DNA of 44,154 bases from Gammaproteobacteria bacterium. Its GTDB lineage: Bacteria > Pseudomonadota > Gammaproteobacteria > JAJDYQ01. The stretch is from the NCBI GenBank assembly GCA_026196145.1, contig JAPHTU010000158.1, positions 1-44,154 on the forward strand, read 5' to 3'. The notes beneath the pieces were generated by a model. It did not search any database, was not told the origin of the DNA, and saw only the letters and a list, made by a program, of their open reading frames with translations. Positions 1 through 44,154 of this stretch are shown in pieces; positions within the stretch are counted from its first letter, which is position 1, and every line of letters starts with the position of its first letter. The translations under genes were made by a program, and so were the position numbers.

Positions 1-2504
1 ACCTGGCCAACCTGTGAAAGGATGCCTGGCCGGTCGGTCGTATTAAGCCTTAGCATGGTCCGCTGACTATTATCGTCCTGCTCAAATTCAATATAGGTCC
101 TGATGGCGAATTGTTTCAGTACCCTCGGGATGCGTCTTTTTACTTCAGTTACCGGCGCATCTGCCAGGTTGATCTCTGCACTGATTCTGTCTTCAATAGA
201 TTTGAGATCAATGGCATCCATAATCGGCATTCCCTCGTCGTCATGTACGATGAAGGTATTCAGCGCGAAGCTGTCATTTGTCTCCAGTATTCGGGCATCA
301 AGAATATTCAGATTCAGCTGGGACAGGGCACTGGCCGTATGGGCAAACAGGTTTTGCTGGTCGTTCGCATAAATAAAAATGGCAGTTACACCACGTTGGC
401 TGTCACCACGGCTGCATACGATAGGTAATGGGGAAAAGTTTCTCTCAATCAAGGAGCGGGCATGCCAGACAATGTCATCAACGGAGTGTCGTAAAAAATA
501 TTTATCCGGTAGTCTGGACCAGAAGTCATCAATCGATGTTTCAATCAGTCCACCCTGCAGCAGTAGTTCACGTGACTCTTTACGCCTTGCGTTGAGGCGG
601 TGTTCTTCCAGTTCTGACGAAACCATGCCGTGGCGATATAGACGGTTGGTCGCGTTATATAGCTCATTGAGCAGGTTTTCTTTCCAGGAATTCCATATCG
701 ATGGATTGGTTGCCCGGATGTCTGCAACCGTCAGTACGTAAAGGTAGTTCAAGCGCACGGCGTCGGCGACGGTTGAGGCAAATTTATAAATGACTTCAAT
801 GTCAGTAATATCCTTCTGATGTGATGTCTGCGACATCAGCAAATGATTCTCCACCAGCCAGCCGACCAGGTTGGTGTCGTATTCTCCAAGGCCATGTCTT
901 TCACAGAACCTGCGGGCGTCTATTGCCCCAAGCTCTGCGTGATCACCGCCACGCCCCTTGGCGATATCGTGATACAGGCCGGCGATATAAATGAGTTCCG
1001 GTTTTGGTAGTGTCGCCATGATGTTGCTGCATAGCGGAAATTCGTGTTTGTACTCAGGCGTTGTAAAACGGCGTAAATTCCTGACTACAAACAGTGAGTG
1101 CTCATCGACGGTATAGGTATGCAACAGATCGTATTGCATGCGGCCTACGATATTGGCAAATTCAGGTAGATAGGCGGCGAGAATACCGTAGCGATTCATG
1201 CGGTGTAGTTCATGGGTGATACCGGTTGGTTGGCGCAGGATTTCCATAAAGAAGCCTTTGGCACGGGGGTCATTTCTAAAGTCATCATCTATCGCATCCC
1301 GGTATTCACGAATCAGCCGGATAGTTGAGGCGGTAACGCCCTTTAACTCCGGGTGTTGTTGCAAAATCAGGAAGATCTCCAGTAGTGCAAATGGATTGTT
1401 TTTAAAAACCTTCCTGTTTTTAACTTCAATAAAGCCACGACGTGACTGAAAGCGCTTGTTAATCGGTTTAATCTGTTTGCGCCCCCAGCGGGGTTTCAGG
1501 TCAATATCGTCCTGAAAATGCTGCAATAACATTTCGTTCAGTCTTTGCAGCTCCAGAACCGTGCGGAAATACTGTTGCATGAATGCCTCAACAGCATCAT
1601 TGCCTTCACCGATATGGCCAAACCGATCAGCCAACGCACGTTGATGATCGAACAGAATGCGGTCTTCGCGCCGCCCGGTAAGCAGATGAAGGGCCATGCG
1701 AATGGTGCCCAGATATAACAGGCCATCATGTAGTATCTGATACTCATCTTTTGTTAGATAGCCATGATCGACCAGTTCATCCAGTGCATCCACATCAAAA
1801 TGGCGTTTTGCAACCCAGAATATATTCTGGATGTCACGTAACCCGCCAGGGCCTTCTTTCAGATTGGGTTCCAGATTATAGGCAGTATCGTCGAATTTTT
1901 TATAACGTTGAATCTGCTCTTCATACTTCGCCAGGAAGAAAGGCTGACTGGGCCAGATCTTGCCGGGTCCGCAGGACTTCTTCATTGAATTAAAAAGCTT
2001 TTCGCTACCCAGCAGCAACCTCGACTCCATGATATTGGTTGCGACTGTGATATCCGCCTTGGCCTCGATATGTGCGTCACGTACGGTTCTGACACTGTGG
2101 CCAACTTCCAGTCCGATATCCCAGAGAAAGGTCAGGAACTTTTGCAGGCGATCAAGCGTACCATGTGTCGGCAGTCGTCCGGTGAGGACCATCAGATCGA
2201 TATCCGAACCCGGGAACAGCTCACCGCGCCCGTAGCCACCGACAGCAACCAGTGCTGCATAACTCAGGTCTGCATCAAAATATTGTACCCAGGCCTTTTC
2301 AAGCAGCTTATCGATAAAGTCGGAACGTAATTCTGTCAACGCATCAACATTGGAATTGATCGGATCAAAGTTGTCCTGCAGATAACCATGAAACAATGCT
2401 AATGCCGCTTTATAGGCGGGGATCGCCGCCATGCCAGTGGCTAAATGATGCTCGAGACCACTCGGTCCAAGTAACTCCTCGGTGATGCCTGGTTGCATGA
2501 GCAT
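1..2504 (-). CDS. glnD: [Protein-PII] uridylyltransferase/uridylyl-removing enzyme GlnD, 3'-truncated by the window edge
   Basis: The ORF track misses it because the stop lies left of position 1. My reverse-strand translation from the ATG (complement of 2502-2504) stays open to the edge. It reads MLMQPGITEE...ALVAVGGYGRGELFPGSDIDLMVL (nucleotidyltransferase motif) and ...IAGLYHDIAKGRGGDH (HD domain), followed by an ACT-like C-terminal part. It lies 12 nt downstream of map, as in the E. coli glnD-map arrangement. Confidence 0.9.
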   Translation of the reverse strand, partial: MLMQPGITEELLGPSGLEHHLATGMAAIPAYKAALALFHGYLQDNFDPINSNVDALTELRSDFIDKLLEKAWVQYFDADLSYAALVAVGGYGRGELFPGSDIDLMVLTGRLPTHGTLDRLQKFLTFLWDIGLEVGHSVRTVRDAHIEAKADITVATNIMESRLLLGSEKLFNSMKKSCGPGKIWPSQPFFLAKYEEQIQRYKKFDDTAYNLEPNLKEGPGGLRDIQNIFWVAKRHFDVDALDELVDHGYLTKDEYQILHDGLLYLGTIRMALHLLTGRREDRILFDHQRALADRFGHIGEGNDAVEAFMQQYFRTVLELQRLNEMLLQHFQDDIDLKPRWGRKQIKPINKRFQSRRGFIEVKNRKVFKNNPFALLEIFLILQQHPELKGVTASTIRLIREYRDAIDDDFRNDPRAKGFFMEILRQPTGITHELHRMNRYGILAAYLPEFANIVGRMQYDLLHTYTVDEHSLFVVRNLRRFTTPEYKHEFPLCSNIMATLPKPELIYIAGLYHDIAKGRGGDHAELGAIDARRFCERHGLGEYDTNLVGWLVENHLLMSQTSHQKDITDIEVIYKFASTVADAVRLNYLYVLTVADIRATNPSIWNSWKENLLNELYNATNRLYRHGMVSSELEEHRLNARRKESRELLLQGGLIETSIDDFWSRLPDKYFLRHSVDDIVWHARSLIERNFSPLPIVCSRGDSQRGVTAIFIYANDQQNLFAHTASALSQLNLNILDARILETNDSFALNTFIVHDDEGMPIMDAIDLKSIEDRISAEINLADAPVTEVKRRIPRVLKQFAIRTYIEFEQDDNSQRTMLRLNTTDRPGILSQVGQ

Positions 2505-2516
2505 GAGGGCGCCGGA

Positions 2517-3308
2517 TTACTTCCAGTCAGGGGGTGGCTGGCGACCGGCCTCGGTGGGGCTGAGCGTTAGAACCTCGTATCCATCATCGGTAACCAGAAT
2601 CGTATGTTCCCACTGGGCAGAAAGACTGCGATCCTTGGTAACAACCGTCCACTGGTCACCCAGCAGCTTTGTATGTCGTTTACCGATATTGACCATGGGC
2701 TCGATAGTGAATGTCATACCCGGTTCAAGCACCATGCCGGTTCCTGCCTTGCCATAATGCAGTACCTGGGGATCTTCATGGAAAACCTTACCAATGCCGT
2801 GACCACAATATTCGCGCACGACAGAACAATTGTTTGATTCTGCATAGGTCTGTATGGCATGGCCAATATCGCCCAGATGGGAGCCCGGTTTTACCAGCTC
2901 GATGCCTATCCACATGCAGTCATAGGCCACACGGGTGACGCGCCTGGCCAGCTGCGATATGTCGCCAATCGCGAACATGCGGCTGGTATCACCATGGTAG
3001 CCGTCCTTGATCACGGTGATATCAATATTGACTATGTCGCTCTTCTTCAGTTGTTTATCGCCGGGTATACCATGACAAACCTGGTGATTAACCGAAGTAC
3101 AGATGGATCTGGGGAATCCACGGTAATTGAGTGGGGCAGGGACAGCGTCCTGCACATTGACCATGTAATCATGGCAAATCTGGTCAAGCTCACCCGTGGT
3201 GATACCTGCTTCGACCTGTGGAGTAATCATATCCAGCACCTCGGCCGCTAGGCGCCCGGCAACCCGCATTTTCTCAATTTCTTCAGGGGTTTTGATTGTG
3301 ACAGCCAT
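2517..3308 (-). CDS. map: Methionine aminopeptidase type I
   Basis: 263-aa ORF with MAVTIKTPEEIEKMRVAGRLAAEVL and metal-ligand contexts (VCHGIP, DIVNIDITV, GHGIG, FTIEPM, WEHTILVT). Divergent from rpsB, as in enterics. Confidence 0.95.
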   Translation of the reverse strand: MAVTIKTPEEIEKMRVAGRLAAEVLDMITPQVEAGITTGELDQICHDYMVNVQDAVPAPLNYRGFPRSICTSVNHQVCHGIPGDKQLKKSDIVNIDITVIKDGYHGDTSRMFAIGDISQLARRVTRVAYDCMWIGIELVKPGSHLGDIGHAIQTYAESNNCSVVREYCGHGIGKVFHEDPQVLHYGKAGTGMVLEPGMTFTIEPMVNIGKRHTKLLGDQWTVVTKDRSLSAQWEHTILVTDDGYEVLTLSPTEAGRQPPPDWK

Positions 3309-3377
3309 TAAAATTCCTTAAATCATCCCGTAACCGGGTGATATTGTTGAAAAACCGGTGATTTTCACACAAGTTCG

Positions 3378-3406
3378 TTGTTGGTGAGGGGCGGTTATGG
3401 TATAAA
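3378..3406 (+). promoter_or_regulatory. Candidate rpsB-tsf promoter with extended -10
   Basis: TTGTTG (3378-3383), a 17-nt spacer, then TGgTATAAA (3398-3406). The TGGTATAAA element resembles the extended -10 reported for E. coli PrpsB. It sits ~155 nt upstream of the rpsB ATG. Confidence 0.45.
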
Positions 3407-3412
3407 GCGCGC

Positions 3413-3561
3413 GCCCTGAGGGCAAGCAGGCCGGCAAATTAATCCGGCTTTTTAAATTCACACGCTTATCGTCACAGTCGATAGGGTGCCTGATACAAGT
3501 AGTTCAGGTTATCGACTGGGGTAATGCGGAAGATTAACCCATACAATTTGGAGTTTTTATC
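3413..3561 (+). promoter_or_regulatory. Long rpsB 5' leader, candidate S2 autoregulatory leader
   Basis: About 150 nt of untranslated sequence lies between the putative promoter and the rpsB SD (GGAG 3549-3552). E. coli rpsB has a leader of similar length used for S2 autoregulation. It contains a small GC hairpin, GCCGG(3430-3434)/CCGGC(3444-3448), followed by T5 (3449-3453). I did not verify the structure. Confidence 0.35.
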
Positions 3562-4557
3562 ATGGCAAATGTCACTATGCGCCAAATGCTTGAGGCTGGC
3601 GTACACTTTGGTCATCAGACCCGTTACTGGAATCCCAAGATGGCCCCGTATATTTTCGGTCATCGCAGCAAGATCCATATCATCAATCTGGAAAAAACCC
3701 TGCCGATGCTGAATGACGCGCTCAATTTTCTGGGCTCGGTCGCAAGCAACAATGGCAAGATCCTGTTTGTTGGCACCAAGCGTGCTGCACGCGACCCTAT
3801 CGCCAAGGCAGCTCAACGTTGCGGTATGCCTTACGTCAGCCAGCGCTGGCTCGGTGGTATGTTGACCAACTTTAAGACTGTTCGTCAATCCGTAACACGC
3901 ATGAAGAACATAGAAGCCATGGCTGAAGATGGTCGCATGGGTCGTCTCAGCAAGAAAGAAGCCCTGGGATTGCGCAGAGAGGCTGAAAAGCTGGATAAAA
4001 GCCTGGGCGGCATCCGTAATATGGACTATTTGCCTGACGCAATCTTTGTCGTCGATGTCGGTTATGAAGATATCGCCATCACCGAAGCCAGAAAACTGGG
4101 CATACCAATTGTTGGTATCGTCGATACCAACAACAAAACAGACAACGTTGATTATGTCATCCCTGGTAATGACGATGCGATCCGTGCCATCTCTCTATAT
4201 GTAGAGGCACTGGCAGATACCATTCTTGAGGCCAGAAAGACAATTGCCACCCATATCGGCTCCGATGATCTGGTAGAGCTGGATAGTGAAGGTAACCCGG
4301 TTGCACAGCCAAAGAAGAAGGTTGCCAAGAAAACAGCCAAGGTAACGACACGTAAAAAGGCGGCCCCCAGCGAGTCTACCGATGCTGAAGACAAGGGTGC
4401 GGAAGCAGCGGCAGAAGTGGAGGCTGCGCCAGCAACTGAAGCCAAGACAGTAGCCAAAAAGAAGGCTGTTGCCAAGAAGAAGGCGACAACCAAAAAGAAG
4501 GCGACAACCAAAAAGAAGGCCGTTACCAAGAAGAAAGCGGCTACCAAGTCTGAATAG
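3562..4557 (+). CDS. rpsB: 30S ribosomal protein S2 with a C-terminal Lys/Ala-rich extension
   Basis: [27 protein letters not shown]... is colinear with E. coli S2 for about 240 aa. An ~80-aa tail rich in K/A/T/E follows. Total length is 331 aa. Confidence 0.96.
4450..4548 (+). repeat. In-frame 18-bp (6-codon) tandem repeat array inside the rpsB 3' end
   Basis: About 5.5 units encode [33 protein letters not shown]. Units 4483-4500 and 4501-4518 are identical (gcgacaaccaaaaagaag). Confidence 0.9.
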
Positions 4558-4609
4558 GTTTGGCCCGCTGGTTACTATTGAATATTTACAGATTTAAAGA
4601 GGTTTAAAC

Positions 4610-5497
4610 ATGGCAATTACTGCTGCAATGGTTAAGGAACTACGTGAACGTACCAGCGTAGGCATGATGGAATGCAAGAAGGCATTGGTGGAAACCGATG
4701 GTGATATGGATGCCGCGGTTGACCTGCTACGTAAGGCAGGCGCCGCCAAGGCAGACAAGAAGGCGGGCCGCGTAGCGGCTGAAGGCATTGTCGCTGTAGC
4801 ACAGTCAGACAATGCCATGGCGGTGCTGGAAGTAAACTGTGAAACGGATTTCGCTGCCAAGAATGAAGACTTCATTGCGTTCGTAGACAGCGTGGCCGCA
4901 CGCGTGCTGTCAGATCGTCCTGCTGATGTCGCCGCATTAAATGCCTTGCCATTAGAGAATGGCGGCAGCTCCATCGAAGATTCGCTAAAGGACCTGATTG
5001 GCAAAATTGGTGAAAACATGAGTGTTCGCCGCTTTGAGGTGGTCGAGGGCGATAACCTCGGCAGTTACCTGCATAAGGTAGGTCCGAGTGCCCGTATCGG
5101 TGTAGTGGTCAAAATGGAAGGTGGGGATGAAGGGCTGGCGAGGGACATTGCCATGCACATTGCAGCCTCCAAGCCACAATTCATCGACCAGGACCAGGTT
5201 GATCCGGCCGTGCTGGAAAAAGAGAAAGAAATCCTTACCGAGCAGGCCGCCGATAGTGGTAAACCAGCTGATATCATCGAAAAGATGGTCATGGGAAGGG
5301 TCAATAAATTCCTCAAGGAAATTACTCTGCTGGGGCAACCTTTTGTTAAGGATCCCGATACCACGGTAGAAAAACTGCTTAAATCGGCCAATGCCAAGGT
5401 TAACTCGTTCATACGTTTTGAACTGGGCGAAGGCATTGAGAAAAAGGAAGAGAATTTTGCTGATGAGGTAATGGCACAGGCAAAGGCAGCACAATAA
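4610..5497 (+). CDS. tsf: Elongation factor Ts
   Basis: [44 protein letters not shown] is the canonical EF-Ts N-terminus. Follows rpsB. Confidence 0.96.
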
Positions 5498-5516
5498 TCC
5501 ATTTAAAGGCATTCCT

Positions 5517-6233
5517 ATGAGTGAACAGGTGAAATACCAACGCATACTGTTAAAGCTTAGTGGCGAGGCTTTAATGGGATCTGGCGATTATGGTATTGAT
5601 CCTGAAGTCATCACGCGTGTTGCCGGAGAGATCAAGTTAATAGTCGATCACGGTGTGCAACTCGGCGTCGTTATTGGCGGTGGTAATATCTTTCGTGGTG
5701 CCGGTCTGGCCGCCAGCGGTATGGATCGCGTGACAGGTGATCACATGGGCATGCTGGCAACTGTAATCAACTCCCTGGCCATGCAGGAAGCTGTCGAAAA
5801 GCAGGGCCTGCAGGCAAGGGTCATGTCCGCCATTAAAATTAACCAGATGTGCGAAGACTATATTCGCCGTCGTGCGGTGCGACATCTTGAAAAGGGCCGG
5901 GTTGTTATTTTCGCCGGTGGTACCGGTAACCCGTTTTTCACGACTGATTCTGCCGCCAGCCTGCGCGCGATCGAAATTAATGCCGACATCCTGCTGAAGG
6001 CGACCAAGGTGGACGGGGTTTATTCTGCTGATCCGATGAAAGATCCGTCTGCCATACGATTTTCCCAGATATCCTATGATGATGCGCTGGAAAAAAAGCT
6101 TGGCGTCATGGACGCCACCGCCATTGTACTTTGTCGTGACAATAACCTGCCGCTGAGAGTACTGAATATTAATGAACATGGCGCACTACTGGAGCTCATC
6201 AAGGGTGGTAATATTGGTACACTGGGGAATTGA
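5517..6233 (+). CDS. pyrH: UMP kinase
   Basis: [13 protein letters not shown]...GGGNIFRG...[16 protein letters not shown] motifs, in the tsf-pyrH-frr context. Confidence 0.95.
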
Positions 6234-6258
6234 TAGTGATTAATAAATACAAACCATC

Positions 6259-6816
6259 ATGATTGAAGAGACAAAAAAAGATGCAGAACGTCGCATGGGA
6301 AAATCCATTGACGCACTGGCAACCGAACTGACCAAGATACGTACCGGCCGCGCCAACCCGAGATTGCTGGATCATATCCGGGTGGAATATTATGGCAGCG
6401 AAGTACCGCTGAACAATGTCGCGAATATTGCTATTGAGGATGCGCGCACATTAACGGTCACGGCATTCGAAAAAGATATGATAGCAGTGATAGAAAAGGC
6501 AATTATGACGTCTGATCTGGGCATTACACCAAATTCCGCAGGTACCGTGATTCGTATACCTTTACCCGCATTAACGGAGGAGCGTCGTCGCGAACTGGTC
6601 AAGGTTGTCAAGGCCGAGGCTGAAAGTGGCCGGGTAGCCATTCGAAATATTCGACGGGATGCCAATGGTGACCTGAAAGAGATGGTAAAAGAGAAAATGA
6701 TCTCCGAAGATGATGAACGTCGAGCACAGGAGCAGATCCAGAAGCTTACTGATGATTATGTTGCCAAAATCGAGGCGATGGTGGGGGACAAGGAGAAAGA
6801 GTTGCTGGAGATATAG
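6259..6816 (+). CDS. frr: Ribosome recycling factor
   Basis: 185 aa, with ...[30 protein letters not shown]... typical of RRF. Confidence 0.95.
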
Positions 6817-6840
6817 TCCAGGTACTCTATCCGCCTGTAG

Positions 6841-7596
6841 ATGAACACCCAGTCTGAAATAAGCATACTTCCCGCACACGTTGCCATTATCATGGATGGT
6901 AACGGGCGCTGGGCAAAACTTCGTGGTGAGCCACGGAACAAGGGGCACCGGCAAGGTGTCAAGTCGGTTAAAAATATCGTCAAGACCTGTATCAGCAAAG
7001 GCGTTTCGACACTAACCCTGTTCGCCTTTAGCAGTGAAAACTGGAAACGACCTCGCACAGAGGTTTCCCTGTTAATGGAACTGTTTCTTACCGCCCTGGG
7101 CTCAGAGCTACGTGAGCTGGACAAAAACGGCGTTAGATTACGCTTTATCGGTGATCGCAGCGACATCCCGGCAAAAGTACAGCGCGCCATGGAAAATGCG
7201 GAAATCCAAACCACAGACAACCAGAACCTGACGCTGGTTATTGCGGTCAGTTATGGTGGTCAGTGGGACATCAAGCAGGCTGTGCAACAGCTTGCCAGAC
7301 GTATTGAGGCCGGAGAACTGACCGCTGACGAGATAAACGAACGCCACATTGCAGACAATCTATCGACAGTAGAAATACCACCGCCTGATCTGTTTATTCG
7401 CACCGGTGGAGAGCGGCGAATCAGTAATTTTCTGCTTTGGCAGCTTGCCTATACCGAGCTGTACTTTACCGATACGCTCTGGCCCGATTTTGATGATCAG
7501 GCGTTTTCAGAAGCACTGGATGACTATGCCAAACGACAACGCCGCTACGGTATGACCCCGGAACAAACTCAGGCAAAACAGGTTTCCCATGCTTAA
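6841..7596 (+). CDS. uppS: Ditrans,polycis-undecaprenyl-diphosphate synthase
   Basis: HVAIIMDGNGRWAK...TLFAFSSENWKRP...RTGGERRISNFLLWQLAYTELYF motifs. Confidence 0.95.
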   Translation: MNTQSEISILPAHVAIIMDGNGRWAKLRGEPRNKGHRQGVKSVKNIVKTCISKGVSTLTLFAFSSENWKRPRTEVSLLMELFLTALGSELRELDKNGVRLRFIGDRSDIPAKVQRAMENAEIQTTDNQNLTLVIAVSYGGQWDIKQAVQQLARRIEAGELTADEINERHIADNLSTVEIPPPDLFIRTGGERRISNFLLWQLAYTELYFTDTLWPDFDDQAFSEALDDYAKRQRRYGMTPEQTQAKQVSHA

Positions 7597-8422
7597 AGAC
7601 CGTGTTATCACGGCAGCAATATTAATTCCTCTACTGGTTGCAGCAATCCTGCTGTTATCAACAAAAAGTCTGGCCTTTATTTTCGGTGCATTTGTTCTCA
7701 CGGGTGCATGGGAGTGGTCTCGCCTGTCCGGATTCACAAGCGTGATTTCCAGAATAGCGTACACTGGTATCGTCCTGTTGTTGATGATTAGTAGCTATGA
7801 ATGGGTTACACAACAGCTGGTTTTGCAGAATCTTATGTCCAGTGTGTTTATCTACTGGCTGTTTGCATTTGTATGGTTGGTGATAACGCCAGCAGACAAG
7901 ATATTGTCAAATGCAGTGAATGTGTATGCAAGGGGACTGGTAGGCCTTGTCCTGTTGATCCCGACCTGGCTGTCGCTGCTGGCATTACATTCCTCTGGCG
8001 TACATGGCGCCTATATATTGCTCTCATTTTTCATTTTGATTGGCGTGGCGGACAGTGGCGCCTACTTTAGCGGACGCCTGATGGGCTTAACAAAGCTGGC
8101 GCCTGTTATTAGTCCCGGGAAAACCATGGCAGGGATATACGGTGGTTTGGTTGCAGGGGCAATAGCGGCATTTATCATGGGTCAGCTACTGGGCTATTCG
8201 GTTTACAGCCTGCTGTCCTATATCAGTGTGTCGCTTTTATGTATTGTGTTTTCCATCGTGGGTGACTTGTTTGAGAGCGTTGCCAAACGTTCAGCCGGCG
8301 TCAAAGACAGCGGTTCAATTTTCCCGGGACATGGCGGCGTTATGGATCGTATAGATAGCTTAACAGCGGCCGCGCCGCTGTATTTTCTTGGATTAAGCTG
8401 GTTTCCCGGCTTGCTGGAGTAG
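7589..8422 (+). CDS. cdsA: Phosphatidate cytidylyltransferase
   Basis: Polytopic membrane protein with the C-terminal signature SVAKRSAGVKDSGSIFPGHGGVMDRIDS. Overlaps uppS by 8 nt. Confidence 0.93.
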   Translation: MLKDRVITAAILIPLLVAAILLLSTKSLAFIFGAFVLTGAWEWSRLSGFTSVISRIAYTGIVLLLMISSYEWVTQQLVLQNLMSSVFIYWLFAFVWLVITPADKILSNAVNVYARGLVGLVLLIPTWLSLLALHSSGVHGAYILLSFFILIGVADSGAYFSGRLMGLTKLAPVISPGKTMAGIYGGLVAGAIAAFIMGQLLGYSVYSLLSYISVSLLCIVFSIVGDLFESVAKRSAGVKDSGSIFPGHGGVMDRIDSLTAAAPLYFLGLSWFPGLLE

Positions 8423-8437
8423 ACGCAGGTTAATTCG

Positions 8438-9607
8438 ATGACAGGTATCACGATACTGGGAGCAACTGGCTCTATCGGCAAAAGCACGCTTGATGTTCTG
8501 GCACTACATCGGGACAAGTACCGGATTATTGCGCTGACAGCGAACCACAATGTTGAGCGCATGGCGAGCCTGTGCCAGACCCATAAACCGCGGTATGCCG
8601 TTATGGCCAATGAACAGGCGGCAAAGCAATTAAAGGGGCGCTTATCAGGACAGGAAATTACCATCCTGTCCGGTATGAAGGCACTCGAAGAGGTCGCTGT
8701 ACTGGATGAAGTGGATTTTGTCATGGCGGCAATTGTTGGCGCGGCAGGACTGCTTTCAAGCCTGGCAGCTGCCAGGGCAGGCAAGCGGGTATTGCTGGCC
8801 AATAAAGAGGCATTGGTCATGTCTGGTGATTTATTCATGCAGGCCGTGGTTGAAAACAACGCCGAATTATTGCCAATTGACAGTGAGCACAATGCAATAT
8901 TTCAGTCCATGCCACACGCTTTTCGTGATGGATTAAAGCAGGTCGGTGTCGAACGTATTTTACTGACGGCTTCAGGTGGTCCGTTTCGAACCATACCGGT
9001 AAATGAACTGGCAACTGTCACACCGGAGCAGGCAATCGCCCATCCCAACTGGGAGATGGGTAAAAAGATCTCCGTGGATTCTGCCACGATGATGAACAAG
9101 GGCCTGGAGGTCATCGAGGCGCACTGGCTATTTGGTGCGTCTGCTGATGATATTGAGGTCGTTATTCACCCGCAAAGCGTGATCCACTCGATGGTTTCCT
9201 ATTCCGACGGTTCCGTACTGGCGCAACTGGGCAATCCTGATATGCGCACACCCATCGCACATGCACTGGCCTGGCCACAGCGCATTGAATCGGGTGTGGC
9301 GCCGCTGGATATATTTGAAGTAGGCCGACTGGATTTTGAAAAACCTGATTTGGAGCGCTTCCCCTGTCTTACACTGGCATACCAGGCATTACGGGCTGGA
9401 GGTACGGCTCCGGCAATACTTAATGCTGCAAATGAAATTGCAGTTGAAGCATTTCTTGAAGAACGACTGTCATATATGCAGATACCACAGATCATTGATT
9501 CCACACTGCAGGCCATAGATGTGAAATCCGTGAACTCTCTGGATACCGTACTGGAAAGCGACTCGCTGGCACGAGAGCATGCCAATAAATATTTACACAA
9601 CCTGTAA
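8438..9607 (+). CDS. dxr: 1-deoxy-D-xylulose 5-phosphate reductoisomerase
   Basis: [17 protein letters not shown]...LLANKEALV...[11 protein letters not shown]...LTASGGPFR...[23 protein letters not shown]. Confidence 0.96.
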
Positions 9608-9609
9608 AC

Positions 9610-10965
9610 ATGGAATTTGTACAAAATTTACTGTCTTTTATCGTTGCGATAGGCATTTTGGTGACGGTCCATGAATATGGGCATTTTTGGGTTGCCCGTA
9701 AAATGGGTGTCAGGGTGCTGCGCTTTTCGGTGGGCTTTGGAAGGCCCTTATTTAAACGTAATGGCAAGGATGGCACCGAATATGTAATTGCCGCGGTACC
9801 ATTGGGCGGCTATGTAAGAATGCTCGGTGAGCAAGATGATGAAATCACGGATGAAAATCGTCATCAGGCTTTTAATCACAAGTCCTTGAGGGCGAAGGCA
9901 GCCATTGTGGTTGCCGGGCCAATGGCTAATTTTATCTTTGCCATTTTTGCCTACTGGTTGATGTTTGTCGTCGGAATCCCGGGGCAGATACCGCAAATTG
10001 GTGAAATTATTGAGCAATCAACCGCCGACAGGGCCAGTATGCGTGCAAATGAGGTGATTCTTCGGGTCAATGGTAATAGCACGCCAACGTGGTCAGTGAC
10101 CAATAGTGAGCTACTCGACGCAGTGCTATCCGATGATCAGATCAATATCGAAACCCGTACCCAGGGTCACACCGTACGTCAATATCGTCTAATTGTTGAT
10201 AATCAAACCGTATTGCTCGATGACAATGGTTTGCTTCAAAATCTCGGGATTAAGGCCTGGCAACCTCCGGTCTGGATCGGTGAAGTCACACCTGATAGTG
10301 CGGCCGAACAGGCTGGTCTGAGGCATGGCGACCGGGTACTTGCTGTCGATGGTCAGCCGGTGAAATACTGGTCTGACTGGGTCTCCTATATCAGTGCACG
10401 ACCAGATACTCCTATTGAAGTGGAAATCCGGCGTGATGGTGTTATGCAACTCGTTCAGGTCACCCCCCGCGCAATAATTAACGAAGATGGAAAGCTGATC
10501 GGGCGCATTGGGGTAGGGCGCTTCATACCCGAAGAAGTACGTCAGCAACATCTGTCCGAAGTGAAGTATGACCCGGTCCCGGCATTTGGGCATGCGCTAA
10601 TCAAGACATGGGAATTTTCCGCCCTTACGGTCAGGATGCTGGGTCGCATGATCATAGGACAGGCTTCACACAAGAATATCAGCGGGCCAATTACAATCGC
10701 ACAGTACGCAGGGCTAGCAGCAAGTCTGGGGTGGCTGGAATATGTCAGAATTCTAGCGATTATCAGTATTAGTCTGGGTGTATTGAATTTACTGCCGATT
10801 CCGATGCTAGATGGGGGACATTTACTCTATTACGTTATAGAATCCGTTCGCGGCGGGCCATTGTCAGATCAGGCCTATGCCATTGGGCAGCAAGTAGGGA
10901 TAATTTTCCTGCTGCTGCTGATGAGTCTCGCCTTTTACAATGATTTTAGTCGCTTGCTGGGCTAA
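9610..10965 (+). CDS. rseP: Site-2 zinc metalloprotease RseP (RIP protease)
   Basis: N-terminal HEYGHFWVARK (HExxH) lies in TM1. PDZ-like middle region, and C-terminal NLLPIPMLDGGH motif. Confidence 0.94.
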   Translation: MEFVQNLLSFIVAIGILVTVHEYGHFWVARKMGVRVLRFSVGFGRPLFKRNGKDGTEYVIAAVPLGGYVRMLGEQDDEITDENRHQAFNHKSLRAKAAIVVAGPMANFIFAIFAYWLMFVVGIPGQIPQIGEIIEQSTADRASMRANEVILRVNGNSTPTWSVTNSELLDAVLSDDQINIETRTQGHTVRQYRLIVDNQTVLLDDNGLLQNLGIKAWQPPVWIGEVTPDSAAEQAGLRHGDRVLAVDGQPVKYWSDWVSYISARPDTPIEVEIRRDGVMQLVQVTPRAIINEDGKLIGRIGVGRFIPEEVRQQHLSEVKYDPVPAFGHALIKTWEFSALTVRMLGRMIIGQASHKNISGPITIAQYAGLAASLGWLEYVRILAIISISLGVLNLLPIPMLDGGHLLYYVIESVRGGPLSDQAYAIGQQVGIIFLLLLMSLAFYNDFSRLLG

Positions 10966-10987
10966 TCAGCACTCATTGGAATAATTA

Positions 10988-13282
10988 ATGAAAACAATAA
11001 GTTATAAGATTATCTTAATGTTATTTATATGCATGGGGTTGATGCATAATGTCTACGCGGCAACGTTTGTAGTAGAAGATATTCGTGTGGAAGGTATCCA
11101 GCGCATATCGGCGGGTACCGTGTTTACTTATCTGCCGGTGAAGGTCGGCGATGAATTCAGTGAGTCTCAATATGCAGAGACTATTCGTGCTGTATATAAA
11201 AGCGGTTATTTCAACGATATCCGACTGGAAAGACAGGGTAATATCCTGATTGTATCCGTGCAGGAACGGCCAGCAATCGCCAGTATTACCTTTAGCGGTA
11301 ACAAGGAATTCGATAATGATGAACTGAAAGTGGCGCTGAAAGACATCGGTCTTGCGGAGGGTCGTGTCTACAATAAATCAGTCCTGGATAAGGTCGAGCA
11401 GGAGTTACGTCGGCAGTATTATAGCCATGGGAAGTATTCTGTCAGGATACAGTCCACTGTAACGCCGCTGGAGAGAAACCGTGTTGGTATTGGTGTCGAC
11501 GTATCCGAAGGTCTGGTCGCCAAGATCAAGGAAATCAATATCATTGGTAATGAAACCTATGACGAGGAAGAACTCAAGAAGCAGTTTGAATTGACTGTAC
11601 CTACCTGGTATTCATTTTTCTCCAAGGATGATCAGTATTCAAAACAGAAACTGGCCGCTGATCTGGAAAAATTGAGTTCCTACTACCTGGATCGTGGCTT
11701 CCTGAAATTCAATATAGATTCCACCCAGGTTTCCATTACACCTGATAAAAAAGACATCTACATCACCATTAATGTAACCGAAGGTGAGCAGTATTCCGTA
11801 GAAGAGGTAAAAATTTCCGGCAAACTGCTTTACCCCGATGATGAACTGTTCCGTTCCGTTCAGGTCCGCGCCGGTGATATTTTTTCAAGAAGGGCGATCG
11901 TAGCTAGTACCGATGCCCTGACCGACCTGATGGGCAATGATGGCTATGCCTTCGCCAACGTCAATGCGATCCCCGACCTGGACGAGGAAAAGAAAACGGT
12001 TTCCCTGACCTTTTTCATAGATCCTGGCCGTCGTATCTATGTGCGCCGCATTAATGTCGCGGGCAATTCCAGGACACGTGATGAAGTACTGCGACGCGAG
12101 ATGCGACAGATTGAAAATGCCTGGATGTCTACCAAGGACGTGGAACGTTCCAGAACCCGCCTGGAGCGTCTGGGTTATTTTACCGAAATTAATGTTGAAA
12201 CCCCGGCAGTGCCGGAAAACCCCGACCAGGTCGATGTGAATTTCTCTGTTACCGAGCAACCTTCAGGCCAATTGCTCGCAGGTATCGGCTATTCGCAGTC
12301 ACAGGGCTTTTTGCTAAATTCAAGTATTTCCCAGGATAATTTCCTGGGATCCGGTGTCAAGTTTGGGGTTAATTTCAGTACCAGTGAAGCGGATGAGGCC
12401 TATGGTATTAGCTACACCAATCCCTATTACACAACGGATGGTATTAGCCGGGGCTTTAGCATTCTATACCGCTCGCGAGATGGTGAGGAATTGGGTATTT
12501 CAGATTACACGACCGACGTTTTAAGCGGCAAACTGAACTACGGCTTTCCAATTTCCGAGACCAACACTATCTTTGTAAGCCTGGGTTATGAAAATCTGGA
12601 GCTCAAGCCTGCATTTGGCGCCCCAAGGGAAATCAGGCAATTTGTCGTCGATAACGGCGATACCTATGACAACGTTATCGCAACCGCTTCATGGGTCGAT
12701 GATAATCGAAATCGTAGCGCACTATTTGCGGATCGTGGTACCTATACTTCAATCAGTGGTGAGGTTTCTTCACCAGGTAGTGATCTGGAATACTATAAAA
12801 TCACCGCGCGTCATCAGCGATTTTTCCCATTGACAAGAAACTCGACACTATCACTCAATGGTGAAATCGGTTTCGGTGATGGCTATGGCGACCTTGACGA
12901 CCTGCCGTTTTACGAACACTATTTCGCCGGCGGTGTCTCTTCCGTACGAGGTTTTGAAGATAACAGCCTGGGCCCGAAAGACTCAACCGGCGAGCCCTTT
13001 GGTGGTGATTTCAGACTGGTTGCCAATGCCGAGGTTATTCTACCGATGCCGTTTGTCAGTAAAGATGACAAGGCCTGGCGGATGACGGCCTTTATGGATG
13101 CAGGTAACGTGTTCACAGAAGCCGGTGATTTTGACGCGGGTGACCTGCGCTACTCGGCTGGTCTTGGTGTCCGGTGGCTATCGCCCTTTGGACCGATCAA
13201 GGCCAGCTTTGCCGAACCGCTGAACGACAAAAGCGAAGACGACGTACAGAACTTCCAGTTTACCTTTGGCTCAACATTTTAA
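10988..13282 (+). CDS. bamA: Outer membrane protein assembly factor BamA
   Basis: 764 aa with a signal peptide. [13 protein letters not shown] marks the start of POTRA1, with repeated POTRA-like segments. C-terminal beta-barrel ends in ...FQFTFGSTF (terminal aromatic). Confidence 0.96.
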
Positions 13283-13317
13283 CTTTATATAATACCTAAG
13301 TGTATGGGAACGACCTA

Positions 13318-13845
13318 ATGAAGCATTCTTTGAAATACATCATCCTTGCCTTTGCATTCACAGTATTACCGTCTGTTGCCCTTGCGGAAGGCGCCAAGAT
13401 CGGATTTGTGAATGCAATCGTCCTGCTGGACAAGGCACCTCAGACCAAGGCCGCCAAGGAAAAAGTGGAGCGTGAATTCAAGGCCCGTGACAATCAGCTG
13501 GTCAATGCCCAGAAGGAATTACGCCGGGATGAGGAAAAGCTCAAGCGGGATGGTAGCACCATGTCTTCTGCAGACAGGCAGAAGCTTGAATCCAAGATTT
13601 CACGTCTTAAGCGTGAGTTAAAGCGTGATCTTACCGACTTCAGGGAAGACTTCTCGATCGCCCGTAACCGTGAAATGGGCAAGTTGCAGAAGCGTATCAA
13701 TGAAGCGATCGTGAAATTGGCAAAGGATGAAAAATACGACCTGATTGTGGGCGACTCGGTTGTCTATGCCAGTGACCGAATAGATATTACCGATAAAGTG
13801 ATCAAGATCCTGAAGGATAATTTCAAGAAAAACGCAGGTAAGTAA
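13318..13845 (+). CDS. skp: Periplasmic chaperone Skp (OmpH)
   Basis: MKHSLKYIILAFAFTVLPSVALA signal peptide, then a K/E/R-rich coiled-coil body. Lies between bamA and lpxD. I prefer the ATG at 13318 over the track's GTG at 13300. Confidence 0.9.
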   Translation: MKHSLKYIILAFAFTVLPSVALAEGAKIGFVNAIVLLDKAPQTKAAKEKVEREFKARDNQLVNAQKELRRDEEKLKRDGSTMSSADRQKLESKISRLKRELKRDLTDFREDFSIARNREMGKLQKRINEAIVKLAKDEKYDLIVGDSVVYASDRIDITDKVIKILKDNFKKNAGK

Positions 13846-13886
13846 TTGGCAAACGCTTCGCAAAATCTCTTTTTGGGCGGGTCTGT

Positions 13887-14912
13887 ATGAGCACATACCA
13901 GCTTGGGGATCTTGCGGAACGGTTTGATTGTCAATTGCATGGTGATGCAGACACCCGTATAGCCACTGTCTGTACGTTGCAAAGTGGCAAGCCGAATGCA
14001 ATCTCGTTCCTGGCCAACTCCAGGTATTATCCTCACCTGGCTTCAACAAAGGCTTCTGCGGTTATCCTGAAACCTGAAGATGTGAGCAAGTCACCCGTGC
14101 CAGCAATGGCTCACCACAACCCCTATGCCTGCTATGCAAGGGTAGCGGCCCTGCTTTCTCAGGAGCCTGTTCGACAGGTTTCGGATATACATCCCTCTTC
14201 GACTATCCATGAGACAGCTACGCTGGGGGCGAACGTAACAATTGGGCCAAATTGCTTCATTGATGAAAATGTCACTGTTGGTGACAACTGTTATATAGGG
14301 CCTAATATCGTCATATCTAGGGGTGTACAGATCGGCGAAGCCGGTATATTACATTCCAATATTTCTGTGTACCGGGACTGTGTGATTGGAAAACGCGCCA
14401 TTCTGCATGCTGGTGTAGTGATCGGTGCGGATGGTTTCGGCATAGCACAGGACAATGGTGAATGGGTTAAAGTGCCTCAACTGGGGCGGGTTGTTATTGG
14501 TGATGACGTTGAGATAGGTGCCAGTACCACAGTGGACAGGGGTGCCATTGAAGACACCGTTATTGAGGATGGCGTCAAACTGGATAACCAGATCCAGATT
14601 GGACACAATGTGCGTATAGGTGCGCATACCGCGATTGCCGGTTGTTCAGGCGTTGCAGGCAGTGCAATCATTGGCAAGCGCTGTACTATTGGTGGCATGG
14701 CTGTGGTACTCGGGCACCTGGAAATGGCAGATGATGTCCATATTACTGCCCAGTCAATGGTAACCAAATCCATTAAAGAGCCTGGTGTCTATTCATCCAG
14801 TACGCCACTTCAGCCAAATAGACAATGGCGTAGAAATTATGCCCGCATTGGTCAACTGGATGAAATAGCAAAAAGATTAAGCAAGTTCGAAAAAACGATT
14901 AAAAAGAAATAG
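13887..14912 (+). CDS. lpxD: UDP-3-O-(3-hydroxyacyl)glucosamine N-acyltransferase
   Basis: 341 aa with left-handed beta-helix hexapeptide repeats (IGxxxxIGxN...). Sits at the skp-lpxD-fabZ position. Confidence 0.94.
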   Translation: MSTYQLGDLAERFDCQLHGDADTRIATVCTLQSGKPNAISFLANSRYYPHLASTKASAVILKPEDVSKSPVPAMAHHNPYACYARVAALLSQEPVRQVSDIHPSSTIHETATLGANVTIGPNCFIDENVTVGDNCYIGPNIVISRGVQIGEAGILHSNISVYRDCVIGKRAILHAGVVIGADGFGIAQDNGEWVKVPQLGRVVIGDDVEIGASTTVDRGAIEDTVIEDGVKLDNQIQIGHNVRIGAHTAIAGCSGVAGSAIIGKRCTIGGMAVVLGHLEMADDVHITAQSMVTKSIKEPGVYSSSTPLQPNRQWRRNYARIGQLDEIAKRLSKFEKTIKKK

Positions 14913-14940
14913 CCAAGCGGCTGTCTGATTGAGGTGTCAT

Positions 14941-15381
14941 GTGAGTGAGATGTACATAGAAGAAATTAAATCCTTATTACCCCATCGTTACCCCTTCCTG
15001 CTGGTCGACAGGGTACTGGAAATCATTCCTGGCGAATCACTGACGGCCATCAAGAATATTACGGTTAATGAACCCCAGTTTCCGGGCCATTTCCCGCAAC
15101 AGCCCATTATGCCGGGTGTATTAATGGTAGAGGCAATGGCACAGGCTGCAGGCATACTGGCATTTAAGACCGACAATATTGTGCCGGGAGAAGACTCAAC
15201 CTACTATCTTGCCGGGGTCGATAAAACACGATTCAAAAGACCTGTTGTACCCGGAGATCAGCTGCGTATGGAGATCAAGCTACTGAAATCCAAGCGTGGT
15301 ATCTGGGTATTCGAGGGCAAGGCCTATGTTGATGATCAGCTGGCAGTGACAACAGAGCTGATGTGTACCGTTAAGGGCTAG
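14941..15381 (+). CDS. fabZ: 3-hydroxyacyl-ACP dehydratase FabZ
   Basis: [14 protein letters not shown]...FPGHFP...[14 protein letters not shown] motifs. The start is uncertain: GTG 14941 has GAGG 6 nt upstream, and the alternatives are TTG 14929 or ATG 14950. Confidence 0.93.
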
Positions 15382-15406
15382 ATAACATCTCTTGTAAGGT
15401 TTCATA

Positions 15407-16177
15407 ATGATTCATCCCAGCGCCATCATTGATCCATCTGCCCAATTGGCAGATGATGTTGAGGTAGGTCCATACAGTATTATCGGCGCCAATGTCGAGA
15501 TAGATGCAGGTACCTGGATTGGACCACACGTAGTTATCAATGGCCCGACAAGAATAGGCAAGCAAAACAGGATCTATCAATTCTCATCACTGGGTGACGC
15601 ACCACAGGATAAAAAATATGCCGGTGAAGAGACCACGCTTGAAATAGGTGACCGCAACGTTATTCGTGAGTATTGCACTTTCAATCGAGGCACCACGCAG
15701 GATGTTGGTGTTACCCGGCTGGGTAATGATAACTGGATAATGGCGTATGTACATCTGGCACATGATTGCCAGGTCGGTAATGATACGATCTTTGCCAATG
15801 GTGCTACATTGGCCGGCCATGTCGAGGTTGAAGACAAGGTTATATTTGGTGCATTTACCGTCATACATCAATTCTGCCGTGTGGGTTACCATGCCTTTTC
15901 CGGCATGGGTACGGTAATCAAGGCTGATGTCCCACCCTATACCATGCTCAATGGTAATCCAGCCGAACCACACGGGATCAATCTCGAGGGTCTGAAGCGA
16001 TCCGGCATGACTAAGGAACAGATCAAGGCACTGCGTGATGCCTATAAAATAATATATAAATCAGGTAACCGGCTACAGGAAGCAATTGAACAACTGGATG
16101 AATTATCCATACAGTTCGATGTCGTTAAACGCCTGCCTGATTTCCTGCGTCAGTCGTCACGTGGCATCATCAGATAA
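15407..16177 (+). CDS. lpxA: Acyl-ACP--UDP-GlcNAc O-acyltransferase
   Basis: MIHPSAIIDPSAQLADDVEVGPYSIIG, hexapeptide repeats, and a helical C-terminal domain. Confidence 0.95.
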   Translation: MIHPSAIIDPSAQLADDVEVGPYSIIGANVEIDAGTWIGPHVVINGPTRIGKQNRIYQFSSLGDAPQDKKYAGEETTLEIGDRNVIREYCTFNRGTTQDVGVTRLGNDNWIMAYVHLAHDCQVGNDTIFANGATLAGHVEVEDKVIFGAFTVIHQFCRVGYHAFSGMGTVIKADVPPYTMLNGNPAEPHGINLEGLKRSGMTKEQIKALRDAYKIIYKSGNRLQEAIEQLDELSIQFDVVKRLPDFLRQSSRGIIR

Positions 16178-16201
16178 CGTTTTCTATCGATTAAAATTGA
16201 T

Positions 16202-17338
16202 ATGAAAACTATCGCGATTGTTGCTGGTGAGGTTTCTGGAGATTACCTGGCAGCCAGCCTGATCCGTGAACTCAAGGCGCAGATACCAGATATCAGGTTT
16301 TATGGTATTGCCGGTCCTCAAATGATTGAAGCTGGCTGCGAGATGCACTATCCAGCTGAAAAACTGGCGGTGATGGGATTTGCCGAGGCAATTGGTCGCC
16401 TACGTGAAATCTATGCAATTCGTAGAAAATTCCGGCGCTACTGCATGGAAAATCCACCCGATTTATTTATCGGTGTCGATGCACCTGACTTTAACCTCTC
16501 GCTTGAGGAGAAGTTACGCCAGGCCGGTATTAAAACCATACATTATGTCAGCCCCTCGGTCTGGGCCTGGCGCGCGGAGCGTATTCACAAGATCAAGCGG
16601 GCCGTAGACCGGATACTGACATTATTTCCATTCGAAGCGGAATTTTACCGACGCAATAATGTGCCCGTCAGCTATGTTGGACACCCGCTTGCAGATATTA
16701 TCCCAATTGAGCCGGACCAGCAGGCCGCCAGAGAGTCTCTCGGGCTGCCACTGGATTCAAGGATAATTGGAGTTCTGCCAGGCAGTAGGAAAACCGAGGT
16801 AGAAAAGATCGGACCGATATTTTGTAAGGCCGCAGCCCAATGCAAGACACAGAATACTGACCTGGTTTTTGCGGCTCCCATGGCAACACCGGCCATACGA
16901 GCCATGTTTGAAGCCATGTTGGCACACTTAATCCCGGAGATTAAGGTCAGCTTGTATGATGGTCAGGCACGCGAGGTCATGACCGCATCTGACGTTATCA
17001 TGGTGGCATCAGGTACCGCGACACTGGAGGCATTGTTATGCAAGCGCCCAATGGTCGTTGCCTATAAAATGGCTTCATCTACCTGGTGGTATATGAAACG
17101 TAAATTAATTGTCGATCGTTATGCATTACCCAATCACCTGGCAGACCGTGATGTCGCATTGGAGCTATACCAGGAAGATGCCCGTCCGGAATTAATCGCG
17201 GCGGAAGTAACACGCCTGCTGAATTCGCCGGAAGAAGTGAAACAGCTGAAACATCAATTCACACAGATCCATGAAACCTTGCGCTGTAATGCCAGCCAAC
17301 AGGCGGCCAATGCCGTGATCGAGGTTCTTGAACAATGA
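16202..17338 (+). CDS. lpxB: Lipid-A-disaccharide synthase
   Basis: [22 protein letters not shown]...[10 protein letters not shown]...GTATLEA motifs, downstream of lpxA. Confidence 0.94.
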
Positions 17339-17922
17339 CCGTGCAACAATATAGTCAGTTTATTGCCGGTGTTGATGAAGTAGGCAGGGGTCCGCTCGCT
17401 GGTCCGGTTATAGCGGCTGCGGTCATTCTTGATCCTGATAATCAGATTGATGGCCTGCGGGATTCCAAAAAGCTGACAGAAAAAAGGCGCCAACAGCTCA
17501 GTGTCATCATTCAGGAGCGTGCCGCCAGTTTTGCCTTTGGCCGCGCCGAGGTTGAAGAGATTGATGAACTGAATATTTTACATGCCAGCCTGCTCGCCAT
17601 GCAACGTGCAGTACTTGCATTGCATATCCAGCCTGATCACGCGCTGGTCGATGGCAACCGTGCGCCTGCATTAAGTTGCAGTGTTACCACAATCATCAAG
17701 GGTGATGACAAGGAAGACGCGATTGCGGCGGCATCGATTATCGCCAAGGTCAAGCGTGACCAGGAAATGCTGGATTTACATCAGTCCTTCCCTGACTACG
17801 GCTTTGACCGGCATAAGGGTTACCCGACCAGGCTGCATATTCAGGCACTGCAACAACATGGCGTTACCATCCATCACCGGCGTAGTTTTCGTCCGGTAAG
17901 GGAGGCACTGTCCGGTAACTAA
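17335..17922 (+). CDS. rnhB: Ribonuclease HII
   Basis: [23 protein letters not shown]...DSKKL motifs. ATGA overlap with lpxB. Confidence 0.94.
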
Positions 17923-17936
17923 CCGGATAGCAGGCC

Positions 17937-20900
17937 ATGGCATTCGTTCACCTTCATCTGCATACCGAATTCTCACTGGTAGACGGTATCTGTCGTGTTA
18001 AACCGCTGCTAAAGCAGGCCGCAGAGTTGAAAATGCCGGCCCTGGCGGTAACCGACCTGTCAAACATGTTTGCCATGGTCAAGTTTTACAAGGCGGCAAG
18101 GGCCGCCGGGGTCAAGCCAATTATCGGAGTTGAATGCCTGGTCAGAGATGATGCACAGCCGGATGCTACCTCGCGACTGGTTCTGCTCAGCCAGAACATC
18201 GATGGTTATCACAACCTCACTCGACTGGTCAGTCAGAGTTATCTTGAAGGACAGGTGCATGGACAACCAACAGTCACCCGGGCCTGGGTTACACAGCACG
18301 CGGATGGACTGATTGCATTGTCCGGTGGTCCGGAAGGTGACATCGGCAGGGCCCTGGTTAATGAGAATCAGGCGGAGGCCGAGCGTTTGTTAGCTGAATG
18401 GAAAGATATCTTTCCACAACGATTTTATCTGGAATTGATACGTACAGGCAGGGCAGCGGAAGAAGAATGCCTGCATGCAAGTGTCCATCTGGCACAACAG
18501 ATGGATGTGCCAGTGGTGGCGACAAATGACGTACGCTTCCTGAATGTTACCGATTATGAAGCCCATGAGGCACGTGTATGTATCGGTGAGGGTCGGGTAC
18601 TGGATGACCCTCGCAGGCCAAAGAATTACTCGTCACAGCAATACCTTCGTTCAGCGGAAGAGATGGAAGAACTTTTCTCTGACCTGCCGGAAGCCATTGA
18701 GAACACACAACTGATTGCACAACGTTGCAACCTCGAATTAAAGCTGGGTGAGAACTTCCTGCCTAATTTTCCGATCCCCGGTGGCCTGTCGACGGAAGAA
18801 TATTTTATTGCACAGTCGCGTGAAGGATTGCAGCAAAGGCTGACTTTCCTGAAAGAAACAAACGCATTACATGAAGACGAGTCTGTCTACCATGAACGTC
18901 TGCAGATCGAGCTGGATGTGATCCTGAATATGGGGTTCCCGGGCTACTTCCTGATTGTTGCCGACTTCATTAGCTGGTCTAAACAGAATGGCGTGCCTGT
19001 TGGTCCGGGCAGGGGTTCCGGTGCCGGCTCCCTGGTCGCCTATGCACTCGGTATTACAGACCTTGATCCTATCTTTCATGAATTACTGTTCGAGCGGTTT
19101 CTGAATCCGGAACGGGTTTCCATGCCTGACTTCGACATCGACTTCTGTATGGAGGGTCGAGACCGGGTCATTGATTATGTATCGCGACGTTACGGTAGTG
19201 ACAAGGTTTCACAGATTATTACCTATGGCACCATGGCAGCACGAGGAGTTGTACGTGATGTCAGCCGTGTGATGGGGCACCCGTACGGCTTTGCTGATCG
19301 ACTGGCCAAACTGATTCCGTTCGAGATCGGCATGACCTTGACCCAGGCGCTGGAGGATGAGGAAGAACTACGTAAGTTATACAATGAAGACGATGACGTG
19401 CGCGCAGTGATTGATCTGGCCAAATCTCTCGAGGGTACAGCGCGTAATGCGGGCAAGCACGCCGGCGGTGTCGTTATCTCACCATCTGTACTGACCGACT
19501 TTACACCGCTGTACTGTGAAGAAGGTGGTGGCAACCTGGTCACGCAGCTGGATAAGGATGATGTTGAATCCGTCGGGCTGGTAAAATTTGACTTTCTGGG
19601 ACTGCGCACCCTGACCATAATCGACTGGGCAATCAGCAATGTGACCTTGTTGACAGGCGAAGCCATTGATATCAGTCGTATTGCCGATGATGATGTTGAT
19701 GCATTCAACCTGCTAAAGGCCTGTAATACCACGGCCGTTTTCCAGCTGGAATCACGCGGCATGAAAGACCTGATCAAGCGTCTGCAACCGGATTGTTTTG
19801 AAGATATCGTTGCATTGGTTGCACTATTTCGTCCCGGGCCACTGCAGTCCGGCATGGTTGATGATTTTATTGATCGCAAGCACGGGCGTGCACGCGTTGA
19901 ATATCCACACCCTGACCTGGAGCCAATTCTCAAGCCGACCTATGGCGTTATCCTGTATCAGGAACAGGTCATGCAGATCGCGCAGGTACTGGCCGGATAT
20001 ACGCTGGGTGGTGCCGATATGCTACGGCGTGCCATGGGTAAAAAGAAACCCGAGGAAATGGCAAAGCAGCGTGAGATATTCACCAAGGGGGCTCTGACCA
20101 GGGATGTCGATGAAAAGGTTGCGACCTACATTTTCGACCTCATGGAAAAGTTCGCTGGATACGGCTTTAACAAGTCACACTCCGCGGCCTATGCATTACT
20201 GTCCTATCAAACCGCCTGGTTAAAATCCAAATACCCTGCCGCCTTCATGTCTGCCGTGTTATCGGCAGATATGGATAACACAGACAAGGTCGTTACACTG
20301 GTAAACGAATGTCGTGAAATGGGTCTGGAGATATTGCCGCCCAATGTCAACCAGTCTGATTACAAATTTACGCCACTGGATGATAAAACCATCGTCTATG
20401 GTCTGGGTGCCATCAAGGGCGTGGGCGAGGGCGCCATTGAAAACATTACAGACGAACGCAAGGCATCCGGATCCTACGATGATCTTTCGAATTTATGTAT
20501 TCGCTGCGATATGCGTAAGCTCAATCGCCGTGTTTTACAGGCATTAATACAGGCCGGTGCCACGGACAGCCTTGATGTTAACCGTGCCGCATTACTGGCC
20601 AATCTGGATTCGGTTTTACAACTGGCCGACCAGCATGAAAAAAATAATGAAACCGGACAGGACGACATGTTTGGTCTGATGAGCGAACCGGTTGCGCCGG
20701 CACCAGGCCAACTAGCAAGCAATGTACCGGTTTGGACTGATGAACAACGTCTGACGGCAGAAAAAGAGGCGCTCGGCCTGTATCTGACCGGACACCCGAT
20801 CGACCGCTTTGAAGAAGACGTAAATCAGATCACCACGCACCGCCTGAATGAGATTAATGCCCTGGTTCAGGCAGAACCATCAAATTCAAAATACAATAAT

Positions 20901-21407
20901 ACGAAAACTGCCAGAGTTGCAGGTTTGATCAGCGGTATCCAGATGCGCAATACACGGCGTGGCCGCATGGCAAATATTGAGCTGGATGATAAAACCGGGC
21001 GCCTTGAGATCACCCTGTTCAACGAGGCGCTGGAAAGCTTTGGTCAATACCTGGGCAAGGACAACCTGATTCTGGTCGAGGGCGATCTCGGCGTAGATCA
21101 CTATTCCGGTAATATGCGCCTTACCGCAAAAAAGATCATGACCATTGAACAGGCAAGGTCTCAATATGCACGTTATCTGATGCTGAACCTCCAGCAGGGA
21201 CAGGTAAATAAAAACTTTCTGCAAACCCTGATGAATACCATGCAACCTTATCGTCCCGGGCGCTGCCCGGTACAGGGGTTTTACATGAATGACAACGCAA
21301 CGACACCGCTGCCATTTGGCGATGACTGGCGACTGAATCCGGCAGAATCACTGATTGATTCCCTGCAAAATTTGATCGGGAATGATAATGTACGCCTGAT
21401 CTACTAG
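17937..21407 (+). CDS. dnaE: DNA polymerase III alpha subunit
   Basis: 1156 aa. FVHLHLHTEFSLVDG is the PHP domain start. GRGSGAGSLVAYALGITDLDP and PDFDIDF mark the palm, and an OB-fold lies at the C-terminus. Confidence 0.97.
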   Translation: MAFVHLHLHTEFSLVDGICRVKPLLKQAAELKMPALAVTDLSNMFAMVKFYKAARAAGVKPIIGVECLVRDDAQPDATSRLVLLSQNIDGYHNLTRLVSQSYLEGQVHGQPTVTRAWVTQHADGLIALSGGPEGDIGRALVNENQAEAERLLAEWKDIFPQRFYLELIRTGRAAEEECLHASVHLAQQMDVPVVATNDVRFLNVTDYEAHEARVCIGEGRVLDDPRRPKNYSSQQYLRSAEEMEELFSDLPEAIENTQLIAQRCNLELKLGENFLPNFPIPGGLSTEEYFIAQSREGLQQRLTFLKETNALHEDESVYHERLQIELDVILNMGFPGYFLIVADFISWSKQNGVPVGPGRGSGAGSLVAYALGITDLDPIFHELLFERFLNPERVSMPDFDIDFCMEGRDRVIDYVSRRYGSDKVSQIITYGTMAARGVVRDVSRVMGHPYGFADRLAKLIPFEIGMTLTQALEDEEELRKLYNEDDDVRAVIDLAKSLEGTARNAGKHAGGVVISPSVLTDFTPLYCEEGGGNLVTQLDKDDVESVGLVKFDFLGLRTLTIIDWAISNVTLLTGEAIDISRIADDDVDAFNLLKACNTTAVFQLESRGMKDLIKRLQPDCFEDIVALVALFRPGPLQSGMVDDFIDRKHGRARVEYPHPDLEPILKPTYGVILYQEQVMQIAQVLAGYTLGGADMLRRAMGKKKPEEMAKQREIFTKGALTRDVDEKVATYIFDLMEKFAGYGFNKSHSAAYALLSYQTAWLKSKYPAAFMSAVLSADMDNTDKVVTLVNECREMGLEILPPNVNQSDYKFTPLDDKTIVYGLGAIKGVGEGAIENITDERKASGSYDDLSNLCIRCDMRKLNRRVLQALIQAGATDSLDVNRAALLANLDSVLQLADQHEKNNETGQDDMFGLMSEPVAPAPGQLASNVPVWTDEQRLTAEKEALGLYLTGHPIDRFEEDVNQITTHRLNEINALVQAEPSNSKYNNTKTARVAGLISGIQMRNTRRGRMANIELDDKTGRLEITLFNEALESFGQYLGKDNLILVEGDLGVDHYSGNMRLTAKKIMTIEQARSQYARYLMLNLQQGQVNKNFLQTLMNTMQPYRPGRCPVQGFYMNDNATTPLPFGDDWRLNPAESLIDSLQNLIGNDNVRLIY

Positions 21408-21490
21408 ATTGACTTTACGACAACCCACACGACTACAGGCTATTTGTAATTAAAGTCGACTAACTTCATGTAATTTAGTATCTTTTTGTT

Positions 21491-22447
21491 ATGGATCTCA
21501 ACTATCTAGAATTTGAACAACCCATCGTCGAGCTGGACGAAAAAATCTCTGAGTTGGAAAACGTCAGTGAAGCTGGGGATATTAATATCGAAGAAGCGAT
21601 CAAGAGCCTGTGTTCTGAGCGTAAGGGCATGATTGAGCGCATCTTTTCGGATCTGACTGCCTGGCAGATATCACAGATGTCACGCCACCCGCAGCGACCC
21701 TATACGCAGGACTACATCAATCATGTTTTTACCGATTACCAGGAATTACATGGCGATAGAACCTATGCCGATGATCAGGCCATTATCGGTGGGCTGGCCC
21801 GACTGGATGGTCGCCCGGTGATGGTGATTGGCCACCAGAAAGGCCGTGACACCAACGAGAAGATCAAACGTAACTTCGGCATGCCTAGGCCTGAGGGCTA
21901 TCGCAAGGCACTACGCATGATGAAGCTGGCCGAAAAGTTCAGCCTGCCGGTTATAACCTTTATCGATACCCCCGGTGCCTATCCGGGTATCGGCGCCGAA
22001 GAACGCGGACAAAGTGAGGCAATCGCCAGGAATCTGCAGGAAATGGCGCAGCTCAAAGTACCGATTATTTGCACTGTTATTGGTGAGGGTGGCTCAGGTG
22101 GCGCATTGGCCATCGGTGTTGGAGATCGCCTGTACATGCTGAGCTTTAGCACCTATTCAGTCATTTCCCCGGAAGGCTGTGCGACCATTCTGTGGAAGAG
22201 CGCGGATAAGGCAGAAGATGCCGCCAGGGCCATGGGTATTACCGCAGACCGCCTTGAGGAATTGAAGCTCATCGATGAAGTGATTGAGGAGCCACTCGGT
22301 GGCGCACATCGTGACATCAAGGAGATGTCGCAGACACTCAAGAACACGCTTGCAAAGGCTCTCAGCGAACTGGAGCAGTTAAGTGTGGCGGACATGCTGG
22401 AGCAGCGCTATGCCCGCCTGATGAGCTACGGCGACTTTAAAGAGTAA
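21491..22447 (+). CDS. accA: Acetyl-CoA carboxylase carboxyltransferase alpha subunit
   Basis: [19 protein letters not shown]...[23 protein letters not shown]...[10 protein letters not shown]. Confidence 0.96.
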
Positions 22448-22459
22448 TCTGGCCCGCAT

Positions 22460-23794
22460 GTGCCTTTTTCTGCTGCACAGCTAAAACGAATTCTCAGCCA
22501 GCTCCCGCAACCCGTTGAACGTCTCTGGGTGGCCTTTAGTGGTGGTCTGGACTCTCACGTTTTATTACACCGCCTGGTGGGCCTGCGGGACGAATTGCCG
22601 CATATCGTCGGTGCCATCCATATCCATCACGACCTCAGCGACCATGCAGATGCCTGGGCTGCCCATTGTCAAAAAATCTGCCAACAGCTCGAAATAGCCT
22701 GTGAGATCTCCCGGGTGAAGATTGCGGAAGGCGAGGGATTGGAAGATAGCGCAAGACGGGCCCGCTACACCGCGATAGAAGCTTATCTCCAGCCGGATGA
22801 TGCGGTATTGCTGGCACAACACCAGGATGACCAGGCAGAGACATTTTTATTGCAGGCATTGCGAGGCGGAGGCCCACGAGGTCTGGCTAGTATGCCATCC
22901 ATAGCACCATTAGGGGCCGGATACCAGATACGCCCTCTACTTGATATCAGCCGCACGCAGATACAGGAGTACGCGCTACAACATGAACTACACTGGATAG
23001 AGGATGAGTCAAATCAGGATACGCGGTTTGACCGTAACTTTATCCGCCATGAAATCATGCCGAGACTCAAGCAACGCTGGCCATCAGCGAGCAGAACACT
23101 GGCACGCACCGCTGCCCATACTGCCGGCCTGGTACACATTACCGATGAGCTGTTACAGGATGAGTTGCAGGGCTTAACCGGCAGTCGGCCGGCAACACTT
23201 TCAATTCAGGCCCTGAAAAAACTACACTTTTCCAGGGCTGCATTACTCATCCGTGCGATGTGTTACCAACAGCAGCTACCTGTTCCGGCAACCAGCCATA
23301 TTCAGGAATTGCTGAACAAGCAATTGCATGCAGATATCGACAGGCAGATTCATATTAACTGGCCAGGTGCGGAATTCAGGCGTTATCGTGATGATTTATA
23401 TATACATTCACCTTTGCCACCGGTCAGCGAGACGCCATGGCGCCATGAGTGGGATGGCAAAGGGATATTGGAAATACCTGAACTGGGTGGAAATCTAACG
23501 CTTGAGCCAAATAGCGGGCAGGGCATCAGACGTCAATTGCTGGAGAAAGGGCTGATTATCAAACCCCGTAGTGGCAGTGAACGCTGCCAGCCTGCAGGAG
23601 ACAAGCATCGACGGGATCTGAAAACCATATACCAGAACAATGAAGTACCACCGTGGGACAGAGAAAGATTGCCCCTGATATATACCGGGGATGAACTGAT
23701 TGCGATCGCGGATATTGTTATCTGCGAACAGGCATTGGCGGGCCAGGATGAGGTAGGCTACAAAGTCATTTGGCAGAAAAACCAGCCGTCATAA
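22460..23794 (+). CDS. tilS: tRNA(Ile)-lysidine synthase
   Basis: GTG start. The PP-loop VAFSGGLDSHVLLH lies near the N-terminus. 444 aa, in the accA-tilS-pyrG order seen in Pseudomonas-like genomes. Confidence 0.9.
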   Translation: MPFSAAQLKRILSQLPQPVERLWVAFSGGLDSHVLLHRLVGLRDELPHIVGAIHIHHDLSDHADAWAAHCQKICQQLEIACEISRVKIAEGEGLEDSARRARYTAIEAYLQPDDAVLLAQHQDDQAETFLLQALRGGGPRGLASMPSIAPLGAGYQIRPLLDISRTQIQEYALQHELHWIEDESNQDTRFDRNFIRHEIMPRLKQRWPSASRTLARTAAHTAGLVHITDELLQDELQGLTGSRPATLSIQALKKLHFSRAALLIRAMCYQQQLPVPATSHIQELLNKQLHADIDRQIHINWPGAEFRRYRDDLYIHSPLPPVSETPWRHEWDGKGILEIPELGGNLTLEPNSGQGIRRQLLEKGLIIKPRSGSERCQPAGDKHRRDLKTIYQNNEVPPWDRERLPLIYTGDELIAIADIVICEQALAGQDEVGYKVIWQKNQPS

Positions 23795-23862
23795 ATATCA
23801 GCGTGCTTTGCATATCCAGACAGGAATACAGATTTTATACCGACTTCCGCACAAGCATTCAT

Positions 23863-26387
<2,525 letters not shown>

Positions 26388-26451
26388 GTACCCGGATAAC
26401 TCCCTGGAACACAAACAGCAAGATCACTTCCTGTTGATAAAAACTTGATAT

Positions 26452-26838
26452 ATGTACAGACCCATCAAGTCCAGAGAAGTCGCATTAAGCACAATTAAAG
26501 ACACATCGACTGTATTTTTCATACTTGCTGTCGTTTTGTTGCTGGTGGTCTACATCAAATTTCCCCCCGGGCTGGAGCTTCAGTTTATTGAATCGCTGAT
26601 TTATGCCGTGCTGGCGGCCATGGTGCTGGAACTGAAATCGAGAGCTGCAGCCGTCCTGCTGTTTATTCAAAGTGGAGGGGGATTCATATTCCTGACATAT
26701 AGCTGGCTTACCATTCCGAATAACGAATTCAGCTATACATACGGACCTCGGATAATTCTGGCCCTGATTTTAACCTATACAGCCATTCGGGCTGTTCAGG
26801 CAACCTACCTGCTACATGGAAAGTTCAATCAGGTATAG
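26452..26838 (+). CDS. Hypothetical small integral membrane protein (about 4 TM)
   Basis: 128-aa ORF with four hydrophobic stretches (VFFILAVVLLLVV, LIYAVLAAMVL, AAVLLFIQSGGGFIFL, IILALILTYTAI). I recognise no family. It lies between kdsA and eno, which are normally adjacent. Confidence 0.55.
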   Translation: MYRPIKSREVALSTIKDTSTVFFILAVVLLLVVYIKFPPGLELQFIESLIYAVLAAMVLELKSRAAAVLLFIQSGGGFIFLTYSWLTIPNNEFSYTYGPRIILALILTYTAIRAVQATYLLHGKFNQV

Positions 26839-26887
26839 ATCTGGAACCTATGTAGATAAATTCCACGAAGATTCACCGGGGCGTCTC

Positions 26888-26896
26888 TGCTAGAAT
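26888..26896 (+). promoter_or_regulatory. Candidate extended -10 promoter for eno
   Basis: TGcTAGAAT at 26888-26896, ~40 nt upstream of the eno ATG, with the SD GAAAGGAAG in between. The same 12-mer, CTGCTAGAATAC, recurs upstream of ftsB. Confidence 0.4.
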
Positions 26897-26910
26897 ACGC
26901 CGCCATTTAA

Positions 26911-28218
<1,308 letters not shown>

Positions 28219-28308
28219 TTACATACTGCTATAAGACTGTCGGATTTATGTGTTCGTAACGAGGCGAATGGGAAATCGCCGCCTAAGTCCGGCAGGCTCA
28301 GGGCAGGC

Positions 28309-28317
28309 TGCTAGAAT
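28309..28317 (+). promoter_or_regulatory. Candidate extended -10 promoter immediately upstream of ftsB
   Basis: TGcTAGAAT at 28309-28317. Only 6 nt separate the -10 from the ftsB ATG (28324), and no SD is visible. Confidence 0.35.
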
Positions 28318-28323
28318 ACTGCC

Positions 28324-28656
28324 ATGAAAATATATGCAGTATTTCTGATCATCTTACTCATTATCCTGCAACTCAAGTTCTGGTTTGAGGAGGGTGGTTA
28401 TTTTTATAACCTGGGACTGGAAGAAGAGTTGGCAGCAGTCAAGCAAGAGAATGCCGAGCTCAAGGCACGCAATCAGGAACTTGCCCGGCAAATTATCCTG
28501 GTGAAGGAAAACATGGATGAAATCGAGGCACTGGCCAGAAAAAACCTGGGCATGATCAAGGAAGGTGAACAATTTATGTTCATAATCGATGAAGAGTCAG
28601 AAGCCACCGATAAGCCGAAACCTGGAGTTACGCAGCCGAAGGATGATACTCAATGA
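28324..28656 (+). CDS. ftsB: Cell division protein FtsB
   Basis: 110 aa with an N-terminal TM (IYAVFLIILLIILQLKFWF), then a coiled coil/leucine zipper (LEEELAAVKQENAELKARNQELARQI). Sits at the eno-ftsB-ispD position. Confidence 0.9.
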   Translation: MKIYAVFLIILLIILQLKFWFEEGGYFYNLGLEEELAAVKQENAELKARNQELARQIILVKENMDEIEALARKNLGMIKEGEQFMFIIDEESEATDKPKPGVTQPKDDTQ

Positions 28657-29363
28657 ACAACACTGATACCAGGCTTTGGGCCATCGTGCCGGCCGCAGGT
28701 GTTGGTAAACGTGTCGGCGGTCCTGTCCCAAAGCAATATCTGGATTTAAACGGCCGGCCACTGATTGAATGGACCCTGGATCGATTGCTTGAGCTTGAAG
28801 AGTTGCAGCAACTCATGGTGGTTGTCTCGGCGGAAGATGAATACTGGCCCGAGCTGGAAATTAGTAATAATCCACGCATTCAGACTGCGCCCGGTGGCAG
28901 TGAACGTTGCCATTCGGTTCTCAATGGGCTGGAATCACTGGCAGACAAGGCCACAGCCGATGACTGGGTGCTGGTTCATGACGCGGCCAGACCCTGTGTA
29001 AGAATCACTGATATCCGGCATTTGATCGATACTGCCAAGGCTGCGCAGCAGGGCGGAATTTTAGCTATGCCGGTTAGAGACACTATTAAACAATCTAATA
29101 ATATCAAGAAGATACAGAATACTGTTGATAGAAGTTCTCTATGGCATGCATTGACCCCGCAGCTTTTTCGATACGCTGAATTGAGACAGGCGCTACACTC
29201 GGCAATTGATAATAATTTTCAGGTTACAGACGAGGCTTCGGCAATGGAGTACGCTGGGCAGCAGCCAATGCTGGTCGAGGGGGCAAGTGACAATATCAAG
29301 GTTACCTTGCCGGAAGACCTGGCACTGGCCAGTTTTTTTATCACTAAACAGGAAAATACATGA
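28653..29363 (+). CDS. ispD: 2-C-methyl-D-erythritol 4-phosphate cytidylyltransferase
   Basis: [20 protein letters not shown]...[11 protein letters not shown] motifs. ATGA overlap with ftsB. Confidence 0.94.
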
Positions 29364-29830
29364 TACGAGTTGGACAGGGCTATGATGTACACCGTTTTGG
29401 TGAAGGCGATTACATCGTACTCGGTGGGGTCAAGATCCCCCATCACCATGGCCTGGTTGCCCACTCTGATGGCGATGTCCTGATTCATGCCCTCTGTGAT
29501 GCCTTGTTGGGCGCGGCCGCGCTGGGCGATATTGGCCACCATTTCCCGGACACCGACCAACAGTATGCAGGCGCAGATAGCCGTGAATTACTACGGCAGG
29601 TCATACAGTTAGTGAATAATCAGGGATATCGCCTGAATAATGTTGATGCCACCATCATCGTCCAGGCGCCAAAGATCGCGCCACATATCGACAGCATGAA
29701 ACAGGTATTGGCTGACATACTGGAAGTCGACTCCTCACAGGTCAACATCAAGGCCACAACAACCGAAAAGCTGGGCTTTGAAGGCAGGGAAGAGGGCATC
29801 GCCGTGCAGGCGATTGCTTTGATTGAGTAA
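29360..29830 (+). CDS. ispF: 2-C-methyl-D-erythritol 2,4-cyclodiphosphate synthase
   Basis: [13 protein letters not shown]...[40 protein letters not shown] overlap with ispD. Confidence 0.96.
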
Positions 29831-29852
29831 TCGTAACCTTGCCTGACCCATC

Positions 29853-30884
29853 ATGTATTCTCTTAGTCCCCTTGCAACAGCGTATGGTGCTGCCCCGATA
29901 ACCGGTACCATTCGAGCAACACCCGAAGATTTTCAGGTAATAGAAATCCCGGCTTTTTCTCCTTCCGGCGACGGTGAGCATTGCATTGTACATATTCGCA
30001 AAAAACTCATGAATACTGCCCACGTGGCCAAGTTGCTGGCCCGGCATGCCAACTTACCGCAATCCCGGGTTTCGTGGGCGGGCATGAAGGACAGAAATGC
30101 CGTTACCGAGCAATGGTTCAGTGTCCACCTGGCAAACAAACCGGAACCTGACTGGTCAGCATTGAACGACGACAAAATCAAGGTACTCGATGTCTATCGC
30201 CATCAGCGTAAATTAAAAAAGGGCGTACTCAAGGGCAACCAGTTTTATCTGCGTATCACAGACGTCAAGGGTGATATCGATGCCCTGAAAGCGCGTTATG
30301 AAACCATACTGGACCACGGCGTGCCGAATTATTTTGGTGAACAACGATTCGGCTTTCGCGGCCGTAATCTGCACAAGGCGCTGGCCATGTTTCGAAAGCC
30401 CCAAAGACGAATGCCCCGCCATGAAAGGGGGATTTACCTGTCTGCTGCGCGATCGCTGTTATTTAATACCGTGCTGGACCGACGGGTCCGTGATAAAAGC
30501 TGGAATAAAATCCTGCCGGGTGAAATCTGCATGCTCAATGGTTCACATAGTATTTTTCCATCCGAGAATGAGACCGGACTGCAACAGCGCCTGGATAATT
30601 TCGATATTCATCCAACCGGGCCATTATGGGGTGAGGGTGATTTACCCACCTCGGCCAACTGCAAGATGCTGGAAATAGATGTGATACGCAAGTTCGAGGA
30701 GTTTGCACAGGGCCTGGCAGACGCCCGCCTGAAGCAGGAACGGCGTTCACTACGGCTGGAACCCCGGTTTTTCCAGATGCAGGTGACCGGAGACACAGTC
30801 TCCTTCAACTTTGAATTACCACCAGGCGCCTATGCCACCGCGGTGCTGCATGAATTGCTAATCAGTAATGATCTGGATACATAA
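29853..30884 (+). CDS. truD: tRNA pseudouridine(13) synthase TruD
   Basis: 343 aa with IRATPEDFQVIEI, WAGMKDRNAVTEQWFSV (catalytic Asp context) and NYFGEQRFG motifs. Confidence 0.92.
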   Translation: MYSLSPLATAYGAAPITGTIRATPEDFQVIEIPAFSPSGDGEHCIVHIRKKLMNTAHVAKLLARHANLPQSRVSWAGMKDRNAVTEQWFSVHLANKPEPDWSALNDDKIKVLDVYRHQRKLKKGVLKGNQFYLRITDVKGDIDALKARYETILDHGVPNYFGEQRFGFRGRNLHKALAMFRKPQRRMPRHERGIYLSAARSLLFNTVLDRRVRDKSWNKILPGEICMLNGSHSIFPSENETGLQQRLDNFDIHPTGPLWGEGDLPTSANCKMLEIDVIRKFEEFAQGLADARLKQERRSLRLEPRFFQMQVTGDTVSFNFELPPGAYATAVLHELLISNDLDT

Positions 30885-30972
30885 TCATATACTAATCAGT
30901 TATAATGTTCGGATTGGATTTAACCTGGCACCCAACAATCATAATTCATGAAAAGCCTTCTCAGGGATAACG

Positions 30973-32292
30973 ATGGCAGCAACTAAAATCGGCCGATATG
31001 AAGTAGAGCACAAGATAGGCGAAGGCGCATTCGGTGTGGTCTACAAGGCCCGCGATCCGGTTCTCGACAGGGCAGTTGCTATCAAGGTCCCATCACTCAC
31101 GCTGAATGATGACGAACTCGCCAGCCTGATCATGGAGTTTTATCGTGAGGCACGTATCGGTGCCCAATTCCGTCATTCCAATATCGTCACAGTCTATGAC
31201 CTGGGCGTGAATGAGCATAGCGAAAACATCAAGATGCACTATCTGGTGATGGAATATGTCTCGGGCATGGAACTAAAGGATTACCTGAAGCAGGTTGAGA
31301 AAATCGAATACAAGGAAGTCCTGAAAATCATGTTTGAGTGCTGCAAGGCACTGGATTACATTCATTTTCACAAGATCGTACACCGTGACATCAAGCTCGG
31401 TAACATCATGTATAACCCGAGCTATTCTACGGTCAAGTTAATGGATTTTGGCATTGCCGACCAGCTGGATGTAAAGGCAGCCAAGGGTGTCGGTACGTTA
31501 TTTTATATGTCACCGGAACATTTTGACGACAGCAAGGAATTAACGTTTCAAACCGATATTTTCGCACTGGGCTCCGTGATGTATCAGCTTATTACCGGCA
31601 AGCCGGCATTTCAGGGCAAGGATATCGACGCGGTAATCCAGAATATCCAAACCAAGGAACCTATCCCGATTCAGCACTATCGTCCCGATGCGCCACCAGA
31701 GCTGAGCGACCTGGTAAACAAGGCGCTGGCCAAGAATCCTGCCGATCGTTATGAATCTTCACTGGCCTTTGCAAGCGCCATTCAGAAATTACTCGATACA
31801 CTCTCCGTACCGACATCGGAAAGTGATGAAGTCGATGCAGAAGAATCAGGCAAGATTCAGCAAAATGACGATTATGTATTCCTGCGAGATAACAGCTGGT
31901 TTAAGGACTTCTCACCCAGCCTGATCGAGGAACTGGTGAAGGTCGGCCGGGTTGAGACCTATGCCGCCAATGAATTAATCGTTACCGAGGGTGAAATCGC
32001 CGATAGTTTCTACACCATTATTTCCGGTGCCGCCGAGGTTGTGAAAAGCTCCAGCGTTGTGGCAAGAATGAAGGCGGGTGACAGCTTCGGTGAACTGGGT
32101 CATGTTACTGCCAACGCACGCCGTACTGCCAGCATACGGACTACGGAGCTCACCAAGGTACTAAACGTCGGTATTGATACGTTGGAAATGCTATCCCCGG
32201 AAAATCAGGCGATGTTATACAAAGGCTTTCTGAAAACGACCATGGAGAGAATGACTGCCCTGCAGGAATCCATGAATGCCTGCGATGTATAG
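30973..32292 (+). CDS. Soluble Hanks-type Ser/Thr protein kinase fused to a C-terminal cyclic-nucleotide-binding (CAP/PKA-R-like) domain
   Basis: Kinase motifs are IGEGAFGVVYKA (P-loop), VAIK (Lys), HRDIKLGN (31381-31404), DFG, MSPEH and DIFALGSVMYQL. After an acidic linker comes a cNMP domain with the phosphate-binding cassette FGELGHVTANARRTASIRT (32086-32142). No TM segment. Confidence 0.85.
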   Translation: MAATKIGRYEVEHKIGEGAFGVVYKARDPVLDRAVAIKVPSLTLNDDELASLIMEFYREARIGAQFRHSNIVTVYDLGVNEHSENIKMHYLVMEYVSGMELKDYLKQVEKIEYKEVLKIMFECCKALDYIHFHKIVHRDIKLGNIMYNPSYSTVKLMDFGIADQLDVKAAKGVGTLFYMSPEHFDDSKELTFQTDIFALGSVMYQLITGKPAFQGKDIDAVIQNIQTKEPIPIQHYRPDAPPELSDLVNKALAKNPADRYESSLAFASAIQKLLDTLSVPTSESDEVDAEESGKIQQNDDYVFLRDNSWFKDFSPSLIEELVKVGRVETYAANELIVTEGEIADSFYTIISGAAEVVKSSSVVARMKAGDSFGELGHVTANARRTASIRTTELTKVLNVGIDTLEMLSPENQAMLYKGFLKTTMERMTALQESMNACDV

Positions 32293-32299
32293 CAGTCAG

Positions 32300-34387
32300 T
32301 TATCCCGCATTATTAAACAACACGCATACACTAACCTCCTGACTGCCATTTCTGATTAATGCAGTGCCGCCATGAAAAGCGGCTATCAAACGCACGATAT
32401 ATAAACCCAGGCCCATATGTGGTGTTTTCGTGGTGCTGGTACGTGCGCTAATCATGGAATCAAACAGGGTATTGATAATACTGTCTGGCACGGGTTCGCC
32501 GTAATTTTGAACACAGAGTTCACAGCCCATATGGGTTACGTTGATGCTCACGCTTATGGCACTACCCTCGGTATGGAAGTCAATGGCGTTGGCAACCAGT
32601 TTGTCCAGCAATTGTGCCATCAGTTCAGCCGAACCATGCAACGTATATTCATCACGATCAGCCGTATACTGAAACGATATATCGGGGAAGGCCTGCTGGT
32701 AACCCTTGACACAACTCTCAATAACGGCACAAAGATTAAAAGGCTCGACACCGGTTGACTTCAAGGCGTTCTCAAGACGTGACGCCTCGGTAAGGTTTGC
32801 CAGTATCATCTTCAGACGCGCCAAGCCTTCATTTGCGCGCTCGATAAGTGGATTGTCAGCTAAGTCTGCCGATTCATGCTGCAGGTTCTCCAATGATGAC
32901 TGAACAACAGTTAACGGTGTACGTAACTCATGCGAAAGCTTGCTCGCCATGGTTTCCAGGTAATGCTGATAGGACTGCAAACGCTCAATCATTCCCGCCA
33001 TTCCGCGATTGAGCTCACCAATCTCATCATTGATGATGGAAACATGAATACGATCATTAAGTCTCCCGTCATCACTAACAGAATCCTGCATCTGCTGGTT
33101 CAGGCCGCGAATACGTTTAATCAGAATAGTCGCATAGACCAGTAGTATCATGATGATGACTGCCATAGCAGATAGCGATGTCAGCATGATTTTAAGCAGA
33201 GCCTGATGCCTGACACCTGAAATCGCCTGCGTGGACTGCTGGATAACGAGCGAGCCGGCAAGCTCACCGTCAATCAACACAGGTACAGCGACCGATAAAA
33301 TCCCCACACCCTGGTCATCGCGACTGAACCGATGATCGGCCTGATTGGACAGGGCGTTCCTCACATAATCGTCATCCATGCGAAATGGAAAATCACCCGG
33401 TTCACCAACAACGGCATCTGCGAGCAACAGTAATTCATGCAAGCGCTTGAAGATGCCGGCACTACCCTGCGCTTGCTGGTTGTCATCTCCTGGTTGAATA
33501 TTTCCGTCGATTGCCAGAATATTGCCACGACTATCCAGCAGGCTGAGTTTCTGGTTCGGTGCACGGTAGGTCGATAATTGCTGTTTAATATCCGCTAGCC
33601 TGCCAAACACATAACCCGCTATCTGGCTATCTGCCAGTGGGACATTACCGATTACTGCTGAATAAGCCGCGTCTTCGTTATCCCTGTCTATCACATGCAG
33701 TGAAACAAACCGGCTCGTCATAAAATCAGGAATGGAAATTTCAATCGTATAACCACCGGCTCGTGTTTGCATTTCAGCCTGTATACGGGTCTCCGGCAGG
33801 CCGGGGGCGTCTACCGGAATCACACTTAACCAGCCCGGCGAATTGCTGCTGATAATATATTGATGTTTTCGATCATTCGCATCAACAAGGCCCACCAACA
33901 CATGGTCCCCGTCTCGTGGTGTTCGTGCGGGATACCTGGTCTGGTATAACCGGTCATCATCGACATCCAGCAACAACACAAGGGCACGCGATTGATAGTA
34001 GGCACTCAGGCTGAATCTAATGTGTGTGTCGTTTCTGCCATCCTGTAATGCATTGAAGCTATCATAGTGCTGCTGAATGCGTTCATCGGGCCAGTCATCT
34101 GCATAACCGTCAATCATGATTTGATTGGCGGGTGGTGATAATACGATCTCGCTACGCTCCGGCGTGATTGCCAACTGCCTGTTATGCCCCTTAAGTAGCG
34201 GAGTAACAGGTGCCATTCCATCAAGTATCGTGGTCGCTGTCGTCAGTGCATTGTGCACCTGCTGTTGCCTGAGCAGGCTTTCCATATCACGGATAGTTTG
34301 TACACCAATCCAGGGCAGTATCAGGACAACCAGTGAAATAATCAGCAGCTGCGCCCTGATGGAAGGGAATGGCAGTAATCCTTTCAA
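32300..34387 (-). CDS. Sensor histidine kinase with a ~365-aa periplasmic domain, probably the dedicated-sortase-system histidine kinase
   Basis: TTG start. TM1 is LLIISLVVLILPWIGV and TM2 is ALLKIMLTSLSAMAVIIMILLVYATILI. A HAMP-like segment is followed by the H-box KLSHELRTPL (His codon at ~32930-32932), the N-box LVANAIDF and the G-box HMGLGLYIV. Lies directly downstream of the response regulator and next to the sortase genes. Confidence 0.88.
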   Translation of the reverse strand: MKGLLPFPSIRAQLLIISLVVLILPWIGVQTIRDMESLLRQQQVHNALTTATTILDGMAPVTPLLKGHNRQLAITPERSEIVLSPPANQIMIDGYADDWPDERIQQHYDSFNALQDGRNDTHIRFSLSAYYQSRALVLLLDVDDDRLYQTRYPARTPRDGDHVLVGLVDANDRKHQYIISSNSPGWLSVIPVDAPGLPETRIQAEMQTRAGGYTIEISIPDFMTSRFVSLHVIDRDNEDAAYSAVIGNVPLADSQIAGYVFGRLADIKQQLSTYRAPNQKLSLLDSRGNILAIDGNIQPGDDNQQAQGSAGIFKRLHELLLLADAVVGEPGDFPFRMDDDYVRNALSNQADHRFSRDDQGVGILSVAVPVLIDGELAGSLVIQQSTQAISGVRHQALLKIMLTSLSAMAVIIMILLVYATILIKRIRGLNQQMQDSVSDDGRLNDRIHVSIINDEIGELNRGMAGMIERLQSYQHYLETMASKLSHELRTPLTVVQSSLENLQHESADLADNPLIERANEGLARLKMILANLTEASRLENALKSTGVEPFNLCAVIESCVKGYQQAFPDISFQYTADRDEYTLHGSAELMAQLLDKLVANAIDFHTEGSAISVSINVTHMGCELCVQNYGEPVPDSIINTLFDSMISARTSTTKTPHMGLGLYIVRLIAAFHGGTALIRNGSQEVSVCVLFNNAG

Positions 34388-34405
34388 CCTAGAGCCCGTA
34401 CTGGT

Positions 34406-35098
34406 TCAGGGATTGTTCCATCGATAGCCCATGCCATATACCGTTTCGATGGCGTTAAATCCGTTGTCTATACTTTCAAACTTTTTACGCATACGTTTGA
34501 TGTGCGAAGTAATCGTGCTGTCATCGACAACGATATTTGCCTCCGACATCAGCTGGTCGCGATTCTTAACATGGCCAGGGTAACGCGCCAGTGAATGCAA
34601 TATCCAGAATTCAGTTAATGTCAGATCCAATGGTTCTTCATGGTAGCTTGCCCGCATCTGGTTAATATCTATCGACAGTGGCCCTCGCCGCATAATGTCA
34701 GTCTCTGCCCCCTTGTTTTGCATCGCGTCCATGCGACGAAACAAGGCCGCGATGCGAGCCGAAAGGTTTTGCAGGCTGATGTCCTTGGTCAGATAATCGT
34801 CTGCCCCCAGACGCAGGCCCGAGATTGCATCGATATCGTCATCCCGCGCGGTCAGAAAGATAATGGGCAGAGTAGCTGACTGATTCCGCAGTTCACGGCA
34901 GAGTTCAAAACCACCCTCGGCCTCATCGCCCAGGCCGATATCCAGTATGGCCAGGTCGGGTAATACAGATTTGAATGCTGCAGCAGCTGTCGGGCGATCG
35001 ACATAGGTTTCAATCTGGTATCCCTGACGTGCCAGATGTTGTCGGTAGTTTTCCCGAAGTGCAGCTTCATCCTCAACGATTGCGATCTGTTTTGCCAT
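34406..35098 (-). CDS. OmpR/PhoB-family response regulator, probably the dedicated-sortase-system regulator
   Basis: Receiver domain MAKQIAIVEDEAAL...DLAILDIGLGDE...IIFLTARDDDID...GADDYLTKD. Winged-helix output domain LTLTEFWILHSL...ITSHIKRMRKKF...VYGMGYRW. I prefer the ATG at 35098 (AGGA upstream) over the track's 35134. Confidence 0.9.
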   Translation of the reverse strand: MAKQIAIVEDEAALRENYRQHLARQGYQIETYVDRPTAAAAFKSVLPDLAILDIGLGDEAEGGFELCRELRNQSATLPIIFLTARDDDIDAISGLRLGADDYLTKDISLQNLSARIAALFRRMDAMQNKGAETDIMRRGPLSIDINQMRASYHEEPLDLTLTEFWILHSLARYPGHVKNRDQLMSEANIVVDDSTITSHIKRMRKKFESIDNGFNAIETVYGMGYRWNNP

Positions 35099-35189
35099 TG
35101 ATTGTCCTGCTAATACACGAATGCCTATGTCCAATCATAAGACATTCATGCATGTAAATGTCAGCCAATGGTGCAATTGCCAGAATTCG

Positions 35190-35214
35190 TCAGATTTGCC
35201 CTTCAGATTGCCCT
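35190..35214. promoter_or_regulatory. Tandem direct repeat, candidate response-regulator operator, in the divergent RR/sortase-target intergenic region
   Basis: TCAGATTTGCCCT (35190-35202) is immediately followed by TCAGATTGCCCT (35203-35214). A third ATTGCC lies at 35176-35181. OmpR-family regulators bind direct repeats. Confidence 0.35.
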
Positions 35215-35347
35215 GAATGATGCCGGCCCACGCCTTATCGACGGTCTTTAATTATCACAACAAAGAATTCCGGCGCGGGGCGGGATGCCAGTCAACCGAA
35301 TATTTACCAGGTCATGGATGACACGCTGGACCAAACAGGAGAACGAC

Positions 35348-35509
35348 ATGTTACCACTGAATGATGAATGGCTGAGTTGGCCGCCAGAATCGCTGGATAG
35401 TTTTTTCTCCGGTAGCCCACAAGCCAGATGTGACGATGACATCTGTCCGGAAGAGCAGGCGCCTGCAAGGCAACCACAACAGGAGCATAGCCATGAAACC
35501 AGCAAGTGA
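35348..35509 (+). CDS. Candidate small acidic ORF (53 aa) upstream of and overlapping the sortase-target gene
   Basis: AGGAG sits 6 nt upstream of the ATG at 35348. The product is MLPLNDEWLSWPPESLDSFFSGSPQARCDDDICPEEQAPARQPQQEHSHETSK. Its stop (35507-35509) lies 17 nt inside the downstream CDS in another frame. I recognise no homology, so it could be a chance ORF. Confidence 0.25.
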   Translation: MLPLNDEWLSWPPESLDSFFSGSPQARCDDDICPEEQAPARQPQQEHSHETSK

Positions 35510-37685
35510 AATTTCATCCGCGAGTATCTTTCTACACTGCCTGTTGCAGTCCATTGCCATCGGCCTGGGGTGTGTGGCGCTGTTTACACTGGTCATTGTA
35601 CTGCTGACATCTTCAGCCACGGCACAGGAAGTGGCGCTCAATGATCAGACTAGTGATCTCATCAGTATCAATCAACCACAGCAGGGCAGCCTGTTATTCA
35701 AGACCTCCCATCGTCACCTATACCGATATGCACCGGTACTCAATACTGATGTTGCCATGGATATCACGGCAATGACCGCACGGGTCAGGCTAACCCAGAC
35801 GTTTCGCAACCAGGGGCAGGATTGGGTAGAGGGGATTTACGTATTCCCTCTGCCCGAGAATGCTGCAGTTGATCATATGCGCATGCAAATCGGTGAACGT
35901 GTCATCGAAGGGCAGATCAAGGAACGCCAACAGGCCAAACGGATTTACGAAAAAGCCAGGGCGAGTGGCAGAAAAGCTGCGCTGATTGAACAGGAGAGGC
36001 CCAATATGTTTACCAATTCAGTGGCGAACATCGGTCCTGGAGAAACGATAAAAATCACCATCGAGTACCAGCAATCCATCAGCTATAGCAATGAAAGATT
36101 CAGTGTACGCTTTCCCATGACCATCACACCCCGCTATATGCCGGGAAAACCTCTACCTACCATGGAAGAGTCGTTACCGGCCAGCGCAGGCATGGGCTGG
36201 GCACTTAACACCACTGAAGTGCCTGATGCCTCCAGGATCTCACCGCCTGTACTGGATGAAGGTGAGACACCGGTAAACCCGGTCAACATGCATATCAACC
36301 TGAATGCCGGCATACCGCTGGCGGCCATCAACAGTTTGTATCACCCGATTGATATGACACGTGGTAAAAATGGCAAGGCAAAGATAACGTTAAGTGCCAA
36401 AAAAGTACCTGCCGATCGTGACTTTGTACTGCAATGGCTACCAGCGACATCACATGCACCACGGGCGGCCCTGTTTACAGAGCGTAAGCAAGGTACAGAA
36501 GGTAACGACCAGTTTTATAGCCTGATGATGGTTATGCCGCCTGTCGGTGAAATACCGCAGGCGCTGCCAAGAGAAGTCGTATTTATCATAGATACATCAG
36601 GCTCAATGGGTGGCGAAAGTATCCGCCAGGCCCGTTCAGCCTTGAGTCTGGCCGTCAAACGGCTCAAGCCCACGGATCGCTTTAACGTGATCCAGTTTAA
36701 CTCGACCACCCATGCACTTTTCAACCAACCGGTCATGGCCAACCAGTACAATATCAACCGGGCAATCGATTACGTCGATGGACTCAAGGCAGGTGGAGGT
36801 ACGCAAATGCGCCCGGCCCTGAATCTGGCGCTATCTTACCCAGTGCAGAAACAATATATGCAGCAGGTTGTCTTCCTGACCGATGGTGCGGTAGGCAATG
36901 AAACCGCGTTATTTCAGATCATTCATAACAAACTGGATGATGTCCGGCTGTTCACGGTTGGCATCGGTTCCGCACCCAACAGCTTCTTTATGAGTAAAGC
37001 CGCCCAGTTCGGTCGTGGCACATTTACCTACATCGGCAACATCAGCGAAGTTACCGAAAAAATGGTCACGTTGTTTGGCAAGCTGGAAACCCCCATGATG
37101 CGCGACCTGCAACTGCATTGGCCTGAAAATATGGGGAAGGTCGATGTCTATCCCAAACGTCTGCCGGATATCTATGCCGGTGAACCCCTGGTTATTACCG
37201 CTAAATCCACCGCATTATCTGGTGAAATAAAAATCACCGGCCAGCGTGGGCAACAACCCTGGTCAGCCAGTTTTCCACTCAATAGCCGGGCGAAACAACC
37301 GGGCGTTGGCGTGTTATGGGCTAGAAACCGCATCGAGTCATTAATGGATAGTCTACGCGATGGTGCAGACAAGTCACAGGTACGCCAGCAGGTGATCGAT
37401 ACCGCACTCAATCACCACCTGGTGAGCAAATATACCAGCCTGGTTGCAGTCGATGTAATACCATCCCGACCTGTTGAGGAATCACTCAAGAAAACTGCCG
37501 TAGCAACTAATTTGCCACACGGCATGCAGCGTGCAAAGGTGTTTGGTGCCTCCATGGCAAAAACAGCCACCCCGGCACAACTTCATATGATGATCGGTTT
37601 CATTGTTCTGCTCCTGCTTGGAGCATATTGGGGATTCTCCGGACGGTGCTCCTCCCACCGTACTCCCCAGCGGATGTCGGCATGA
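35493..37685 (+). CDS. Secreted VIT-vWA domain protein with a C-terminal sortase-type sorting signal (proteobacterial sortase target)
   Basis: AGGAG RBS 7 nt upstream of the ATG at 35493, and a signal peptide ending ...LLTSSATA/QE. The VIT-like region is LLFKTS...ARVRLTQTFRNQG..WVEGIYVFPLPENAAVDHMRMQIGERVIEGQIKERQQAKRIYE. The vWA domain has MIDAS residues: DTSGS (36591-36605), GGT and LTDG. The C-terminus is MAKTAT (37554-37571), then the hydrophobic LHMMIGFIVLLLLGAYWGF, then the basic tail SGRCSSHRTPQRMSA. Confidence 0.88.
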   Translation: MKPASEISSASIFLHCLLQSIAIGLGCVALFTLVIVLLTSSATAQEVALNDQTSDLISINQPQQGSLLFKTSHRHLYRYAPVLNTDVAMDITAMTARVRLTQTFRNQGQDWVEGIYVFPLPENAAVDHMRMQIGERVIEGQIKERQQAKRIYEKARASGRKAALIEQERPNMFTNSVANIGPGETIKITIEYQQSISYSNERFSVRFPMTITPRYMPGKPLPTMEESLPASAGMGWALNTTEVPDASRISPPVLDEGETPVNPVNMHINLNAGIPLAAINSLYHPIDMTRGKNGKAKITLSAKKVPADRDFVLQWLPATSHAPRAALFTERKQGTEGNDQFYSLMMVMPPVGEIPQALPREVVFIIDTSGSMGGESIRQARSALSLAVKRLKPTDRFNVIQFNSTTHALFNQPVMANQYNINRAIDYVDGLKAGGGTQMRPALNLALSYPVQKQYMQQVVFLTDGAVGNETALFQIIHNKLDDVRLFTVGIGSAPNSFFMSKAAQFGRGTFTYIGNISEVTEKMVTLFGKLETPMMRDLQLHWPENMGKVDVYPKRLPDIYAGEPLVITAKSTALSGEIKITGQRGQQPWSASFPLNSRAKQPGVGVLWARNRIESLMDSLRDGADKSQVRQQVIDTALNHHLVSKYTSLVAVDVIPSRPVEESLKKTAVATNLPHGMQRAKVFGASMAKTATPAQLHMMIGFIVLLLLGAYWGFSGRCSSHRTPQRMSA
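37554..37685 (+). other. Tripartite sorting-signal-like tail (motif, TM helix, basic tail) of the VIT-vWA protein
   Basis: Direct translation gives ...GASMAKTATPAQ-LHMMIGFIVLLLLGAYWGF-SGRCSSHRTPQRMSA*. The KTAT core is present but there is no LP immediately before it. An LPHG lies 14 aa upstream (37512-37523). Confidence 0.7.
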
Positions 37686-38263
37686 AGAGGTTAGTCTTCA
37701 TCGGCATCCTTTTTCTGGGCCTGGCCGAATTCGGGTATGGTGCCTGGATTCCGGCCAAGGCCTGGCTTTCTCAGGTGTTACTAACCCACGCGTGGCAGGA
37801 AACACTTGAAAACGGACAATCAAACAAACCCTGGCCATGGGCAGATACCTGGCCGGTTTTGAGATTCACCCATGAACCTAGCAGCACCAATCTACTGGTG
37901 TTACAGGGCGATTCAGGGCAGGCGCTGGCATTTGGGCCCGGATTAACCAGTCAAAGCCCGATGCCCGGTAGCACGGGCAACACCATCATCAGCGCACACC
38001 GCGATACCCATTTTGGTTTTCTACAACAGGCCAAGGCGGGCGATATGATCGAACTTCAGGACAGACAGGGGAATCACTACCAGTACCAGCTTATTGCCAT
38101 GGATATCGTGGATAGCAAAACCACTCAACTACAGATAGACACCCCGGATGACCGGGTCACGCTGGTGACCTGCTATCCCTTCAACCAGATAACTACAGGC
38201 GGATCGCTGCGATACGTGGTGACAGGGGAGAAAGTCAGTGAGCGGATAACCAATAAAACCTGA
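37682..38263 (+). CDS. Sortase (Gram-negative/marine proteobacterial type cysteine transpeptidase)
   Basis: N-terminal TM anchor MKRLVFIGILFLGLAEFGYGAW. Catalytic His context IISAHRDTHF, Cys in VTLVTCYPF (TLxTC signature), and Arg in SLRYVV. The ATG at 37682 overlaps the target-gene stop (gcATGA). The track's alternative GTG at 37628 is less likely. Confidence 0.88.
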   Translation: MKRLVFIGILFLGLAEFGYGAWIPAKAWLSQVLLTHAWQETLENGQSNKPWPWADTWPVLRFTHEPSSTNLLVLQGDSGQALAFGPGLTSQSPMPGSTGNTIISAHRDTHFGFLQQAKAGDMIELQDRQGNHYQYQLIAMDIVDSKTTQLQIDTPDDRVTLVTCYPFNQITTGGSLRYVVTGEKVSERITNKT

Positions 38264-38399
38264 ACAAGCCTGTCACCGTCCCAAATGAGCTGAACAGGCA
38301 AAGGATTAAAGTTCCATACACCCCATCAGGACAAGCTCGCACTATCCCGGCCAGATGGTACAATTACTAAAGACTCACTCGATTGTACTGACCTGCAAT

Positions 38400-39461
38400 A
38401 TGGCTAATTTGGCCGACATTCCTTTCGTTCCTGTTACCAACGTACCTATTACCGCACAGGTAACAGGGTCGCAACCCGTGCTTGATGATGCCGCACGCGC
38501 CAGGATGATCGCGACCATCAAGCAAAAACTGATCGAGCAGGATGCCGTGCTGGTCGCCCATTACTATACCGACCAGGACATCCAGCAACTGGCAGAGGAA
38601 ACCGGCGGTTATATCTCCGATTCGCTGGAGATGGCCCGTTTCGGCAAAGAACACCCGGCAAGCACCCTGATCGTTGCGGGCGTGCGATTCATGGGTGAGA
38701 CCGCCAAGATTCTGAGTCCGGAAAAACGGGTACTCATGCCAACTCTTGAGGCCGAATGTTCACTGGACCTTGGCTGTCCAGCGGACAAGTTCAGTGAGTT
38801 TTGCGACCAGCATCCTGACCGAACCGTGGTGGTTTATGCCAATACCAGCGCGGAGGTAAAGGCGAGGGCAGACTGGGTAGTCACCTCAAGTATTGCACTC
38901 AAGGTCGTGCAACACCTGCATGAAAAGGGCGAAAAGATAATCTGGGCGCCGGACAAACACCTCGGCAGATATGTGCAGAAGCTTTCCGGTGCCGACATGA
39001 TCAACTGGCAGGGAGACTGTGTTGTTCACAATGAATTTCGTACCCATGCACTAGAGCGTTTAATTGGTGAGTACCCTGATGCGGCAGTTCTGGTACATCC
39101 CGAATCACCCGAATCTGTGATCGAATTTGCCGATGTTGTTGGCTCGACAACGCAACTGATCAATGCCACCCACGACCTGCCCAACAAGGAATTTATTGTT
39201 GCGACAGACAAAGGTATTTTCTACAAGATGAAACAGGCTTCTCCTGACAAGAAACTGATAGAAGCACCAACGGGCGGGGAAGGGGCCAGCTGTCAAAGTT
39301 GTGCACACTGCCCATGGATGGCAATGAACAGCCTGCACGCGCTGTTGCAGACACTGGAAACAGGTGAAAATGAAATCCAGGTGGATGAGGCTATTCGACA
39401 AAAGGCATTGATATCTACACAGCGGATGCTGGACTTCAGGGAATCACTCCCTAATACATAG
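38400..39461 (+). CDS. nadA: Quinolinate synthase A
   Basis: Near-colinear with E. coli NadA by eye: [109 protein letters not shown] prefer the ATG at 38400 over 38355. Confidence 0.94.
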
Positions 39462-39510
39462 CCGCTTAGCCAGCGCTCATCAGGCATGCATTAAAACGGG
39501 GCAATACAAC

Positions 39511-40158
39511 TTGGATAAATATACAGCACCCCATTTTGAACAATCAGCATTGATAACGATCGATACCCAGAATGACTTTACCCTGGAGAATGCACCGCTA
39601 CTAATTGCGGGTACAAGGGAGGTCATTCCAAACATGAACCGCTTGCTGAATGCATATAGAAATAAAGGCCTGTTGATTATTCATGTGGTCAGGCTATACA
39701 TTAGCGATGGTTCAAATGTTGACATGTGCCGAAGAGAGGCTGTTGAAGACGGGATGGAAGTGCTTACCCCTGGAACCGATGGGGCCGATCTGGTAGGTGA
39801 AATCAAACCGAATAGCACTGTTAAACTCGACTCAAATGCACTTTTATCAGGCAAGTTCCAACAAATCGGCGATAACGAATATGTTATGTATAAACCAAGG
39901 TGGGGCGCATTCTTCAAAACCTCGCTTGAAGAATTTCTACAAGGTCATGGAACGAATACACTGGTATTCTGCGGATGTAATTACCCGAACTGCCCAAGAA
40001 CAAGCATATATGAAGCAAGCGAGAGAGACTTGCGACTTGTGCTTGCCAAGGATGCCATTTCACAGTTGTATCCCAAAGGCGAAGAAGAAATGATCGGGAT
40101 TGGTGTAAACATACTAACGACAAGTGAGATTGAAGTAACCCTGAAACCGCAAGGCTAA
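39511..40158 (+). CDS. Isochorismatase-family cysteine hydrolase
   Basis: TTG start. SALITIDTQNDF (Asp), YKPRWGAFFKTSLEEFL (Lys) and TLVFCGCNYPNCPRTS (nucleophile Cys) form the family triad pattern. Substrate unknown. Confidence 0.75.
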   Translation: MDKYTAPHFEQSALITIDTQNDFTLENAPLLIAGTREVIPNMNRLLNAYRNKGLLIIHVVRLYISDGSNVDMCRREAVEDGMEVLTPGTDGADLVGEIKPNSTVKLDSNALLSGKFQQIGDNEYVMYKPRWGAFFKTSLEEFLQGHGTNTLVFCGCNYPNCPRTSIYEASERDLRLVLAKDAISQLYPKGEEEMIGIGVNILTTSEIEVTLKPQG

Positions 40159-40184
40159 ACCTGAATAACCATGAGTGATAATAT

Positions 40185-40892
40185 TTAATTTATCTTTTTT
40201 AGATTAAACGTCTTTTCCTCAAAACTCGCCTGGTCGTGTTGTTTGAATCTTAGACCATCAACCAGTGGCATCTCGATGGCTCCACGTGGTTCCATAAACT
40301 GTAGCTCCTTAACCTTGACGCTATAATGTTTCTCATCGCTGCTTTGCTTTGCATCCTGCCGCTTGGCGCGCTCTATTGATGACAAACGACCACGTTCGAG
40401 CCATACATCACCCAGCGTATTATCGGTTTGGCATTCATACATCATGGCAATGAAGTTACCGATATACTCAACATCCGGCTTCAGGCTAACCTGTCCCGCG
40501 GCGATCTGCCCGGCAACCGGGAATCCTTCGTAACGTATATGCGGGGTGGTGACCTCGTGCAGGCCCCTGTCCAGGTAGACACCCTCGGTCGACTTACAAT
40601 CGAACATGCCTTGCGGGTGAGAATAGGGCACCGGTTTGCCAATTAATCTTGCCTTACCGCTGCCGATATCAAACTGCTGATTTCTGACATGGAAGATAAT
40701 TGTCACTTCCCAGTCCTGCTTCAGGCCCGCCGTGAGCATGCGGGTGCCGTAGAAAAACAGGTTGCTACCCTTAATGGTGAGTTGCCACTCGCCATTGAGT
40801 GTTTTTGCACTAGCCGGGGAGGCTAAAGATGATATGAGGCAGAAAACAAGCAGGCCCTGGAGTATCAACTGCCATGACCTGCCTGAATTCAT
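40185..40892 (-). CDS. Hypothetical secreted protein
   Basis: 235-aa ORF with a signal peptide, MNSGRSWQLILQGLLVFCLISSLASPASA/KT. No family recognised. Its start lies 6 nt after the trxB stop. Confidence 0.6.
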   Translation of the reverse strand: MNSGRSWQLILQGLLVFCLISSLASPASAKTLNGEWQLTIKGSNLFFYGTRMLTAGLKQDWEVTIIFHVRNQQFDIGSGKARLIGKPVPYSHPQGMFDCKSTEGVYLDRGLHEVTTPHIRYEGFPVAGQIAAGQVSLKPDVEYIGNFIAMMYECQTDNTLGDVWLERGRLSSIERAKRQDAKQSSDEKHYSVKVKELQFMEPRGAIEMPLVDGLRFKQHDQASFEEKTFNLKKIN

Positions 40893-40898
40893 GGCTGT

Positions 40899-41870
<972 letters not shown>

Positions 41871-41969
41871 TTATAACCGGCGTTTGCGGAACAATTATTC
41901 TAGAAAATAGCTGATAATGGTACGGTAACAATATAACCGGGTAAACCTCACCACCTACAAGGGATAAAA

Positions 41970-43025
41970 ATGCGTATTGGTATACCAACCGAAATCAAGG
42001 CCGAGGAGGGACGGGTAGCACTGACCCCCGAGGCCTGTCAGATGCTGGTGCATCAGTCACATGAAGTGGTCATGCAGACTGGTGCGGGGCTGAACAGCGG
42101 CTACTCCGATGCCGAATACCAGGCTGTGGGTGTTACCATCCTGCCTAACCCCAAAGATGTGTATGGCGATTGCGATTTGCTGGTAAAGGTCAAGGAACCA
42201 CAGCCACATGAAGTCGAATGGTTTAAGCCCGGCCAGTTACTGTTCTGCTATTTACATCTGGCGGCATTGCCGGAATTGACTGATGCCCTGCTGGAAAGCG
42301 GGGTGACCGCCCTTGGATTTGAAATTGTTAAGGTAGACAACAGGTTACCCCTGTTGTCCCCTATGAGCCATGTAGCGGGACGTCTGGCAGTGCAGACAGC
42401 CACCCAGCTGTTGCACAGTACCCGGGGCGGCAAGGGCCTGTTGCTGGGTGGTGTGGATGGTACTGACCCCGGTCATGCGGTGGTTATTGGCGCCGGAGAG
42501 GCCGGTATGGCGGCAGCACGCGACCTGCTATGCAGTGGTGCCAAGGTTACTTTACTGGACATCAATGCCGAGCGACTGGCAGCGATGAAGGACGAGCACC
42601 CGGCATTACATACCCTGAATTCCCGAGACCCCGATGTGGTGCGTACAGTTGTTGCCAACGCCGATGTATTAATTGGCGCCGCGCTGGTTGCGGGCAGAAA
42701 AGCTCCCGTCGTGGTAACAAGGGAAATGGTCCGGGACATGCCCGATGGCGGTGCCATCGTTGATATCGCGATTGATCAGGGGGGCTGCATCGAAACCAGC
42801 CGTCCCACCAGTTACGACAATCCGGTTTATGTAGATGAGGGCATGCTGCATTTTTGTGTGACCAATATGCCCGGCGCCGTTCCCAGGACCTCGACCCAGG
42901 CATTGTCCCACGTGATCACGCCCTATGTGGCCCAAATCGCCAGTGGCCAGATTACAGACGATCGGGTGCTGCAGGGGGCTATCTATCTTGAGGGTGGTGA
43001 AATACAATATGCGGGCTTGAAGTAA
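41970..43025 (+). CDS. ald: Alanine dehydrogenase
   Basis: MRIGIPTEIKAEEGRVALTP...LLVKVKEP...FCYLHLAA...LPLLSPMSHVAGR...VVIGAGEAG...VDIAIDQGGC.ET...HFCVTNMPGAVPRTST. At 351 aa it is slightly shorter than typical Ald proteins at the C-terminus. Confidence 0.9.
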   Translation: MRIGIPTEIKAEEGRVALTPEACQMLVHQSHEVVMQTGAGLNSGYSDAEYQAVGVTILPNPKDVYGDCDLLVKVKEPQPHEVEWFKPGQLLFCYLHLAALPELTDALLESGVTALGFEIVKVDNRLPLLSPMSHVAGRLAVQTATQLLHSTRGGKGLLLGGVDGTDPGHAVVIGAGEAGMAAARDLLCSGAKVTLLDINAERLAAMKDEHPALHTLNSRDPDVVRTVVANADVLIGAALVAGRKAPVVVTREMVRDMPDGGAIVDIAIDQGGCIETSRPTSYDNPVYVDEGMLHFCVTNMPGAVPRTSTQALSHVITPYVAQIASGQITDDRVLQGAIYLEGGEIQYAGLK

Positions 43026-43097
43026 ACACCTCAGCGTAAGTAAAATCCCATATAATATATATAGTTACATTAACTATTTAGACTGACATCTAAAATT

Positions 43098-44154
43098 TTG
43101 GCGCAGGCAAAGAAACAGAACGCACCGGCTAACCCAATGCCGGCCTATATGGTACGTGCCCTGAAAGAAGGGGCATTTCTACTACTGGCTTTTATTGCCA
43201 TTTATGGGCTGGTTTCACTGGCAACCTATAACCGCATGGATCAGGGTTTTACCTTCAGTGGCGATGGTTCCGGTGTGATTCGCAATACGGGCGGTGCCGC
43301 TGGCGCGTGGTTGGCCGATTTCTTTATGTTCGCCTTTGGCTATATGGCCTACCTGTTACCGGTCGTGCTGGTCTACATTGGTTGGCTGATCCATAACTGG
43401 CAACAGGATTTCAAACAATTTGCACTGCATGTTTTATTACCACGAGGCACGGGTTTTATCGTGCTCGTTATCGCCGGCGCAGGCCTGGCCAGCATGCACT
43501 TTTATGGTGACAACATGCCGGAACAGGCGGGTGGTGTTATCGGAAAACTCGCCAGCGAATCGCTTATCGGCAATATTGGTTTCCTTGGCACCACGCTATT
43601 ACTACTGGCACTCTTTCTTACCGCAGTCAGTTTGATTACCTCGGTATCGTGGCTGACTGTCATGGACATCACCGGTCTGTATACGCTCAAAATGTTCGGC
43701 CAGATTGGTAATCGCATTGATATCTGGAAAGACAGACGTGAGGGCGAAAAGGTCAAGATCAAACGCCACGAAACCGTACAGGTAAAGCAAAAACTACGGC
43801 AGCAAAAAGCACCACCCAAGATCGCCCGTAAGGCCAAACCGCCGGCCATCAGTGAGCGTGTTGAAAAGGAAAAACAGGTTCGCCTGTTTGATACCCCGGA
43901 AGATTCCGGTGAGGTACCGCCACTCTCATTGCTTGATGATCCACCGGTATTTGAAGGTGGTTACTCGCAGGATGCGCTGGAAGCACTTTCACAACTGGTC
44001 GAGCTCAAGCTGAAGGATTTTAATATCGATGTTACCGTGGAGGCCGTCATTCCCGGACCGGTCATCACGCGTTTTGAATTACTGCCAGCCCCCGGGCTGA
44101 AGGTCAGTAAGGTAACCAATCTGACCAAAGACCTGGCGCGTGCCCTGTCGGTAT
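43098..44154 (+). CDS. ftsK: DNA translocase FtsK, 5' part, open to the window edge
   Basis: Not in the ORF track because it has no stop. My translation gives four N-terminal TM segments (AFLLLAFIAIYGLVSL, WLADFFMFAFGYMAYLLPVVLVYIGW, FIVLVIAGAGLASM, GTTLLLLALFLTAVSLI). A basic/Pro linker follows, then PPLSLLDDP...LVELKLKDFNIDVTVEAVIPGPVITRFELLPAPGLKVSKV, the start of the FtsK alpha domain. The start is uncertain: TTG 43098 or ATG 43137. Confidence 0.88.
   Translation, partial: MAQAKKQNAPANPMPAYMVRALKEGAFLLLAFIAIYGLVSLATYNRMDQGFTFSGDGSGVIRNTGGAAGAWLADFFMFAFGYMAYLLPVVLVYIGWLIHNWQQDFKQFALHVLLPRGTGFIVLVIAGAGLASMHFYGDNMPEQAGGVIGKLASESLIGNIGFLGTTLLLLALFLTAVSLITSVSWLTVMDITGLYTLKMFGQIGNRIDIWKDRREGEKVKIKRHETVQVKQKLRQQKAPPKIARKAKPPAISERVEKEKQVRLFDTPEDSGEVPPLSLLDDPPVFEGGYSQDALEALSQLVELKLKDFNIDVTVEAVIPGPVITRFELLPAPGLKVSKVTNLTKDLARALSV

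Follow-up and report, generated by a model that had tools for sequence, protein, structure and literature searches.

Genome sequences have shown sortases in outer-membrane bacteria for some twenty years, yet no reaction has been demonstrated for them, and the question at stake is whether a diderm bacterium employs such an enzyme to anchor a protein by a covalent bond to the thin cell wall of its periplasm. The locus studied here, at 32300-38263 of a 44,154-nt stretch of gammaproteobacterial DNA (hereafter the window), leaves that question unanswered by itself, and its presence will not surprise a specialist. [quoted passage not shown] The sortase of this system corresponds to subfamily 6 in the scheme of Comfort and Clubb (2004). 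We assigned an outer membrane to the host because a match to the BamA equivalog model (870 bits) lies at 10988-13282, in agreement with the diderm genome named in a first-pass annotation of this DNA. That annotation had also described four adjacent genes, with a kinase and a regulator read leftward and a target and a sortase read rightward, and all four were recovered as intact ORFs (Table 1). What it had overlooked is a conserved 53-aa ORF between the regulator and the target.

Table 1. Positions of the features of the sortase locus within the window
Feature	Position	Strand	Description
Sensor histidine kinase, PdsS/PghK-type	32300..34387	-	695 aa; TIGR03785 best match
OmpR-family response regulator, PdsR/PghR-type	34406..35098	-	230 aa; TIGR03787, Response_reg, Trans_reg_C
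Conserved block ATTGCCAGAATTCGTCAGATTT	35176..35197	.	tandem YCAnAWTT repeat, spacing 10 bp
Near-invariant blocks CCGGCGCGGGGCGGGATGCC, GTCATGGATGACACGCTGGACCAAA	35270..35335	+	flank variable spacer, just 5' of small ORF
Conserved small ORF, 53 aa (MLPLNDEWLSWPPESLDSFF...)	35348..35509	+	between regulator and target
Sortase target, VIT-vWA	35493..37685	+	730 aa; TIGR03788, Pfam VIT + VWA
C-terminal sorting signal of target	37554..37682	+	MAKTAT, hydrophobic helix, basic tail
Class GN sortase	37682..38263	+	193 aa; TIGR03784, Pfam Sortase

The system is covered by five models: TIGR03784 (class GN sortase), TIGR03785 (kinase), TIGR03787 (regulator), TIGR03788 (target) and TIGR03789 (PdsO). The first-pass annotation had proposed searches with the first four, and three of its proteins passed the equivalog cutoffs, namely the sortase (210.7 bits against 158.25; model positions 2-173 of 174), the target (813 bits against 552) and the regulator (377.1 bits against 335.7). 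The kinase did not: TIGR03785 was its best match, with residues 10-689 aligned to model positions 1-698, at 517.2 bits against a cutoff of 612.2, so that by score it is a homologue of the family below the equivalog threshold. The Pfam families proposed alongside, Sortase (E 4e-25), VIT and VWA, were all found. An exact-sequence look-up of the 193-aa sortase returned no record. The closest relatives of the locus are metagenome contigs, and among 80 retained GTDB loci the nearest target was 56% identical to that of the window. Full-length targets were present in 78 GTDB loci, and in 73 of these a sortase ORF lay no more than 800 bp 3' of the target, the other five being short contigs or ORF-calling artefacts.

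The target ORF runs from 35430 to 37685 (+), and its likely start is the ATG at 35493, with AGGAG 7 nt upstream. A Sec signal covers residues 1-44, with a hydrophobic N-terminal stretch placed at 7-45 and ending SATA|QE, followed by the VIT domain (about 84-192), the vWA domain (about 361-510) and an ITIH-like C-terminal region. The MIDAS is complete (D367/S369/S371/T437/D464) and its residues are invariant or nearly so in 67 sequences. The AF2 model (pLDDT 80) had human ITIH1 as its top fold match (6FPY, E 2e-37, TMt 0.60) over approximately 620 aligned columns, so that the likeness extends along the whole chain. ITIH heavy chains are cut close to the C-terminus and then become bound covalently to a glycan polymer, through an ester between a C-terminal Asp and chondroitin sulphate or hyaluronan and without a sortase; the parallel to sortase anchoring is an analogy, not evidence. 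As a separate observation, a 708-aa VIT-VWA protein of Limnobacter is induced by gamma radiation (bioRxiv 10.64898/2026.05.23.727404) and SO2195 appears in a radiation-deprivation transcriptome; no link of either to the target family was found, and both count as leads only.

The target had been said to end in a sorting motif, a transmembrane segment and a basic tail. This architecture was found, with a correction to the motif, which is MAKTAT and not of the LPxTG type. It occupies residues 688-693, in a low-pLDDT linker directly before the modelled helix (about 697-717), and the tail SGRCSSHRTPQRMSA follows. In a scan of the 265 open frames of the 44 kb, the target alone combined motif, helix and basic tail. 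The family consensus is LPQTAT, and T-A-T was kept in 96-98% of 111 relatives. Cleavage by the sortase at T|A of MAKTAT seems to us quite likely. Position -2 of the motif is more variable: Pro in 96 of the relatives (86%), Ala in 12 and Thr in 3, and the window has Ala. Another candidate motif, the nearly invariant NLPxG at residues 673-677, was rejected because 20 residues separate it from the helix, which the near-invariant TAT directly adjoins.

The sortase ATG at 37682 overlaps the target TGA as ATGA (37682-37685), the stop-start overlap noted in the first-pass annotation. The enzyme carries an N-terminal membrane anchor (residues 4-23) and the expected His/TLxTC/Arg signature as His106, Cys164 (TLVTC) and Arg177. 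These residues aligned to the H/C/R of the closest solved structure, B. anthracis 2LN7, and the triad was kept in five relatives of the lineage. Since the host is diderm, the reaction would be periplasmic. Judged by alignment scores, class D sortases are the nearest characterised relatives, with 72 bits for NF033746 (cutoff 165) and 71.9 bits for NF058671 (cutoff 140); at 72 bits against 165 the enzyme is not itself a class D member. Models of class C pilus sortases matched weakly, at 44 bits, and class C was also among the PDB matches. In Gram-negative bacteria the peptidoglycan usually belongs to the diaminopimelate type. Class D sortases cleave LPNTA after Thr and link the product to diaminopimelate cross-bridges (review PMC8225981). 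From the position of class D as nearest characterised relatives we infer, by analogy, transfer to diaminopimelate. The side-chain amine of meso-diaminopimelate, in lipid II or nascent peptidoglycan, would resolve the thioacyl intermediate and the target would be fixed covalently to the sacculus. This is the least certain step of our explanation, and we hold it tentatively, at slightly below even chances. The literature searched contained no experiment showing cleavage, acceptor or localisation for a class GN sortase, and no paper on the acceptor or the target ligand, both of which the first-pass annotation had listed as open.

A different acceptor would be a protein lysine, either in an OmpA-like or outer-membrane envelope protein or in a second target molecule, the latter giving pilin-like polymers. 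PdsO (TIGR03789, OmpA-like) is the fifth member of the system and the first gene of the Shewanella target operon (PMC11580497; bioRxiv 10.1101/2023.05.05.539549). It is encoded directly 5' of the target in 22 of 55 related loci, and in an S. algae pdsS G547W mutant it was the most strongly induced gene, with expression of pdsO, target and sortase up 799-, 388- and 126-fold (PMC11580497). The weak class C matches fit a protein acceptor as well, and so does the nearly invariant lysine K530 of the target, although no pilin-type motif surrounds it and the closest characterised sortases belong to class D, not class C. In the window, a search of the six-frame translation of the whole 44 kb with an HMM of 10 PdsO sequences taken from related loci (three of which scored 132-156 bits with TIGR03789, one above the 152.2 cutoff) gave no match at E<=10, and pdsO was also absent from the window's relatives L081-L086. 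The words complete and self-contained, applied to the locus in the first-pass annotation, thus have to be withdrawn. Among the 28 related loci with a linked two-component system, 18 had no pdsO directly 5' of the target, 12 of these had no OmpA-like gene within 10 kb either, and all of the pdsO-less loci keep the target-sortase pair. In the window lineage, a check found both the sortase triad and the TAT motif intact. Because this lineage and the 18 loci retain the pair without pdsO, PdsO cannot, as far as gene content tells, be an obligatory acceptor, and we regard a protein acceptor in general as unlikely. Beyond the 44 kb there could still be a pdsO gene or further proteins with a sorting signal; if pdsO were truly missing genome-wide, a class GN sortase would need no dedicated protein acceptor, which would point to peptidoglycan as the anchor.

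The absence of pdsO could also be read, together with the Ala in place of Pro at position -2 and the below-cutoff score of the kinase, as a sign of decay, the locus being a non-functional remnant after pdsO loss and the change of motif. Two of these features, the motif Ala and the kinase score, count against our preferred explanation as well. Decay is nevertheless very improbable: every gene is intact, architecture, synteny, triad, TAT and MIDAS all persist while target identity drops from 95% to 54%, and other lineages also have Ala at -2.

When a nucleophile is absent in vitro, sortases hydrolyse the substrate. The enzyme could be mainly a processing protease, with water resolving the acyl-enzyme and the target freed to the periplasm or to onward export. 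The lack of a reported acceptor for class GN in the literature searched is compatible with this, and so is the pairing of one enzyme with one substrate, a pattern that dedicated maturation proteases typically show as well, rhombosortase/GlyGly-CTERM being an example (PMC3237569, PMC6219818). Signal peptidase alone, however, would free a soluble periplasmic protein, so a membrane tether and a transpeptidase fold would be an elaborate route to the same result, and the catalytic Arg and the TAT residues past the cleavage site are strongly conserved. A mainly processing role seems to us improbable, and transfer to peptidoglycan is the reading that we carry forward.

The signal behind the system can be approached through the kinase. 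This protein has TM1 at about residues 3-34, a periplasmic sensor at 30-396 and TM2 at about 395-429, then HAMP, HisKA and HATPase_c domains, with the H-box His486 within SHELRTP. Its partner was found as a mechanical ORF at 34406-35134 (-) with a TTG start at 35134; ATG 35098 is the likely start, preferred because the gene call in relative L081 is 230 aa, and the phospho-acceptor Asp53 lies within LAILDIG. The sensor domain alone matched TIGR03785 with 119 bits (E 1.8e-34, model positions 23-404). Its AF2 model (pLDDT 89.6, pTM 0.86) gave CBM9 1I82 as the top PDB fold match (E 4e-6, probability 1.00, TMt 0.63), and WalK-like extracellular PAS domains as further matches. Pfam found no CBM9 in the kinase, and a kinase-family sequence profile run against PDB sequences returned kinase cores only, CBM9 being absent; the likeness is therefore visible by fold comparison only. 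Antibiotics that target peptidoglycan activate the S. oneidensis pair PghKR (SO2192/93), as does the loss of PBP1a, and the response requires the CBM9-like periplasmic domain (bioRxiv 10.1101/2023.05.05.539549). Residues R177, Y178 and I289 are essential for PghK signalling, and PghKR is in use as a biosensor (PMC13488354). Since the sensor domain of the window is homologous to that of the family and has a CBM9-like fold as reported for PghK, the pair probably senses peptidoglycan damage by analogy with Shewanella. Its exact signal could differ, considering the below-cutoff score and an identity of only 27-36% to the kinases found in other lineages; with the named members of the family that were recovered, identity was approximately 30-35%. 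A word-indexed search with the sensor domain alone gave one protein, and the full-length kinase was used as the query instead.

The Shewanella studies also amend two earlier statements about the locus. The gene set had been called a purely computational family without a known mechanism, which holds for the acceptor and the target ligand but not for the two-component half. The two-component system had further been called dedicated, and yet the S. oneidensis pair controls other genes: PghKR induces blaA, relV and the sortase operon >17-fold, and its beta-lactam phenotype is independent of SO2194-96. Deletion of SO2194-96 gave no ampicillin phenotype, a result that counts against our preferred explanation (bioRxiv 10.1101/2023.05.05.539549). 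The pair may be a general peptidoglycan-stress regulator, the sortase operon being merely a neighbouring member of its regulon, and in 27 of the 55 related loci the target and sortase occur with no adjacent regulator. On the other side, divergent linkage of the two-component genes to the target operon is kept through the window lineage, and the candidate regulator site occurs once in the window. We consider the two sides evenly balanced, and this reading refines our preferred explanation, with which it is compatible.

The candidate site lies in the 395-bp divergent intergenic region between regulator and target. An alignment showed the block ATTGCCAGAATTCGTCAGATTT to be kept in six loci with target identities to the window of 54-95%; its 18-nt core is unique in the 44 kb, where a search for further copies gave just a 3-mismatch chance match. 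We infer from this conservation that the block is a candidate binding site for the OmpR-type regulator. Downstream of it, CCGGCGCGGGGCGGGATGCC and GTCATGGATGACACGCTGGACCAAA may be promoter or 5'-leader sequence. Rfam gave no match in 35000-35600, and a scan for sigma-70 promoters and terminators gave counts at or below chance. RNAalifold, applied to the conserved leader, predicted a stem between CCGGCGCGGGGCGGGATGCC and GTCATGGATGACACGCTGGACCAAA, all pairs of which are invariant, so that covariation lends it no support.

The small ORF that follows is preceded at 6 nt by GGAGAA, and it shares its last 17 nt with the start of the target. Across four loci, substitutions in the first 22 codons numbered 32/13/59 at codon positions 1/2/3. 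The product is acidic and has no signal peptide. The ORF was found in L081-L086, the small peptides of the lineage having 37-65 aa and a core LNDxWLSWPPE; a search of 1.84 billion proteins returned 5 representative clusters at E<=1e-3, and neither NCBIfam nor any curated family model matched. It occupies the slot that pdsO takes in other loci. A cytoplasmic small peptide may have replaced PdsO as the first gene of the operon in this lineage, either as a new component or as a regulatory leader, although we find this rather doubtful. In a leader role, for example, the passage of ribosomes through the W-P-P stretch might control whether the overlapping target gene is expressed.

Taken as a whole, we lean towards damage-induced export followed by sortase cleavage at Thr-Ala and transfer to peptidoglycan meso-diaminopimelate. 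Homology and fold suggest that the CBM9-like/PAS-like periplasmic domain of the kinase would detect cell-wall damage, probably as glycan fragments, after which the kinase would autophosphorylate on His486 and pass the phosphate to Asp53 of the regulator. The regulator would then bind the conserved tandem repeat and activate the operon, in which small ORF, target and sortase are translationally coupled. As read from its sequence, the ITIH-like target is exported by Sec, and its C-terminal helix and basic tail keep it attached to the inner membrane. From known sortase chemistry, Cys164 would cleave Thr691|Ala692 to give the thioacyl intermediate, and once anchored, the MIDAS-bearing target might bind a partner via its metal site and help to stabilise the damaged envelope. 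The gains from this locus are modest. An entire lineage can do without the OmpA-like partner, which narrows the possible acceptors; the target resembles human ITIH heavy chains along its whole length; and a conserved small ORF outside the curated family models becomes relevant to any experiment on the lineage.

Compared with the catalogued dedicated sortase system, the window agrees in its families of sortase, target and regulator, each scoring above cutoff, and in having adjacent and overlapping target and sortase genes, a divergent two-component pair, a diderm host, and a target with VIT, vWA and sorting signal. It differs in having no pdsO, a kinase under the equivalog cutoff, MAKTAT in place of LPQTAT and a lineage-restricted conserved small ORF before the target. 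With the Shewanella pair PghKR/PdsSR (SO2192-SO2193) it shares a large periplasmic sensor with a CBM9-like beta-sandwich and an OmpR-type partner divergent from the sortase operon; in contrast to Shewanella, the window contains no blaA or relV, and the operon begins with the 53-aa ORF instead of following the pdsO-target-srtA order of SO2194-96. The class D sortases of Bacillus (B. anthracis SrtC, 2LN7) resemble the window enzyme in the aligned H/C/R, the Thr-Ala at the cleavage site of the motif and the setting of a diaminopimelate-type cell wall, whereas the window differs from them by its diderm host, its single substrate and a score below the class cutoff. Finally, the target shares with ITIH1 (6FPY) the VIT domain, the vWA domain with MIDAS and the C-terminal region in fold, at an identity of only about 15%.

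Four open reading frames (ORFs) fill positions 32300-38263, as the first-pass annotation had described: a kinase and a regulator reading leftward, and a VIT-vWA protein (the target) with an overlapping sortase reading rightward. The regulator precedes the kinase with 18 nt between them, and its 230-aa length from the probable start agrees with that called for the gene in a relative at 95% identity. The probable start of the target lies 7 nt downstream of AGGAG, and its TGA overlaps the sortase ATG as ATGA.

Features of the dedicated sortase locus
Feature	Position	Strand	Description
Histidine kinase	32300-34387	-	ORF, 695 aa
Response regulator	34406-35134 (mechanical ORF)	-	Probable start ATG 35098, giving 230 aa
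Tandem repeat	35180-35197		CCAGAATT-CG-TCAGATTT; conserved, single occurrence in the window
Near-invariant block	35270-35289		Upstream of the small ORF
Near-invariant block	35311-35335		Upstream of the small ORF
Small ORF	35348-35509	+	53 aa, MLPLNDEWLSWPPESLDSFF... then a variable acidic tail
VIT-vWA target	ORF from GTG 35430; probable start ATG 35493	+	730 aa
Sortase	ATG 37682 to 38263	+	193 aa

We verified a housekeeping block in the window (map, rpsB, dnaE, tilS, pyrG, eno, ispD and truD). BamA is encoded in this block (870 bits), so the host is diderm, as had been proposed, and the sortase cluster is chromosomal. The ribosomal protein S2 gene (3562-4557, plus strand) encodes 331 aa. Bacterial S2 proteins usually have ~240-255 aa, so this one would carry ~80-90 extra residues at its C-terminus; the protein aligned over its full length (residues 1-323) with the 'sunset domain variant' model at 293 bits (cutoff 710). 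A 235-aa protein with an N-terminal signal peptide (40185-40892, minus strand) had no NCBIfam match at E<=1e-5. On the other side, a plus-strand gene (30973-32292) for a Ser/Thr protein kinase with a fused cyclic-nucleotide-binding domain converges on the histidine kinase gene, the two ends being 7 nt apart. This neighbor is kept in two contigs of the same lineage (L081 and L082) and, since it is absent in a third (L086), is probably not part of the sortase system.

Families were assigned by NCBIfam equivalog models with curated cutoffs, with Pfam as confirmation. The sortase scored 210.7 bits against the class GN sortase model TIGR03784 (cutoff 158), the target 813 bits against the marine proteobacterial sortase target TIGR03788 (cutoff 552), and the regulator 377 bits against the dedicated sortase system response regulator TIGR03787 (cutoff 336). 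These three proposed assignments were confirmed; the kinase, with 517 bits over its full length, fell below the curated cutoff (612) of the dedicated sortase system histidine kinase TIGR03785, which was nevertheless its best match by a wide margin. The Pfam domains Sortase, VIT and VWA were all found, together with Response_reg/Trans_reg_C and HisKA/HATPase_c. According to hydropathy and motif search, the 193-aa sortase has an N-terminal anchor (aa 4-23), His106, TLVTC164 and Arg177, and its expected His, Cys and Arg aligned with those of the nearest solved sortase, 2LN7, which we take to be the B. anthracis class D enzyme. Class D models were its next-best NCBIfam matches, far under their cutoffs. 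Overall, the locus was recognised correctly: it belongs to a dedicated sortase system that is already known and curated and has a wide distribution.

The target begins with a long hydrophobic signal ending SATA|QE (hydropathy and motif search), and its MIDAS residues (D367-x-S369-x-S371, T437 and D464) are invariant or nearly invariant in 67 sequences. Its C-terminus has the predicted order of motif, membrane segment and basic tail: MAKTAT (688-693), a hydrophobic helix and the tail SGRCSSHRTPQRMSA. The family sorting motif is [LMF]-P-Q-T-A-T, with T-A-T kept in 96-98% of 111 relatives. Because position -2 is Pro in 96 of these, Ala in 12 and Thr in 3, MAKTAT is a minority form, though one that recurs in several lineages. 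All eight closest relatives lack the Pro, and MP[KQ]TAT occurs in relatives at 58-65% identity. A second LPxTG-type site was considered at NLPxG (aa 673-677, 37509-37523), 11 residues upstream of the sorting motif. Among 67 family members its Asn, Leu and Pro are at least 90% conserved and its Gly is invariant, and we rejected it as a superficial likeness sitting well away from the membrane helix. In the full-length AlphaFold2 model (pLDDT 80), the sorting motif is in a low-confidence linker directly before the modelled membrane helix. The model matched human inter-alpha-inhibitor heavy chain 1 (6FPY) across ~620 columns (E 2e-37, TMt 0.60), so the earlier label "ITIH-like" applies to the entire chain and is not limited to the two Pfam domains.

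The kinase is the most divergent component, with 27-36% identity to kinases of other lineages, compared with ~60-65% for the regulator, ~50% for the target and ~45% for the sortase. Its phosphorelay residue is present (His486), as is that of the regulator (Asp53). Two transmembrane segments bracket a ~367-aa periplasmic domain (hydropathy and motif search), which by itself matched TIGR03785 positions 23-404 (E 1.8e-34). [quoted passage not shown] Taken together, the family match, the model and the CBM9 fold indicate that the sensor is homologous to that of the family.

The first-pass annotation had called the system complete. The published system has five genes, the fifth being the OmpA-like PdsO, whose gene heads the target operon in both S. 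oneidensis (SO2194) and S. algae. In the window, the regulator-target gap is only 395 bp. We built an HMM from ten PdsO proteins of related loci; three of the collected proteins were scanned, with TIGR03789 as best match in all three and above cutoff in one. Searched against a six-frame translation of the whole 44 kb, the HMM found nothing at E<=10. Neither was pdsO found in six lineage contigs, whose targets are 95%, 74%, 68%, 65%, 63% and 54% identical, so its absence is a lineage trait and not an assembly accident. Wherever upstream sequence exists in these contigs, regulator and kinase diverge from target and sortase; truD and/or nadA flanks are common to the window and four of the six.

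Nor is the PdsO-less arrangement unusual. Of 55 GTDB loci whose target has at least 4 kb of upstream sequence, 28 have a divergent regulator, 22 a PdsO-like gene directly upstream of the target, and 18 a two-component pair without upstream PdsO; in 12 of these 18, no OmpA-like gene lies within 10 kb. The invariant core of the system is the target-sortase pair. More than 590 loci matched in GTDB representative genomes; besides Gamma-, Beta- and Alphaproteobacteria, the pair was found in Nitrospira, Desulfobulbia-type lineages and one Thermoanaerobaculales (Acidobacteriota) MAG. The protein collection yielded at least 8000 VIT-vWA homologues at E<=1e-10. Five related loci without pdsO upstream of the target (L005, L008, L009, L010 and L069) carry an OmpA-like gene that matches the PdsO HMM more weakly (45-63 bits); it follows the kinase gene on the minus strand, which suggests that the OmpA-like partner can relocate from one operon to the other. 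Three tubeworm endosymbiont loci (L013, L020 and L023) have a ~2 kb gap between regulator and target; between regulator and pdsO lies an extra minus-strand ORF of 121-167 aa with an HNH-nuclease-like motif, apparently inserted into the intergenic region.

The slot held elsewhere by pdsO contains the small ORF, which has a Shine-Dalgarno sequence (GGAGAA) 6 nt upstream and overlaps the target start by 17 nt. Over its first 22 codons, substitutions in four loci fall 32/13/59 at codon positions 1/2/3, the pattern expected of translated sequence under purifying selection. It is present in all six lineage contigs and is restricted to this lineage, with only five representative clusters matching at E<=1e-3 among 1.84 billion proteins; a regular-expression search of 80 GTDB loci did not find its WLSWPP core. 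We found neither a signal peptide nor a family-model match in it; most obviously, it could act as a leader peptide coupled to translation of the target or as a small accessory protein in the cytoplasm. The regulator-target intergenic region is unusually conserved, and its tandem repeat makes a plausible candidate for the binding site of the OmpR-type regulator. The two near-invariant blocks upstream of the small ORF had no Rfam match and no support from covariation. Across 35132-35335, the near-invariant non-coding blocks CAATCATAAG, ATTGCCAGAATTCGTCAGATTT (the tandem repeat), CCGGCGCGGGGCGGGATGCC and GTCATGGATGACACGCTGGACCAAA, likewise without Rfam match or covariation, are retained even in loci with protein identity as low as 54%.

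The claim that the system lacks mechanistic characterisation no longer holds for its two-component half. Yin et al. renamed SO2192/SO2193 PghK/PghR; the pair becomes active in response to peptidoglycan-targeting antibiotics of diverse structure and to PBP1a/LpoA loss, its signalling requires a periplasmic domain with a CBM9-like module, and it induces blaA, relV and the adjacent pdsO-target-sortase operon (>17-fold), whose deletion left ampicillin resistance unchanged (bioRxiv 10.1101/2023.05.05.539549). Huang and Liu described a pdsS mutation, G547W, that recurs in clinical S. algae, with pdsO up 799-fold, the target 388-fold and the sortase 126-fold (PMC11580497), and a 2026 paper put PghKR to use as a biosensor (PMC13488354). 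For substrate attachment the claim stands: a 2021 review called Gram-negative sortases "not well characterized" (PMC8225981), and we found no report of an acceptor for this sortase's substrate among open-access papers and preprints, a search that may miss subscription-journal work.

Export signal, membrane tether, sortase triad, gene coupling and a carbohydrate-binding-fold sensor can all be read from the sequence. By analogy with Shewanella, cell-wall damage would activate the kinase and regulator and switch on the operon, and sortase chemistry predicts that Cys164 would cleave Thr691|Ala692. The likeliest acceptor would be the diaminopimelate amine of peptidoglycan, since the nearest characterised enzymes, class D sortases, take LPNTA substrates and link them to diaminopimelate cross-bridges (PMC8225981). 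The PdsO-less lineages argue against the need for a dedicated protein acceptor. Less likely alternatives are that the sortase joins the target to a protein acceptor or that the target self-polymerises, and that the target is simply released by hydrolysis. A decaying locus is unlikely because every functional residue is conserved across the lineage. The biological question raised earlier is a real one, but it concerns the family as a whole and is not specific to this window.

Compared with known systems, the locus is a new member with some variant features: it lacks pdsO, has a small ORF ahead of the target, carries the motif MAKTAT and encodes a divergent kinase. After cleavage close to their C-terminus, ITIH heavy chains become covalently linked to a glycan polymer that they stabilise, which parallels the proposed fate of the target; this analogy is worth testing and is not evidence. 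As for the sensor, the best template reported for Shewanella PghK was 1I8A, the apo form of the same CBM9 module matched here as 1I82 (bioRxiv 10.1101/2023.05.05.539549).
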